Shown here: positions 1-64,000 of the stretch, in pieces | Layout: every line of letters begins with the position of its first letter | Numbering within the stretch: the stretch's first letter is position 1 | From: Spirochaetia bacterium | GTDB lineage: Bacteria; Spirochaetota; Spirochaetia; WTKD01; G963693115 | NCBI GenBank assembly: GCA_965226055.1 | Contig: CBDDCA010000006.1 | Location: forward strand, 768,001-832,000 | DNA length: 64,000 nt | Direction: 5' to 3' | Made by a program: the position numbers and the translations under genes | Notes under the pieces: generated by a model | Told to the model about the DNA's origin: nothing | The model's input: only the letters and a program-made list of their open reading frames with translations | Database searches by the model: none

Positions 1-375
1 GCAGTAGGAAAACGAAAGACATCAGTAGCAAGAATATATTTACGAAAAGGTACTGGAAATATAAAGATAAACAAAAATCGTAATATACAAGACTACTTAA
101 AAAAACAAGAGCTTATTGACAAAGCACTTTTGCCACTATCAGTTACAAAACAAAAATCTCATTGGGATGTAATAATCAATGTATATGGCGGTGGTACTAC
201 GGGGCAAGCAGGAGCAATTGCTCACGGCATTGCTCGTTCACTCTTAAAAAGTGATGAAGAGTTGCGTCATACGCTTAAACAGCATAGTTTACTCACGCGT
301 GATTCAAGAATGGTAGAAAGAAAAAAATATGGACGTCGTGGAGCAAGACGATCTTTTCAGTTCTCTAAACGTTAG
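1..375 (+). CDS. rpsI: 30S ribosomal protein S9 (5'-truncated by window edge)
   Basis: Frame 1 is open from base 1: [14 protein letters not shown]...[17 protein letters not shown]...[12 protein letters not shown]...FQFSKR, all S9 motifs. Confidence 0.98.
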
Positions 376-380
376 TATAT

Positions 381-938
381 ATTTTACAGAATAATCTCCC
401 AGAACAACAAGAATTACTGCATGGTGCATTTACAAAAGCACTCCGTTTACTATCTAAAAAAGGTTACGCTACACGAGCATTAGCACTAAAATTACTTGAA
501 CACTATCCTCAAGGCATAGTAGAGGGAGTTATCTCACAACTACAACAAGAAAAGTATCTTGATGATAGTACTCTCTGTTATCAGTTTGCACAGTTTTTTC
601 TTGATACAAAACCGCATAGTAAAGCACGGCTTGTACAAAAACTTGCTATACGAAAGTTTGAAGCATCCTGTATTGCCAATAGTCTCATACAACTAGAAGA
701 AGAATTTTTACAGCATCAGTTTACTCCACATTACTGCATGGTATTTGAACATACATGTATACAGATAGAAAGGATTGATTTGTGGAGCTTCATTACTATG
801 GTAGCGTTGTATCAACAGTATCAAAAAAATACAAAGCATGCATACGTAACATTGAAATCTCGTCTTGTATTACAAGGCTTTGTGTATATGCATATTGAAA
901 CTGCACAGCAACAATTACTACAGCACAGCCTCATATAA
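381..938 (+). CDS. recX: RecX family regulatory protein (start codon non-canonical or uncertain)
   Basis: The frame of ORF 738..938 is open from 369 (after TAA 366-368). Manual translation gives KALRLLSKKGYATRALALKL...IVEGVISQLQQEKYLDD...FA...KARLVQKL, matching RecX helical repeats. There is no ATG/GTG/TTG before 738; ATT at 381 and CTG at 417 are in frame. Confidence 0.75.
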   Translation: MLQNNLPEQQELLHGAFTKALRLLSKKGYATRALALKLLEHYPQGIVEGVISQLQQEKYLDDSTLCYQFAQFFLDTKPHSKARLVQKLAIRKFEASCIANSLIQLEEEFLQHQFTPHYCMVFEHTCIQIERIDLWSFITMVALYQQYQKNTKHAYVTLKSRLVLQGFVYMHIETAQQQLLQHSLI

Positions 939-980
939 AACTAATATGATAGTAGCGATAAGAGAAGAACAAAAGAGTAG

Positions 981-1232
981 CTATGATGCCTTGTTACTGT
1001 TTTCTTTTAATTTCTCTTTTAGTTTTTCCTCTTGTTCTTTTGCTGCTTTAGCATCGTATATGTCTGCTATACTAATGATGATGAAAAACAAAGCAAGTGA
1101 CATAAGAAATAAAGGGAGTACCCCTTGTATCACAAATAAAAATGCTTCTGTCCATCCTAATGCCCAATCAAAAGGCAATACCATATACAAAGAGACAATG
1201 AGAAGAATAATTCCAAGCAATATACCAGCCAT
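981..1232 (-). CDS. Small membrane protein (2 TM helices, charged C-terminal tail), 83 aa
   Basis: MAGILLGIILLIVSLY...FFIIISIADIYDAKAAKEQEEK. Start placed at ATG 1232 because the longer ORF overlaps the lysC-like gene and TG-C-TACTAT lies 6 nt upstream of this ATG. Confidence 0.75.
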   Translation of the reverse strand: MAGILLGIILLIVSLYMVLPFDWALGWTEAFLFVIQGVLPLFLMSLALFFIIISIADIYDAKAAKEQEEKLKEKLKENSNKAS

Positions 1233-1329
1233 AAGTATATAGTAGCATAGAAAATATTCCCTGTATAGTATGGCTAGTATACTGTTGCTTTTTACTGTAA
1301 GACAATTTATAGTGTGATAATTCCTTTTG

Positions 1330-2601
1330 CTAATGCTCAAAAAGAGTGCTATGTAATTGTATGAGGGCTTTTTGGAGATCTTGTTCAGCAATAATAATAC
1401 TAAGATTGCTTCCTGTTTGCCCTAAAGAGATAGTATTGATAGCAACAGTGTGTAGCGATTGTAGTATGTCGCCTGTTTTTGTAGGAGTAGTCCAACAATC
1501 TTTTCCAATAAGACTGATAATAGCTCGGTGTGTTTGGTAGAGTACTTCTCCTAGTTTTTTGAGTGATGTAACAAAAGAAGTGCTGAAATAGCTCTTATGA
1601 AATGTCATTGTTACTGATATTTCCGATGTTGTGAGAGTTTCTATTGATACTTTATGTTGATGACATATTGCAAAGATTTTTTCTAAATACCCATGTTGAT
1701 GAAACATATCGGCAGATCGTAATGTGAGTATGATAAAGTCTTTGCGATGGGTAATGGTAATGCAAGTAGTACTGTTGATTTTTGCTTGGTTGTGGATAGT
1801 AGTGATAGGAGCTTGGGAATGAAGAGAATGTATCATAATAGGGATATTGTGTTGAGAGAGTTCATATAGGGCACTAGGATGAAAAAATTTTCCTCCCAGA
1901 TACGATATTTCTAAGGCAGTGGTATAATCAAGTTCTTTTACTGTTTTTGCTTGTGAAATGATAGTAGGATCAGCAGTTTGTATTCCCATGAGGTTGTTCC
2001 AAATGGCTACTTTTTTTGCCTTATATTTTTTAGCAAGACGGGTAGCTACAAAATCTATAGTATGGGGAATATTTTCTATAGGTATGATGCATATAGGAGT
2101 GTGCTGTAATGTTTTCGATACAGATAACACATTGCTAATAGCACAGTGAAGCATAGGATACCTATTTTGTAGCATGGTAACTATAAGTACTGATGCTATA
2201 TGTGATGCTATTTTTAATAAAGAGGAGAATGTTTTTGCACTTATTTCTTTTACTGCACAGATTCCATGTAAAAGAGAAAGTATATCATTACAATCAGAAT
2301 GAAATGCATGGAGTACTTGTTTTTGTTGTGTTTCATCAGTAAACACATTTTGTATAGTGAGTGATATTATTCTTTTGAATTTTGAAAACTCATCTTCAAT
2401 ATATGCACGTGGCTTTGTAAGTGCTTGTGTGGCAAGTTGTTGTAAAGGTTCATGAGAACGCATATAACTTCCATTTAAGACAATAATATGAGAGTCTGGG
2501 CTATGATGTGCATGTTTCCATATTACTGTGCATATGTCTACAAGGTTATTTTTCTTTTCAAAATAAGTAGTGTCAAATACTAGTATAGATTTTGTATGCA
2601 T
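1330..2601 (-). CDS. Aspartokinase (LysC)-like protein with two ACT domains; catalytic motifs degenerate
   Basis: IWNNLMGIQTADP, EISYLGGKFFHP and ACT MFHQHGYLEKIF...TTSEISVT resemble aspartokinase III. It lies directly downstream of asd. KFGG and GRGGSD motifs are absent. Confidence 0.8.
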   Translation of the reverse strand: MHTKSILVFDTTYFEKKNNLVDICTVIWKHAHHSPDSHIIVLNGSYMRSHEPLQQLATQALTKPRAYIEDEFSKFKRIISLTIQNVFTDETQQKQVLHAFHSDCNDILSLLHGICAVKEISAKTFSSLLKIASHIASVLIVTMLQNRYPMLHCAISNVLSVSKTLQHTPICIIPIENIPHTIDFVATRLAKKYKAKKVAIWNNLMGIQTADPTIISQAKTVKELDYTTALEISYLGGKFFHPSALYELSQHNIPIMIHSLHSQAPITTIHNQAKINSTTCITITHRKDFIILTLRSADMFHQHGYLEKIFAICHQHKVSIETLTTSEISVTMTFHKSYFSTSFVTSLKKLGEVLYQTHRAIISLIGKDCWTTPTKTGDILQSLHTVAINTISLGQTGSNLSIIIAEQDLQKALIQLHSTLFEH

Positions 2602-2608
2602 AATGAAA

Positions 2609-3652
2609 CTAAAAATAGGGTGAATGTAATCCTAAACGAACAAATGCTTCTGCATTTAAGATTGCTGCTCCTGCTGCTCCTCGAATGGTGTTATGTCCTA
2701 GTACGGTGAATTTATAATCGCATAGAGTACAAGGGCGTAATCTTCCAATACAAGAAGCCATGCCTTTTTCTTTCATTCTATCAAGTCGTGGTTGTGGACG
2801 ATTCTCTTCTGTAAAGTAGAGCAATGGATGGAGAGGGGCTGAGTGTAATTTTTGTGCTTGTGGAAATCCTTGAAAGTTTTGCCATGTTTGAATAATATCA
2901 TGTTCTGTGGGGGTTGTTTCAAAACTCAATGAGATGCAGGCAGTATGTCCATCAAGTACAGGAACTCTGTTACAATGAGCACTGATGTCAAAATGGGTGG
3001 AGACTATTCCTTTGCCTTGAATGTAGTCGCCAAGTATTTTTAAGGGTTCGGTCTCTATTTTTTCTTCTTCTCCATCAATATACGGAACAACATTATCGAG
3101 TATGTCAAGGGAAGGTACTCCAGGATACCCTGCCCCACTGATAGCTTGCATAGTATGTACCATGAGTTTTGTAATAGTGAAATTTTTATGCAATGGTCCT
3201 ATTGCAAGAGCTATTGCCATAGTGGAGCAATTTGAGTTGGTAATAATAGCTCCCTTTGTTTTTTGTTCTTGTACTGAAAATAAATGCTCATGGTTTAGTT
3301 CGGGAATAACAAGGGGTACAAGGGGATTCATTCTATGATTTTTAGCATTGCTTATAACAATATGTCCTTGACGTGCATACTGTTCTTCTACTTCAAGTGC
3401 AACAGTACTATCAAGCCCTGAAAATAAGAGAGGACTGCTAAGGGTATCTTGTGTAGAACGGATAATCATATCTGCAATGTTCTCTGGAATATTCTCTTCT
3501 TGTTTCCATACACAAGCATCTTTGTAGCGTTTTTTTGCACTTTGTTCTGATGCTACAAGTTCGGTTATACGAAATTGGGGGTGTCCTTGTAACAAGCTGA
3601 TACATTTTTGTCCTACAGTACCAGTAGCGCCAAGTATTGCAACATTAATCAT
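2609..3652 (-). CDS. asd: Aspartate-semialdehyde dehydrogenase (archaeal/eukaryote-like type)
   Basis: GATGTVGQ Rossmann motif, catalytic NSNCST, QAISGAG, CNRVPVLDGH, HNTIRGAAG. Confidence 0.97.
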   Translation of the reverse strand: MINVAILGATGTVGQKCISLLQGHPQFRITELVASEQSAKKRYKDACVWKQEENIPENIADMIIRSTQDTLSSPLLFSGLDSTVALEVEEQYARQGHIVISNAKNHRMNPLVPLVIPELNHEHLFSVQEQKTKGAIITNSNCSTMAIALAIGPLHKNFTITKLMVHTMQAISGAGYPGVPSLDILDNVVPYIDGEEEKIETEPLKILGDYIQGKGIVSTHFDISAHCNRVPVLDGHTACISLSFETTPTEHDIIQTWQNFQGFPQAQKLHSAPLHPLLYFTEENRPQPRLDRMKEKGMASCIGRLRPCTLCDYKFTVLGHNTIRGAAGAAILNAEAFVRLGLHSPYF

Positions 3653-3737
3653 ATGTTTATAGTATCATAGGTGAGATTAATATGGTATACTAATAAAAAG
3701 ATTGTATAGAAAATAAAAGCAATAAAGGAGTATAAAT

Positions 3738-4799
3738 ATGTCTACACTTGATACTAACAAACCTGTTATGGTGAGTGGAGCGAATGGATATATTGCAAGC
3801 TGGATAGTAAAAAAGCTACTTGATAAAGGATGTACTGTTCATGCAACAGTAAGAGATCCTTCTGATAATGAGAGAGTAGGTCATTTGAGGGAAATCGCTG
3901 AGGGGAGTAAAGGAACACTGAAGTTTTTTCAGGCAAATCTCTTAGAGGAGGGTTCTTTTTCACAGGCCATGCAAGGGTGTGAAATAGTATTTCATACTGC
4001 TTCTGTTGTGATGTTTTCTTCAAAGAATCCCCAAAAGGATATTGTGGACCCTGCTTTGTTTGGTACTAAGAATATACTGCATTCGGTTGATGCATGCGAA
4101 AGTGTTAAAAAAGTGATACTTACTAGCAGTATAGCGGCTGTATACGGCTACTCTATAGATATGCAACGTCAGAATATAGAGAAATTTCGAGAAGAGCATT
4201 GGAATACCTCTTCTTCTCTTACGATGGGACCGTATTCGTATGCTAAGACAGTAGCAGAAAAAGCAGCATGGCAATATGCAGAACAACAAAAAGAGCAACG
4301 GTGGCAGTTGATAGTGATGAATCCTGGATTTGTGGTAGGACCAACATTAAATAAGAGAGTAGAAAGTTCTCTTATGTTGCTAAAGCAATTAGGAGATGGT
4401 TCTATGAAACTTGGTACTATGAATATGATGCTTGCAATAGTGGATGTAGAGGATATTGCTGATGCTCATATCATTGCTGCATATAAGCCTGGTGTTTCAG
4501 GACGACATATTTTGACAGCAAAATCATATTCTCTATTAGAGATGGCTAATATACTACGCAGTCATTTTGGGGATCAATATGCATTTCCTAAAAAAAATAT
4601 TCCTAAATGGATGCTCTCTCTTTTTGCTCCACTTATTGGTATGTCACGGGATATGGTACGATATTCTGTAAATTTTCCTCTTGAGTTTGATAATGAGTAT
4701 AGCAAGAAAGATTTAGGGCTAGAATATCGTTCAGTACAAGATGCTCTGATTGCTACATTTCAACAGATGATTGATATAGGGATAGTGCAAAAAAAATAG
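3738..4799 (+). CDS. NAD-dependent epimerase/dehydratase (extended SDR, aldehyde/dihydroflavonol reductase-like)
   Basis: VSGANGYIASW, VFHTAS, TSSIAAV, YSYAK (YxxxK), NPGFVVGP. SD AAGGAG upstream. Confidence 0.9.
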   Translation: MSTLDTNKPVMVSGANGYIASWIVKKLLDKGCTVHATVRDPSDNERVGHLREIAEGSKGTLKFFQANLLEEGSFSQAMQGCEIVFHTASVVMFSSKNPQKDIVDPALFGTKNILHSVDACESVKKVILTSSIAAVYGYSIDMQRQNIEKFREEHWNTSSSLTMGPYSYAKTVAEKAAWQYAEQQKEQRWQLIVMNPGFVVGPTLNKRVESSLMLLKQLGDGSMKLGTMNMMLAIVDVEDIADAHIIAAYKPGVSGRHILTAKSYSLLEMANILRSHFGDQYAFPKKNIPKWMLSLFAPLIGMSRDMVRYSVNFPLEFDNEYSKKDLGLEYRSVQDALIATFQQMIDIGIVQKK

Positions 4800-4842
4800 T
4801 GAGAATGCAGAAGAAATAGTGATACTGTAAGTGCGTGTAGTA

Positions 4843-5982
4843 TCAAATACTTGCTAAAAGACTTGCTTTAGGGTGTGAGGTGAGTATTGTATTTAGTACC
4901 TGTTCTTTTTGCTCTGGTGCTACTGCTACTACTATTGAGCCACCAAACCCACCTCCAGTAAGGCGAGCTCCTAAAGCGCCAGCTTCTTTTGCAGTATTAC
5001 ACATTGCATCAATTTCTGGGAGAGAGGTATGGTAGAGATCTCTTTGTGATGCATGGCTTTCATCCATAAGGCGAGCAAATGTATGTATGTCTTTTTCAAG
5101 GAGTGCTGTGTACGCATCGTGTACCCGTTTATTTTCATATACCACATGATGAGCACGTTTTATAAGGAGTTCGTCTTTGAGTGATATGTTTTGTAAATCA
5201 TCAGGCTTTAGTTCACTAAGATGATTGATAGCGAGGAGAGAACATATTTTTTTGCATTGAGCAACACGAGTAGCATACCCTTCATCATCGGCAAATGCAT
5301 GTGTTATCCCCGATGAAATAAGCAGAAAATTAGCAGTATCAAATAGTGGAGCAAACTCATAGCTAGGGTGTTCGCTGTTAAAAAAGTTAATGTACATAGC
5401 GTGGCGTTGCATACCCATGCTTACCACCATTTGATCCATCAATCCACAGGGTACGCCTACATACTCATTGTCTGATCTCTGTGCCATCTTTGCAATGCGT
5501 AGATCACCAATGTCAATTTTCAAAAGAGCAGTAATTGCACGTATCGTAGCTACTTCTAGTGCAGCAGAACTTGAAATGCCTACTCCACTCAGAATATTTG
5601 AGTCAATGAAGATATGTATGGCAGGCAGAGGTGAGCGTATATGCTTTTTTATTTCTCGTACACTTCCAAGTACATAATCTGTCCAATGCTGTTTTTTTTG
5701 TTCACTCAGTAAACGGGTGTGTATAAGAGGAGCGGTATGTGTGTGAGTATCGAAAGTACTATATATGTTTACTGTGTCTTGTGTTTGGGTATGAGATTGA
5801 GCCACCGCTACAGTGGTGCTGTTATCAAGAAGTACAGGCATAACACAGCCGTTGTTATAGTCAGTATGTTCTCCAATAAGATTTGCTCGTGCATGTGCAT
5901 ATGCAGTATATTCTATTGTAGTATGAAATATTTTTTCAAAAGCAAGAGTATGATGAGATTGGTCTGTTTTCCCTTTATTCAT
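4843..5982 (-). CDS. galK: Galactokinase
   Basis: RANLIGEHTDYN, GISSSAALE, CGLMDQ and GARLTGGGFGG are GHMP/galactokinase motifs. Confidence 0.93.
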   Translation of the reverse strand: MNKGKTDQSHHTLAFEKIFHTTIEYTAYAHARANLIGEHTDYNNGCVMPVLLDNSTTVAVAQSHTQTQDTVNIYSTFDTHTHTAPLIHTRLLSEQKKQHWTDYVLGSVREIKKHIRSPLPAIHIFIDSNILSGVGISSSAALEVATIRAITALLKIDIGDLRIAKMAQRSDNEYVGVPCGLMDQMVVSMGMQRHAMYINFFNSEHPSYEFAPLFDTANFLLISSGITHAFADDEGYATRVAQCKKICSLLAINHLSELKPDDLQNISLKDELLIKRAHHVVYENKRVHDAYTALLEKDIHTFARLMDESHASQRDLYHTSLPEIDAMCNTAKEAGALGARLTGGGFGGSIVVAVAPEQKEQVLNTILTSHPKASLLASI

Positions 5983-6061
5983 ATTATTATGGTATCATAA
6001 ATATATATATAATAGAAATAGAGTTGTTTGTGTTATATACTAATACAAATAATTTCAAAGA

Positions 6062-8377
6062 GTGAGTGAAATGATGAACAAAAAAAGACTTATTACATCA
6101 GCACTCCCATATGTGAACAATGTGCCACATTTAGGGAATCTTATACAGGTGCTTTCTGCAGATGTCTATGCACGTTTTTGTAGGAGCAGAGGGTATGAAA
6201 CAGTATATATTTGTGGAACAGATGAATATGGTACTGCAACAGAAACAAAAGCACGTGAACAAAAGGTATCTCCTCAAGAACTTTGTTCTCGTTATTTTGC
6301 TATTCATCGAGATATATATCAGTGGTTTTGTATCAGCTTTGATATGTTTGGTCGTACTTCTACCTCTGAGCAAACTGCTATTGTGCAAGATATTTTTCTA
6401 AAGCTATATCATGCTGGTTTTATTGAAAAGCAGACTGTTCAACAATATTACTCTGAAGTATCAAAGATGTTTCTTGCTGATAGGTATATTTTAGGTATTT
6501 GTCCACATTGTGATTATGAGTATGCACGAGGGGATCAATGTGAAAACTGTGGTACATTGCTTGATCCTACTCAGCTAAAAAACCCAATATCTAAAATAGA
6601 CAATACTGCTCCAATATTAAAAGAAACAACGCATTTGTATATCAATCTTCCAAAAATTTTGCCAAAACTTGAGGGATGGTTAGAAAGCGTAAAGCATAAC
6701 TGGTCTAAAAATGCTATACGTATGACAGAGGCATGGATACGAGATGGTCTGAAGCCAAGAGCTATCACACGAGATTTACAATGGGGAATCCCTGTGCCTC
6801 TTGAAGAATTTACTGATAAAGTGTTTTATGTATGGTTTGATGCTCCTATAGGATATATTTCTATTACCGCTACCCATACGCAAGAGTGGGAGAAATGGTG
6901 GAAAAATCCTGAACAAGTAGAATTAGTGCAGTTTATAGGAAAAGATAATATTCCATTTCATACAGTGATGTTTCCTTGTTCTTTGCTTGGTGCAAGTCAA
7001 ACAAAGGAAAGCGAATGGACTTTGTTGCATCAGATATCTTCTTCAGAGTATCTTAATTATGAAGGCGGTGCATTTTCAAAAAGTCGTGGTGTAGGAGTAT
7101 TTGGCAATGATGTGATGGACATAGGGTTGCCATCTGATATGTGGCGTTTTTATTTGTTTTATAATCGACCTGAAAACTCTGATTTTATGTTTACATGGAA
7201 AGATTTTCAAGATTCGGTAAATGGTGAGTTGATAAATAATCTTGCTAATTTATATCATAGAACTCTTTCTTTTCAATGTAAATATTTTGGTAACACGCTT
7301 GTACAAGAAGAGTACTTTGGCGAAGAGACAGAAAAAATATGGAAAGATATAAAGGAAAGAGAGGATACAATAACGCACTATCTTGAAAAAACTGAATTAA
7401 GGAGTGCATATCGTAGTATTTTTGCTCTTTCTGATTATGGAAATAAACTGTTTCAAGATATGGAACCATGGAATTTGCGAAAGCAAGATACACAAAAAAC
7501 ACAGTGGTTGATCCGTAACCTCATATATCTTTTGCGTGATATTGCTATTCTTATAGAGCCGTTTACTCCAATAATGTCTCATTCCATGTTATCTTGTTTG
7601 TATCCACATAGCTTTAATCGCAAGGTAGTATCTGATAGAAGTGATGATACTAATAACACTCACTTTTATACAAAAAATTACACAACATTTAATTGGAGTA
7701 TGCTAGGAACGCTAAAAGGAATACATACGCTTACTTCTCCTACGCATTTGTTTGCTCGTTTAGAAGACAGTGTTATTCAAGAATTAAGCGTGAAATATCA
7801 TGGAAAACAGGAGAATTTTGCTATGAATGTGTCAGAAACCTCTTTAGGAGAGAACAATAAAGATACGCAGGAGCTATCTCTTGCTCAGCAGTTTGCTCAG
7901 AAAGTTGAGTTGCGAGTGGTAAAAATTCTTACGGTAGAAGTGCATCCCGATGCTGATAAATTGTATATTTTACGTCTTGATGATGGTTCAGAAGAAGGGC
8001 GTACTATTGTGTCTTCAATTCGTCCCTATTATACCGAAGAAGAACTTGTTGGTCGACATATACTTATTGTTGCAAATTTGAAGCCAGCTAAATTTCGAGG
8101 AGTGCCAAGTAAGGGAATGTTATTGGCCACTGATCCGATAAAGGAACATAATGATGCAATAGAGCTTTTATTTGCCGATGAGTGTGAAGTAGCAACACAA
8201 GTACTCCCAGAGAACTGTACTGCTCCTCAGGAGTATACAAAGTTAAAAATAGATACCTTTGCTAACTTTTCTCTTAAAGTTGTTTCTCATGTATTTATGT
8301 TGGGCGATAATACTTCATTAAAAGCTGGTGAAAAGAATATACATACCAAAATTATCGCAGATGCAAATGTACATTAG
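6062..8377 (+). CDS. metG: Methionine--tRNA ligase with C-terminal tRNA-binding (Trbp111-like) domain
   Basis: SALPYVNNVPHLGN, CGTDEYG, Zn knuckle CPHC..GDQCENC, YVWFDAPIGY, FSKS, C-terminal HPDADKLY..NLKPAKFRG. True start may be ATG 6071/6074. Confidence 0.98.
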   Translation: MSEMMNKKRLITSALPYVNNVPHLGNLIQVLSADVYARFCRSRGYETVYICGTDEYGTATETKAREQKVSPQELCSRYFAIHRDIYQWFCISFDMFGRTSTSEQTAIVQDIFLKLYHAGFIEKQTVQQYYSEVSKMFLADRYILGICPHCDYEYARGDQCENCGTLLDPTQLKNPISKIDNTAPILKETTHLYINLPKILPKLEGWLESVKHNWSKNAIRMTEAWIRDGLKPRAITRDLQWGIPVPLEEFTDKVFYVWFDAPIGYISITATHTQEWEKWWKNPEQVELVQFIGKDNIPFHTVMFPCSLLGASQTKESEWTLLHQISSSEYLNYEGGAFSKSRGVGVFGNDVMDIGLPSDMWRFYLFYNRPENSDFMFTWKDFQDSVNGELINNLANLYHRTLSFQCKYFGNTLVQEEYFGEETEKIWKDIKEREDTITHYLEKTELRSAYRSIFALSDYGNKLFQDMEPWNLRKQDTQKTQWLIRNLIYLLRDIAILIEPFTPIMSHSMLSCLYPHSFNRKVVSDRSDDTNNTHFYTKNYTTFNWSMLGTLKGIHTLTSPTHLFARLEDSVIQELSVKYHGKQENFAMNVSETSLGENNKDTQELSLAQQFAQKVELRVVKILTVEVHPDADKLYILRLDDGSEEGRTIVSSIRPYYTEEELVGRHILIVANLKPAKFRGVPSKGMLLATDPIKEHNDAIELLFADECEVATQVLPENCTAPQEYTKLKIDTFANFSLKVVSHVFMLGDNTSLKAGEKNIHTKIIADANVH

Positions 8378-8406
8378 GATACAGTATACATAGTTTTTTT
8401 TGCTAT

Positions 8407-9375
8407 TTATAGTATTTCTCCTATGAACTGAGGAGTATGATCTTCCATAATTTCTTTGTATGTATGTGTTGCTTGTTCATGCAGTTGTAAGAGATGTGTG
8501 GTAACAAAATGAGATACTTGCTTTTTAAGTATAGTCGCTTTGTTTTGTTGTTTCTCATCTACAATATGTTCGGTATCGTTTATAGGATACTGCTGTGCTT
8601 TTTCTAATACTTCACTGCATTTCTGTGGAGCGTCTACATGATATACAAGAGTATCCATCTGTAACTCATCAACTGACATCTTAGTAGATGCATTTACTGT
8701 TAATACATTTCCTTTTATGCCTAAGAAACATACATAGTCAAACCGTTTAAGAAAACTCGCTGTTTGTTCAATGGCTTGTCTACTATTTTTATCATTTTCG
8801 CGAAATCGTGTTCCTGAAGGAAACATAAATATGATGTTTCCTTCATTTTTCAATTCTTGCATTTTTTGAAAAGAATTTTTTGCCAATGATGCAAGAAGCG
8901 TTGCTTCGTCTTGTGGTATATTTTCTTGTTGTGCTCGAGCTTGATGAATGATAAGTCGGCTCATTGATTCGGAAAAAGCAAGAACTGCTTTATGTTCAGT
9001 ATTTAGTTTTGATGCTGCTAAAAATATGAGATTTTCAAATAAAGGGATTAATGTGGGATATTTTTGTCGTATAATACAGTACAAGCCAATGGAATCAAAA
9101 TTGCTATAATGCTCAGACATTATAATGCAAGATTTTCCTTCTTTTGCTAATTGTAGTAATGTTTCAAGATGTTCAGGATGTACTATGGTACTTTTAGGGT
9201 AAATATAATCTTCGACAATTTCATATACTAACTCTCTGTTTTTAGGGTTATACGGCTCAAATACTTTCGTTGCATTCAGTGTTTGAGAATATTGCATGCT
9301 TTGTATCATTTGTGTAATTTTTTCTTTTCGTTTTATGTAGAGTTGTTCCAGCTTTTTTTTATCTAATATGTCCAT
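8407..9375 (-). CDS. Glycerol-3-phosphate/lysophospholipid acyltransferase (PlsB/PlsC superfamily)
   Basis: HxxxxD motif (HYSNFD) and FPSGTR block. Confidence 0.85.
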   Translation of the reverse strand: MDILDKKKLEQLYIKRKEKITQMIQSMQYSQTLNATKVFEPYNPKNRELVYEIVEDYIYPKSTIVHPEHLETLLQLAKEGKSCIIMSEHYSNFDSIGLYCIIRQKYPTLIPLFENLIFLAASKLNTEHKAVLAFSESMSRLIIHQARAQQENIPQDEATLLASLAKNSFQKMQELKNEGNIIFMFPSGTRFRENDKNSRQAIEQTASFLKRFDYVCFLGIKGNVLTVNASTKMSVDELQMDTLVYHVDAPQKCSEVLEKAQQYPINDTEHIVDEKQQNKATILKKQVSHFVTTHLLQLHEQATHTYKEIMEDHTPQFIGEIL

Positions 9376-9394
9376 GTCTTATTATATGATTATA

Positions 9395-10252
9395 CTATAG
9401 TTTTTGTTTATGGGTATTTGCAATATAAATGCCTATGGTACACAGTATAGCAGAGAGAATATCTTGAATATTTACTGTTTCTCCTAGTAAAAATGCAAAG
9501 AAAGTAGTGATTACAGGGACAAATGTGGTGCAAAAAGACATTTTTAAGCTCCCAATTTTACTAATTGCTTTGCTCATAAGCAATACTGCTATAATGGATA
9601 CTCCAATGCCTTGATAGGAAGCCTGTATCAATACAGAAACAGTATCAGTTTTTAGTGCGGATATATTTCCCCAAAGAAGATAGAAAGGAAATATAGCAAT
9701 TAAACTAAAAAGAGTAGCACTGCTTGCTACTTCTATAGGACTGAAGGCATATTTTCCTATATTCCAAATACCAAAACTATGGAGAAACGCAGAAATAAGG
9801 AGTAATAGTATGCCTACTATTTGTAAAAAAAGAGAGTTTGTATAAGATGAGCCTGAGAGGAATAGGAATACTGATGCCACAATGAAACATAATGCCAGAT
9901 ATGTTTGTTTTGGAAACTCTTTTTTTGATAGAAATGCATATAAAGATCCAAATATAGGAGTAAAGCCTGTGATAATAATTGCACCATGAGTAGAACGAAA
10001 TAGTATCAGTCCATACAGAGAAAATAAGTTATACATGGTTCCAATACAAATACTTATTAAAAGGCAAGGGAACACAAGACATCGTTTTAGTATAATTTTG
10101 TACGTAAATGGAAGAAGGACAATAGAAGCAGTCAAATGACGTAAAAAAATAATATCAATGGGAGATAGTGCAGAAGAGCTGACCCCTAGACGAGAAATAA
10201 CAAACCAAAAAGCCCAGATAAACACGGTGATTGTTGCATAGACATACCCCAC
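9395..10252 (-). CDS. DMT/EamA family transporter
   Basis: About 10 hydrophobic segments in two repeats: IWAFWFVISRLGV..SPIDIIFLR, PVITTFFAFLLGE. Confidence 0.88.
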   Translation of the reverse strand: MGYVYATITVFIWAFWFVISRLGVSSSALSPIDIIFLRHLTASIVLLPFTYKIILKRCLVFPCLLISICIGTMYNLFSLYGLILFRSTHGAIIITGFTPIFGSLYAFLSKKEFPKQTYLALCFIVASVFLFLSGSSYTNSLFLQIVGILLLLISAFLHSFGIWNIGKYAFSPIEVASSATLFSLIAIFPFYLLWGNISALKTDTVSVLIQASYQGIGVSIIAVLLMSKAISKIGSLKMSFCTTFVPVITTFFAFLLGETVNIQDILSAILCTIGIYIANTHKQKL

Positions 10253-10383
10253 ATAACTATTATATAGTATTATTCAATAATAATTCTGTAGATTTTTTTG
10301 TTATATTATGGCTATATCTTTGAATTTTGTAAATTAATGTATTTACTTGTATATTTATTGGCTTTTTTGCTACAATTATGAAT

Positions 10384-12018
10384 ATGAGAGCTTCAGATAT
10401 ATTGATTAAAGCCCTTGAAAATGAAGGGGTAGAGTATATTTTTGGTGTGCCAGGAGAAGAAAATCTTGATTTTTTGGAGTCCTTGCATACATCATCAATT
10501 AAGTTTATTCTTACACGACATGAACAGGGAGCTGGTTTTATGGCTGCTAATTATGGTCGTATTACCGAAAAGCCTGGTGTCTGTTTATCGACATTAGGAC
10601 CTGGTCTTACAAATCTTGTAACACCTTCTGCATATGCCTTTTTGGGAGCAATGCCCATGATAATTATTTCGGGACAAAAGCCCTTAAAGACAAAACAAGG
10701 ACGTTTTCAAATTATTGATGCTATTAAACTTATGTCTCCTATTACAAAGTTTTCAAAGCAAGTAGTATATCCTGAGTCGATACCAGCCCTTATACGAGAA
10801 GCATTTAGAGTATCTATGGAGCGTAAAATGGGGCCTGTACATCTTGAGTTGCCTGAAGATGTTGCGGGCAAAGAAGTAGCATCATTTCATTTATTTGATC
10901 CAGTAGGGTATGAATATCCTCAAGCAACAGATGCATCTATTGCGAAAGCAGCAGAGCTCATACATCAATCAAGACAGCCTTTGTTACTTATTGGACGTAA
11001 TGCAAACCGTACGCGTATTCGTAAGTCTCTTAGTAAATTTATCAATAAAACAAAAATACCTTTTTTTACTACACAAATGGGAAAAGGAGTAGTTGATGAG
11101 CGCCATGTATCGTATTTAGGCACTGCAGCGTTATCCGATTTTGATTTTCTTCATCAATCAATAAAAAAATCTGATTTAATTATCAATGTTGGGCATGATG
11201 TTATTGAAAAGCCTCCGTTTCTTATGGAATATGGAAAATACGATGGAAGAAAGGTTATTCATATCAATCATGTTCCTTCGGAAATTGATGAGATATATTT
11301 TCCTCAACATAATGTTATTGGAAGTATTTCGCATTCAATGAAAAAGCTCGGAGAATTAGTTTCTCATAAAGAGGAATGGGATTTTACTCATTGTTTTGAA
11401 GTCAGAGAGAAATCAAACGCACAGTATAAAAAATATGCTGATGATACACGGTTTCCTATGCTTCCACAAAGGTTATGTGATATTATTTATAATAATTTTC
11501 CTATTGATGGTCATTTATGTTTAGACAATGGAATATATAAAATATGGTTTACAAGAAATTATCGCAGTCTCACCTCTCATAGTTTATTATTAGACAACGC
11601 CTTAGCAACAATGGGAGCAGGACTTCCTTCGGCTATTGCAGCAAAGCTCATACATCCTGATAAGAAAGTGATTGCTCTGTGTGGTGATGGAGGGTTTATG
11701 ATGTCTTTACAGGAGCTTGAAACAGCAAAACGTCTTAATCTTGACCTTACTGTCATTATACTCAACGATTCGGCATTTGGTATGATTAAGTGGAAACAAG
11801 AAAACATGGGATTTGCTGATTTTGGACTTAGTTTTGGTAATCCCAACTTTGTGCATCTTATTGAAAGTTTTGGTGGTAAAGGATATCGTCCCTCAAATGA
11901 TGATGAGTTTATTCAGTGTTTTAAGGAATGTATTCACTCTCAAGGGCTGCATCTTATTGATTTGGCAGTAGATTATACTCAAAATGTTTCTATGCTTAAT
12001 ATGACAACAGAAGTATAG
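10384..12018 (+). CDS. Acetolactate synthase large subunit (TPP enzyme)
   Basis: IFGVPGEEN, TRHEQGAGFMA, TLGPG, and TPP motif GDGGFMM...NDSAFG. ATG 10384 preferred over 10378 because of the promoter position. Confidence 0.92.
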   Translation: MRASDILIKALENEGVEYIFGVPGEENLDFLESLHTSSIKFILTRHEQGAGFMAANYGRITEKPGVCLSTLGPGLTNLVTPSAYAFLGAMPMIIISGQKPLKTKQGRFQIIDAIKLMSPITKFSKQVVYPESIPALIREAFRVSMERKMGPVHLELPEDVAGKEVASFHLFDPVGYEYPQATDASIAKAAELIHQSRQPLLLIGRNANRTRIRKSLSKFINKTKIPFFTTQMGKGVVDERHVSYLGTAALSDFDFLHQSIKKSDLIINVGHDVIEKPPFLMEYGKYDGRKVIHINHVPSEIDEIYFPQHNVIGSISHSMKKLGELVSHKEEWDFTHCFEVREKSNAQYKKYADDTRFPMLPQRLCDIIYNNFPIDGHLCLDNGIYKIWFTRNYRSLTSHSLLLDNALATMGAGLPSAIAAKLIHPDKKVIALCGDGGFMMSLQELETAKRLNLDLTVIILNDSAFGMIKWKQENMGFADFGLSFGNPNFVHLIESFGGKGYRPSNDDEFIQCFKECIHSQGLHLIDLAVDYTQNVSMLNMTTEV

Positions 12019-12047
12019 GGAGCTAGCTATAAGTTATGGAGAATGAG

Positions 12048-12971
12048 TTATGATGATGTATCGCTAATTACAATTCTATTGACATACAGTCCATTTTTAA
12101 GTTGCACAATATCATCATTCTTTGGATCCAGAATGCCTTTTCCATCAATCTGAAAATAGTAATAATGTGTTCCTGGACTAAGGGTTACATCTGCTATATA
12201 TGCTCCGTCTATGATAGTATTTTGTTCCATTTTCAATAAAAAGGGATCCCAGCCTGTAAAGTTTGCGTTTAGGTATATGGCATGTGCCTTACTAAGATCT
12301 ATAGCTGCTCCTCTCATAGCAGTAGAATGGAGGTTGATTGCTGAGGTAGCAGAAGAGAGTACAAACCGTACGCGGTTATTGCCAAGTGGTATAAAAGAAG
12401 GAATATATTGACTATCAAGTGATGGGATAGTGATAGTTGATAATGGTATTCCATTAGGATCTATAATTGTATTAGGATTGCTAGTATCATAACTCCACAC
12501 ACCATTGATGACCATTCTGTATTGCAATGTTGTATCATAGGCTTTACGTTGTATTAATTGTACCAGTACTTTTTTATTTGATTGTAATCGAAAAAAAGGA
12601 AGAGGTTCTTTATAATTATTAGTAGATGATGCAATGGATACAGAACTATTTTCGTTAGTATCAAAATAGGTGAATACGGCATATTTGTCATATATGAAAG
12701 GAGGAATTTGTTCTTTTATTGAACTGAGAGCCTGAAATAGTAAGGTATCCTGTAATCCTTGTTGTGTCTCAACAGAATTTGGTGGTGATGGAGCTTTTCC
12801 TACAAAAAAAGAAGAAATGCCTGTAGATACATTTTGTATAAATGAAGTAATTATTTTTATGAATTGAGAATTTGTTGTTTGAGAAGGGACTTCGGTAGTT
12901 TGGGATCTTGCAGAAATAGTAAAAAAGCACAGTATACATATAACTATAAAGTGTTGTCTCAACAATTTCAT
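12048..12971 (-). CDS. Exported protein with glycogen-binding (CBM48/AMPK-beta-like) domains
   Basis: Signal peptide MKLLRQHFIVICILCFFTISARS. Two beta-sandwich motifs: YRMVINGVWSYDTSNP and ANFTGWDP...GTHYYYFQIDG..ILDPKN. Alternative start 13004. Confidence 0.75.
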   Translation of the reverse strand: MKLLRQHFIVICILCFFTISARSQTTEVPSQTTNSQFIKIITSFIQNVSTGISSFFVGKAPSPPNSVETQQGLQDTLLFQALSSIKEQIPPFIYDKYAVFTYFDTNENSSVSIASSTNNYKEPLPFFRLQSNKKVLVQLIQRKAYDTTLQYRMVINGVWSYDTSNPNTIIDPNGIPLSTITIPSLDSQYIPSFIPLGNNRVRFVLSSATSAINLHSTAMRGAAIDLSKAHAIYLNANFTGWDPFLLKMEQNTIIDGAYIADVTLSPGTHYYYFQIDGKGILDPKNDDIVQLKNGLYVNRIVISDTSS

Positions 12972-13122
12972 ACTATCATTTTCGAACAAAAAAGGAAGGA
13001 GCATGATTAAAATTTATGGGTAGTGTAACATTATTATCGTTATTGAGAGTAATTTTATATTATGGCATAATAGCTTTATGCCGATTATAATAGGAATAAA
13101 AGTATAGTACTCTTACGTTTTT

Positions 13123-15852
13123 ATGCCTGATCGGAATGAATTGTTACAATTTGAAAAACAGCTTCTCACTATTGCAAATGAAGATAGGATATATACCGAA
13201 AACCATCCTTTTCAATCAATACTTGATGCAAAGCGACACTTACAAAAACAAAATAGCGTGCTATCAAGTATTCTTGACACTGCATTAGAACAACAAGAGC
13301 AACAGGAATCTGAGCATAGCACTTCTTCTCAAGTCATAGATGCTATTGATAGCACTGATATTAGTGATGTATCACAAGAGCAAGTTCCAATACAGGAAGA
13401 GAAAAAAGAAAATCAGAACTATGAGTTTACTGAATTTGTTCTCCCCAGCAAATACAAGAGCATTACTGTAAGTGATGACGATACTACACAAGAAGGTGTT
13501 ATAGATGCTCAAGACATGGGCTCTCTCTCACTCTTAGAGGATGAGGGTACAGAGGGAGATCTTACAGATGAAACTGATATTGAACTCAGTGATTTAGAGG
13601 ATATACATAATTTTAGTATAGAGCAGTATGAGGATCAGTTAGCACAATCTTCTGTAGAGATTAAAGATGAACAAATATTACAGTTTATAAAAGAGGAATT
13701 TACAGGAAATCAAGTACAAGAAACTATCATTGAAAGCGAAGAAGAGGATGGTATAGTAGTTCAGTTTGAAGAAGAGGAAGAGGCTGAATTTTTTAATAAC
13801 TTAAAATTATATACTATTTTTCTACAAAGAGCTATTATTGAAACTATAAATACAAAAGATGATAAAATAGTTGTTTCTCTTATTGCTGCTGTCATCAATA
13901 AGTTATCTTCTAGCTATATTCGTAGAGTGTGTGAAGGAGCGTTAGGGTATTCAGTTCCTCTTTTTGAAGATTCTCATGTATATAAATTTGATGAACTTTC
14001 TGTACAACTAAGCTCATTAAGTGATACAGTACTAAGAGCCACTCGTAATTTTTTTCTGCGTATATTTCCAAAAGTTGCTGTTGCTGTTGCGTTATTATTT
14101 GGTTCATATCTTTGGATAGTGCAGCCATTACGAGCATGGTTGTTATATAGAGAAGGATACTCTCATTTACAAGCACAAGAGTATGAACAGAGTGAGACTT
14201 TGTTTCTTAAAGCAAGCTCAATACGATATATGGCTTCCTATTATTTTCGATATGCTGAAGAATATATTCAGCAACAATTGTATCTTGACGCAGAGAAGAA
14301 ATATGAACAATTACTATTTGGGTTAAATGATTCTTTACGAAAATACATAAAGCAACGAGTAGCACAAAATGATTATTTTAAGAGAATTATTATTGACAAT
14401 AAAGAATATGTACTAGCCAAGAGTGTTAATTATAATCGTGAGGGGTTTTTACACCTTATTTCTTTTGTACGTAATTATCAGGGAAATAATGAGTTAGCAA
14501 TACATCTGTATAATATGTGGCTTTTTAATCATAAGGATGACACAGAATTTATATTAGGAAAAGCAGATACCTACATAGATATGTACGATATGTTCTTAGA
14601 TGATACATACTTACACTATGCAAAATATGAGTACAATAAAGTAGCAGATATTACGCACTATGCTGTGCGTCAACAGATACCTATGCTCCGTTGGGCAGTT
14701 CGAGATAAATCATATCATGCACAGCAATTTATTGAAGACATGGTTATGATAAGGAAAATACTTACAAATGAATCATTTCAATCACATTTTTTTCTTGCGT
14801 ATACTGATACTATTGAATATCTTTTACAATATGATTATTATGATTATGTTCCTCCTATATTGGAAACACTTCTCAGTTCATTTTCGGAAGATCCATTTCT
14901 ACATGTATTACAAGCAAAATATCTGTTTAGGAATAAGGAGTACGCCCTTGCTCAAGAGCAGTTTATGAGAAGCGAAGTATTATATGAACAAAAAAGCACA
15001 CTTACCTTAAAAGATATATATCGTATTATAGAATCAAAAGTAGTGCAGGCAGAAATGGCATTAGAAAATAATAATCAAATAGTACTTGCTGAACAGTTTC
15101 TTAACGAAGCACAACATATGTATGAAGCACAGGCAAGTAATAGTTTTATCACAAGAAAAAATGATATTGCTCGATTCTATTTTTATAAAGCTAAATTACT
15201 ATTTTATCGAAATGAATTAGAAAATGCAGGACACTATGTTCGTAAATCATTACAAGAGCAATACAATACAGCACAGGTACACTATTTATATGCACTTATT
15301 CAATATGTACAAAAAAATTGGAATAAAGCAAGTAGTATGTTTTTGGATTTATTATCTTTTTATCCCGAAGAGAATGAAAGTAGAAAAAGGTTACTTGTTT
15401 CTACTGCTAATAGTTTGTTTAAGAAAGAAAACTATGAAGCTGCTATAGTACATTATACAGAAGCAATACAATTACAGAAGAGAATATTTAAGAGCGAAGA
15501 GGCAGTGTCTTTAATAGATAAAAAGCTGGATATATTTTTTGTTGAAGCAGTTAGCACTTTAGCATACTTAAAGAACAATATAGGTGTAGCTTTCTTTGAA
15601 TTATATCAACGTGATTATTCTAACAAAGAATACCTGACACGAGCATTACAGGAATTACGAGAATCTCACACTATGCTTCAAAATATATATCGTCAAGATA
15701 CTATTCGTAGTGCGTATACTGATCTTCCGTACACTAACTTATCGATAGTACTGGGGAATGTAACTGATATTGATATGAAAATATTTGAAGCAGTAGCCAC
15801 AGAGCTTCCTGATGATGGGAACAATGAACAAGTAGTGGCACTCTTACAGTAG
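13123..15852 (+). CDS. flcA: Periplasmic flagellar collar protein FlcA-like (acidic N-terminus, single TM, TPR C-terminus)
   Basis: 909 aa: MP-start, very acidic cytoplasmic region, one TM at about aa 315-335, then TPR helices. Architecture and size match spirochaete FlcA as I recall it. Confidence 0.7.
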   Translation: MPDRNELLQFEKQLLTIANEDRIYTENHPFQSILDAKRHLQKQNSVLSSILDTALEQQEQQESEHSTSSQVIDAIDSTDISDVSQEQVPIQEEKKENQNYEFTEFVLPSKYKSITVSDDDTTQEGVIDAQDMGSLSLLEDEGTEGDLTDETDIELSDLEDIHNFSIEQYEDQLAQSSVEIKDEQILQFIKEEFTGNQVQETIIESEEEDGIVVQFEEEEEAEFFNNLKLYTIFLQRAIIETINTKDDKIVVSLIAAVINKLSSSYIRRVCEGALGYSVPLFEDSHVYKFDELSVQLSSLSDTVLRATRNFFLRIFPKVAVAVALLFGSYLWIVQPLRAWLLYREGYSHLQAQEYEQSETLFLKASSIRYMASYYFRYAEEYIQQQLYLDAEKKYEQLLFGLNDSLRKYIKQRVAQNDYFKRIIIDNKEYVLAKSVNYNREGFLHLISFVRNYQGNNELAIHLYNMWLFNHKDDTEFILGKADTYIDMYDMFLDDTYLHYAKYEYNKVADITHYAVRQQIPMLRWAVRDKSYHAQQFIEDMVMIRKILTNESFQSHFFLAYTDTIEYLLQYDYYDYVPPILETLLSSFSEDPFLHVLQAKYLFRNKEYALAQEQFMRSEVLYEQKSTLTLKDIYRIIESKVVQAEMALENNNQIVLAEQFLNEAQHMYEAQASNSFITRKNDIARFYFYKAKLLFYRNELENAGHYVRKSLQEQYNTAQVHYLYALIQYVQKNWNKASSMFLDLLSFYPEENESRKRLLVSTANSLFKKENYEAAIVHYTEAIQLQKRIFKSEEAVSLIDKKLDIFFVEAVSTLAYLKNNIGVAFFELYQRDYSNKEYLTRALQELRESHTMLQNIYRQDTIRSAYTDLPYTNLSIVLGNVTDIDMKIFEAVATELPDDGNNEQVVALLQ

Positions 15853-15935
15853 CTAGTAATACATTTCAGTCGTATATATTTTATTATTCTTGTAATATGA
15901 GCTGGTAATCTAGTTTGTACTTTATACCTGGTACT

Positions 15936-17030
15936 TTATACAAGGGTAAGCCAATTATGCTTGTCTTCTAAGAGTCCGTATTGAATTTTTTTAAGTGTTG
16001 ATTGTAATATATGAGAAATTTCCCCTATTGTACCATCCCCAAACTGCACAGATGTTCCATTATAATGAAGTGTACCAAAATATTCAACACCTACCGCAGT
16101 GCCTGTTGCAAAACATTCCTTCGCATTACTCATAACTTCTTCAATAGAGATTTTTCTCTCATCCACAACAAAGCCCATATCTTTTGCTATACAAATAATA
16201 CTATCCCTTGTTATACCGGGTAATATTGTGTCTCCAAGCTCAGGCGTTACTATCGTATTGTCGTTTAGTACAAAAAATACATTACAGGATGCACATTCTT
16301 CAACATAGGAACGACTGACATCTAAAAACAATGGCTCAGTATATCCTTTGTTTTTTGCTTCTTGTTTTGCAAGGATAGAAATAACATAATTGGAGTTACA
16401 TTTTATCCAGCCAGTACCATTTGGAGTAGCTCTTATTTTTTCACTTACTATAAGTGAATGCTGGGTACGTGTATCAAGGTATTTTCCAACTTCTGTAGCA
16501 TACATGATTACCCATGGATATTTTGAAATATTAAGTCCAATACCACCTTCAGGATATGTAAAAGGACGAATATATACTGCTGTTGCAGTAGAAAAGTGAC
16601 TGTCCTTCCATGTAGCATCATATTGAGGAAAAAACCCTTTACTACGTGATAAAGAAAGAAGCTGTCTTGTTGCATCAATAAACATATGTGTTTCAAATGG
16701 AGGCATATACAAGGCTTGCATAGAAGCAGTAAAACGTTTTGCATTTCTATCAGGACGAAATAATGCAAGGGCACCATCCTCTTGAGGATATGCTTTTAAG
16801 CCTTCAAAGCATCCCAAAGCATATTGGGTAGAATAATTTACTAAAGGAAATGCTCCTGCTTCTGATCTTTTGTGTATAAGATCTAATTTTTCTTGTTCAC
16901 TTACCATATGCTCTTCGCTTCCCTTGTTAGGAAGTTCTGTAAAATGCTCTTCCCATACTGCTGCGTTGTTGTTATCTTTGTATTTTGCAGAATAACGAAA
17001 AGGGTATGGGTTAAATGAAAATCCACTCAT
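15936..17030 (-). CDS. ilvE: Branched-chain amino acid aminotransferase
   Basis: YALGCFEGLKAY, LFRPDRN, YIRPF, KCNSNY (PLP Lys), ILPGITRDS, TGTA. ATG 17030 has TATACT 7 nt upstream. Confidence 0.95.
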   Translation of the reverse strand: MSGFSFNPYPFRYSAKYKDNNNAAVWEEHFTELPNKGSEEHMVSEQEKLDLIHKRSEAGAFPLVNYSTQYALGCFEGLKAYPQEDGALALFRPDRNAKRFTASMQALYMPPFETHMFIDATRQLLSLSRSKGFFPQYDATWKDSHFSTATAVYIRPFTYPEGGIGLNISKYPWVIMYATEVGKYLDTRTQHSLIVSEKIRATPNGTGWIKCNSNYVISILAKQEAKNKGYTEPLFLDVSRSYVEECASCNVFFVLNDNTIVTPELGDTILPGITRDSIICIAKDMGFVVDERKISIEEVMSNAKECFATGTAVGVEYFGTLHYNGTSVQFGDGTIGEISHILQSTLKKIQYGLLEDKHNWLTLV

Positions 17031-17138
17031 ACTAATTAGTATACATATAATGGAGAGTATATGCAAATAATTTTTTCTCAGTTATATGGTATAATAAAGA
17101 TATTATAGTGTTGAATATTTTTTCATAAGGTATAATAT

Positions 17139-18197
17139 ATGATTGAAAGAAAACGCAAAGTCGTTCCAGTAATACTAGCAGGAGGGCAAGGCACTCGATT
17201 ATGGCCAGCTTCGTTACCTGCATTCCCTAAACAGTTTCTAAAAATAGGAGAGGAAACTCTTATAGAGCAAGCAGTCAAACGAGTACTGCCTTTGGGTGAT
17301 GAAATACTTATTCTTACCTCTCAGCAGTATTTTGATTTATTTCCTGTTCATATGTCATTACCAAAAGAGTATGTGAGCAAAATAACCCTTATAGGGGAAC
17401 CTAGCGCACGCAATACAGCTCCTGCTATTGCTCTTGCGCTTCGATATATTCAAGAAAAGTACCAAGACGCAATTATGCTACTTATTACTGCTGATCAGAT
17501 TATACACAGTACTGAACAGTTTATACAAGATGCACATATAGCAATAGAGCATGCTTTAGCAGGAAATATTGTAACCTTTGGTATTTATGCAAGCAAACCA
17601 GAAACTGGATACGGCTATATTGAATGTGGAGAAAAGAGAGGCAACGAAAAGGAAACAGTACTCAGCGTAGTATCATTTCGTGAAAAACCAGATTATGAAA
17701 CAGCCAAGCAGTATATTGCAAGTGGAAATTTTTTTTGGAATAGTGGCATGTTCTGTTTTTCTGTTACCACTATGTACAAAGAATACTCTCTCTATGCAAA
17801 AGAGCTATTTCATACTGTATTACACGATACATTTGAATGGAACACTGGAGCGGTAGGAGGCTTTGTTTCGTATACACCTGTATATCCTCAATTTATGACA
17901 CTTGAAAAAGTATCAATAGATTATGCCATTATGGAACATACACAAAAAGCAGTGGTAGTACCAGCCCGTTTTCATTGGAACGATGTAGGAAGCTGGGATG
18001 AAGTAACTCAGTATATTGAAGCTACGCAAAAAGTATATACACAGGATGCGTATAATGTAAGTGTCCGATCAGATATACCTGTTGCAATAAGTGGTGTATC
18101 GGATATAGTGGTAGTACATGAGAATAATCGATTGCTTATTCTTCGAAAAGGAACAGGACAGACTGTTTCCTATTTTGCCAAGCAAGATGTGGAATAG
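17139..18197 (+). CDS. manC: Mannose-1-phosphate guanylyltransferase
   Basis: ILAGGQGTRLWP, PKQFL, EPSARNTAPAI, PETGYGYI, FREKPD, WNSGMF, SIDYAIME, WNDVGSW. Confidence 0.95.
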   Translation: MIERKRKVVPVILAGGQGTRLWPASLPAFPKQFLKIGEETLIEQAVKRVLPLGDEILILTSQQYFDLFPVHMSLPKEYVSKITLIGEPSARNTAPAIALALRYIQEKYQDAIMLLITADQIIHSTEQFIQDAHIAIEHALAGNIVTFGIYASKPETGYGYIECGEKRGNEKETVLSVVSFREKPDYETAKQYIASGNFFWNSGMFCFSVTTMYKEYSLYAKELFHTVLHDTFEWNTGAVGGFVSYTPVYPQFMTLEKVSIDYAIMEHTQKAVVVPARFHWNDVGSWDEVTQYIEATQKVYTQDAYNVSVRSDIPVAISGVSDIVVVHENNRLLILRKGTGQTVSYFAKQDVE

Positions 18198-18350
18198 TAT
18201 ATATATAAATATATGAAAGGTATAAGGTGAATTAATGCTTTTATAGAGGGTATAAAAAAGAATACAGAATGGTTGTATGCCTGATTATTGGCTTTATGTA
18301 TAAGAAATAAAAAAATAATGATTGATTTTTTAAAAACTTACATTTTTTTA

Positions 18351-18412
18351 TTGACAAAATCAATTAAAATGGTGATTATATATAATATAATTTAATAAAG
18401 TTTCGAAGGAGG
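18351..18412 (+). promoter_or_regulatory. Putative sigma-70 promoter and strong RBS of the Msp-like gene
   Basis: Perfect TTGACA at 18351-18356 followed by AT-rich -10 candidates (exact hexamer ambiguous). SD AAGGAGG at about 18406-18412. Confidence 0.55.
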
Positions 18413-18416
18413 AAAT

Positions 18417-20309
18417 ATGAAACGATTATTTACATTAGTAGTGTTATCATTAGTTGCAACTTCACTTTTTGCTGCTACTGATAAAACGCTAAACGAGAAG
18501 GCTTTTGTGGAATGGGAATTTAAGCCAGAAGTATCAACTTACTTTGGCTACAATTTAGATGTAGGAGGAGCTGGCTTAGAAGGAAAAGCAAAGCTAGAGA
18601 TTACTTCTACAATATTTGATAAAGCTGATATGGAATTTTCTGAAGATCAGAAACCATACGGATATGTTAAGATAGAAGACCTTGAGATTAAGGCTACTGC
18701 GAAACATGAAGGTGCTGGAAGTACATCAGAAAAATATAAGTCTACTGAGAATACTAACACAGAGCCTCTTTCAATTTCTTGGGGTACTATATCAGGTGTT
18801 ATTTATGCAGGACCCGTATATGTGAAACTTGCTCATGATGGTCATGGGGATCAAGGGTTTATTGAAAAAGGCTTAGATGATGGTGATTTAGATTATTCTG
18901 TTATAAATTACAGTATAATATCAGCATCAGATACAGCACAGTATGTAGGTGCAAGAAAAATAGATTCGGATAAATTACCAGTTGTTCCTCAACTATTTCA
19001 ATACAGAGTAAAGAATGTTGATGGTAAAATAGTATACAATGATATCACCGATGGTACTAACCAAGGATCAGATACACTAGCTGATAAATTAGCAGGATCA
19101 AACAATGCTATTTCTGTTGGGTTTAAGCAAGATAAGTTACTTGATATTCGATTAGGAGTTTCTTCTGCAGGAAGTTATAAAACATATCAGAAAAATAATC
19201 CAATTCAACTTTCGCTCTTTTTTGAACTTCTTGCTATTGAGAATGTTATATTGAAGTTACAAACAACTGCTATTGCTGGGGTACATCCTAGTGGAAGTAC
19301 TGGTGAGGATTATGATGACGAAGGGAAACTTTTATCAGAAGGGAACCCTCTTACTGTAGGACTACTCCTTGGGTATAAAATGCCTATGGGAATAAATACC
19401 CTCACTACTTCTCTTGGATTTGAAGTTTCTTTAGAAAATGAAGTAGATAAGTTTGGTGCATTTTCTTTGACTGTTCCAGTATCAGGTAGTGTAGTGGCTG
19501 CCCAACTTGCAGGAACAGGTGACGATACAGTAAATGTAACTGCATTTGAAGCAGCACTTGGGGTAAAATATGATTGGAAAAGTCTTGGATATGATGCAGA
19601 TGAAGATGATGATCACATTGATGCTACTGGTTCAGGAAAGGACATAAAAGTTACTGATGGTGCTTCATTAGGATTACTGTATGGTTCTATGCCAAATGCT
19701 GTGTTCAGAGATTTTAAGAACAACTATGTAGGAGCGAAGATATCAGTGTGGGATAGTCAAGATGACGATAAACCAGGACTGCTTCCATTAGAGCTTGCAT
19801 TGGTATTAAATTATAATTATGTGTTTGGTGGTGAGTATGAACCAGAAGGTTTTGAAGGTTCAGTTACAGGTGCTAATACTAAAGTAACAAATACGAAATT
19901 TACACTTGGTGCACGTCAAGATTTTGGTCTATTGCTAGAAACTGCTATGACATTTGGTTATATTAAGCCCTTCTTGAATGTTGCATGGCGTATGTTTAAC
20001 ATAACAGATGTTACTGAAGTTGAAGTTGATTATTCTATTGATGGCGGTACTAATGTTCAAAAAGGAGAACTGCAACAACTTGCTGATAAAAGTGATTTGA
20101 GACTTAAACTTGGATTTGATGTTGTAAACCTTGTAAAGAATGTAACTTTTTCTGCATGGTGGGAATCTGGAAACGTAATGAAGTCTGATGATATTGTAAA
20201 AGCAACATATAATGCTACTTCTTCGTTCTATACAACAAAAGATACCATTAATAAAGTGAATGGTGCAAAGTTAGGATTCATCGCTATAGGGGCAAAAATT
20301 GAATACTAG
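18417..20309 (+). CDS. Major outer sheath protein (Msp/Tpr-like) outer membrane protein
   Basis: Signal peptide. N-terminal STYFGYNLD..G...PYGYVKIEDLEIK resembles MOSP_N. Alternating beta-strands and C-terminal GFIAIGAKIEY barrel signature. Has its own RBS and terminator. Confidence 0.7.
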   Translation: MKRLFTLVVLSLVATSLFAATDKTLNEKAFVEWEFKPEVSTYFGYNLDVGGAGLEGKAKLEITSTIFDKADMEFSEDQKPYGYVKIEDLEIKATAKHEGAGSTSEKYKSTENTNTEPLSISWGTISGVIYAGPVYVKLAHDGHGDQGFIEKGLDDGDLDYSVINYSIISASDTAQYVGARKIDSDKLPVVPQLFQYRVKNVDGKIVYNDITDGTNQGSDTLADKLAGSNNAISVGFKQDKLLDIRLGVSSAGSYKTYQKNNPIQLSLFFELLAIENVILKLQTTAIAGVHPSGSTGEDYDDEGKLLSEGNPLTVGLLLGYKMPMGINTLTTSLGFEVSLENEVDKFGAFSLTVPVSGSVVAAQLAGTGDDTVNVTAFEAALGVKYDWKSLGYDADEDDDHIDATGSGKDIKVTDGASLGLLYGSMPNAVFRDFKNNYVGAKISVWDSQDDDKPGLLPLELALVLNYNYVFGGEYEPEGFEGSVTGANTKVTNTKFTLGARQDFGLLLETAMTFGYIKPFLNVAWRMFNITDVTEVEVDYSIDGGTNVQKGELQQLADKSDLRLKLGFDVVNLVKNVTFSAWWESGNVMKSDDIVKATYNATSSFYTTKDTINKVNGAKLGFIAIGAKIEY

Positions 20310-20335
20310 AAACTAGTATATACAATACAAATAGT

Positions 20336-20367
20336 AAAAAAGGCAGTGGTAATACACTGCCTTTTTT
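20336..20367. terminator. Bidirectional rho-independent terminator
   Basis: AAAAAA-GGCAGTG-gtaata-CACTGCC-TTTTTT between convergent genes. Confidence 0.9.
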
Positions 20368-20382
20368 ATGCATGTTGGTGTA

Positions 20383-21111
20383 TTATTTATTATGTTGAAT
20401 AATAAGAAGTGCATTGGCAGCACTTATGGTAGTAAAAGAGCGTATCTGTGATGATTCGTTTTGTAATACAGTGTCAAGGGTAGTTCCTACAGTATCAATA
20501 GGAGTTATTTTTATCTGAAGTTCAAGGGAATCGGCTATGATTTCCTTAAAACTAGCAAGCATAACCCATATGCTTTCGTTGAAAGAGCTTATCGCAATAG
20601 GAATAAGCCCTAAGGAAAGATAGTCATCGATTGATTTTGTGAGAGTTTCTTGTTTCTGTACCTTTATAAGACGAAAATTTTTCATTGTAAGCTGTGATTG
20701 TAAAAATAATACATAGGCACCGTCTTTTTGTACATCCAACCCTACAGGGTAGATACGTTCTTTTGATTTACTTTCAATGTCTTGTAGCATTTCTTTTTCA
20801 TTTTTATATGATTGTAATATCCAGTTACGGGCTAGCTGTGCTGGTGGTGTTGTTTGTGATAAAATTATCATCTCTCCTGCAACATTTCTGTCAAGTGCTT
20901 GTGGGGTAATATTATTTTCAAGCAAAGAGTTCATGAGCTCTACAAAGTTTTCAAAATTCTCTTTCTTCTCTTCTTGATTCATATCAATAGTGGGAGAAGT
21001 ACGAGATATAAGCCAGTTTCCTGTATTTTTTTCTTGTGTTTGAGAAAATGAGGGAAATAGCGTGCAGGTAATAAATATACCTTGTAATAAATAAGTAGTA
21101 AATTGTTTCAT
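20383..21111 (-). CDS. Exported hypothetical protein with four ~50-aa internal repeats
   Basis: Signal peptide MKQFTTYLLQGIFITCTLFPSFS. Repeats of helix followed by IxPxxL and a beta-hairpin. Start 21111 has TG-T-TATTAT 7 nt upstream (ORF track start 21153). Confidence 0.7.
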   Translation of the reverse strand: MKQFTTYLLQGIFITCTLFPSFSQTQEKNTGNWLISRTSPTIDMNQEEKKENFENFVELMNSLLENNITPQALDRNVAGEMIILSQTTPPAQLARNWILQSYKNEKEMLQDIESKSKERIYPVGLDVQKDGAYVLFLQSQLTMKNFRLIKVQKQETLTKSIDDYLSLGLIPIAISSFNESIWVMLASFKEIIADSLELQIKITPIDTVGTTLDTVLQNESSQIRSFTTISAANALLIIQHNK

Positions 21112-21199
21112 ATGTTTTATAATAACAAAAAAACAAAAAAGGATATAATACATATATCTATGTTTTATTAAACTATACTATTTAAGGAGAGAGGAAAAA

Positions 21200-22018
21200 A
21201 TGGTACACAAAATAAAATACATTGTAGTAGTATGCCTATCATTGCTGTTGTATGCACCACTGTATGGTCAAAATACGGTTACTGAAGGTATAAACAAGCA
21301 AGTAGCACAAAATGCTAAAACGATATATGAGGATGAATCGTTGCGGGTTTTGTTAGGATTAGGATATAAGTATGTACATTGGTCGTACCGTCTTCAACGT
21401 TCGGCACAAGCTAGTTCATCTTCGGGTTCAACAGACTCTGTGTATCAATCTTCGTATTATAAATCTTTATCTCTTAATACCGCTGTAATGATAGAGCCTC
21501 CTATAGAATGGAGTAATATACATTTACTTGTTCTTATGGATATATATTTTCCTTTATCGACAGAAGGAGTAGTGTCCCCTGTAGTGAATGATAGTGAAGT
21601 AAAAATTGTTACATCAAAAGTGGATTATTTAGTAAACGATACTGAAGCACAAACTTTGAAAGGGCTTGGTTTTGAATGGTTATTTGGAATAACACAGACT
21701 ATTCCACAAGATTCTATGATATTTATAGTTGGTGGAGGGTTTGCAACCAATGTATTTGTTGAAAACCCTAGTAGCACTAATCCAAGAGGGACATGGGGGC
21801 TTGGGGTAGGACTACAGGCTTCGATACAGTTTCGGTTTATGCGTTATTTTGGCTTACAAGTAGGAGTGAAAGGGACATATTATCCTATTACTTTTATAGA
21901 TGGCCATACTATTGTATCATCAGCCAGTGATGATCCTTCAAATAAGGTAAAGTATGAAATAAAAACAACAAGTTTTATAAACTCAGGGATTGATGTATTG
22001 ACGATATGGTATTTTTAG
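21200..22018 (+). CDS. Putative outer membrane beta-barrel protein
   Basis: Signal peptide, amphipathic strands (WGLGVGLQASIQFRF, FGLQVGVKGTYYP), C-terminal aromatic residue (WYF). SD AAGGAG/GAGG. Confidence 0.7.
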   Translation: MVHKIKYIVVVCLSLLLYAPLYGQNTVTEGINKQVAQNAKTIYEDESLRVLLGLGYKYVHWSYRLQRSAQASSSSGSTDSVYQSSYYKSLSLNTAVMIEPPIEWSNIHLLVLMDIYFPLSTEGVVSPVVNDSEVKIVTSKVDYLVNDTEAQTLKGLGFEWLFGITQTIPQDSMIFIVGGGFATNVFVENPSSTNPRGTWGLGVGLQASIQFRFMRYFGLQVGVKGTYYPITFIDGHTIVSSASDDPSNKVKYEIKTTSFINSGIDVLTIWYF

Positions 22019-22052
22019 TGGAAAATGGAGCGTTACCATAAGAAAGGAAAGT

Positions 22053-22766
22053 ATGTATAAATATATTGATATGTCATTGAGACAATATGTTGCTCCTTGT
22101 GCAGATGCATTTTATGTGTATATATTTAGTAATACACAAGAGGAGCAATTTGTACATTCGTTGAGAAATTTACTGAGCTGTTTTAATGGTGATACATTAT
22201 GTGAACAAAAAGTGTTACGCAAAACAGATATATTACGAGAATATTTATTTGAAGATGCTTCAAGTCTCGCTTCGTTTGATCCTGCTGCTACTTCGTTACA
22301 AGAAGTACTCTTGTGTTATCCTGCTATGTACGCTATCGCTATTTTTCGTATGGCACATATATTATATACACTTAATGAACCGTTAGTAGCAAGAATGCTC
22401 ACTGAACATGCACATAGTAAAACAGCCATTGATATACATCCTGGAGCAACAATAGGAAGACGGTTTTTTCTTGACCATGGTACTGGGGTGGTTATTGGTG
22501 AAAGCACTGTTATAAAAGATAATGTCAGTTTGTATCAGGGGGTTACTCTTGGAGCAAAACGAGTGGAAAAGGCATTAAAAGGAGTAAAAAGGCATCCGAC
22601 AGTAGAAGAGAATGTTATTATTTATTCAAATGCTACCATTTTAGGCGGAGATACTGTCATTGGAAAAGATAGTATTATAAATGGTAATGTGTTTCTTACA
22701 GAATCTGTTCCTCCTAATTCTATAGTGTATGCTTTGCATGATATTAAAATAAAAAATAAAGGGTAG
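22053..22766 (+). CDS. cysE: Serine O-acetyltransferase
   Basis: DPAA, YP, IDIHPGATIG, FFLDHGTGVVIGE, YQGVTLG, KRHPT hexapeptide acetyltransferase motifs. Confidence 0.93.
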   Translation: MYKYIDMSLRQYVAPCADAFYVYIFSNTQEEQFVHSLRNLLSCFNGDTLCEQKVLRKTDILREYLFEDASSLASFDPAATSLQEVLLCYPAMYAIAIFRMAHILYTLNEPLVARMLTEHAHSKTAIDIHPGATIGRRFFLDHGTGVVIGESTVIKDNVSLYQGVTLGAKRVEKALKGVKRHPTVEENVIIYSNATILGGDTVIGKDSIINGNVFLTESVPPNSIVYALHDIKIKNKG

Positions 22767-22768
22767 TT

Positions 22769-23449
22769 ATGGCGTATCTTTTAGTAGTAGAGGATGATAC
22801 ACAAATTCTTAGTTTTGTAGTAAAAGGGTTTGAGCAGCTTGGATATTCTGTTGAGCAAGCAAGCAATGCCTTTGATGCCAATAGATATATTGAAACAACC
22901 GATATTGAAATTGCCATTGTCGATATTATGCTTGAGGGGGCTATAAATGGCATAGAGATGGTGAAGGCATGGAGAAAAAAAGGAGTGAATATACCAGTGC
23001 TATTTCTTAGTGCTCGTGATAGGGTTGAAGATAGAATAGATGGGTTTAATGCTGGTGCTGATGATTATGTATGCAAGCCTTTTTCTTTTTCTGAGCTTTC
23101 TGTACGTGTACAAAGCCTTTTACGCAGAGCAGGAAAAGGAAATGTGGATAATATTTTATTGTATGAAGATTTACAGCTTAATTTGCTTAAACGAACGGTT
23201 ATACGCGGAGAAAAAGAGATTGAACTGCAACGAAGAGAATTTATGCTGTTGCAGTATTTTATGGAGCATGCTGAACTTGTACTTGGAAAGAATATGATTT
23301 TGGAGAGAATTTGGGGATATGATTTTGATCCTCGGACAAATGTTGTTGATGTATTAGTGTCTCGTTTAAGGGCAAAAATAGATAAAGGATTTAAGAATTC
23401 GCTTATTCATACAAATAGAGGAGTAGGCTATGTTCTTAAAAAAAATTAA
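22769..23449 (+). CDS. OmpR-family response regulator (CusR/CopR-like)
   Basis: VVEDD, DIML (phospho-Asp), FLSARD, GADDYVCKPF, winged helix TNVVDVLVSRLRAKID..RGVGY. Confidence 0.95.
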   Translation: MAYLLVVEDDTQILSFVVKGFEQLGYSVEQASNAFDANRYIETTDIEIAIVDIMLEGAINGIEMVKAWRKKGVNIPVLFLSARDRVEDRIDGFNAGADDYVCKPFSFSELSVRVQSLLRRAGKGNVDNILLYEDLQLNLLKRTVIRGEKEIELQRREFMLLQYFMEHAELVLGKNMILERIWGYDFDPRTNVVDVLVSRLRAKIDKGFKNSLIHTNRGVGYVLKKN

Positions 23450-24860
23450 ATTCAACATTTCTTTTTCTTTGGCAACACAGACAACGCTTATTAGTCTGTT
23501 AGGGTTTATTATTATTTTTATTGTTCTTTTTTGTAATATTTATTTGCAATATTTAGATGAAGAAGAAAAACAAGTAAATCAAAAATTGTTAAAATACTGG
23601 ACTCTATTATCTCATCTTTCTAGTGGAGCAAATATGGAAGCAAGAGCTACTATCACTACAATAGGAAATGAATATCAGAGAGATATAGATATTGATACAA
23701 ATGAGTATGCACTCCGTATAGAAAGAGACGATAAGGTGATACTTTTTTTATATCCACAGCTATGGAAAAATCAAGATATTACAGAAATTGATTTTTCTCG
23801 AAATTTTTCTCTTAATGCTAGAAATGTACTAGAAATTATTCAAGATGGAAACATAAACCGAACACAATTCATGTTATATGAGGTACAACAGGCAGAATAT
23901 AATATACAGATAATCGTATCTGCTTTAGAGAGAAATATATTTCTTGGGCGTATTTTACAAAGCTCTATTGGGGGGTTATTAGTAATTATTATTATAGGAT
24001 ATGTTGTTTCACGAATTATGATTGCTCGTGCATTGCGTCCACTGCAAAGAATCAATGAGTTTGCAGAAAAAATTATTTTAGAACAGAATATAGATCAACG
24101 GATTCCTATTGATACAGGAGGGGAGTTTACTCGTGTGCAACAAAATATCAATAAGATGCTTGATGTCATTGAACGTCAAGTAAACAGTTTACGTTCTTCT
24201 GCTATTAGTTTAGGACATGATATAAGAACTCCATTAACACGAATCTTAAATTATTTAGAAGATTCTCTTCTTGTGGGGCAAAATAGTCCCGATAAAACGA
24301 AAAGAATACAAGATAGTATTCAATCTATTAGAAATATACAGAATATAGCACGAAAAGTATTGGATCTTTCTGAGATAGAAGCAGGAGGAAACAAAATTCC
24401 TCGTAAGAAAGTGCATCTTGCTGCTGCACTTGAAAGTATAGTCGATATGTATGGTTTGATGGCAGAAGAAAAAGCAGTGACCTTTCATTATGATATAGAT
24501 ACGAGGTGCTATGTACTTATTGAAGAGGTACGAATACGTCAATTAGTAGGAAACTTGCTTGACAATGCTATTAAGTGTACAGTACAAGGGCAATCTATTG
24601 GACTATATGTATATCAAACAGATAGCTCTGTTGTTATAGTTGTAAACGATACTGGTTATGGTATAAGTGCAGGTGATATTCCTCATATCTGGGAGAGTAC
24701 ATGGAAAAAGCGGTATGGTGATAGCAATAGAACGCATCAAGGGGGAGGATTTGGCTTAAGTATAGTAAAGGGCATTGTGAATGCGTATAATGGCGAAATA
24801 TCTGTTCGTTCTAATGTAGGCAAAGGAACTATATTTACAGTGGTATTTCCTTCTATATAA
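23430..24860 (+). CDS. Sensor histidine kinase (2 TM, HAMP, HisKA, HATPase)
   Basis: HDIRTPL H-box, NLLDNAIK, DTGYGI, GGFGLSIV. Confidence 0.95.
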   Translation: MFLKKIKFNISFSLATQTTLISLLGFIIIFIVLFCNIYLQYLDEEEKQVNQKLLKYWTLLSHLSSGANMEARATITTIGNEYQRDIDIDTNEYALRIERDDKVILFLYPQLWKNQDITEIDFSRNFSLNARNVLEIIQDGNINRTQFMLYEVQQAEYNIQIIVSALERNIFLGRILQSSIGGLLVIIIIGYVVSRIMIARALRPLQRINEFAEKIILEQNIDQRIPIDTGGEFTRVQQNINKMLDVIERQVNSLRSSAISLGHDIRTPLTRILNYLEDSLLVGQNSPDKTKRIQDSIQSIRNIQNIARKVLDLSEIEAGGNKIPRKKVHLAAALESIVDMYGLMAEEKAVTFHYDIDTRCYVLIEEVRIRQLVGNLLDNAIKCTVQGQSIGLYVYQTDSSVVIVVNDTGYGISAGDIPHIWESTWKKRYGDSNRTHQGGGFGLSIVKGIVNAYNGEISVRSNVGKGTIFTVVFPSI

Positions 24861-24908
24861 TGGGTATGCTGTGTATAAGCCAATGGGAGAGATACTAACG
24901 TTTGTTAT

Positions 24909-24924
24909 ATTACAAAATTGTAAT
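24909..24924. promoter_or_regulatory. Palindromic candidate response-regulator box upstream of degP
   Basis: ATTACA-AAAT-TGTAAT inverted repeat, about 85 nt upstream of the degP ATG. Resembles CusR/CopR-type boxes. Confidence 0.55.
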
Positions 24925-25009
24925 GATAAAGATATTATTATGTAATATGAGTTTGATATAGTATATATAAAGAGAAATTAAAATATTATAACATTAAGGA
25001 GAATAAATA

Positions 25010-26407
25010 ATGAAAAAGATAATCAAAATACTTTCTCTTAGTATTTTAGTAATATACATTGCAGTTCCTTCTGTATTTTCTCAAAGCAATCTATTACAAG
25101 CATTGCAAAAGGATACTCGTAATATCGCAGATACTGTGTTACCGTCTGTAGTAAAAATAGATGTATCAAGTACGGTGGAGGTAAGCAATAGAGAAAACTT
25201 TTTTTTCTTTTTTGATAACCCGTTTAATGGTCAAGATGATGAGGATAATAATGTACCAAAACGAGAATATAGTCAACAAGGATTAGGATCAGGCATTATT
25301 GTTCGTAAGGGAAATTCTAATACATATTATGTGCTTACAAATGAACATGTTATCAATAATGCTGATGAAGTATTAGTTTCTACCTATGATGGAGAACAAT
25401 ATTCTGCTCAATTAGTTGGAGTAGATGTAGGGCGTGATTTAGCTATTATTTCTTTTGAATCTAAAAAAGATCATACTGTTGCTAAATTAGGAGATTCTGA
25501 TTCACTCAATCCTGGTGATATAGTATTTGCTATTGGTAATCCCTATGATTTTCAATTTTCAATAACATTTGGAATTATTAGTGCTCTCAATCGTGAAAGT
25601 CGTGGAAGAAAAGATTCGGGAAATCTTAATAATTATATACAGACTGATGCTGCTGTCAATAGAGGTAACAGTGGCGGTCCATTAGTAAATATCAATGGGG
25701 AAGTTATTGGTATAAACACATGGATTTACTCTGAGAGTGGTGGAGGAAATGAAGGGCTAAGTTTTGCTGTGCCTATCAATAATGCTATTCTCTCTATTGA
25801 TTCGGTTATTGAAAAAGGAAAAGTAGAATATGGGTGGTTAGGGGTAAATATCAGTGATGTGGTATTTCGACAAATGTCTTCTTTAGGACAAAAGGAAGGG
25901 GCTTTTGTTGTTGGAGTGTACCCAAACTCACCAGCAGATAAAGCAGGAGTGCGTCCTGGTGATATTATTTATGCTGTTGATAATAAGAGTATTAAAGATA
26001 CAGGAGAGCTTATTACAGGAATATCATCTTTGCCTCCTAACAAAAAAGTAACAGTAGACTTGTATCGGAGTAATGTTTCTCTTTCTCTTTCTATACGTTT
26101 AGGTGATAGAGAAGAGGCTACCTCTGAAGAAGCAGAAGTATGGCCTGGGTTTAAGATATCTGAAATTACTGAGGGGGTAAAAGATAGAATACAAGTATCT
26201 GAGGGAGTCATCATTACATTTGTATATCCTGAAAGTATTGCTCAAACTGCAGGGTTGCGTGCAGGAGATGTCATTGAAAAAATTAATAATGTAAAAATAA
26301 GAAACTTAAAGGATTTTTATTCTAACTTAAATCTTGCAAGTAAAAATGAGGTGTTGTTTCGTCTTAAACGAGAAGGGGCTTCTCTCACTATTGGTTTAGA
26401 AAAATAG
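25010..26407 (+). CDS. degP: Do/DegP (HtrA) family serine protease with two PDZ domains
   Basis: GLGSG, LTNEHV, DLAI, IQTDAAVNRGNSGGPL, two PDZ domains, signal peptide. Confidence 0.95.
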   Translation: MKKIIKILSLSILVIYIAVPSVFSQSNLLQALQKDTRNIADTVLPSVVKIDVSSTVEVSNRENFFFFFDNPFNGQDDEDNNVPKREYSQQGLGSGIIVRKGNSNTYYVLTNEHVINNADEVLVSTYDGEQYSAQLVGVDVGRDLAIISFESKKDHTVAKLGDSDSLNPGDIVFAIGNPYDFQFSITFGIISALNRESRGRKDSGNLNNYIQTDAAVNRGNSGGPLVNINGEVIGINTWIYSESGGGNEGLSFAVPINNAILSIDSVIEKGKVEYGWLGVNISDVVFRQMSSLGQKEGAFVVGVYPNSPADKAGVRPGDIIYAVDNKSIKDTGELITGISSLPPNKKVTVDLYRSNVSLSLSIRLGDREEATSEEAEVWPGFKISEITEGVKDRIQVSEGVIITFVYPESIAQTAGLRAGDVIEKINNVKIRNLKDFYSNLNLASKNEVLFRLKREGASLTIGLEK

Positions 26408-26433
26408 TCATAATATCCTCCTATATAATTTTT

Positions 26434-26458
26434 GCGGTGTGTAAACACCGCTTTTTTT
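26434..26458 (+). terminator. Rho-independent terminator after degP
   Basis: GCGGTGT-gtaa-ACACCGC followed by T7. Confidence 0.88.
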
Positions 26459-26475
26459 ATATAATAGGCAAGTGT

Positions 26476-27444
26476 TTATGTTTTGTTTTGTGAAAGAAGC
26501 CATTGTTCAGCATCTAATGCTGCCATACATCCGCTCCCAGCTGAGGTGATTGCTTGTCGGTAATGGGGATCTTGTACATCTCCGCATGCAAATACTCCTT
26601 CAACTGAGCTTTTTGTGGTGCCAGGCTGAGTTATAATATATCCTGCATTGTCAAGATCAACTTGTCCTTCAAGAAGTGTGGTATTAGGAGTATGACCAAT
26701 AGCGTAAAATAGTCCGTTTACTGCTAGCTCTGATGTATTGCCTTTGTGAGTAATTATTACCGATTTTAGTACTCCTTGTAATCCTTCGCTTCCTTTTGCT
26801 TCTTGTACTTCGGTTTCCCAAAGTACTTCTATTTTTGGGTGTTGTAGTACTCTCTCTTGCATTGCTTTTGATGCACGTAATTCGTTACGACGAACTGCTA
26901 AGTACACTTTACTTCCAAATTTTGTAAGAAAAGTTGCTTCTTCACATGCAGAGTCTCCGCCTCCTATGACAATAAGCGGCTTGTCCCTAAAAATAGGAAG
27001 CGCTCCATCACATACGGCACAAGCAGAAATTCCTTTGTCCCAATAGGTTTTCTCTCCTTTTATTTCGAGTCGCTTTGCTATGGCTCCTGTGGCAAAGATA
27101 AGCGCATGTGTTGAAAGAGTAGTGGTGCTAGAACGAACAATAAAAGGAGATTGTTGTAGCTCTACAGATTCCACTGTTTCGGTAAGAATAGTAGTGCCAA
27201 AACGTAATGATTGTTTTCGCATGTTTTCCATAAGATCAGGGCCAGAAATTCCATCTGGAAATCCAGGAAAATTTTCTACTTCTGATGTAATGGTGAGCTG
27301 TCCTCCTGCTGCAATACCACCAGCTAACCAACCTTCAAACATTACGGGCTGTAAAAATCCACGTGATGCATATATTGCAGCGGTATGGCCTGCAGGACCG
27401 CTGCCAATAATAACTATGTTCTGAGTAGTTTGTTGTAAATTCAT
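26476..27444 (-). CDS. trxB: Thioredoxin-disulfide reductase
   Basis: IGSGPAG, VENFPGF, CAVCD redox motif, [20 protein letters not shown]. Confidence 0.97.
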
Positions 27445-27516
27445 AGTTTTATTATGCTATATTTGCCTATTTTTTACAATGATTCTAATTTATTATAGTT
27501 ATAGTACAATGAAAGT

Positions 27517-28002
27517 ATGAAGCTAAAACTTGTTGTATATCCTCATGATGCTCTTCGTAAAAAAGCCGATGTGATACATGATTTTAACGTATCATTAAAG
27601 AGTGGGTTGCATCAAATGGAAAAAATTCTTGATAAGCAAAAAGGGGTGGGGTTAGCTGCACCTCAAGTAGATTGGAATGTCCAGTGTTTTCTTGTAAAGT
27701 ATGAGGATACCGTGCATACATTTATCAATCCTCAGCTATTGCATGTAGGAAAAGAAATGGTGACATATCAAGAGGGGTGTTTAAGTATTCCTGGAGTGTA
27801 CGCAGATGTTACTCGCCCTAAATTGTTACGTATTCGTGCTCAAAATCAACAAGGAGATTTTTTTGAAATTGAATCTGATACGTTTTTTGCTCGCATTATT
27901 TTCCATGAATATGATCATTTACAGGGAATATTGTTTGTAGATCATTTGCCTAAAAATATGTGCTCTCGTATACTGAAAGAGTATCAGTCATTACAAAAAT
28001 AA
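27517..28002 (+). CDS. def: Peptide deformylase
   Basis: GVGLAAPQV, EGCLSIP, HEYDHL. Confidence 0.97.
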   Translation: MKLKLVVYPHDALRKKADVIHDFNVSLKSGLHQMEKILDKQKGVGLAAPQVDWNVQCFLVKYEDTVHTFINPQLLHVGKEMVTYQEGCLSIPGVYADVTRPKLLRIRAQNQQGDFFEIESDTFFARIIFHEYDHLQGILFVDHLPKNMCSRILKEYQSLQK

Positions 28003-28026
28003 ATAATTAAAGAAAATGGGACATGT

Positions 28027-28989
28027 ATGAATATATTATTTGCTGGTTCATCTCAATTCTCTATTCCTTCTTTGGAAGCGTGTATACAGAGTGGTACTGT
28101 TGTGGCAGTGCTTACGCGAGCAGATAAGCCTGCTGGAAGAAAATTGGTTCTCCGTCCTACTCCTGTAAAATTGTATGCACAGGAGAAAGGTATTCCTGTT
28201 ATTGATACTGAAGTGTTACGTGCGGAGTGTCGGGATACGATAGCAAAGTATAGCCCTGATTGTATGATATGTGTAGCGTATGGAAAAATGTTTGGAGAGA
28301 AATTTCTTGCATTGTTTCCTAAAGGTACGGTAAATGTGCATCCTTCGTTATTACCCCGTTATAGAGGAGCTAATCCTATTTTGTCAACACTGCTATCGTA
28401 TGATACTCATACGGGGGTTACGTTACAAAAGATGGTACAGGAGATGGATGCAGGGGATATAGTATTACAAAGTAAACGAAAGATGCTCTCTGAATATGGG
28501 TATGAACAGTTAGAGTCTGTTCTTGCTCATGATGCAGCAGAATTGATTACAAAGCTATTTACGGAGTATGAGCAGTACTATGCAAATGCAGTTCCTCAGG
28601 TGAATGAGCAGGCAGTGTATACATTAAAGTATACTTCTCGGTATGGGTATTTGCTCTGGTGTGAAAGTGCAAAACAAATTGTTCATTTAACGCAAGCATT
28701 TTCTTTTCCGCTCTCGGGAGTAAAAGTGCATTTACATGGAAAGTTGGTAAAAATATGGAAAGCACAGGTAGTTTCAAACGAAATTATAGAAAAAGAAACT
28801 GGGATGCTGAGCAGAGAAAAAGCTATGCCGGGTACTGTGCTTGGTATTCATAGAAAATATGGTATTATAGTAAATACAGTGTGTGACTGTCTTGCAATAG
28901 AAGAATTACAATTAGAGCATAAACGAAAAATGCATTGGAAAGATTTTGTGCAGGGACAGAAACATCTTGTTGGGAGCATATTTCGGTAG
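28027..28989 (+). CDS. fmt: Methionyl-tRNA formyltransferase
   Basis: DKPAGR, VAYG, NVHPSLLPRYRG, MDAGDI. Follows def. Confidence 0.96.
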   Translation: MNILFAGSSQFSIPSLEACIQSGTVVAVLTRADKPAGRKLVLRPTPVKLYAQEKGIPVIDTEVLRAECRDTIAKYSPDCMICVAYGKMFGEKFLALFPKGTVNVHPSLLPRYRGANPILSTLLSYDTHTGVTLQKMVQEMDAGDIVLQSKRKMLSEYGYEQLESVLAHDAAELITKLFTEYEQYYANAVPQVNEQAVYTLKYTSRYGYLLWCESAKQIVHLTQAFSFPLSGVKVHLHGKLVKIWKAQVVSNEIIEKETGMLSREKAMPGTVLGIHRKYGIIVNTVCDCLAIEELQLEHKRKMHWKDFVQGQKHLVGSIFR

Positions 28990-29072
28990 ATTATAGTGTA
29001 ACTGCTGTAATGTAAATTTTAAGAGAAAGTAGCAGAGAATATTATAATACGATAAAATTATAGAGATAAAAA

Positions 29073-30269
29073 ATGGAAGATAAAGATAACAATATAATGT
29101 TTAGCACAAATGTGTATCATACTGAAAATCAACAAGAAAAAAAATTACAAGATACCTTTGTTGTAGAAAAAACTGAGATACATGGGAATGAAAAGAAAAA
29201 ATCATTTATTGTTTCCATGTTCTTATTTTCAATAAAACTGTTACTGTACATGCTTATTATGGTAAGTGCTGCATGGGTAGTATTTCTTATATTTTTTGTA
29301 AGCTCAGAATCGGTGGTAGTACCAGATGTGGTAGGACAAGATTTAGTGGTTGCTATGCTGGAGTTACAGGAAAAAAGATTGAAAACAGAAATAATAGAGT
29401 TAGAATCTGATAATCCTGAAGATAGAGGAAAAGTGCTTTCTCAAGATCCTAAACATGGTATCAATGTAAAGCAGCACAGAACAATCAAGCTCACTATAAG
29501 TAAGGGAGGAATGGTAGAAAGTATTCCTAATTTTGTGGGTATTATGCTTAAAGATATTTATGAGGATTATGATAATACATTTAATGGGCTTGGGAGGTAT
29601 TTTGACATTTATTCAGTGAATAAAGTGTTTGATGAAAGTTTTCCCGGTACTGTGCTTGGGCAAGATCCTCCTTCTAATACTCTTCTTCATTCATCTTTTA
29701 CTGATGTACGGCTTGTTGTAAGTCGTGGTAATAAAGAGGATAAGAATATATTTCCTGATGTATTAGGGTTATCTTTTACAGAAGTATTTTCGTTTATACA
29801 AGAACATTCTCCTCAGTTTGAATTTTATTTTGTTGAAAATGATTCTCTTATTCTTGATAGTGAAAGAGAAAGTGAGCAGTTAGTAGCAGGTACTATTTTA
29901 GATCAAATACCTATTGCAGGAGAGAGTATACATTCAGAATCTTCTTTGTATATAGGGTTACGCAAGAATACAATAACTGTGCAAGAACCGATAGTGCCAA
30001 TAGAAGAATCTAATAGCACTGGTATAGGAGACATAAGTAAGGGATATGATGTAGAGTTGCTTACTATTCCGTTGTCAGAAATAGAACCGAAACACATGAT
30101 AACAATATATGTACAATTTGATAATGGGGGAGAGAAACAAATGTATATTCAGTTTGAATCAACAGGGGGAGAATTACGTATTCCTTATTATGTAATGCCA
30201 GACGCAACATTTTTTGTACATCGATTTGGAAAAGAGGTATGGTCATATACTATAAGAAATAATAAATAG
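29073..30269 (+). CDS. PASTA domain-containing membrane protein
   Basis: One TM, then repeats VPDVVG...VLSQDP, IPNFVG...VLGQDP, FPDVLG...ILDQIP. The def-fmt-PASTA order is typical of spirochaetes. Confidence 0.88.
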   Translation: MEDKDNNIMFSTNVYHTENQQEKKLQDTFVVEKTEIHGNEKKKSFIVSMFLFSIKLLLYMLIMVSAAWVVFLIFFVSSESVVVPDVVGQDLVVAMLELQEKRLKTEIIELESDNPEDRGKVLSQDPKHGINVKQHRTIKLTISKGGMVESIPNFVGIMLKDIYEDYDNTFNGLGRYFDIYSVNKVFDESFPGTVLGQDPPSNTLLHSSFTDVRLVVSRGNKEDKNIFPDVLGLSFTEVFSFIQEHSPQFEFYFVENDSLILDSERESEQLVAGTILDQIPIAGESIHSESSLYIGLRKNTITVQEPIVPIEESNSTGIGDISKGYDVELLTIPLSEIEPKHMITIYVQFDNGGEKQMYIQFESTGGELRIPYYVMPDATFFVHRFGKEVWSYTIRNNK

Positions 30270-30283
30270 ATGGAAGGAATAAT

Positions 30284-33200
30284 ATGTATCGTGAAGTAAG
30301 TACAAGAGTACAGTTTGCAAAAATAGAAGAAAATATATTATCTTTTTGGAAACAACAGAATATTTTTAAGAAATCTCTTGAGAAAAATAGAGGGAAAGAA
30401 GAGTTTGTTTTTTATGATGGTCCTCCTTTTGCTACAGGGCTTCCTCATTTTGGGCATTTTGTTCCTAGTACAGTAAAAGATATCATTCCTCGATATCATA
30501 CTATGAAAGGGAAGCATGTGTTGCGAAGATTTGGTTGGGATTGTCATGGTTTGCCAGTGGAGTATGAGGTAGAGAAGGAAATGGGACTTTCTGGGAAGAC
30601 TGATATTGAGAAGTTTGGTATTGCACAATTTAATGAACGTTGTCGAAATATTGTGTTACGCTATACATCTGAATGGAGAGAGGTTATTGAGCGGCTTGGG
30701 AGATGGGTTGATTTTGACAATGATTATAAAACAATGGATCTTCCTTATATGGAATCAATTTGGTGGGTGTTTAAGACATTATGGGATAAAGGATATATTT
30801 ATAAGGGATTCTATATTCTTCCGTATAGTCCGTTGCTTGCTACCCCTTTGTCTAATTTTGAAGTGAATTTAGGAGGCTATCAACAGGTATACGATCCATC
30901 GGTTACTGTGCGTTTTAAGGTACAAAATGCACACAATGAATTTTTTCTTGCATGGACAACTACTCCTTGGACACTTCCTTCTAATCAAGGGTTAGCAGTA
31001 GGAGATGAAATTAAGTATGTAAAGGTACAAGATAAAGATGCAATCTATATTTTAGCTGAGGAGCGCCTTTCTTATTATTATAAAGATGCATCAGAGTACA
31101 GTATAGTACAGCGATATCAAGGGAAAGATTTAGTGGGATTGTCCTATGAGCCGTTATTTCCTTATTTTAGTGATTTGGCTTCACAAGGAGGGTTTGTTGT
31201 GCATAGTGCTGATTTTGTGAGTACTGACGAGGGTACAGGTATTGTGCATATGGCAGGAGGCTTTGGAGAAGATGACTATGCTATTGTTTGTAAGAAAGCA
31301 GGGCTTCCTGTAGTATGTCCTATTGATGCGGAATGTAAATTTACTAATGAGGTTCCTGATTATGAAGGGATGTTTGTAAAAGATGCTGATAAGCCTATTA
31401 TTCAGCGCTTAAAAGAAGAAGGAAACCTTGTAAAACGTGAGCAATATTTACATAATTATCCATTTTGTTATAGAACAAAGAAACCGCTTATTTATAGGGC
31501 GGTAAGTTCTTGGTTTGTTGATATAGCAAAAATAAAGCGGAAGATGATACAGGCAAATAATACAATTACGTGGCAGCCATCACACTTAAAACAGGGGCGT
31601 TTTGGAAAATGGTTAGACAACGCTCAGGAATGGGCTATATCGCGTAATAGATATTGGGGCAACCCTTTACCTGTATGGATGAATGAGGATGAGTCTTGCA
31701 TTGAGGTTATTGGTTCTGTAAAAGATTTGGAAATGAAATCAGGACAAAAGATTGATGATTTGCATAAACACAAAATAGATGAAATAACATGGGAAGCACC
31801 AAACGGAAAAGGTACAATGAGGCGTACTCCTGAGGTGTTAGATTGTTGGTTTGAGTCAGGAGCTATGCCTTATGCTCAAAATCATTATCCTTTTGAGAAT
31901 AAGGAATTTTTTGAAAATAATTACCCTGCCGATTTTATTAGTGAAGGATTGGATCAAACAAGAGGGTGGTTTTATACTCTTACTGTATTGTCTGCTGCTT
32001 TATTTGATGTCCCAGCATTTAATAATGTTATTGTAAGCGGTTTAGTGCTGGCTGAAGATGGCAAAAAAATGAGTAAGTCTGAACGTAACTTTACTGATCC
32101 TGTGGAAGTGATACATACTTTTGGTGCAGATGCTCTTAGATTGTTTCTTATGAATTCTTCGGTACTAAAGGCTGAAGACTTAAAATATTCTGATGAACAG
32201 CTTAAAGAAGAAACAAAACGTTTTTTGCTTCCATTGTGGAGTGCGTATAGTTTTTTCGTAACATATGCCAATATAGATGGGGTAAGGCCCAGTACCTTAG
32301 ATGATTTTGTCGCAAAGAATCCTCTTGATCAATGGATACTCTCAGAACTGTCATTGCTTATAGAGACTGTAGATCGCTGTTTAGATCAGTATACTATTTT
32401 AGTAGCATTAAAAGCGTTATATAATTTCTTAGATATATTGAATAACTGGTATATTAGGCGTTCTCGAAGAAGGTTCTGGAGAAGTATAAATGATTATGAT
32501 AAGATTGAGGGATATGAGTGCTTATATCGGGTACTTATAAACTTTGTCATGCTTACTGCCCCTATAGTGCCATTTATCAGTGAGGAAATTTATCAGAATC
32601 TTAAAATAGAAGGAATGCCTGAATCGGTGCATTTATGTGATTTTCCTACACCGATATATGCAAGAGATGTCGATTTAGAACAACGTATGTCTTCGGTACA
32701 AAAAGCTGTATTTTTGGGAAGAGGAATACGAAGTATGTATCAACTAAAAAATCGGCAGCCTTTAGCTACTCTGTATATTGTTACGAGAAATATGGAGGAA
32801 CGAATAGCGTTACAAGAAATGGAAGATATACTCAAAGAAGAGCTTAATGTAAAAACAGTAGTGTTTCGTCAAAATGAAGAAGATCTTGTTTCGTATCAGG
32901 TAAAAGCTAATTTCAAAGTGCTAGGAAAGGTGTTAGGAAAAAATATGAAGCAGGCAGCTCAGATGATTGCTTCTCTCAATTCTAATCAAATTCAGTCATT
33001 ACTAGAAGGGACTACTCTCACTATTGAAGTAAATGGTCAGGAAGTAGAATTACATAAAGACAATGTTATTGTGGACAGGCTTGAAAAAGATAATCTTAAA
33101 GTATTAAACGAAGGTTCTATGACCGTTGCACTTGATCCTACACTTACGTTAGAGTTACAACAAGAAGGCATTGTTCGAGATATTATTCGTTTAATACAAA

Positions 33201-33436
33201 TACAACGAAGAGAGCAAAATTTTACCATAACTGATAGAATAAAATTAGAAGTAACATTAAATGATGATATGTATATGTCTGCACTTGAATCTTTTAAGTC
33301 GTATGTGATGGAAGAAACATTGGCAGAGCATATTGTGATAAGTAGAAACAAGACATCTGACTCTTTTGTCTCTACTATGTATGATGTAAACTCTGTATCT
33401 ATTGAAATTGGGATGAAAAAAATACATGAAGCGTAA
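30284..33436 (+). CDS. ileS: Isoleucine--tRNA ligase (type 2)
   Basis: DGPPFATGLPHFGH, GWDCHGLP, AWTTTPWTLPSN, SRNRYWG, EGLDQTRGWF, KMSKS, WYIRRSRRRFW. Confidence 0.98.
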   Translation: MYREVSTRVQFAKIEENILSFWKQQNIFKKSLEKNRGKEEFVFYDGPPFATGLPHFGHFVPSTVKDIIPRYHTMKGKHVLRRFGWDCHGLPVEYEVEKEMGLSGKTDIEKFGIAQFNERCRNIVLRYTSEWREVIERLGRWVDFDNDYKTMDLPYMESIWWVFKTLWDKGYIYKGFYILPYSPLLATPLSNFEVNLGGYQQVYDPSVTVRFKVQNAHNEFFLAWTTTPWTLPSNQGLAVGDEIKYVKVQDKDAIYILAEERLSYYYKDASEYSIVQRYQGKDLVGLSYEPLFPYFSDLASQGGFVVHSADFVSTDEGTGIVHMAGGFGEDDYAIVCKKAGLPVVCPIDAECKFTNEVPDYEGMFVKDADKPIIQRLKEEGNLVKREQYLHNYPFCYRTKKPLIYRAVSSWFVDIAKIKRKMIQANNTITWQPSHLKQGRFGKWLDNAQEWAISRNRYWGNPLPVWMNEDESCIEVIGSVKDLEMKSGQKIDDLHKHKIDEITWEAPNGKGTMRRTPEVLDCWFESGAMPYAQNHYPFENKEFFENNYPADFISEGLDQTRGWFYTLTVLSAALFDVPAFNNVIVSGLVLAEDGKKMSKSERNFTDPVEVIHTFGADALRLFLMNSSVLKAEDLKYSDEQLKEETKRFLLPLWSAYSFFVTYANIDGVRPSTLDDFVAKNPLDQWILSELSLLIETVDRCLDQYTILVALKALYNFLDILNNWYIRRSRRRFWRSINDYDKIEGYECLYRVLINFVMLTAPIVPFISEEIYQNLKIEGMPESVHLCDFPTPIYARDVDLEQRMSSVQKAVFLGRGIRSMYQLKNRQPLATLYIVTRNMEERIALQEMEDILKEELNVKTVVFRQNEEDLVSYQVKANFKVLGKVLGKNMKQAAQMIASLNSNQIQSLLEGTTLTIEVNGQEVELHKDNVIVDRLEKDNLKVLNEGSMTVALDPTLTLELQQEGIVRDIIRLIQIQRREQNFTITDRIKLEVTLNDDMYMSALESFKSYVMEETLAEHIVISRNKTSDSFVSTMYDVNSVSIEIGMKKIHEA

Positions 33437-34301
33437 TATATATTTTTCTTTGGTACTGCTCTTTGTTATTATTGTGTCAACTATAGGTTGTGCTTCTTCT
33501 GAGAAAAATGAGGAGACAGTAGAAGTTCCTATAGCTACTGAAGTGAAATTACCAAAGAGTCCTTTTTATAGTGGCTTTTCTTTATATGCTTTTGTGCAGG
33601 ATTCATCTCTTATAAAGAAAATTACAGCAGAAATATTGAAGAATGTTAATATTGACATTACTTTATTTGGGAATCTCATTAGAAAGATATATGTAAATAA
33701 GATAGACGATGATTTTTTAGTGTTTATTGAGGCTCGATTTGACAGTCTTGTCAGTAAAAAAAATATATTGAAAGTAAGCAGTATGCAGGCTATGGGGGTT
33801 GATGGACGATTATGGTCGCTTTCTGATCCAGAGTATGATATGCTTTATTTTGATATGCAGTATAAAAATGTAGTTGCAATTACTAATATTGATCCAGAGC
33901 TATACTTACATTTGCTTTTTGATTGGACGCTTAATGATGCTATTAAAGACACTGTTGATACAGAAAGTGGTTTTTGGCTTCATGGAAAACTTGATTTTAC
34001 TGATAAATTTTTGTTTGATAGTGGTTTTTCTCCTGAGTGGGGATTCATTACTTCTAATGGATATGATGCAGCAGGTTACTTGCTTACCACTGTTGCCATT
34101 CCTTATTCGGGCTTACGAAAGGATTTAGCAACTATTAAAATAATACTTCCAGCAATACTGGATAACTTTGATGTACGAGAAAATACTTCTCTTCCATTTA
34201 TTACATCTGTTGATACGACTATGATTATTGAGGGAATTCATATATCTCCTAAAAAAGTAGATGAATATATGGCATATATTACAAATTTTTCGTATAATTA
34301 G
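33426..34301 (+). CDS. Hypothetical lipoprotein
   Basis: MKRNIYFSLVLLFVIIVSTIG-C lipobox. Overlaps the ileS stop. Confidence 0.75.
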   Translation: MKRNIYFSLVLLFVIIVSTIGCASSEKNEETVEVPIATEVKLPKSPFYSGFSLYAFVQDSSLIKKITAEILKNVNIDITLFGNLIRKIYVNKIDDDFLVFIEARFDSLVSKKNILKVSSMQAMGVDGRLWSLSDPEYDMLYFDMQYKNVVAITNIDPELYLHLLFDWTLNDAIKDTVDTESGFWLHGKLDFTDKFLFDSGFSPEWGFITSNGYDAAGYLLTTVAIPYSGLRKDLATIKIILPAILDNFDVRENTSLPFITSVDTTMIIEGIHISPKKVDEYMAYITNFSYN

Positions 34302-34318
34302 GGGGTATTACATCTTTT

Positions 34319-34930
34319 ATGGTATTAGTGGTTGATTACGGGGCAGGAAACCTTGCTTCAGTAAAGAATAGTCTGGAATATTTAGGATATACTCCTCTTA
34401 TTAGCTCAAATAAAAAGGATATTCATCGTTGTACTCATATTATTGTGCCAGGCGTTGGTGATGGTTCGTATATGATGCAATGTTTGTATGCGTTAGGATG
34501 GACAGAAGTATTGATTGATTGGGCAGCAAAAGGAAATCCTCTTCTTGGTATTTGTGTTGGTGCACAAGTGCTGTTATCGTTTACTGAGGAAGGATCTCGT
34601 GATTGTTTGGATATTATTTCGGGTCATTGTAAAAAATTTAAGGCAGAACATAAACATGATAAAATACCGCATATGGGATGGAATACTATACGCTTTACAC
34701 AGGAGAATATTCCTTTATTAAGGGATATACAAAATGGAACAAATATGTATTTTGTTCATTCGTATTACTTATCTACTGAAACAGAAGATTCTACTCTTGC
34801 GTATACTGATTATATTGTTTCTTTTTCTTCTATCATAGCAAAGGAATCTGTGTTTGGAGTACAGTTTCATCCTGAAAAATCTGGTGCTAGTGGGTTGCAG
34901 TTACTACGTAATTTTTTGTCATACTACTAG
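34319..34930 (+). CDS. hisH: Imidazole glycerol phosphate synthase glutaminase subunit
   Basis: DYGAGNL, PGVG, GICVG, PHMGWN, YFVHSY, QFHPEKSG. Confidence 0.97.
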   Translation: MVLVVDYGAGNLASVKNSLEYLGYTPLISSNKKDIHRCTHIIVPGVGDGSYMMQCLYALGWTEVLIDWAAKGNPLLGICVGAQVLLSFTEEGSRDCLDIISGHCKKFKAEHKHDKIPHMGWNTIRFTQENIPLLRDIQNGTNMYFVHSYYLSTETEDSTLAYTDYIVSFSSIIAKESVFGVQFHPEKSGASGLQLLRNFLSYY

Positions 34931-34989
34931 ATTTACATTACTAAATATAGTACAATATTACTACTTATTGTGAAAAAAGGAGGATAGTA

Positions 34990-35652
34990 ATGATTATGAG
35001 AGGTATATTACAATCTTCATTTGAGAAATATAATGAAATTGAGGAAAGAATCAAAGAGATAAAAGATAGTGAGCCTTTTAGGTCATGTAATTTTGAAAAT
35101 ATTAAAAGTGTAAAGGATGCCATAGTAGATTACTTAGAAAAAGAGAAAAATGTAGAATGTGAAATTTCCTCTGTTCCTACAAGAGAGAGTATATATGGTT
35201 CTTATGGGAGATTACAGTATCAACCGGATCCTAATACTGAGGATCATGAAGGAGCTAAAGTTAGTATAACATATGTTTCAGACGAGAATGAGAATGGAAA
35301 TAGAGTATTTACTCTCTTACATGAGTTTGGACATCTTATATTACATATTTTTCCTAATCAAGCTCAAAGAAGTACTGTGGTGGATAGAGAGCATGGGGTA
35401 GAAAAGTCATTGGTGGAAAGGGAAGCCGATGTGTTTGCGTCCATTTTTTTAGTTTCTCTAAGAGAAGTCGCTGAGTTTATTTATACTGAAGCAAAGAGAA
35501 ACGAGGAAGAAGGTGTCCGTATTAAAGATATTCTTGAAAACTTTAAAGACAGAATACCTAAAAGTGTTATGAAACTATCTTTGTTTGAAGAGGAGACTGC
35601 CATCAAGGACTTAATTCGTGAGCAAGAAAAAGAAAAACGCGAAGCCTCATAA
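34990..35652 (+). CDS. ImmA/IrrE family Zn metallo-endopeptidase (no obvious N-terminal HTH)
   Basis: RVFTLLHEFGHLILH (HExxH) followed by EREADVFASIFL. Strong SD AAGGAGG. Confidence 0.85.
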   Translation: MIMRGILQSSFEKYNEIEERIKEIKDSEPFRSCNFENIKSVKDAIVDYLEKEKNVECEISSVPTRESIYGSYGRLQYQPDPNTEDHEGAKVSITYVSDENENGNRVFTLLHEFGHLILHIFPNQAQRSTVVDREHGVEKSLVEREADVFASIFLVSLREVAEFIYTEAKRNEEEGVRIKDILENFKDRIPKSVMKLSLFEEETAIKDLIREQEKEKREAS

Positions 35653-36514
35653 TTATTTTTTCTGTTTTTACTCAATAGATATTGTTGATTCCACAAGCCT
35701 AAAGTTATTACATGGTCAAAAAAAGTGGATGGAGGATATTCAAGATCTGAACGCTAAACTTCAAGGTTTGGAAATACCGTTATGGAAGTTTCTTGGAGAT
35801 GAATGGATTTTTTGTCAAAAGATACACAATATGTGTCAGTTTATGAAATATTATGATAATTTTCAGAAGATTATAGAAGTAACAAGTGATTTTGATCAGT
35901 CAGTGAGAGGGAGAATATGGATTATTGAAGAGGATGAAGATGTGTTGACAGAAATTGATAATGGGAAAAATAGGAGTAGTAATGCCGATGATGATAGTAT
36001 GTATTATAAATATGATAACAAGGATGAAATACAAGATTGGGTGAGTTTTTATTTGGACATAGGGTTTCGTTTTGGGAAATGTTGTAATGCATATGATATA
36101 GCAGTGTCTGTAGAGGTAGCATTTCTTCTTGCTTCAATAGTAAAATTAGATAGTAAGTTTTGTTTAGAATTACACTTGGATCATGAATACTATAAAAAAC
36201 TAGATAAACACCCTAAATATAGTCAGTATTCTGATAGATTGAAAGAGATATATGATTTTTGTCGGGGATTTGGAGCACAAAAACGATTTATGTATGCAAA
36301 AGAATCTAAATTGAAAGGGTTTCCCAAGTCGTATGCAAATATTATTCTTGCAAATAAAGGGCTTCGTGAAGAGTATCAAGAAGATATGTTACAATATGAA
36401 GAGGTTGATTTTGAAAAGATATATGCCTATACATCTCGTTTTATGAGAGAATCATTTGGACAAGAAAGACTTGAGTTGTATAGAGATTTATCAAAAAAAT
36501 ATCCACCTCTATAG
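35618..36514 (+). CDS. Divergent class III adenylate/guanylate cyclase-like protein
   Basis: SIDIVDST (first metal Asp), LWKFLGDE (K..GD, second metal Asp), QDWVSFYLDIGFR (aligns to D..G..VN.A.R). GTG start overlaps the peptidase gene. Confidence 0.6.
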   Translation: MSKKKKNAKPHNYFFCFYSIDIVDSTSLKLLHGQKKWMEDIQDLNAKLQGLEIPLWKFLGDEWIFCQKIHNMCQFMKYYDNFQKIIEVTSDFDQSVRGRIWIIEEDEDVLTEIDNGKNRSSNADDDSMYYKYDNKDEIQDWVSFYLDIGFRFGKCCNAYDIAVSVEVAFLLASIVKLDSKFCLELHLDHEYYKKLDKHPKYSQYSDRLKEIYDFCRGFGAQKRFMYAKESKLKGFPKSYANIILANKGLREEYQEDMLQYEEVDFEKIYAYTSRFMRESFGQERLELYRDLSKKYPPL

Positions 36515-36634
36515 TAGTGCTAAAAATTTTTTTTATTTTTGCTCGTACTATTTCGTTTTTCTTTGCTAATTTGCTATACTAGTAATAGTTTCTATGCAGT
36601 ATTGTATACTATGTAGAAAAATAGTACTTGTATT

Positions 36635-37402
36635 ATGTTAAAAAAAAGAGTGATAGTATGTCTTGATGTGTGTAAAGGAAAAGTAACAAAAGGCATTCGA
36701 TTTAAGAATAATAGTGAAATAGGTGATCCTGTAGAGCTTGCTCAGCATTATTATGAGGCTGGGGCAGACGAGTTAGTGTTTTATGATATTACTGCGTCTT
36801 TTGAACAGAGGGCTATCATGATACATATTGTGAAGGATATAGCAAGACATATATATATACCTTTTTCGGTGGGGGGAGGCATACAATCGGTACAGGATAT
36901 GCATAACTTACTTTTGGCTGGAGCAGAAAAAGTAAGTGTTAATAGCTTAGCGGTACTTAATCCAGCTATTATTGATGAAGGAGCAAAGCATTTTGGAAGT
37001 CAATGCATAGTGTTGGGGTTGGATGTATTAGCAGATGCGTTAATGCCAAGTGGGTATAGGGTTGTTATTCGAGGAGGGAGAGAGAAAGTAGATAAGGATG
37101 CTTTGGCTTGGGCAAAAGAGGCTGTTAATCGAGGGGTAGGGGAGATTGTACTCAATAGTATAGATGCAGATGGAACAAAGGAAGGCTACGAGTGTGTGAT
37201 AACACGTTGTATTTCAGAAGAAGTGACTGTTCCCGTAGTAGCTTCTGGAGGAGCTGGTATCCCCGATCATTTAGTGGAAGTATTATCTTCTGCGAAGGCT
37301 GATGCTGCTTTAATTGCATCGATGGTGCATTATGGCACTTACAGTATTGCTGATATAAAGGCGGCTCTTAAGCAAGCTGGCATCCCTATTAGGGAAGAAT
37401 AA
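36635..37402 (+). CDS. hisF: Imidazole glycerol phosphate synthase cyclase subunit
   Basis: KRVIVCLDV, GADELVFYDITAS, VGGGI, GAEKVSVNS, NSIDADGTKEG, ASGGAG. Confidence 0.97.
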   Translation: MLKKRVIVCLDVCKGKVTKGIRFKNNSEIGDPVELAQHYYEAGADELVFYDITASFEQRAIMIHIVKDIARHIYIPFSVGGGIQSVQDMHNLLLAGAEKVSVNSLAVLNPAIIDEGAKHFGSQCIVLGLDVLADALMPSGYRVVIRGGREKVDKDALAWAKEAVNRGVGEIVLNSIDADGTKEGYECVITRCISEEVTVPVVASGGAGIPDHLVEVLSSAKADAALIASMVHYGTYSIADIKAALKQAGIPIREE

Positions 37403-37541
37403 CGGAGGAAACATACAGTAGGTGGTGTTGCCCATGTACAGGAGTAAGTATTGTATGTGTAGTACAGTATGTATAGTACAATACAGTAGATAGATAAATA
37501 GAAAATGAAGAGAGTATAAAATAGTATAGAAAGGATGTATT

Positions 37542-37904
37542 ATGCCAACATATGATTATCAATGTTCAAGTTGTAATGAAGTTATAGAAATATTTCATTC
37601 AATAAAAGATTCTCCTAAAAGAAAATGCCCTCAGTGTAGCAATTTGACTCTTAAGCGCTTGATATCAGGAGGAGCAGGAGTACTGTTTAAGGGGGACGGG
37701 TTTTATGTGAATGACAGTAAATCTGTGAGTAGTGCTAAAAAAGCGGATGTAAAAGCTGCAGATAAGAAGCCTGATTCAACATCGGGAAGCAATACAGAGA
37801 GTACGCCTAACAAGGAGAAAAAGGAACATTCTTCTTCTGATGTTTCTTCTAAACAGAAAGCAAAGGAAACAAGCACTACAGATAAAAAGAGTAGTGTAAC
37901 ATAG
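37542..37904 (+). CDS. FmdB family zinc-ribbon protein
   Basis: MPTYDYQCSSC...CPQC...FKGDGFYVND plus a low-complexity S/K tail. Confidence 0.92.
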   Translation: MPTYDYQCSSCNEVIEIFHSIKDSPKRKCPQCSNLTLKRLISGGAGVLFKGDGFYVNDSKSVSSAKKADVKAADKKPDSTSGSNTESTPNKEKKEHSSSDVSSKQKAKETSTTDKKSSVT

Positions 37905-37914
37905 AGTATAACTA

Positions 37915-39042
37915 TTGTATATACATAGTTATGTGTATTATTATGCGGGAGTAATTATTAGCATCAGCGAAGCCGTTTATACAATTAAAGATTTTGTTAC
38001 AGAAAAAGGTTACTGTTTCAAAGATTTTCGTTTACATTATACTGTGTATGGCACATTGAATGCACAGAAAGATAACATAGTATGGATACTTCATCCACTT
38101 ACTGCAACAGATGATCCTACAAAGTGGTGGGCGGGTATTGTAGGGGAAAGACATGTGTTTGATCCTAATAGGTACTGTATTATCTGTGTGAATAATCCCA
38201 TCTCACCGTATGGTTCTATTTCTCCTTTGGATATTAATCCTAAAACGCAACAACAGTATTTACATGATTTTCCTTTTATCAGTATGAAAGATTGTATAAG
38301 AGCGTTTGATATATTGCGAGAGCATTTAGAGATTACAAAAATAAGAATAGCATGTGGTACTTCAATGGGAGGACAGTTATTATATCAATGGCTTGTTAGC
38401 TATCCAGAGTCAATACGGACTGCTATTATTATAGCTGCAAATGCAAAAATTTCGTCATGGATGGTAGCCTATAATTATTTGCAGTTACAAAGTATTTATT
38501 CTGATCCATCATGGAAACGCAAGGATATATATGCAGGTAAACAAGGATTAAAGTTAGCACGACAGATTGCTTTTCTTTCTTTTCGTTCTCCTATCATTTT
38601 TCAGCTGTTTCAAAGTGTAAATATGCGACTCTCAAATGAAGCTGACGAGCAGGGGTTTGAAGAACCATTTAGAATAGATGATATGAAAAGGATGGTGAGT
38701 AGTTATTTAGAGTATCAAGGAACAAAATTTCTTGAACGATTTAATATTTTTTCATATATGGGATTGTTAGAAATGATGAATGAACATAATATACAAGGTG
38801 AGCATGAAACTATAGAGAAAGCACTTGGATCTATTAAAGCTGATGTGTTAAAGATTGGTATTGATTCAGATATACTTTTTTATCCGCGTGAAGTGAAATC
38901 TGTGCTTCCATTTATTCCTAAGGTGCAGTATAGGGAGATAAGTTCGGTATATGGGCATGATGCTTTTTTAGTAGAATATAAGCAGATGGAAGATATTATT
39001 ATTGATTATTTGCATCAAATTGATGAGTTTTATTTGCATTGA
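37915..39042 (+). CDS. metX: Homoserine O-acyltransferase (MetX family)
   Basis: YGTLNAQKDN, HPLT, WWAGIVG, GTSMGG nucleophile elbow, DSDILF, YGHDAFLVE. Start uncertain (TTG 37915, GTG 37933, or ATT 37954/37957). Confidence 0.88.
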   Translation: MYIHSYVYYYAGVIISISEAVYTIKDFVTEKGYCFKDFRLHYTVYGTLNAQKDNIVWILHPLTATDDPTKWWAGIVGERHVFDPNRYCIICVNNPISPYGSISPLDINPKTQQQYLHDFPFISMKDCIRAFDILREHLEITKIRIACGTSMGGQLLYQWLVSYPESIRTAIIIAANAKISSWMVAYNYLQLQSIYSDPSWKRKDIYAGKQGLKLARQIAFLSFRSPIIFQLFQSVNMRLSNEADEQGFEEPFRIDDMKRMVSSYLEYQGTKFLERFNIFSYMGLLEMMNEHNIQGEHETIEKALGSIKADVLKIGIDSDILFYPREVKSVLPFIPKVQYREISSVYGHDAFLVEYKQMEDIIIDYLHQIDEFYLH

Positions 39043-39060
39043 TATGTATCGGATAGAAAG

Positions 39061-39759
39061 ATGGATAGTATGCATACGGGGATAGTGTACATTGTTGCTA
39101 GTCCTATAGGTAATTTGTCTGATATAAGCAGCCGTGCATTACATGTATTAGCGGATGTTTCGCTTATTGCATGTGAGGATACACGCACAAGTCGTAAGTT
39201 GCTTAGTCATTATGATATACATACAAAGATGGTGAGCTGTCATTCTCATAATGAGGAATATGTATTTTGTAAAACATTATTACCTATATTACAAAATAAT
39301 CAGTCTATTGCGTATCTTAGTGAAGCAGGAACACCTTGCATTAGTGATCCAGGAAATATAATAGTAGAGAAAGCGTTTGAACATAATATCAAGGTTATAT
39401 CAATTCCAGGGGCAAGTGCTGTTACATCAGTGGTAAGCATAGCAGGGTTACATGGAAAAGGCTTTATTTTTGAGGGGTTTCTTCCTAGAAAGAAGGGACA
39501 ACGTAAAAAAATACTTGAAACATATTTATATATTCAAAAAGCCTGTATTTTTTTTGAATCACAGTACAGGATAATATCGCTTTTGGAAGAGATTACAGAT
39601 ATTGATAAAAGTAGGAAAGTTCTTATTGTAAGGGAAATAAGTAAGGTATATGAGGAAGTAGTGCGTGGAACGGTAGAATACTTACTTGATCTGTATAAAA
39701 CAGGAAAAAAGGTCTTGAAAGGTGAGTTTACAATACTTGTATATCCTGTAAAAAACTGA
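39061..39759 (+). CDS. rsmI: 16S rRNA (cytidine1402-2'-O)-methyltransferase
   Basis: VASPIGNLSDIS, ACEDTR, SEAGTPCISDPG, IPGASA, FEGFLP, REISKVYEE, KGEF. Confidence 0.95.
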   Translation: MDSMHTGIVYIVASPIGNLSDISSRALHVLADVSLIACEDTRTSRKLLSHYDIHTKMVSCHSHNEEYVFCKTLLPILQNNQSIAYLSEAGTPCISDPGNIIVEKAFEHNIKVISIPGASAVTSVVSIAGLHGKGFIFEGFLPRKKGQRKKILETYLYIQKACIFFESQYRIISLLEEITDIDKSRKVLIVREISKVYEEVVRGTVEYLLDLYKTGKKVLKGEFTILVYPVKN

Positions 39760-39787
39760 TAAAATTTATATATGTATTTGTCGATAA
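39760..39787 (+). promoter_or_regulatory. Sigma-28 (FliA) promoter of flgM
   Basis: TAAA (39760-63), 16-nt spacer, GTCGATAA (39780-87), versus consensus TAAA-N15/16-GCCGATAA. Confidence 0.75.
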
Positions 39788-39808
39788 CTAAATACACAAA
39801 GGAATAGC

Positions 39809-40114
39809 ATGGATATTAAAAAAGTTACTTCTGTACCATCAGTTCAACCTATCTCAAAGCAGAAGTCAGTTGATAAAACTAATACAGTACAAACAGAAAA
39901 GCGTAATGATAGTGTTGATCTTACAAAAAATGCAGAGCGACAGGCTTTGTACAAAAAGGCAATGGAAATCATTTCTAATACTCCTGATGTACGTATAGAT
40001 AAGGTTGAATCTGCAAAAAAATTGCTTACAACATATGACAATCCTTCTGATGAAGTGCTTACTGTTGTAGCAAACAAGATTCTTGATGGTTTTTCCTCCC
40101 AACCAGATAATTAG
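39809..40114 (+). CDS. flgM: Anti-sigma-28 factor FlgM
   Basis: 101 aa, DSVDLT..A and PDVRIDKVE...VANKI motifs, preceded by a sigma-28 promoter. Confidence 0.85.
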   Translation: MDIKKVTSVPSVQPISKQKSVDKTNTVQTEKRNDSVDLTKNAERQALYKKAMEIISNTPDVRIDKVESAKKLLTTYDNPSDEVLTVVANKILDGFSSQPDN

Positions 40115-40219
40115 CATGTAATAAAACATATGTAATGCATATACTATATGTATAGTATGAGCATGTAATAGACAAAAAAAGTATACTGTTATTAGATATG
40201 GTATATAAGGAGGAATGTA

Positions 40220-41707
40220 TTGTCTAAGTATATTATTGCATTGGATCAAGGAACTACAAGTTCAAGAGCGTTAATTTTTGATAAAGAACAAACTATTGTT
40301 GCGATAAAACAACGGGAATTTTCTCAGATATACCCAAGAGCAGGGTGGGTAGAACATAACCCTATGGAGTTATGGGCAACTCAAAATTCAGTTATGACAG
40401 AAGCAATGTCATCATTACATATTCAGATACAAGATATAGAGAGTATTGGTATTACAAATCAAAGAGAAACTGTTGTTGTGTGGGATAAGGATACGGGAGA
40501 CCCTGTATATAATGCTATTGTATGGCAATGTAGGCGTACAGCAGATTTCTGTAATGAATTGAAGAGAGACAAAGAGATATGTCAATATATTGTCGATACT
40601 ACTGGGTTGGTCGTTGATGCATATTTTTCTGGAACGAAAATTAAGTGGATTCTTGATACTGTAGTAGGAGCTCGTGAAAAAGCTGAGGCAGGTAAGTTGT
40701 TGTTTGGAACGGTTGATACATGGCTTATTTGGAACTTAACACAAGGGAAGGTACATGTTACTGATTACACAAATGCTTCGCGGACACTCATTTTTAATAT
40801 TCATACATTGGAGTGGGATAGTACTCTCTTAGAGTATTTTGATATTCCTGCTGCGATGCTTCCTGTAGTGCAAGCATCGTCTTCTCTGTTTGGAGAAGTT
40901 CAGTATAAGGATAAGAGTATTCCTATTACTGGGGTTGCGGGCGATCAACAAGCAGCGTTGTTTGGACAGGCATGTTTTTCTTCTGGAGATATAAAGAATA
41001 CCTATGGTACTGGTTGTTTTATTTTGCAACATACGGGAAGTACTCCCATAAAAAGTAATAATGGCTTACTCACTACTGTTGCTGCAAGTATAGGAGAAGA
41101 GGGTACGCAGTATGCTTTAGAGGGAAGCGTGTTTATTGGTGGGGCTATTATTCAATGGTTGAGAGATGAATTGGGCATTATACAGGATGCGGTCGATACT
41201 GAGTATTTTGCAAACAAAGTGCATGATACTCATGGGGTGTATATCATACCTGCTTTTGTAGGGTTGGGTGCTCCTTATTGGGATTCGTCAGCAAGAGGTA
41301 CGATAGTAGGTCTTACACGTGGTGCTAATAAAAATCATCTTATACGAGCTGCGTTAGAGTCTATTGTGTTTCAAAGTGCTGATGTTATTTTTACCATGAT
41401 AAAAGATTCGGGCATAGCAGTGAACAGTGTTAAGGTAGATGGAGGGGCTTCGGCAAATAATTTTTTAATGCAGTTTCAAGCAGATATTGTAGGGACAGAT
41501 GTGCTGCGCTCTACTATTGCAGAGACAACAGCGCTTGGCGCGGCATATTTAGCAGGGTTATACACTGGGTTTTGGAATAGTAAAGAAGAGATAAAAGAAC
41601 GCTGGTGTCTTGATAAGAAATTTAGTTCTGGTATGCAATCAGATGAACGGGATGTAGTATATAAAAGATGGAAAAAAGCTGTAACAAAATCGCAGGGATG
41701 GGAATAG
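40220..41707 (+). CDS. glpK: Glycerol kinase
   Basis: [58 protein letters not shown] start with SD AGGAGG. Confidence 0.98.
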
Positions 41708-41783
41708 TATGTGTTTGGGTATTATGAGGGGTATTGTTATAATATGTAAAAATAAGGAATATTATTTTTAATGTATATGTAAT

Positions 41784-43190
41784 TTATTTTTCATCAATAG
41801 TTTCCTCTTTTACTTTCATTAAATGGGCAAGCAATGCACGAATACGAGGACGACATATTTTTCCTTGACAGTATCCCATGCTTGCACGGGTACGTCTTTT
41901 TATTGCATCTATAGATACAGGATAAGGAGCTCGTATCATTGCTTCGTGTATTGTTTGTTCTCTTACTTGTTCGCATTGACATACTATACGCTTGGGATCA
42001 CCCATACTAAGTTTCGCAAGTTGAGCTATTTCTTTTATAGGAAGAAATTCTTTCTCTATTTGTCGAGGAATGTATGCTTTACGAGTTGCTATAAAATCTG
42101 ATCGTAATGAGAGGGGAAGCAATGTGGCTATTTTTTGTATTACATATTGAGCGATAGCAGGAGCTGATGTTAGCCCTGGCGATTCTATGCCTAATAGATG
42201 TATGCAATTATGTTTACTACAATCTATTGTAAAATCTTTTATGGTGTCTAATGTAGGGCGTATACCTGCATAGGTACGTAATACCATTTTCATGTCAAGT
42301 GAAGGAAGAGTATGCTTTGCTGTTTCTTCAATGATTGCAAGTTTTTGTTCATCAGGAACAGTATCTTCTTTGCTTGTTGCTTCGTATGCATCAGGACCAA
42401 TAATCATGTTGCCATGATATGTTGGACTTACTAATACTCCTTTTCCTTTTTTTGTAGGAACTTGAAAGATCACATGGTTTACTGGATGATAGTCTCGTCT
42501 GAATACATAGTAATTTCCTTTTCTTGGTGTTATGGTATATGAACGAATACCAGTGAGGGCTGCTACAGTGTCAGAATATGCTCCTGCGGCATTGATAATG
42601 ATAGTTGCGTGATACTCGGTATCTTCGGTGCTGATAACCCATGTGTTATTGGGGCTTTGTGTGAGTGCTTGTACATTACTATGAAAGATACACTGTACTC
42701 CGTTTTTTATTGCATTTTCTGCCAATGCTAACGCTACCTCATAAGGCGACACTATTCCACTATGTTTGCAGTGTAAGGCTGCTTGTACCTCAGGATTAAG
42801 ATGAGGTTCTTTTTCTAAAATCTCTTTTTGAGAGATGATGCTAAGATCAGGGATCCCATTTTTAAGTCCATTTTGTTTTAGAGCATGTAATGCTTGCGTT
42901 TGTTCATCATTGAAAGCAAGTACGAGTGATCCGCATCTTTGGATGCCAAAGTTAAGTTCTTTGTTCCATTGTGTGTACTGCTGGTTTCCTTTGTATACAA
43001 AGAATGCTTTGTTTGTATTATGCGTGGCATCGTATCCTCCATGGAGAATGCCAGAATTTGCCTTAGTGCTGCCTAATCCAACATCATTGCCTTTTTCGAG
43101 TAATAGTATACTACAATCATAGCGAGAAAGTTCTCTTGCTATTGCACATCCTATAACTCCTGCACCGATGATGCAAATATCGTATGTCAT
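41784..43190 (-). CDS. FAD-dependent oxidoreductase, GlpA/LhgO-like, with C-terminal BFD-type [2Fe-2S] domain (probable glycerol-3-phosphate dehydrogenase)
   Basis: IIGAGVIG, TKANSGILHGG, GIESPGLTSAPAIA, VCQCE...KRRTRASMGYCQG..C. Convergent with glpK. Confidence 0.85.
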   Translation of the reverse strand: MTYDICIIGAGVIGCAIARELSRYDCSILLLEKGNDVGLGSTKANSGILHGGYDATHNTNKAFFVYKGNQQYTQWNKELNFGIQRCGSLVLAFNDEQTQALHALKQNGLKNGIPDLSIISQKEILEKEPHLNPEVQAALHCKHSGIVSPYEVALALAENAIKNGVQCIFHSNVQALTQSPNNTWVISTEDTEYHATIIINAAGAYSDTVAALTGIRSYTITPRKGNYYVFRRDYHPVNHVIFQVPTKKGKGVLVSPTYHGNMIIGPDAYEATSKEDTVPDEQKLAIIEETAKHTLPSLDMKMVLRTYAGIRPTLDTIKDFTIDCSKHNCIHLLGIESPGLTSAPAIAQYVIQKIATLLPLSLRSDFIATRKAYIPRQIEKEFLPIKEIAQLAKLSMGDPKRIVCQCEQVREQTIHEAMIRAPYPVSIDAIKRRTRASMGYCQGKICRPRIRALLAHLMKVKEETIDEK

Positions 43191-44989
43191 TTTTTGTGAG
43201 AGATTTGTATGCTTAATTCTTGAAGCTGTGCTGTTTCTACAGGGCTAGGGCTATTATCAAGAGGGGAGCTTCCTTGTGTATTTTTAGGAAATGCTATGGT
43301 ATCTCGGATAGAGTGTGCTCCTGTGATAATCATGAGTAATCTATCTAGGCCAGGAGCTATGCCTGCATGGGGAGGAGCTCCATATTGTAGTGCTTCAATG
43401 AAAAACCCAAATTTTTTATGTATTTCTTCTTGGGACATTCCTAATAGTTGAAATATTTTTTGTTGTAATTCATAGTCATGAATACGTACCGATCCAGACG
43501 CTAATTCTACTCCATTACATACTAAGTCATATAGCTCGCCTTTTACTGTAGCTGGATTGTCTACAATAGTGTCAAGATATTCTTGTTTAGGCATGGTAAA
43601 CATGTGGTGTGAAGCTGCCCATCGTTTGTTTGTTTCATCCCATTCAAATAACGGAAAATCTTCTACCCACAGAAACGAGAAATCATTTGCAGACTGCATA
43701 TTTGTTGTTGGTATATATCCAAGCGTATGAGCCATTTCGCGACGTATAGCTCCCAGTACAGTGCATGTTGTATGCCATGTGTCAGCAGCAAAGAACAGCA
43801 TATCGTTTGCTTCTAGTGCTAATGTTGACACTATTTTCTCTGTATGAGGAGCAAGAAATTTTGCAACTCCTCCTGTAAATCCTTCTGTGGCTGAGGTGTA
43901 TTTTGTCCAAGCAAGTCCTTTTGCTCCAAATTTTTTAGCAAGAGCTTCGAGAGCATCAATGTTTTTACGACTCATGAGTGAGGCTGCTTGTGGAATAACG
44001 AGACATTTTACAGTTCCTGTAGGGAGTTGTAATGCTGTCTTAAATACTCCAAAATCAATGGTGTTTGCAATATCGTGTATATCTTGTAAATGAAGTTGAT
44101 AGCGTGCATCGGGTTTATCGGTGCCATAAGTGTTCATAGCGTCAAGATAGCTTATACGCTGGAAGGAAGGCGGAAGATCAATATTGAGGATTTGCTGAAA
44201 CACATGACCAAATAGTCCTTCTACAAATGACAATACATCGTTTTTTGTAACAAAGCTCATTTCTATATCAAGCTGTGTATGTTCTGGCTGACGATCTCCA
44301 CGTAAATCTTCATCTCGAAAACAATGAGCAAACTGGTAGTATCTGTCAAATCCTGATATCATAAGAAGCTGTTTATATATTTGAGGGCTTTGTGCAAGTG
44401 CGTAAAATTTTCCTTGTTGCAATCGTGAAGGCACTAAAAAGTCTCTTGCTCCTTCAGGAGTAGAACATATAAGTGTAGGGGTTTCTATTTCAAGAAATGC
44501 ATGTGTGTTAAGATATTCACGGAATGATTGTGTTATGCTATGACGAAGCTGTATGTTCTTTTGCATCCATCCACTGCGAAGATCTAAGTAGCGATACTTA
44601 AGACGAGTGTCTTCATCGGCATTACTTTTTTCTTCTTCTATGGTGAAGACAGGAACATTGCTTTTTGAGAGTATTACTATGTTTGTTGGTCGTATTTCAA
44701 TTTCGCCTGTACTCAATTCAGGATTGATAGTATCGGTACTCCGTAATGTCACTTTTCCAGTGATGGCAACACAATACTCAGGATGGAGAGTGTTACTTAT
44801 TGTCTGGAGCTCTTGATTTGATTGTTCGTCAATGACTACTTGTACTATGCCAGTTCTATCGCGAATAATGAGAAACAGTAAACCTCCGTGGTTTCGTATG
44901 CTTTTTACCCATCCGTTTATGGTGATTGTTGACTGTGCGTGTTTTGCGTATATAAGCCCACAGTAAGTGGTACGTATAGGATAACTCAT
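43187..44989 (-). CDS. aspS: Aspartate--tRNA ligase
   Basis: RTTYCG, RNHGG, RLKYRYLDLR, TPEGARDFLVPSR, CFRDEDLRGDRQPE, PPHAGIAPGLDR. Confidence 0.98.
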   Translation of the reverse strand: MSYPIRTTYCGLIYAKHAQSTITINGWVKSIRNHGGLLFLIIRDRTGIVQVVIDEQSNQELQTISNTLHPEYCVAITGKVTLRSTDTINPELSTGEIEIRPTNIVILSKSNVPVFTIEEEKSNADEDTRLKYRYLDLRSGWMQKNIQLRHSITQSFREYLNTHAFLEIETPTLICSTPEGARDFLVPSRLQQGKFYALAQSPQIYKQLLMISGFDRYYQFAHCFRDEDLRGDRQPEHTQLDIEMSFVTKNDVLSFVEGLFGHVFQQILNIDLPPSFQRISYLDAMNTYGTDKPDARYQLHLQDIHDIANTIDFGVFKTALQLPTGTVKCLVIPQAASLMSRKNIDALEALAKKFGAKGLAWTKYTSATEGFTGGVAKFLAPHTEKIVSTLALEANDMLFFAADTWHTTCTVLGAIRREMAHTLGYIPTTNMQSANDFSFLWVEDFPLFEWDETNKRWAASHHMFTMPKQEYLDTIVDNPATVKGELYDLVCNGVELASGSVRIHDYELQQKIFQLLGMSQEEIHKKFGFFIEALQYGAPPHAGIAPGLDRLLMIITGAHSIRDTIAFPKNTQGSSPLDNSPSPVETAQLQELSIQISHKK

Positions 44990-45086
44990 GCTATTAGTGT
45001 AGCATAGAAAGCTATGTTAGAATGAGATGGAAGAAAGGAGCAATATATAGTGTGATACAATGAAAGCAGGACTACAATAAGGCGAT

Positions 45087-45701
45087 ATGGATAGTGATAA
45101 AATAAATGCTATTAGAATAAATATAGAAGACTTTACTAAAAATATGATTATCAAGTCTAACGAAAATCATAAGGCAGGAGAATTATTAGAAGAGAAAGAA
45201 TTATATGATGCTGCTATAAGTCGGTACTATTATTCAATATATCAGCGTATAAGGGTTTGTAATATTACTAAGAATGAATATAAAAGGTATGAAGAATTAA
45301 AAGAAAGATATGACAATCTTTTTTCTATTCTAATAAATGAATATGATCAATCTATAATAGATGCTATTATAGAATCAGATACAGATTATAAAGAATTAAA
45401 AAGCTTACTTTCCGATGATCATAAAAAATTCATTTCACACACAACAATGATTAAGACATTTATTGAGAATTGTAATAAATCTACTAAGAAGTATGATAAG
45501 GTGATTCATGGGATTTTAATTAAATTAAGACAGTACAGAAATATTGCTGATTATGCAGGATTGAAACGAGTTAATGATATTTTTGAGGAGTTGAAGAAAG
45601 AATATTGTATTGTTAGAGATATAATAAATGATTTAATGAAAGAAAATAGTATAATAAAAGAAATAGCAAAAAAATTAGGAGAAGAAAATGTATTCTACTA
45701 G
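45087..45701 (+). CDS. HEPN domain protein (UPF0332/COG1895-like, putative RNase)
   Basis: AAISRYYYSIYQ, SHTTMI, and LRQYRNIADY (RxxxDY HEPN variant), with an extra helical insert. Confidence 0.75.
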   Translation: MDSDKINAIRINIEDFTKNMIIKSNENHKAGELLEEKELYDAAISRYYYSIYQRIRVCNITKNEYKRYEELKERYDNLFSILINEYDQSIIDAIIESDTDYKELKSLLSDDHKKFISHTTMIKTFIENCNKSTKKYDKVIHGILIKLRQYRNIADYAGLKRVNDIFEELKKEYCIVRDIINDLMKENSIIKEIAKKLGEENVFY

Positions 45702-46791
45702 AAAAAATTTAGAAGCAGCAAAAAACATAGTAGGAGTAATAAAAGATGCTATAAAAAGCAAAAAGATACCTTCTAAAAAGATTGAATATCCCATAGAGAT
45801 GGGAATAGAACGTTTAGAAGAGTATTCTGATGCAGGTGAATTGCAAAGATGGCAAAGTGTTGAGATATGGCATACATATCCTCATTTTTATGAAGATGAA
45901 ACATTTCAAACTGTTGTTGGGGAAGCTCTTGATGAATATGTATATAATGATGAGGATGATGATACTGTTGTATATTTTACCTATAAGAGGCAGAAAGTCG
46001 CAGATAGAGATGATAAATATTTTTCAAACATTTATCCAAGAACAAAGAAGAATATATATGTTAATATACATGAGAAGATAGATGAAAAATATAGAAAGGA
46101 AGTGCATTCAAAAGTATCACAAACAGAAGAATTTAAAAAATATAATGAAGAGGCTTTTGAGCAGTTTAAAAAACTATATACCTATGATTATTATAAGGAG
46201 AATTTTGACTATAATGAATTCTTAGAGAAAATAGTAGAAAAAGCAAAAGAAATACGGAAGAAAGAAAAAAAGCAAAATAATGATGTAGTAGAAAATATGC
46301 GTGAGTTTTTGCATAAGTATGGTATTTTTTTATTAATTGAGGAGAAACACGATATTCTTGATGGGATCTGTGGATATGTTGGTGAGAAAAAAATGCCTAC
46401 CATTATTCTTTATGTTGATATAGCTGATATTAAAAATTTGAGAAGATGCTTTTTTACTATCGCTCATGAATTGTATCATTTGCTTTATAGTGAAGGAGAA
46501 GATTTGGCAAATAAGTTTGCTGGTGCTTTCCTTGTTTCAGATGTTTTTGATACCTTAGAAGGAAAGTTGGATATTACAGATACAGACAAGATGAAAAAAT
46601 TATTAAAGAAATATCGCGAAGAGTTAGGAGTCTCTTTTGAATGTATCATCAACTCGCTTTTTGATAGTAAGAAAATAGGCAGTAAACAACAATCTGAGCT
46701 ACTTCGTTATAAGTGGAGATATATTGATAAAGGCGATATAGATTTAGGTGAAGAAGAAAAATGGATATATAATTCTTTGGGAATCAAGTAG
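45688..46791 (+). CDS. ImmA/IrrE family Zn metallopeptidase with extra N-terminal domain
   Basis: LDGICG, RRCFFTIAHELYHLL (HExxH), EDLANKFAGAFLV, C-terminal HTH-like ELGVSFECIINSL. Overlaps the HEPN gene by 14 nt, with SD AGGAG. Confidence 0.82.
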   Translation: MYSTRKNLEAAKNIVGVIKDAIKSKKIPSKKIEYPIEMGIERLEEYSDAGELQRWQSVEIWHTYPHFYEDETFQTVVGEALDEYVYNDEDDDTVVYFTYKRQKVADRDDKYFSNIYPRTKKNIYVNIHEKIDEKYRKEVHSKVSQTEEFKKYNEEAFEQFKKLYTYDYYKENFDYNEFLEKIVEKAKEIRKKEKKQNNDVVENMREFLHKYGIFLLIEEKHDILDGICGYVGEKKMPTIILYVDIADIKNLRRCFFTIAHELYHLLYSEGEDLANKFAGAFLVSDVFDTLEGKLDITDTDKMKKLLKKYREELGVSFECIINSLFDSKKIGSKQQSELLRYKWRYIDKGDIDLGEEEKWIYNSLGIK

Positions 46792-46812
46792 AGCATCTCT
46801 CTCATACATACT

Positions 46813-48114
46813 CTACTTACTCTGTACATATCCTCCCATTTCATGTTCTAGTCCAAAGTCTTTACGGATGATAGAAAATATATAGTTTGCAGTATTGAGC
46901 TTTTCGGGGCTGTTATAGGGAAACCTATCTGATACATGGAGGAATGATTCTAATGCAGCAACTTTGTTGGAAAATGAGGCTGCATTTTTTATACGTGTTC
47001 GTATCGTACCAATACAGCTAAAGAATGCTATTAACAATAATGGGATAAGAATAATTTTTCCTAACAGAAGTGGCTGAGTAACTATGCTTCCTATTGAAGA
47101 AAGTTCACGAATAGAAAAATACGATTGAATAGTAAGAAGTGTTGCTATAGTAAAAAATACGAGTGATGAGCAAACAAGTATCACTTGTGGCAACGGCTTT
47201 TTGGATTGTTCTGCTAATTTTTGATACGATTTTGCTACGCCAGCTCCGTGGTTAATATGGAGGGCATGCCGTGCTTGTGCGGTAAGATACTGTAATTCTG
47301 ATCGGATGCTTTCTATCTCCTGTGCTATGGTACGAGTGGTACCTGCAAGATATGAGCTTTCATCTGCGTTTGTTTTGATTGTATCTGATAGTTCTTGTGT
47401 TTGTACTTCTTTGCTTTGTAGTTCTTTTATGCTCTTTTCTAGTTTTGTTTGTATTGTATTGGTAGAAGAGCTTATTGTCTGAATACGTTTTACTATTTCT
47501 TTTGCCATAGTTTCGTGATTGGTAAACTCTTTTTGTGTACTGGCAAGTTCTTTCATAAGTACATCAGCTTCATCTTTTAATTTTCTTGATTTTGTAAGAT
47601 TACTCTGTATTTCTTTTGCATCTTTTTTGAGTTCTTCACGAAGTTCTTCAAAATCAGTATGCTGTTCTGTATACTCTGCTATTTGACTTTTTAACTCAGA
47701 AATAATTTCAGTGGCTTTTATGTCAAAATGAGGGCCTATAGATTGTTTTAGTGATTCTAAGTGTTGAGGAATTGCATAAAGTATGGTACGCAGAGTATTC
47801 TGTCCTGTTGAAGTTTGAATTGGCTCAAATATTTCCGAAAGTTGTGCTACAATAGATTGAATAGTGTCTAGTTGAGTATATGAGTAGTATTTCTTAAAAT
47901 TACGTCCGTTATTGGCACAAAGACTTTTAATAAAAGTACTTATTTGTCTAAGATCTGTTATTATTTGTTTGGGACTATATTCTCCCACTACATTCCGTAA
48001 TGCTTGTTCTGGTTTGCTATAAGTGGTATCAATAAATTTTTGTAGTATAGTAAGTCTTCTTTTTCCAGTAATAGTAAGAATATGGTTTTTTATTGTCTGT
48101 GTAATAGTACTCAT
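46813..48114 (-). CDS. Coiled-coil membrane protein (long coiled coil plus two C-terminal TM helices), unknown function
   Basis: Heptad-rich region at about aa 135-290, then GVAKSYQKLAE, TM1 VILVCSSLVFFTIATLLTI, TM2 IILIPLLLIAFFSCIG. Confidence 0.75.
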   Translation of the reverse strand: MSTITQTIKNHILTITGKRRLTILQKFIDTTYSKPEQALRNVVGEYSPKQIITDLRQISTFIKSLCANNGRNFKKYYSYTQLDTIQSIVAQLSEIFEPIQTSTGQNTLRTILYAIPQHLESLKQSIGPHFDIKATEIISELKSQIAEYTEQHTDFEELREELKKDAKEIQSNLTKSRKLKDEADVLMKELASTQKEFTNHETMAKEIVKRIQTISSSTNTIQTKLEKSIKELQSKEVQTQELSDTIKTNADESSYLAGTTRTIAQEIESIRSELQYLTAQARHALHINHGAGVAKSYQKLAEQSKKPLPQVILVCSSLVFFTIATLLTIQSYFSIRELSSIGSIVTQPLLLGKIILIPLLLIAFFSCIGTIRTRIKNAASFSNKVAALESFLHVSDRFPYNSPEKLNTANYIFSIIRKDFGLEHEMGGYVQSK

Positions 48115-48155
48115 GTATACATATATTTCGGAAGAATATGCGATAAGTAAAGGAT

Positions 48156-49940
48156 TTAATGTATATTTTTTTCTTCTATATCTTTTGCTTTTTTCTGAAT
48201 AGCCTGTGCTATTTTACGTGATACAGAAAGGTTTTTTGAAAGCAATATAATATCGCTATTATATATTGATTTAAGTGTAGGGTAGAAAGTATTAATTTTT
48301 TGTATTGTTTTGTTTCCTACCCCTGTAATAGTGCTGAACTCAGATGCTACAAGTGATTTTGATTGTCGTTTTGCTCTTAATGTAGTTGCAAATCTATGTG
48401 CTTCGTTACGAATAAACTGTAATAATTTACTTGCTGGATGATGTTGAGGAAGTATGAGAGGCTTTGATTGGTGTGGAAAGTAAATTTCTTCATTTTTTTT
48501 GGCAAGTCCTATAATGGGAATACATAACCCTAATGCTTCTAATACTGCATCTGCACTATTTACTTGCCCAATACCACCGTCTATAAGAATAAGATCAGGG
48601 AAAGGCTGATTTTCATTTAATAATCGTGTATAACGGCGACTTATAACTTCGGAGATAGCATGAAAATCGTTCATAGTTCCTTCTTGTAGCGTTTTTATTG
48701 AGAAGCGTCTATACTGGTTACGCTCTGGTGCTCCATTTTTGAAACATACTAATGATGCCACAGTATGATATCCTGCATGGGTAGCAATATCAAAGCCTTC
48801 AATGTGCACAGGAAGAGAAGGCAAAGCAAGCTCTTCTTGTAATGCTAATAATCCTTCACTATCTCCTTTCTGTTGTAAGTTTTTATAGAGCTGTTGGTGA
48901 GAAATTTCCTTTGCCATTTGTATCATACTTCGTTCTTGTAAGCTCGTTGGAAGTAAGACAGTGATAGTGCTGTTTTTGTCAAAGTAGTGTTGTAAGGCAG
49001 AGCTTATGTGTTGTGAGAGTACGATAGCTTTTTTTTCAATAGTGTTTATGTAATGAGCCATTAAAAATTGTTCAAATATTTCATCTTGATTATCAAACAC
49101 ATTTATATGTACTGTTTTCTGATTGATAATGAGTTCATCTTTACATTCAATTAATGTTATACAACATTGATTATGGTACGAGTCAAAATTTATATAATCT
49201 CGAAATCCTTTGTTCAGTTTGAACTGAGAATACGATATTTTAGAGAGTGTTTTAAGCGATGTTTTGTATCTCTGAGCTTTTTCGAAAGCAAGGTTTTTTG
49301 CAGCTTCATTCATTTTTTTTTCTACTGATGTATACAGCTTTTGAGGTTTTCCTTTTAGCAATGTGCGTATAGAATGTATTCTTTTTTGATATTGAGCATG
49401 ATCTGTTTTGTTTGCACAGACGGCTGCACATCTTCCTAGGTGGTAATAAAAACATGGTTCTTTTCTCTGTCGTATCTTTCGACATTTGCGAAGAGGATAG
49501 GTTCGTTCAATAAAGTCAAGGTATATTTGTATGAGTTGTGCTTCGATATATGGGCCAAAGTATTCTGCATTGTCATTGACAATTTTGCGAGTACGTAAAA
49601 TACGAGGAAACTGTTCATTGGTGATTTTTATCATAGGGAAAGTTTTATCATCCTTTAACAAGATATTAAATTTTGGTTGATATTTTTTAATGAGATTGTG
49701 TTCTAATAGTAAGGCTTCATATTCTGTTTGTGTTTCTTGATACTCTATATCTGTTATTTGTTTCATCAATACATATACTTTGTTACTATTTTTATCACGA
49801 AAGTATGACTGTACTCGTTTTCGGAGTTCTTTTGCTTTTCCTACATAAATAATGTCAGCACTGGAATTTTTCATAAGATACACTCCAGGACAAAGAGGAA
49901 AAGTCGTGGCTAATTCTTTGAGAGATTCTTTTATATTCAT
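48156..49940 (-). CDS. uvrC: Excinuclease ABC subunit C
   Basis: PGVYLMK..IIYVGKAKELRKRV (GIY-YIG), EALLLE, IEGFDI, PDLILIDGGIGQ, IRNEAHRFA, HhH GVG. Confidence 0.97.
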   Translation of the reverse strand: MNIKESLKELATTFPLCPGVYLMKNSSADIIYVGKAKELRKRVQSYFRDKNSNKVYVLMKQITDIEYQETQTEYEALLLEHNLIKKYQPKFNILLKDDKTFPMIKITNEQFPRILRTRKIVNDNAEYFGPYIEAQLIQIYLDFIERTYPLRKCRKIRQRKEPCFYYHLGRCAAVCANKTDHAQYQKRIHSIRTLLKGKPQKLYTSVEKKMNEAAKNLAFEKAQRYKTSLKTLSKISYSQFKLNKGFRDYINFDSYHNQCCITLIECKDELIINQKTVHINVFDNQDEIFEQFLMAHYINTIEKKAIVLSQHISSALQHYFDKNSTITVLLPTSLQERSMIQMAKEISHQQLYKNLQQKGDSEGLLALQEELALPSLPVHIEGFDIATHAGYHTVASLVCFKNGAPERNQYRRFSIKTLQEGTMNDFHAISEVISRRYTRLLNENQPFPDLILIDGGIGQVNSADAVLEALGLCIPIIGLAKKNEEIYFPHQSKPLILPQHHPASKLLQFIRNEAHRFATTLRAKRQSKSLVASEFSTITGVGNKTIQKINTFYPTLKSIYNSDIILLSKNLSVSRKIAQAIQKKAKDIEEKNIH

Positions 49941-50030
49941 AAGAATATACTTACAGTATATCGTATGTGAGAAGATAATAAAGATATGAATTTTGTGTTT
50001 TTGCTATGCATTTTTGTGTAATCCAGTGTA

Positions 50031-50050
50031 TTTTTTTTTTTTTTTTTTTT
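50031..50050 (+). repeat. T20 homopolymer tract in the divergent uvrC/lipoprotein intergenic region
   Basis: 20 consecutive T, 104 nt upstream of ATG 50155. This is the longest homopolymer I saw in the window. Confidence 0.9.
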
Positions 50051-50154
50051 AATTTTCAGATATAACACAAAAAATAGTTTTTTTGATATAATAAGACTTG
50101 TGTATTATGTATAGTATGATTATACAATAAATAGATAATTATAAGGAGAACATT

Positions 50155-53100
50155 ATGAAAAAAAGTAATGAAAAACTAAACCATCAGCTAAATGGTAAGC
50201 TGAACATATTTATAGTTGTTGCACTATTTTTAGTGCTAGCAATGACTACCCTCGTACTCGTAGGATGTGCAGAGAGTAGCAGTAGTTCCTCAGGCGGAGG
50301 GGGAAAACAGGTAACACCGACACTTGCATCAGTGTCCAATGTGCAGATACAAGCAGCAGGCAATGATGGGACACTCTCGTTACGCTGGGAAGCTCCCAGT
50401 GATGCTACGCATGTAGTCGTAAAAGCTACATCAACAACGCCAGCACAATCAATAGAAGTGCGTGTTCCTGCAATAGAATATCGTACATTGTTTCAACAAA
50501 ACAGACCTTATGTACTCAGAGGCTTACATGCCACTACCGATTATACTGTAGAGATAGAAGCCCAGAAGTCAAACTCAGGCTCAGATACAGAAGTATCACC
50601 AAAAACAACCCGCTCTGTGACAACATTGACAGATACAACGAAACCTCAAGATACCTTCAACAAGGTAGCAGTAGAATCAGCAACAAATGGCATAAAGATA
50701 ACATGGGACAAAGCACTGCTCTCGTCAGGCAAAACAGACATAGCAGAAGCCATAGTACAGGTGATAGAAAGCACCACTAATGTAAAAAAAGAAGTAACAG
50801 TACAAGATGTAACACAAGGAGAAGTAACTATTGCAGTGCCCACCATAGACGGCATAGCCTATGATGTAACAGTAGTGTACAAAGATAGCAATGGCAACGA
50901 AAGCACGGCAAAGCAAGCGCTCAGAGGCATAGTGCCATCAGCACTCTCACAGACAGTAACGCCACTTTCTGCATCAGACCTTACAGTAACAGCAAACGAT
51001 AAAAGCAATAGCCCAGCCGATGAAAGCCTGCTTATTACGTGGGGAAACTTTACCTTTACAGATAAAAATCTCCAAGTACGAGTGATAGCAACAGCAACAA
51101 ATACTCTCATAGCATACGAAACAGTGAGCAATAGCAGTACAGCCAAACTCAGTTCTGCAAGTGCAGACAACCAGGAGTACGCCACTGTATATGTAGCAAA
51201 GGACGGTATAGCACTCACAAAACTTTACGGCACGCTTACTTACAAAGTAGAAGTGTATGTCTCTAAAAATGGAAAGTACTCCACTGCAGTGTCAAAAGAA
51301 CAAGCAACAACAGACAAAAGCACAGAGCCTGTAAGCAATGTGAGTGCAGTAGGAGGAGCAGATAGCATAGTAGTAGGCTGGCAAGCCCCCGATGTAAGAG
51401 ACTATGCAGGAGTGACTATAACAGTAACGGAAAAAGACAGCACAACAACAACAGCAAAGACAGTAACAATAACAGAGAGAACACTAAGAAACACGCAGAT
51501 AACAGACCTCAAAGCCACTACCGAGTACAGCATAGCAGTACAGTCACAAGATTCCACAGGCAACAAAGGAACAAAAATAACAGCAACCACCACCACAGTA
51601 GATGATGGCACCGCCCCCGATGCAGTAACAAGCATACAAGCAAGCTATCCCTTTGTATCACCCACAAAGATAGGCACACAGATAACATGGACAGCCCCCG
51701 ATACAACAAAAGCAAAGAACAAAGACATAAAAGAGTACAGCATAAGCATAGCAGAAAAAGGCACAAGCACCACAGTACTAAGCGAGAAGAAAATACCCTA
51801 TCCCACAACATCACTCTCTGTAGAAGAACTTGTGCAAGGAAAAACATACACCATAACAATACAAGCAATAGATTACTCAGGAAACAAAAGCACACAAGCA
51901 ACAAAAGACATAACTACTCCGCAACCCACAGCTCCGTCAGAAGATCTTTTTCAAAACAAGCCTAGCTTAGACACAACAGGAGCAGTGCAGATCAAAGCAA
52001 CATTTAAGCAAGCTCCAGGCATAGGACGATACTATACCTTGCGTATGTACGATGGAGCTACACTGGTAGCAGAAAAAAGCATAACAGGAAGTGTAACAGC
52101 CATTACTTTTGGGATAGCAGATGGCGTAGAAGTACCTAAGGTACAAGCAAATGCCAAGAATTATCGCTTTACTTTTTTGACAATAGCAAATAACATAGTA
52201 AGTCCTGTAACTACTCTTGCCGATACTGTGGCAGTATATGATAGTACCTCGACAGCACCGCCCGCTCCCAAAGATGCAAAGCTCTCCGTAGAGTCAGTAA
52301 CACAAGTAACAGCAACAGCAGTCTATACATTTAGTGCAGGAGATATTACTGATACTAACAAAGCACCCAGTGGAAGCAAACTTACACAGGCACAAATACA
52401 GTACAAAGTATACATAGCAGAGGGAGATCACAGCACAAAAACACTAGAGGCAATAAAAGGCCTTGCAGGAGTACAAACACAGAATATAGCAGGAGACAGT
52501 ACCTTACAAGTAAGATTTATAGGAACGAAAGGAGCAGACTATACTGCAGGAGTAGAAGCAATAAACAGCCTCAATCCCTCGTATAGTACAGGAGCATCAG
52601 TAACAATAAAGAAAGCAACTCTTACTGCACCACCAAGCACACCAAAAGTAACAACCTACACTAACAGTAATGCAGTGGTATTTGCAGTGCCTACAACAGG
52701 AAGCAATAGAGGGAAAAAAGTCATAACAGTACAAGTAAATGCCTCAGACATAGCAGGAGTGAGCAAGGCAAATGGCAATGCCCTTGAAGCGACAGACCTT
52801 GCGTACTATGTGCTATACCTCAAGAAAGAAGATACCACAGGAAAGCCTGCCAGTGTATCGGCACTATGGGCAACAGAGAAAAGCAGTGTAAAGGTAGCAA
52901 AGTACACAAAAGCAACAGGAACAACTCAAGACACAATATCCATAGCAATAGTAGACAGCACCAGTGGAAGCAATGCAGGAGCAACGCCCATAGAAACAGC
53001 AAAAGATTACTACATAGGAGTGAGGATAGTAAACACGACATCTCCCAATTACGATGCATCCAATAGTAGCAAGCTCTTTCCTGCAGGCTTTTACACCGAT

Positions 53101-55194
53101 GTAACAGAAATAAAAGAAGTGTATACTTCCAAAGCAGTAGCACCCAGCCAGTCATTACTCACAGGAAAGCTGGTAGTATCACAGTCAACAAATACTACAG
53201 GCACAATAAAGCTAGTACTTACCGAGCTAAGCACATTTACAGGAGCGAAAGACTACGATGGCACAAGCATAACAGCAAGCAATCAGCTAGCATACACAGT
53301 GTATGGCTTACAGAAAGACACTGACCCTACAGTAGCAGAAGTACTTGCAGGCAGAAAGATAAACCTAGGCAGTGCAAGTAGCGGAGTGTACACAGTACAG
53401 TCCCTTAGCAGTTTAGGCTTATCATCAGACACAGCACCAGTAGTAGCAATAAAAGGAGCAACAAAGTATTACTTTGTGGTAGAAGTAGCAGTAAAAACAG
53501 ACCCAAGCAAGAAAATAGCATCTTCAACAGTGGCAAGCGTAACAACCGCATCGCAGGCGACTGCCCCCGCAGAAGTAAGCAACATACAAGTAGGGGGAGT
53601 AACAGGAGGAAGCGCAAGGCTATCGTGGACAGCCCCCAGCCTCAGTGCAAGCCACAAAACAAATAAAGGAGCTACCCTAACAGCCGCACAAGTATCGTAC
53701 AAAGTATACAAAGTAGCCAAAAGTGGCAGTACAACGAGGACAGTAGCACAAATAAAAACAGCAGCAGGAAGTTCCACAACAGTAGCAGCAGGCACAACCA
53801 ACAGCACTCTGACAGGATTGACAGTAGGCACAACTTACGAAATAGTAGTGCAAGCAGTAAACAGCACCGATACCAACAAAGAAGCAACAGGACTACGCAA
53901 GGAGTTTGAAGCAAAAGAAGCCTATGCCGCACCAGGAAAGCCCACCATACAAGCAAATGCACAAGGGGTAACCATAGTACTTACCATAACAGCCCCAACC
54001 GTAAAAGGAACAACAGCAGACGGAACTGATTTAAGAGATAATCAAATAGATTACATAGTATACTATGCAGCCTCAACAAAAGACATAGATGGAGCAACAG
54101 TAAAAACACAGGCAAAAGCAGCAAGCGATGCACAAGAAGGAGCAGAAAAAGACGATGTGCCAACAGGAGCAACAAGCTATACAATACGCAATCTACGATT
54201 GAATACAAAGTACTATATCACCGCAGTAGCAGTAAACAGCCTCAAAAAGACAAAGGTATCAGCAGAAGCAACAGCAGTATCTGCAAGTACGCCAGCAGTA
54301 GCGATAGGAAACGCCACAAAGGTATCAGCAACAGTAGGCACAGCACTCGCACAAAATACAACGAGAGTACTTACCAGTATCAGTCCTAGTGGACTTACCT
54401 TTACCTGTGATGAAAGCACAATAGATAACGATAACAGCACACTCAAAGAAGAAACAGGCCTAACAGTAACATTTGCAAAAAATACCAATACAGTAACAAT
54501 AACAGGTACAGCAAATAAATCAAACATACATGATACTGCTATAACTGAGTATAACTATGGAGTAGTGGAATGTACCATTACTTCTGCGGGAGCATACTCG
54601 GGACAAAAGGCACTTGCGACTATCAATGTAGAGACAGGGCTGGTGAAACTAGCAGGACAGTCAGCTACCTATTACAGACCAACAACAAAATCAGCACTAC
54701 AAACTATTATCAGTGAAGAAAAGACAAGGCAAGGTTCAGGAGGAAACAGTAACCCTAGTCCCAATCTCAACATGATAGACACCAGTGCTATTACTGATAT
54801 GAGTAGTTTATTTAGTAAAGATAGAACTTTTAATGGAGACATAACACGGTGGAATACCAGTAATGTAACGAATATGTTTGATATGTTTTTGCGAGCAGTT
54901 GTATTTAATCAAGGTATAGGAGATTGGGATGTGAGTGAGGTTACTAATATGAGTAATATGTTTGCTGGAGCTGAAAAGTTTAATCAAAATATAACTGGAT
55001 GGGATGTTGGAAAGGTTACTAGTGCATCAACTATGTTTACCGTTGCTTCTGCATTTAATCAAGATTTATCATCGTGGAAAATGTGTAGTTTCAAACCACC
55101 TGCTGGTGGTAACGGTATTTTTTTAGGTACACTTATAAACGGAGTTTTAAAAAAATATCCAAAATTTAAGGGATCTCCACAGTGTAGCTCATAA
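50155..55194 (+). CDS. Large surface lipoprotein: multiple fibronectin type III-like domains plus C-terminal DUF285/BspA-like repeats
   Basis: Lipobox LVG-C and S/G tether. Repeated W(E/Q/T)AP...L...T.Y.(V/I).(V/I).A FN3 motifs. C-terminal IDTSAITDMSSLF, WNTSNVTNMFDMF, WDVSEVTNMSNMF, WDVGKVT repeats. SD AAGGAG. Confidence 0.85.
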   Translation: MKKSNEKLNHQLNGKLNIFIVVALFLVLAMTTLVLVGCAESSSSSSGGGGKQVTPTLASVSNVQIQAAGNDGTLSLRWEAPSDATHVVVKATSTTPAQSIEVRVPAIEYRTLFQQNRPYVLRGLHATTDYTVEIEAQKSNSGSDTEVSPKTTRSVTTLTDTTKPQDTFNKVAVESATNGIKITWDKALLSSGKTDIAEAIVQVIESTTNVKKEVTVQDVTQGEVTIAVPTIDGIAYDVTVVYKDSNGNESTAKQALRGIVPSALSQTVTPLSASDLTVTANDKSNSPADESLLITWGNFTFTDKNLQVRVIATATNTLIAYETVSNSSTAKLSSASADNQEYATVYVAKDGIALTKLYGTLTYKVEVYVSKNGKYSTAVSKEQATTDKSTEPVSNVSAVGGADSIVVGWQAPDVRDYAGVTITVTEKDSTTTTAKTVTITERTLRNTQITDLKATTEYSIAVQSQDSTGNKGTKITATTTTVDDGTAPDAVTSIQASYPFVSPTKIGTQITWTAPDTTKAKNKDIKEYSISIAEKGTSTTVLSEKKIPYPTTSLSVEELVQGKTYTITIQAIDYSGNKSTQATKDITTPQPTAPSEDLFQNKPSLDTTGAVQIKATFKQAPGIGRYYTLRMYDGATLVAEKSITGSVTAITFGIADGVEVPKVQANAKNYRFTFLTIANNIVSPVTTLADTVAVYDSTSTAPPAPKDAKLSVESVTQVTATAVYTFSAGDITDTNKAPSGSKLTQAQIQYKVYIAEGDHSTKTLEAIKGLAGVQTQNIAGDSTLQVRFIGTKGADYTAGVEAINSLNPSYSTGASVTIKKATLTAPPSTPKVTTYTNSNAVVFAVPTTGSNRGKKVITVQVNASDIAGVSKANGNALEATDLAYYVLYLKKEDTTGKPASVSALWATEKSSVKVAKYTKATGTTQDTISIAIVDSTSGSNAGATPIETAKDYYIGVRIVNTTSPNYDASNSSKLFPAGFYTDVTEIKEVYTSKAVAPSQSLLTGKLVVSQSTNTTGTIKLVLTELSTFTGAKDYDGTSITASNQLAYTVYGLQKDTDPTVAEVLAGRKINLGSASSGVYTVQSLSSLGLSSDTAPVVAIKGATKYYFVVEVAVKTDPSKKIASSTVASVTTASQATAPAEVSNIQVGGVTGGSARLSWTAPSLSASHKTNKGATLTAAQVSYKVYKVAKSGSTTRTVAQIKTAAGSSTTVAAGTTNSTLTGLTVGTTYEIVVQAVNSTDTNKEATGLRKEFEAKEAYAAPGKPTIQANAQGVTIVLTITAPTVKGTTADGTDLRDNQIDYIVYYAASTKDIDGATVKTQAKAASDAQEGAEKDDVPTGATSYTIRNLRLNTKYYITAVAVNSLKKTKVSAEATAVSASTPAVAIGNATKVSATVGTALAQNTTRVLTSISPSGLTFTCDESTIDNDNSTLKEETGLTVTFAKNTNTVTITGTANKSNIHDTAITEYNYGVVECTITSAGAYSGQKALATINVETGLVKLAGQSATYYRPTTKSALQTIISEEKTRQGSGGNSNPSPNLNMIDTSAITDMSSLFSKDRTFNGDITRWNTSNVTNMFDMFLRAVVFNQGIGDWDVSEVTNMSNMFAGAEKFNQNITGWDVGKVTSASTMFTVASAFNQDLSSWKMCSFKPPAGGNGIFLGTLINGVLKKYPKFKGSPQCSS

Positions 55195-55215
55195 TAGGAG
55201 CATAAGAAATACAAC

Positions 55216-55251
55216 CTATAGCAAGAAAGGAATACTCCTTTCTTGCTATAG
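55216..55251. terminator. Perfect 16-bp inverted repeat after the lipoprotein gene (terminator or RNA-stabilising hairpin)
   Basis: CTATAGCAAGAAAGGA-atac-TCCTTTCTTGCTATAG, with no U-tract. Confidence 0.65.
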
Positions 55252-55352
55252 AAAGCACTATATTATCATGAAAGTATCTCTTTTGCAGTATACTGATTTT
55301 ATTACAAAGTACACATGAGATAGTAAAAATCCAATTCCCAACCTAGCATTAT

Positions 55353-55381
55353 TAGACAATTATCCAAATATAGAATATAAT
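55353..55381 (+). promoter_or_regulatory. Sigma-70 promoter of the GH63/ABC operon
   Basis: TAGACA, 17-nt spacer, TATAAT. Confidence 0.7.
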
Positions 55382-55398
55382 AAAATAAATAGCTTATT

Positions 55399-56694
55399 AT
55401 GTTTGATTATGCAACACTCAGATACTCTGCTCGTTCTATATTGGAATCAAATGATAGAGGAGGGTACACAGTTCCAAATAAAGATGTATATCCTTTCCAA
55501 TGGAACTGGGATTCTGTTTTTGTTGCTTTAGGATGGTTACGTATTGATGAAAAACGTGCATGGCAAGAAATTGAAACACTGTGCAAGGGGCAGTGGAAAA
55601 ATGGTATGATACCCAGTATTGTTTTTCATGAAAAATCTTCTCATTACTTTCCTGGTCCAGATGTGTGGCAGTGTAGTTCTGTTATGGGGGTTGCCACTAC
55701 TGGTATTACCCAAATTCCTGCTGTAATACCCCTCACTATTCTTATGTATCACCTTGCTAATGATAGAGAGTTAGCAGAGTCTCATATGACCAGTTTGTTT
55801 TCAAAGCTCTATGATTACCAAGCATGGTGCTATACTTACAGGAGAGATCCCATTACAAAATTGTGTAAGATATATCATGGCTGGGAAGCATTTGATAACA
55901 GTCCTATGTGGGATGAAGCACTAAAAAGAGTAAGTCCTACTCAACATGTATTTGAACGAAAAGATAACAATGTTGTTCCTAAAGAACAAAGGCCAACACA
56001 ATGGGATTACGAACGATATATTTCTATCCTTGAGCGTATGCGTAGTGTTGATTATGATTCTCGTAAGTATGACTCTATTTGTGAGATGAGTATTATAGAC
56101 GCAGGGTTTAATGCAATAGTACAAACAGGAAATACAGCATTACTCTCTCTAGTGGATAGCTATGGAAACAACACACAAAGGCAACAGCTACAACAATGGG
56201 CATTTGAAACACAGCAAGCATTTGATTTTTTGTGGGATGATGATATGGCACGATATGTAGATTATGATTGTATAACAAAAACACACATTAAAGAAGAAAT
56301 ATCAGGATCAATGCTCCCTTTACTTGCTCGGATAACAGGAAAAAATAAACAGAAATACAAACAGACAGTACAACAATGGATAGAACAAGATATGCCTTCT
56401 CTTTCTATACACAGTGCAAAATTTGAGCCAATAAGATATTGGAGAGGGCCTAGTTGGACTATTGTTAATTTTATGATATTTTGTGCTTGCAAGTTACAAA
56501 GCTGGGAAACAGAAGCAGAAGAAATAAAAAAGCGCTCTCTTGAACAGATAGCAATAGGAGATTTCTATGAGAATTTTGAACCAACTACCCGAAAAGGATA
56601 TGGAGGAAGCTGTTTTTCTTGGACTGCAGCAAGTTTCTTATTTTGGTTAGACACAGAAGCGTATGATTTTAATATATGTAAACAAATTTTTTAA
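55399..56694 (+). CDS. GH63/MGH1-like glycoside hydrolase (mannosyl/glucosylglycerate hydrolase-like)
   Basis: YTVP..VYPFQWNWDS, GMIPSIVF, WEAFDNSPMWD, YWRGPSW, FYENFEP, FSWTAA. Confidence 0.85.
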   Translation: MFDYATLRYSARSILESNDRGGYTVPNKDVYPFQWNWDSVFVALGWLRIDEKRAWQEIETLCKGQWKNGMIPSIVFHEKSSHYFPGPDVWQCSSVMGVATTGITQIPAVIPLTILMYHLANDRELAESHMTSLFSKLYDYQAWCYTYRRDPITKLCKIYHGWEAFDNSPMWDEALKRVSPTQHVFERKDNNVVPKEQRPTQWDYERYISILERMRSVDYDSRKYDSICEMSIIDAGFNAIVQTGNTALLSLVDSYGNNTQRQQLQQWAFETQQAFDFLWDDDMARYVDYDCITKTHIKEEISGSMLPLLARITGKNKQKYKQTVQQWIEQDMPSLSIHSAKFEPIRYWRGPSWTIVNFMIFCACKLQSWETEAEEIKKRSLEQIAIGDFYENFEPTTRKGYGGSCFSWTAASFLFWLDTEAYDFNICKQIF

Positions 56695-56703
56695 GGAGGT
56701 ATT

Positions 56704-58092
56704 ATGAAAAAGAATACTATTTTTTCATTACTTATGTATATTGCTGTTTCGACAGTATGTATTTTATTTCTTACTGGTGCGGGAGGAAATGAAAACGGAA
56801 GTTCTGGCAAAACTGTAATAACATTTTGGACAGATCAAACTCAAACTGAACGTATGACACAAACACGGTTACTTATGGATACCTTTGAGGCACTTAATCC
56901 CGAATACAAGGTTGAGTTAGTAGCGGTGGATGTAAATGATGTTACAACACAAATAAGCACTGCGGCAAGTTCTAATACTTTGCCTAATATTATCACCACT
57001 TCTACACAATTTTTACTTTCCATTGATGAAGAAGGGTTAATAGATACTCAGGCTACTCAAGCGGTTTTTGATATTATTGGGAAAGACGATTTTTTTGCTG
57101 GTGCAAGAAATATAAGCAAAAGTATTAAAAATGATGGAGACTTTATGGTCCCTCATCATTTTTTTGTGCAAGGAATATGGTATCGAAAAGACTGGTTTGA
57201 TGAAGCAGGACTTTCAGCACCTAATACAAAAGATGCCTTGCTTACGGCAGCAAAATATTTTTATCAGCCTGACAAAAATCAGTATGGACTCTTGATAGGC
57301 ACAAAAGCACAAGAACAGTATAACGAGCAGAATCTATTACAGATTGCCACTGCCCATAATGCGTATCTTTTTAATAAAGATGGTTCTCTTGCTATTGATT
57401 CTCCTGAAATGATAGAAGCCGTAGAATATTATAAAGAGTTATCACAATATACGCCTCCTGGTCCACAAACATGGCGTTCACGCGATTACTACCTGCAAGG
57501 AAAACTTGCAATGTTCTTCTATTCTTCTTTTATTATGGATGATCTTGCATTACAAGAAATAGCAACAAATTCTCTTACTGCAGAAAATTTTGCAGAATTA
57601 GAAGGAGCAGAGTTTGACAAAAATCTTGTGGTGAACACTGGGTTTGTGCCTTCTTTTAAGTGGGATGAAGAATCAAGCTATGCAGAAATTGGAGGGCTTT
57701 CTATTTTGAAAAATGATAATAAAGCGGCTGTTGAAGGAGCTAAAAAAGTAATACAATTTCTTTTTGAAAAAGACTCTTACATTGCGTATGTGCATATGGT
57801 TCCTGGAGGCATGCTTCCTACGCTTAAATCTATCTCTCAAGATAGCGATTTCTTTGATGATCCAAAAGGAGTATATGCTCGTTATGGGAAAGAAAAAATA
57901 CAAGATCTTATTGCAGGCATAAACTACCCAAAGTCGTTTCTTATACGAGATGGTGTGGTATATCCTCAAGCAGCAGTAGTAGCATCTAAATTGATTATCC
58001 CCGATATGCTTTACGAAGTTACAGAAGAAAATGTTCCTGTACAACAAGCTATTGCAGACGCAAAGAAAAAAATAGAAGCAACATTAGAGTAA
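56704..58092 (+). CDS. Sugar ABC transporter substrate-binding protein (YcjN-like)
   Basis: FEALNP, GIWYRKDWFDEAGL..P, YGLLI, IDSPEMIEAVEYYKEL. Resembles E. coli YcjN as I recall it. Confidence 0.88.
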   Translation: MKKNTIFSLLMYIAVSTVCILFLTGAGGNENGSSGKTVITFWTDQTQTERMTQTRLLMDTFEALNPEYKVELVAVDVNDVTTQISTAASSNTLPNIITTSTQFLLSIDEEGLIDTQATQAVFDIIGKDDFFAGARNISKSIKNDGDFMVPHHFFVQGIWYRKDWFDEAGLSAPNTKDALLTAAKYFYQPDKNQYGLLIGTKAQEQYNEQNLLQIATAHNAYLFNKDGSLAIDSPEMIEAVEYYKELSQYTPPGPQTWRSRDYYLQGKLAMFFYSSFIMDDLALQEIATNSLTAENFAELEGAEFDKNLVVNTGFVPSFKWDEESSYAEIGGLSILKNDNKAAVEGAKKVIQFLFEKDSYIAYVHMVPGGMLPTLKSISQDSDFFDDPKGVYARYGKEKIQDLIAGINYPKSFLIRDGVVYPQAAVVASKLIIPDMLYEVTEENVPVQQAIADAKKKIEATLE

Positions 58093-58106
58093 GTACTCAA
58101 TTACGG

Positions 58107-58988
58107 ATGGTAGGAATGAGAGCCTTAAATATTCAAGAAAAAAGAGAACAAGCTATTGCGTATCGCCTTCTTATTCCTACCCTTCTTATAATAGGGGGGT
58201 TGGTATTCTATCCTCTTATTTTTAATATTTTTCTGAGTTTTTTTAAGGTTAGTCTCTCAGGGAAAAGAGAATTTATAGGAATTCAAAACTATATTACTCT
58301 CTTTCAAAATAAAGATTTTTATGCTGCACTGTTTCTTACATTTCAATTTCTTTTCTTTACGGTAGTAGGCACCACTTTAGTCGGACTTGTAGTAGCATTA
58401 GTTCTTAACATTGACTTTCGCGGTAATGCATTACTACAAACGATTATTTTGCTTCCTTACTTTGCTCCAGTAATATCTGTTATTTTTGGTTGGCAGTTTA
58501 TTTTTGATCCAGTGAATGGCATATATAATCACGTAATGGTTGAAGTACTTAAACTTACAAATGAAAGAAAGAATATACTTGGTGATCCTAGTACTTCAAT
58601 GATCGTTGTGGTGATCTTTAATATATGGAAATATTACCCTATTTCTTATCTTATGATACTAGCAAAGCTCAAAAGCGTAGATAAAAATCTATACGAAGCA
58701 GCAGATATAGATGGAGCAAATAATGTTCAGAAATTTTTTGCAGTAACACTTCCCGAGCTACAGTTTACTTTGGGTACTGTTATGCTTCTTCGCTTAGTAT
58801 GGAACTTAAACAGGTTTGAAGATGTGTATTTAATTTCACCAAATACCAATATACTTTCTATATTTACCTATAAACAAGCCTTTGCAGGAATTCCTGATCA
58901 AGGACTTGCTGCTACTATATCACTTGTACAGCTTGTTATTGTTGGTATTCTTATATGGACATATGTAAAACATATATTAAAATGGTAA
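58107..58988 (+). CDS. Sugar ABC transporter permease (YcjO/MalF-like)
   Basis: EAA motif LYEAADIDGA, multiple TM segments. Confidence 0.92.
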   Translation: MVGMRALNIQEKREQAIAYRLLIPTLLIIGGLVFYPLIFNIFLSFFKVSLSGKREFIGIQNYITLFQNKDFYAALFLTFQFLFFTVVGTTLVGLVVALVLNIDFRGNALLQTIILLPYFAPVISVIFGWQFIFDPVNGIYNHVMVEVLKLTNERKNILGDPSTSMIVVVIFNIWKYYPISYLMILAKLKSVDKNLYEAADIDGANNVQKFFAVTLPELQFTLGTVMLLRLVWNLNRFEDVYLISPNTNILSIFTYKQAFAGIPDQGLAATISLVQLVIVGILIWTYVKHILKW

Positions 58989-59007
58989 TAGGAAAAAGAG
59001 GAGTATT

Positions 59008-59970
59008 ATGAAAAAAAGATCAGCAACACAGAATATACTATTATTTTTCTTTTGTATGTTTCTTATATTTTTTGCTTGTTTTCCTTTTTTGCAAATTGTT
59101 TCTGTTTCTTTTAAGACTCCATTAGAGTGGGGAAATCCAAATCTCATTCCTCGAGTTATAAGTGTAGATGCATATAAAGAGTTATTAGGACTTTCAAAAA
59201 CTATTGCAGAAATTGAAAGTTTACCTCCTAATGTACAAAAAATACTTAACAATCCTAAGCTAAGCAATGAACAGCGTCAGGCAATTATTGATAAATATAA
59301 TAAAGGGAGTGGTTTTCCTTTTCTAAAATTTATGTTTAACTCTTTTGCTCTCGCTATGCTTGCGTCATGTATTTCTCTCATAGTAAGTATTCTTGGTTCT
59401 TATGCTATCAGTAGGTTGCGTTTTAGAGGAAAAGCACTTATGCAAAGAAGTGTACTGTTTGTGTATCTGCTTGGGGGTATAGTCATAATGGTGCCTCTCT
59501 ATCAGATGGCAAATGGACTTTCTCTTACTAGTACAAACTGGGGACTCATTACTTCTTTATTGCTTATTTATGTACTACAAACATTACCTCTTGCTTTGTA
59601 TATGCTAGGAAATTATATAAGAGGGTTGCCTGTCTCCCTTGATGAAGCAGCAAAAATAGATGGGTGTGGGCATATGAGAATTATTTTTAATATCATTGTT
59701 CCTCTTTCTCGCCCTATTATTGCAACAGTATTTATTTATTGTTTTATTATTGCATGGAATGAATATTTGTATGCATCAGTATTCTTAAAAGCAAATCCCG
59801 AATTATACACTATCCCTATAGGAATTCAGACTCTCTTTGTTTCTAAAAATGCAATATGGGCAAGAATAATGGCAGCTTCCACACTTACTCTTACTCCAAT
59901 ACTGCTATTCTTTATTATTTTAGTACGCAATGTTCGTTCTGGTATGGTTGCAGGTGGCGTAAAAGAATAA
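59008..59970 (+). CDS. Sugar ABC transporter permease (YcjP/MalG-like)
   Basis: LDEAAKIDGC, AWNEYLYA, C-terminal GGVKE. Confidence 0.92.
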   Translation: MKKRSATQNILLFFFCMFLIFFACFPFLQIVSVSFKTPLEWGNPNLIPRVISVDAYKELLGLSKTIAEIESLPPNVQKILNNPKLSNEQRQAIIDKYNKGSGFPFLKFMFNSFALAMLASCISLIVSILGSYAISRLRFRGKALMQRSVLFVYLLGGIVIMVPLYQMANGLSLTSTNWGLITSLLLIYVLQTLPLALYMLGNYIRGLPVSLDEAAKIDGCGHMRIIFNIIVPLSRPIIATVFIYCFIIAWNEYLYASVFLKANPELYTIPIGIQTLFVSKNAIWARIMAASTLTLTPILLFFIILVRNVRSGMVAGGVKE

Positions 59971-60156
59971 GGTATTGTAAGGACAGCTTTTTGTAGCAAG
60001 GCGTGCTTTTTCATATAAAAATTCTTTGTCACTCATAATAATATGTTTCATATATCATTATAAAGTGATATTCTCAGATTTTCATTACAAATGCTTTGGT
60101 TGCACCATATGGAAATTCAAATTAAATCGGAAATATGAGAAAAATTAACTTTTTTT

Positions 60157-60186
60157 TTGACTTTAAATAATAAAGTATACTATAAT
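60157..60186 (+). promoter_or_regulatory. Sigma-70 promoter of the liv operon
   Basis: TTGACT, 18-nt spacer, TATAAT. SD GGAGG before ATG 60216. Confidence 0.7.
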
Positions 60187-60215
60187 AAAACTAAATTATT
60201 TACTATGGAGGTAGT

Positions 60216-61340
60216 ATGAAACGACTTATAATATCTATACTAACAGTAGGAGTGGCTTTATTTACACTGCTGAGTGCAGGAGAGGGAGAGTCAACCATTA
60301 AGATAGGGGTAGCAGGTCCTCATTCTGGAGATCTTGCGCCATATGGTTTTTCAACATTAAATGAAGTGCAACGATTAGCAGAAATGATCAATGCTGATGG
60401 TGGAATAAATGGAAAGATGATTGATGTTATTCCCGCAGATGATATTTGTGATCCTGGACAAGCAGCAAATCTTGCAAGTAAACTTGTAGATGATGGCGTA
60501 ATAGCAGTGATTGGCCATGTATGTTCAGGAGCAACAGAAAGTGCTCTTCCAACATATGTGAATGCAAATATTCCTGTTATCTCTCCGTCAGCGACAAATC
60601 CAACACTTACAAAGAGTGGCAAATATCCTGTGTTTTTTCGTACTATTGCACCAGATGATGCACAAGGGATAACGCAGGCTGATTTTCTTGTAAATGCCTT
60701 AGGAATATCTTCTGTTGCAGTGATACATGATAATCAAGATTATGGAAAAGGGCTTGCTGATAGTGCAAATGCATCCTTAGAAAGTAAAGGAGTGTCTGTG
60801 CCTGTATATGAGGGTATTACAGTTGGTGCAGGAGATTATTCTGCGGTAATATCTAAAATTGTAAGTGCTAATGTAGACGCAGTTGTATTTGGTGGATACC
60901 ACTCTGAAGGCTCTAAACTCATTAGTCAGCTCCGTGATAGAGGTTTTGAAGGAGTGTTTATTTCTGGAGACGGATTGTACAGTATGGATTTTATCAAGTT
61001 AGCAGCAGATGCTTCTGAAGGAGTATATACTACTGGGCCACAGGATGTAAGCGAATCTGATGCATATACGCAAGCAGTGAAAGCATATAAAGAAAAGTAT
61101 GGGGAAGATCCTGGTGCTTTTTTTAATGAAGGGCATTCTGCGTTTCAAGTGATATATCAAGCAATTATGAGTCTTGGTGATAAAGAAATAACTTCTGAAT
61201 CAGTACTTGAAGCTATTCGAACAGGAAGTTTTGATACACTTGTTGGCACTATCTCTTTTGATGCACGCGGTGATGCAGATGGAGTAGGCTTTAATGTATA
61301 TCAAGTCAGAAACGGAGAGTTTACTTCAGTTTCACAATAA
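60216..61340 (+). CDS. livK: Branched-chain amino acid ABC transporter substrate-binding protein
   Basis: IKIGVAGPHSG, DDICDP, VIGHVCSG, SATNPTLT, FRTIAPDDAQG, HDNQDYGKGLA, FGGYH. Confidence 0.92.
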   Translation: MKRLIISILTVGVALFTLLSAGEGESTIKIGVAGPHSGDLAPYGFSTLNEVQRLAEMINADGGINGKMIDVIPADDICDPGQAANLASKLVDDGVIAVIGHVCSGATESALPTYVNANIPVISPSATNPTLTKSGKYPVFFRTIAPDDAQGITQADFLVNALGISSVAVIHDNQDYGKGLADSANASLESKGVSVPVYEGITVGAGDYSAVISKIVSANVDAVVFGGYHSEGSKLISQLRDRGFEGVFISGDGLYSMDFIKLAADASEGVYTTGPQDVSESDAYTQAVKAYKEKYGEDPGAFFNEGHSAFQVIYQAIMSLGDKEITSESVLEAIRTGSFDTLVGTISFDARGDADGVGFNVYQVRNGEFTSVSQ

Positions 61341-61506
61341 TTGGTTCATACGATATAGCAGGATGGTCATAGCTACTTGTATAAGTCTTATATAATGTTT
61401 TTATAAGTATAGTTTGGTTATTCCAACATCAAATAAGTGGTGTATATGGTATATCGAAAAGTGTGAATGAACTGAATGGTAGTGATACTGCAAAGCACGC
61501 GTAATT

Positions 61507-62412
61507 ATGCAATATTTTATTTCTATTGTTTTTAGTGCCTTAACGAGAGGGAGTATGTATGCTCTTCTTGCGTTGGGGTACTCTATGATTTATGGTATTA
61601 TACAGCTCATTAATTTTGCTCATGGTGAGCTGTATATGATTGGTGCTTTTTCGGCTTTGATTGCAACTGTTGTGTTGACTTCTTTAGGCATGGGAGGTTT
61701 AGCACTGTTAGTATCTGTAATCATATATGGTGCAATTACGTCTATGCTCTATGCCTATACGCTTGAACGTATTGCGTATCGTCCCTTACGTAAAAGCTCT
61801 GTGCGTCTTTCATTGCTTATCAGTGCAGTGGGTATGTCAACATTTTTACAGAATTTTGTATTACTTACACAGACTGCTAATTTTTTGCCATTTCCAAAGA
61901 TATTACCCGAAAGCTGGAGTGTTCTTTCTGTAAAAGGGTATTTTAATCAAGCACAGGCAGTAATTTTAATTGTGTCTGTTGTTGTTATGGTTGTTTTAAT
62001 GTTGACTGTACGCTTTACATTGCTTGGTAAATCTATGCGTGCAGCCTCACAGGATATTGTTATGGCACAGCTGTTAGGGATAAATGTAAACAAAGTGATA
62101 GTTATTACCTTTCTTATCGGTGGAGGGATTGCAGCAGTTGGTGGAGTGCTTATAGGACAATATGTAGGACAAATTCAGTTTTATATGGGATTTCTTGTTG
62201 GAATTAAAGCGTTTGTTGCTGCAGTATTAGGAGGCATAGGGAGTATTCCCGGTGCATTGCTAGGAAGTTATATGCTTGGCTTTGTTGAAAGTATGGGAGC
62301 AGGATATTTATCAAGCTCGTATGAAGATGTATATGCCTTTTTGTTTTTAGTAATATTTTTAATATTTAAGCCAAATGGTATACTAGGAAAATCTACAAAA
62401 GAAAAAGTATAG
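61507..62412 (+). CDS. livH: Branched-chain amino acid ABC transporter permease
   Basis: GSMYALLALGYSMIYGII.LINFAHGE, KAFVAAVLGGIGS. Confidence 0.94.
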   Translation: MQYFISIVFSALTRGSMYALLALGYSMIYGIIQLINFAHGELYMIGAFSALIATVVLTSLGMGGLALLVSVIIYGAITSMLYAYTLERIAYRPLRKSSVRLSLLISAVGMSTFLQNFVLLTQTANFLPFPKILPESWSVLSVKGYFNQAQAVILIVSVVVMVVLMLTVRFTLLGKSMRAASQDIVMAQLLGINVNKVIVITFLIGGGIAAVGGVLIGQYVGQIQFYMGFLVGIKAFVAAVLGGIGSIPGALLGSYMLGFVESMGAGYLSSSYEDVYAFLFLVIFLIFKPNGILGKSTKEKV

Positions 62413-62424
62413 CGAGAGATTACA

Positions 62425-63741
62425 ATGGCAGATACGCGTATAAATAAAACATTATCGCACTCATCTCAAAGTGAAGAAATTAAAAATAGCACTACGCATT
62501 CAGATACAGCATTAAAAGGTACGCAACAAAGTACAAAAAAGAAGAGTACTTCATGGCTTGTTTCTTTTCGATCAGTAATAATTAACGCTCTCTTATTGCT
62601 TGTTCCTAGTGCAACTTTTATTCTTGTAAAAGTAAATACCATAGATAAAACTATGGAATGGTATCCTCTCAATATAGTAAGGTTTTTTATACTGTATGTT
62701 ATCATTTTGAGTATATTTACATTTAAGCCACATATTCGCCTTATTCATCATCCTGCTATTCAAAAGATGCTTCAGAAAACACAAGGAAATGTTGCTCGAT
62801 TGAGAAAAAACAAAGTACTTCTTGTGTTATTATTGTTTTTTATTATTGTATTTCCTTTTATTGTTTCTCGGTATCAGACAAAAGTGATCATCTATGCAAT
62901 TTCATACTTTATATTTGCACTTGGTATTAACTATACGGTAGGATATGCAGGTATACTCAACTTAGGGCATGTCCTCCCTTTTGCTGCAGGAGCATATACA
63001 TTTGCATTGGGAGTACAATATTTTCAGCTCAATTTTTACCCTGCATTAGTATTAGCGACAGTCATAGGTGCTCTGTGTGGTATGTGCGTTGCTTTGGTTA
63101 CGTTACGACTCAATGGAGATTATTTAGGGATTGTCACCTTAGCATTGGCAGAGATATTTCGGCTCATATTGGTAAACTGGGATTCTTTTACCAGTGGTAT
63201 GAGAGGCATATCGGGACTAACACCACCGAGCATTCCGGGAATACAGCTGAATTTTGTGCAAAAATATTATTTGCTCTATTATATATGCCTTATACTCTGT
63301 GTGATAGGATATGTAATAAGTGCACGTCTTGAACGTAGTCGCTTTGGGCGTTCGTGGCAAGCAGTACGTGAAGATGAAATAGCAGCAGTCTCTATGGGAA
63401 TAAATATAAGTTTTGTGCGTCTTATGGTATTTTCAATAGGAGGTGCATACGCAGGGTTAGCAGGAATGTTGTTATCAAGCAGCAGTACCTATGTCAGTCC
63501 TCATGTATCAACTATTTTATATTCCATAACTGTGCTAAGTATAGTAATACTAGGAGGCATGGGATCTCTTAACGGGATTATTTTAGGTACTGTGATTATT
63601 ATTATTGTGCCAGAATATTTACGTGAATTTCAAACGTATAGATTGCTTCTTTTTGGTGCAATCTTAGTGATTATGATGAGGTTTAAGCCACTGGGTTTAC
63701 TTCCTCAGAAAAGAGTAATATATAAAAAGAATAATAAGTAG
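62425..63741 (+). CDS. livM: Branched-chain amino acid ABC transporter permease
   Basis: LRLNGDYLGIVTL, SRFGRSWQAVREDEIAA, ILGGMGS. Confidence 0.94.
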   Translation: MADTRINKTLSHSSQSEEIKNSTTHSDTALKGTQQSTKKKSTSWLVSFRSVIINALLLLVPSATFILVKVNTIDKTMEWYPLNIVRFFILYVIILSIFTFKPHIRLIHHPAIQKMLQKTQGNVARLRKNKVLLVLLLFFIIVFPFIVSRYQTKVIIYAISYFIFALGINYTVGYAGILNLGHVLPFAAGAYTFALGVQYFQLNFYPALVLATVIGALCGMCVALVTLRLNGDYLGIVTLALAEIFRLILVNWDSFTSGMRGISGLTPPSIPGIQLNFVQKYYLLYYICLILCVIGYVISARLERSRFGRSWQAVREDEIAAVSMGINISFVRLMVFSIGGAYAGLAGMLLSSSSTYVSPHVSTILYSITVLSIVILGGMGSLNGIILGTVIIIIVPEYLREFQTYRLLLFGAILVIMMRFKPLGLLPQKRVIYKKNNK

Positions 63742-63750
63742 GGGATAGTA

Positions 63751-64000
63751 TTGTTATACGTAGAAAATGTAACTGTACAATTTGGTGGACTCGTTGCGGT
63801 AGACTCTGTATCGCTAGAAATTCAATCTCATGAAATTATTGGCCTTATAGGACCAAATGGTGCAGGAAAAACAACGTTGTTTAATTGTATCACTGGTATT
63901 TATACCCCTACGAAAGGGGCTATATTTTTTGATGCAAACAATAAAGGAAAAAAAGAAATATCATCACTGCCTACCCATGCAATAATTCGTACGGGCATTG
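63751..64000 (+). CDS. livG: Branched-chain amino acid ABC transporter ATP-binding protein (3'-truncated by window edge)
   Basis: Manual translation from TTG 63751: LLYVENVTVQFGGLVAVD...GLIGPNGAGKTTLFNCITG (Walker A). Confidence 0.93.
   Translation, partial: MLYVENVTVQFGGLVAVDSVSLEIQSHEIIGLIGPNGAGKTTLFNCITGIYTPTKGAIFFDANNKGKKEISSLPTHAIIRTGI

Follow-up and report, generated by a model that had tools for sequence, protein, structure and literature searches.

The genes hisH and hisF encode the two subunits of a single enzyme, and in the genome of a Spirochaetia bacterium they are separated by two overlapping genes, which raises the question of what this two-gene cassette encodes, how it came to reside at this site and what function it could perform. 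The cassette lies within a stretch of 64,000 nucleotides that was analyzed as a whole (hereafter, the window), and the features of the locus are summarized in Table 1. The first-pass annotation had placed an ImmA/IrrE-type peptidase gene and, overlapping it by 35 nt, a gene for a divergent class III cyclase between hisH and hisF, an arrangement with which both the coordinates and the matches of the flanking genes to TIGR01855 and TIGR00735 agree. No open reading frame (ORF) other than these two was found between hisH and hisF.

Table 1. Features of the hisH-hisF locus (positions are those of the window)
Feature	Coordinates	Strand	Details
hisH (imidazole glycerol phosphate synthase, glutaminase subunit), upstream flank	34319..34930	+	203 aa; TIGR01855, 201.4 bits against a cut-off of 105.4, E 1.2e-59
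Spacer, 59 nt	34931..34989	+	Shine-Dalgarno-like AAGGAGG at 34977-34983, 6 nt 5' of the gene 1 ATG (read from the sequence)
Gene 1, stand-alone M78 (ImmA/IrrE/CapP-like) zinc metallopeptidase	34990..35652	+	220 aa, ATG start
Gene 2, divergent class III nucleotidyl-cyclase-fold protein	35618..36514	+	298 aa, GTG start
Overlap of gene 1 and gene 2, 35 nt	35618..35652	+	
AT-rich spacer between gene 2 and hisF, 120 nt	36515..36634	+	
hisF (imidazole glycerol phosphate synthase, cyclase subunit), downstream flank	36635..37402	+	255 aa; TIGR00735, 329.3 bits against a cut-off of 294.55, E 1.3e-98

The overlap suggests translational coupling of the two genes, and at other loci the peptidase and cyclase genes likewise overlap, by 26-35 nt, or are separated by 1-55 nt. 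Scans of the cassette region for promoters and terminators returned sites no commoner than in shuffled sequence, and neither a target-site duplication nor a terminal inverted repeat was found at the cassette borders. Both proteins are rich in glutamate and lysine, as originally described: the combined content of these residues is 23.6% in gene 1 and 18.8% in gene 2, against 10.3-14.8% in five neighbours (ileS, a lipoprotein gene, hisH, hisF and a hydrolase gene); in the neighbouring Zn-ribbon gene, it is likewise high, at 20.8%. The GC3 of the cassette (0.24-0.25) is host-like.

The phyletic distribution of the cassette points to an insertion. The hisF gene was located in nine relatives from outside the genus, and in all of them (9 of 9) it adjoins hisH, with a gap of about 11-34 nt where the cassette is missing. 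The cassette is present in 2 of the 41 genomes searched, which are those of the two species of one genus, and was not found in the 39 relatives outside it. Within the genus, the hisH-cassette-hisF arrangement is bridged by contigs from three runs that come from different studies, both reading frames are intact, and neither protein has lost a catalytic residue in either species. The dS values of the two cassette genes between these species (0.125 and 0.170) match those of the flanking genes (0.100-0.172), which implies an old insertion followed by vertical inheritance. The dN/dS of 0.30 indicates that the cyclase is under selection, and the corresponding value of 0.64 for the peptidase could reflect relaxed constraint. 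In one run (X7), a joint that skips positions 35167-37895 was considered as a cassette-less form of the locus and is read as chance word matches (a 1,253-nt contig with about 21 letters matched per side, at a depth of 3.17). The module thus probably entered the hisH-hisF junction in an ancestor of this Spirochaetia genus and descended vertically afterwards. The initial proposal of horizontal acquisition holds insofar as the cassette was inserted at the hisH-hisF junction and the pair travels on mobile elements (see below), but not in the sense of a recent event, given that the cassette is fixed and vertically inherited within the genus.

The product of gene 1 passes the threshold of the Pfam Peptidase_M78 family (PF06114; 29 bits against a cut-off of 22, E 9.8e-07), and the Pfam scan detected no HTH family in this protein. 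The HEFGH motif and the downstream glutamate that had been noticed at first sight correspond to H111-H115 (nt 35320-35334) and to the third ligand, Glu143, within EREADVFA (nt 35416-35418); all 14 of 14 partner peptidases share H111, E112, H115 and E143. Lineage-specific sequence makes up the N-terminal ~60 aa and the C-terminal ~50 aa, the latter rich in E and K, and the partner peptidases span 164-220 aa. The best PADLOC match of the peptidase is capP, which gene 1 recovers with an E-value of 7e-11 across profile positions 51-121 of 242 only, and the solved chain closest to the peptidase family profile is likewise CapP (7t5t, E 1.1e-14), followed by IrrE (3dte). The models of RmrA, the RosmerTA antitoxin, also match the M78 domain, with E-values of about 1e-6 (window protein) and as low as 4.5e-19 (plasmid-encoded partners); the matches of gene 1 are confined to positions ~190-290 of ~380, so that the HTH half of RmrA is absent. 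Judging from these profile matches, gene 1 is predicted to encode a catalytically intact, stand-alone M78 zinc peptidase that consists of the ImmA/CapP-type domain only, without HTH or GAF domains. That the peptidase is a nucleotide-activated effector seems unlikely, the ~175-aa partner offering no space for a nucleotide-binding domain.

Gene 2 is far more divergent. It yielded no above-threshold matches in Pfam, NCBIfam or PADLOC and nothing at E<=1 against PF00211; a genome-wide PF00211 search recovered four other genes and missed this one, and neither phmmer nor hmmsearch, run with gene 2 or its family on PDB sequences, produced a meaningful match. Nevertheless, the protein contains the motifs SIDIVDST, WKFLGDE and QDW...DIGFR, with the key positions D21 (nt 35678-35680), K57-G60-D61-E62 (35786-35803), D140...D147...R151 (36035-36070) and K233-G234 (36314-36319). 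The GTG at 35618 is the sole standard in-frame start codon 5' of the conserved metal-Asp motif; the public gene call P0002 (261 aa) starts at Met38 and hence loses this motif.

The relationship to class III cyclases emerges from structure and profile comparison. A single-sequence AF2 prediction of gene 2 reached a pLDDT of 40.6, and the model used instead was built from a 17-sequence alignment (pLDDT 70.0, pTM 0.75, with 51 residues below 50, and the acidic loop at residues 108-140 of low confidence). Searching PDB with this model using Foldseek produced 60 matches at E<=0.001; of these, 31 were listed and all 31 are class III adenylyl or guanylyl cyclase domains. Among the matches listed, the best has an E-value of 3.3e-6 and a probability of 1.00, the TMt is 0.60-0.75, and the sequence identity to gene 2 is 9-14%. 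Alignment of the gene 2 family with 8 canonical spirochaete cyclases using hhalign gave 97.4% (E 1.5e-11, 169 columns) and paired D21, K57, D61, R151 and K233 with their canonical counterparts, and D147 with the Asn. Conversely, the gene 2 family profile weakly recovers PF00211 ORFs (7 of the 20 ORFs scanned carry PF00211). Thus, the cyclase fold that had been predicted for gene 2 from its motifs is borne out by both approaches, and the hhalign columns agree with the proposed residue assignments, including the Asp in place of the Asn.

The motifs also exceed chance resemblance, being invariant or nearly so across the family. In the 23-sequence alignment, G60, D61, E62, W101, D147, G149, F150, R151, K233 and G234 are invariant, and D21, K57 and D140 are conserved at >=90%. 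All of the two metal-binding aspartates (D21 and D61), the transition-state arginine (R151) and the phosphate-binding lysine (K233) are retained; K57 and D140 would specify adenine, by analogy with the residue roles in mammalian adenylyl cyclase. In canonical class III enzymes, the Asn four residues before the catalytic Arg orients the ribose; in this family, it is replaced by Asp (D147) in 23 of 23 sequences. By model and alignment, then, the gene 2 family is a group of unannotated, very divergent class III nucleotidyl cyclases with the full two-metal catalytic set, which are predicted to be enzymes. An assignment of gene 2 to GGDEF or Cas10/mCpol-like proteins was rejected: the PDB matches listed are class III cyclases and the order of the motifs fits class III. 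Against viral structures, no Foldseek match reached E<=0.001; the top two hits, a response regulator and a guanylate-cyclase-domain protein, both come from giant viruses.

If the cassette is a self-contained module, the two genes would be expected to recur together, and this is the case. Among the 18 strong family loci detected in 401 Spirochaetota genomes, 14 of 17 have the peptidase gene immediately upstream of a cyclase gene of the same orientation, and the inclusion of locus L032 brings the count to 15 of 18; the cyclase without a peptidase occurs at 3 of the 18, all in one genus. The pair is also present in 7 of the 8 phage or plasmid records examined, so that the conserved pairing envisaged at the outset is found both within Spirochaetota and on mobile elements. 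In Leptospira phage LE1, the pair adjoins the CI repressor gene and the peptidase is annotated as 'immunity region protein'; the L. interrogans plasmids p5 and pLiSL40 carry the pair, with genes for HTH regulators <=2 kb away on p5; and further copies reside on a Mycolicibacterium chubuense plasmid and a Tistrella plasmid. Five C. difficile phages carry the pair, with the cyclase gene 100% identical in all five, and in phiCDHM19 and phiCD27, it is flanked by the lysis genes on one side and the integrase gene on the other. A Sphingomonas plasmid encodes the cyclase without a peptidase. The window's own gene 2 gave no match in tblastn searches of phages and plasmids, for which a Leptospiraceae-type member was required as the query, and a search for related loci with a 6-row alignment recovered the sister species only among genomes and none among metagenome or viral contigs. 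Overall, the pair recurs on phages, plasmids and variable chromosomal sites in four phyla. The pairwise distances of peptidases and cyclases are strongly correlated (Pearson 0.87 for 20 pairs; reached in 0 of 2000 Mantel permutations). Prediction of a complex between cyclase and peptidase gave 0.46, 0.00 and 0.00 in three runs, values from which no conclusion is drawn.

No third gene is common to the spirochaete loci, nor does any effector gene recur next to the pair at these sites. The neighbourhood was surveyed with Pfam and PADLOC across 104 ORFs of >=90 aa at 16 spirochaete loci, with tallies kept per family and not per locus. Many of the neighbours are housekeeping genes, such as those for DAHP synthase, Dus and DAO; type I R-M, PtuA and AbiEii-like genes occur beside some chromosomal loci, an anecdotal observation from which no enrichment in defence islands is claimed; and HTH_3 is found in just 3 of the 104 ORFs. 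In the C. difficile phages, a PycTM gene lies next to the pair (Pfam PF18967, E 3e-12; PADLOC PycTM, E 2.9e-31), convergent with it and outside its operon. The cyclase-peptidase-PycTM trio is 100% identical in phiCDHM19 and phiCD27, so that this adjacency counts as one lineage and ties the pair only weakly to an effector. The genome of the window (89% complete) and that of the sister species contain no detectable PycTM, and in another genome with the pair (G303), PycTM is encoded 1.3 Mb away. The initial remark that no separate cNMP receptor is apparent stands for the cassette but does not extend to the C. difficile phages, where a candidate receptor or effector, PycTM, adjoins the pair. The window host additionally encodes four canonical PF00211 cyclases and five cNMP-binding domains. 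Some members of the cyclase family carry a C-terminal NUDIX domain.

Comparison with known systems helps to place the pair. One of the systems closest to it is Pycsar (PycC with PycTM or PycTIR), with which it shares the class III cyclase fold, the carriage on phages, plasmids and variable chromosomal islands and, in the C. difficile phages only, a true PycTM-family gene adjoining the pair. Unlike in Pycsar, there is no PADLOC PycC match in the six cyclase family members tested (the window protein and five more), PF00211 does not match the cassette cyclase, the catalytic-site Asn is replaced by an invariant Asp, the conserved partner is an M78 peptidase rather than an effector, and the window cassette and the spirochaete loci lack a PycTM or PycTIR effector. 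With canonical class III adenylyl cyclases (Rv1900c, Ma1120, CyaC), gene 2 shares the fold and the order of motifs, namely, F.S.D..ST, K..GDE, a basic residue before the fourth strand, D.IG..ID.GFR and LKG; it differs from them in being invisible to PF00211 and to HMM search of PDB sequences, in the Asp for Asn replacement, and in the possession of a long loop at residues 108-140 that is acidic and variable, of a helical insertion ahead of the last strands and of ~55 aa of extra sequence at the C terminus, as well as in the lack of a sensor or membrane domain.

On the peptidase side, the CapP/CapH, IrrE/DdrO and ImmA/ImmR systems share the peptidase domain family with its HExxH motif. These ImmA/IrrE/CapP proteases control transcription via repressor cleavage, and CapP lies upstream of CBASS, much as gene 1 lies upstream of a putative nucleotide-signal enzyme. 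The cassette, however, lacks an XRE/CapH partner gene, and the gene that co-varies with gene 1 is the cyclase. Gene 1 covers only the peptidase part and is too short to accommodate the HTH and GAF domains of CapP. According to PMC13228613, CapP and CapH are regulators of immune operons, and the HTH and GAF domains make up the ssDNA groove of CapP. RosmerTA, which consists of the RmrT toxin and the HTH-M78 antitoxin RmrA, is similarly a two-gene unit with an M78 protein beside a variable partner, but gene 2 matches neither RmrT nor any PADLOC model. The likeness to type II-like toxin-antitoxins is one of layout only, that is, two small overlapping genes on mobile elements. No description of an M78 peptidase paired with a class III-like cyclase was found in the full-text literature outside subscription journals and supplements, nor is there one in the accessible parts of PMC13228613, PMC9503650 and PMC2701414. 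Together with the lack of a PADLOC model for gene 2, this agrees with the early impression that no characterised peptidase-cyclase pair is known and suggests that the pairing of an M78 peptidase with a divergent cyclase is undescribed.

What, then, does the pair do? We lean, by a small measure, towards the view that the two genes form a self-contained unit, once mobile, and a putative protease-gated nucleotide conflict module akin to Pycsar; such a conflict or defence role is suggested by the finding of the pair in phages and plasmids from distant bacteria. The pair would act in anti-phage defence or abortive infection, with the cyclase probably being a homodimer that takes ATP or another NTP as its substrate and produces a nucleotide signal. 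The co-expressed peptidase would gate the cyclase, most simply by cleaving it once a trigger appears, and the signal would be received either by an effector encoded nearby, such as the PycTM of the C. difficile phages, or by cNMP receptors of the host. The weak tie to an effector, the loci with a cyclase alone, and the fixation and age of the cassette within the genus, which are unusual for an accessory defence gene, count against this view. A more ambitious version, which we regard as conceivable and rather doubtful as a whole, is that of a putative anti-phage or abortive-infection system spanning several phyla, in which a stand-alone ImmA-like protease acts directly on a cyclase, not on a repressor, to turn on the nucleotide signal; the Asn-to-Asp replacement would then define a new class III branch, whose product may be non-canonical and might be sensed by PycTM-type effectors, where these occur, or by the NUDIX domain of the fused forms.

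Three other interpretations compete with a protease-gated conflict module. The pair could be a toxin-antitoxin or addiction unit in which a cyclase-like toxin either exhausts the NTP pools or overproduces a nucleotide and the peptidase is the antitoxin that degrades or sequesters it, so that no receptor would be needed. The compact organization, with two overlapping genes and no conserved third one, the presence on plasmids and prophages, the matches of the M78 domains to the RmrA models and the failure to find an effector in the window genome all fit this possibility; nevertheless, we consider it unlikely. The cyclase is found without the peptidase at 3 of the 18 spirochaete loci and on the Sphingomonas plasmid, and thus is not obviously lethal alone, the RmrA matches are limited to the peptidase part with the HTH half missing, and the neighbouring PycTM gene in the C. 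difficile phages speaks for signalling and not for depletion.

Still less probable, in our view, is a regulatory module of mobile elements, in which an ImmA-type anti-repressor protease cuts a CI/XRE repressor and the cyclase-like protein senses or signals the state of the host to time induction, the window copy being a stranded remnant. The gene neighbourhoods in mobile elements speak for it: the LE1 pair adjoins the CI repressor gene, with its peptidase labelled as an immunity region protein, the C. difficile phage pair lies between integrase/regulator genes and lysis genes, and HTH regulator genes are within 2 kb of the pair on plasmid p5. In Makarova et al. 2009 (PMC2701414), phiC2 and LE1 are listed among phages with COG2856 operons. 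The window cassette, however, has no space for a repressor gene, HTH_3 is rare at the spirochaete loci (3 of 104 neighbouring ORFs at 16 loci), the phage repressor gene is on the opposite strand and is not co-transcribed with the peptidase, and both genes remain intact under purifying selection in a non-phage context. Finally, the cassette might have been domesticated within the genus, either as an ordinary part of cNMP signalling that feeds host receptors or as a decaying relic without a remaining role. Its fixation in both species and on contigs from three further studies, host-like GC3 and dS, the canonical cyclases and cNMP-binding proteins of the host, and the peptidase dN/dS of 0.64 are all compatible with this scenario. 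We deem it very improbable: all catalytic residues and both frames are preserved in both species, the cyclase dN/dS of 0.30 indicates selection, and the family rides mobile elements across phyla.

If a protease-gated nucleotide conflict module is indeed what the cassette represents, there exists a class III cyclase family that has been missed by the Pfam, NCBIfam and PADLOC v2 models, along with an M78 protease that is wired anew, its conserved partner being the cyclase enzyme itself and not a repressor. The pair would also explain immunity-region genes without an assigned function in phage LE1 and in the much-studied temperate phages of C. difficile, where it adjoins a gene for a Pycsar-type membrane effector. 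The window itself illustrates that a module of this kind can settle between two genes whose products are the subunits of one enzyme, and persist there through speciation.

The hisH and hisF genes of this Spirochaetia bacterium are separated by a cassette that encodes an M78 (ImmA/CapP-like) zinc peptidase (gene 1) and a divergent class III cyclase-like protein (gene 2). The identities of both genes and the insertion are established, and this two-gene unit is conserved across phyla and carried by mobile elements. The four ORFs of the region are co-directional, and the cassette genes overlap by 35 nt; the coordinates and the NCBIfam assignments of the flanks agree with the first-pass annotation, which was right in all details that were checkable. 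A strong AAGGAGG motif lies 6 nt upstream of the ATG of gene 1, and gene 2 has a single standard in-frame start, the GTG at 35618, ahead of its conserved N-terminal motif. A public call of the gene 2 protein (P0002, 261 aa) begins at Met38, without the F.S.D.V.ST metal-Asp motif (window 35618-35729), which the sister-species call (P0001, 298 aa) retains. Both proteins are E/K-rich, as originally described (E+K 23.6% for gene 1 and 18.8% for gene 2, against 10.3-14.8% in five neighbouring proteins); a nearby Zn-ribbon protein is also E+K-high (20.8%). The GC3 of the cassette, 0.24-0.25, matches that of the flanks.

Genes of the hisH-hisF region (window positions)
Feature	Position	Strand	Description
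hisH	34319-34930	+	NCBIfam equivalog cut-off passed
gene 1	34990-35652	+	220 aa, M78 peptidase
gene 2	35618-36514	+	298 aa, GTG start, class III cyclase-like
hisF	36635-37402	+	NCBIfam equivalog cut-off passed

Gene 1 passes the Pfam Peptidase_M78 cut-off (E 9.8e-07; 29 bits against 22) and matches no HTH family in the Pfam scan. The top PADLOC model is capP (E 7e-11), covering only profile positions 51-121 of 242, and the RmrA models match via their peptidase part only. In the alignment of 14 partner peptidases, H111, E112 and H115 of the HExxH motif and E143 (in E.EAN.FA) are invariant, as are F107, H119, R133, A146, F149, A150 and L154, and, of the solved chains, CapP (7t5t, E 1.1e-14) and IrrE (3dte, E 3.3e-06) come closest to the family profile. 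Thus, gene 1, correctly recognized as an HExxH peptidase with a downstream Glu and without an HTH, looks like a stand-alone M78 domain that is predicted to be active. In CapP, according to PMC13228613, the ssDNA-binding groove is formed by HTH and GAF domains, both of which gene 1 lacks. Contigs from two public sequencing runs (X5 and X6) carry a diverged block of equal length, 69 nt, at 35047-35117, within the N-terminal part of the peptidase gene (residues ~20-43), and are 95-99% alike to the region outside this block.

Gene 2 has no matching model in Pfam, NCBIfam or PADLOC and no meaningful phmmer match among PDB sequences. Its homologs are rare, with three matches in a word-index search and 18 at E<=0.001 when 1.84 billion representatives were searched in full with HMMER; a Pfam scan of 10 representatives detected no family in any of them. 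The proposed class III cyclase fold is borne out by two comparisons. The AF2 model (pLDDT 40.6 from the single sequence; pLDDT 70.0 and pTM 0.75 with a 17-row alignment) has 60 Foldseek matches in the PDB at E<=0.001, and the 31 listed are all class III adenylyl/guanylyl cyclase catalytic domains (among these, best E 3.3e-6, TMt 0.60-0.75 for single-domain chains, identity 9-14%). Independently, hhalign of the family profile against eight canonical spirochaete cyclases from the phylum scan gives 97.4% probability (E 1.5e-11, 169 columns), pairing FYSIDIVDST with FLDIVGSTT, WKFLGDE with YKYVGDE, LDIGFR with VNTTSR, and LKG with LKG. The third pairing places D147 at the canonical Asn position and R151 at the Arg, so that the reported replacement of Asn by Asp holds, and D147 is invariant in the family alignments together with G60, D61, E62, W101, G149, F150, R151, K233 and G234; D21, K29, W37, W56, K57, D140 and L232 are near-invariant. 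The spacings D140-x6-D147-x3-R151 and K57-x3-D61 fit a putative equivalence to the Lys and Asp that select adenine in mammalian adenylyl cyclases and to the Asn and Arg of these enzymes. 'Adenylate cyclase, class 3' clusters are among the nearest to gene 2 in a protein-language-model atlas (0.95), which is a lead only.

Among 41 genomes (the window's and 40 relatives), genes 1 and 2 were found only in the window's genome and a sister species of the same genus, the exception being one weak peptidase match (E 0.003) in G017, another genome of the set. hisF was located in 11 of 13 genomes searched and, in agreement with the proposed insertion, all nine outside the genus have hisH directly upstream, with ~11-34 nt between the matches; the distance in the window is 1,704 nt. 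The arrangement in the sister species (OZ244590.1) is identical. The peptidase genes of the two species differ by a dS of 0.125 and their cyclase genes by 0.170, both within the range of the flanking genes (0.100-0.172), which points to a single ancestral insertion followed by vertical descent in the genus. The horizontal acquisition originally suggested would thus not be a recent one. The dN/dS values are 0.30 for the cyclase and 0.64 for the peptidase, compared to 0.04-0.14 for hisH, hisF, ileS and a hydrolase gene. Public-run contigs from different studies span hisH, the cassette and hisF (one X1 contig, 34306-37582; a 47-kb contig in X5 and a 49-kb contig in X7); X1 is possibly the source sample. 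The runs gave no credible joint that skips the cassette, and no repeats bordering the cassette were found. The hisH-hisF pair itself is isolated, outside any his operon (window 34319-37904; relatives' loci L011-L014, L016, L017), and is followed in the window and 6 of 9 relatives by an FmdB-type Zn-ribbon gene with a fast-evolving tail (dN/dS 0.66).

Of the 401 Spirochaetota genomes sampled, 42 have a match to the family profile at E<=0.001 and 16, in 18 places, at E<=1e-30; canonical cyclases account for most of the weak matches (among 20 ORFs scanned, 7 PF00211, 2 GGDEF and 2 NUDIX). All 17 extracted loci, including the window, contain the cyclase-like gene, and the suspected co-occurrence of the two genes is real: at 14 of them, one of which is cut by a contig end, the gene immediately upstream, in the same orientation, encodes an M78 protein, and the pair is present at the eighteenth strong locus (L032). 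The three peptidase-less loci all come from one genus, and no other gene cluster is common to the 17 loci beyond close relatives. Over 20 pairs, the distances between the peptidases track those between the cyclases (Pearson 0.87, reached by 0 of 2000 permutations), with a contribution of close relatives. A family fragment with two in-frame stops (L038, G431:C311:3623-3982; E 6.1e-18) is probably a decayed copy. In G361 (L056 9760-14634), the pair is followed, 700 nt further downstream, by a second M78-family ORF of 369 aa; the gene cluster after it, also seen at a second G303 locus (L066 2643-9499), probably encodes type I R-M subunits, going by family tallies.

A tblastn search with a Leptospiraceae-type member detected the cyclase-like family on 7 plasmid and 12 phage records, and the pair is present in 7 of the 8 examined: phage LE1 (gp81, the M78 gene, and gp80, adjoining the CI repressor gene), Clostridioides difficile phages phiCDHM19 (gp44 and gp43) and phiCD27 (orf38 and orf37), Leptospira interrogans plasmids p5 and pLiSL40, a Mycolicibacterium chubuense plasmid (near MPN/JAB and TcmP genes) and, from our ORF reading, Tistrella mobilis pTM3; a Sphingomonas plasmid carries the cyclase alone. 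The M. chubuense plasmid has two tandem ImmA/IrrE genes upstream of the cyclase-like gene (L073 2620-3971) and a phage Gp37/Gp68 gene nearby. The C. difficile phage cyclase (528 aa) has a NUDIX-like C-terminus, and the next, convergent gene encodes a Pycsar-type membrane effector, PycTM (PF18967, E 3e-12; PADLOC PycTM, E 2.9e-31). The M78, cyclase-NUDIX and PycTM genes are 100% identical between phiCDHM19 and phiCD27 (L068 4330-6995; L072 2830-5495), phages of different genera (Lubbockvirus and Colneyvirus), suggesting a recently exchanged cassette; phiCD508, CDKM9 and phiC2 share the cyclase gene of these two at 100% identity, so the PycTM adjacency represents one lineage.

C-terminal NUDIX fusions also occur in several spirochaete members (L022 1030-2403; L030 1432-2934; L036 1459-2736), and a simple pattern search found a canonical-looking Nudix box in one of five members checked (L036); the domains without it may be non-catalytic. 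PycTM was not found in the window's genome (89% complete) or the sister species, and in G303 it is far from the pair. The 104 neighbouring ORFs at 16 loci include some type I R-M, PtuA, mad3 and AbiEii-like AAA_21 genes and many housekeeping genes, and the defence neighbours count as anecdote.

The pair falls outside each of the known systems: compared with Pycsar, its cyclase has no PycC model match and no effector lies beside it in the window; compared with CapP/CapH, it has no CapH/XRE partner; and, compared with RosmerTA, the RmrA HTH is missing. In its working, the module would come closest to Pycsar supplemented by a CapP-like accessory gene, without being a member of either system. No description of an M78-cyclase pair was found in the full-text literature, supplements, subscription journals and newer DefenseFinder models aside. 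Makarova et al. 2009 (PMC2701414) count phiC2 and LE1 among the phages that carry COG2856 operons, and the partner discussed there is Xre, not a cyclase.

Protease gating of a signalling cyclase is the reading that we favour over three rivals, at somewhat better than even odds. The cyclase, with its full catalytic set invariant, would be active, presumably in the dimeric form known from related cyclases; the catalytically intact and probably translationally coupled peptidase would control it; and the output would be a nucleotide signal in conflicts with phages or other elements. A toxin-antitoxin pair seems unlikely, given that the cyclase is able to stand alone and that PycTM adjoins the pair in one lineage. 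Still less probable is an ImmA-type induction module, because the conserved partner is a cyclase rather than a repressor, and domestication or decay in the window's genus we consider the most improbable of the three. The host genome also encodes four canonical PF00211 cyclases and five cNMP-binding domains.
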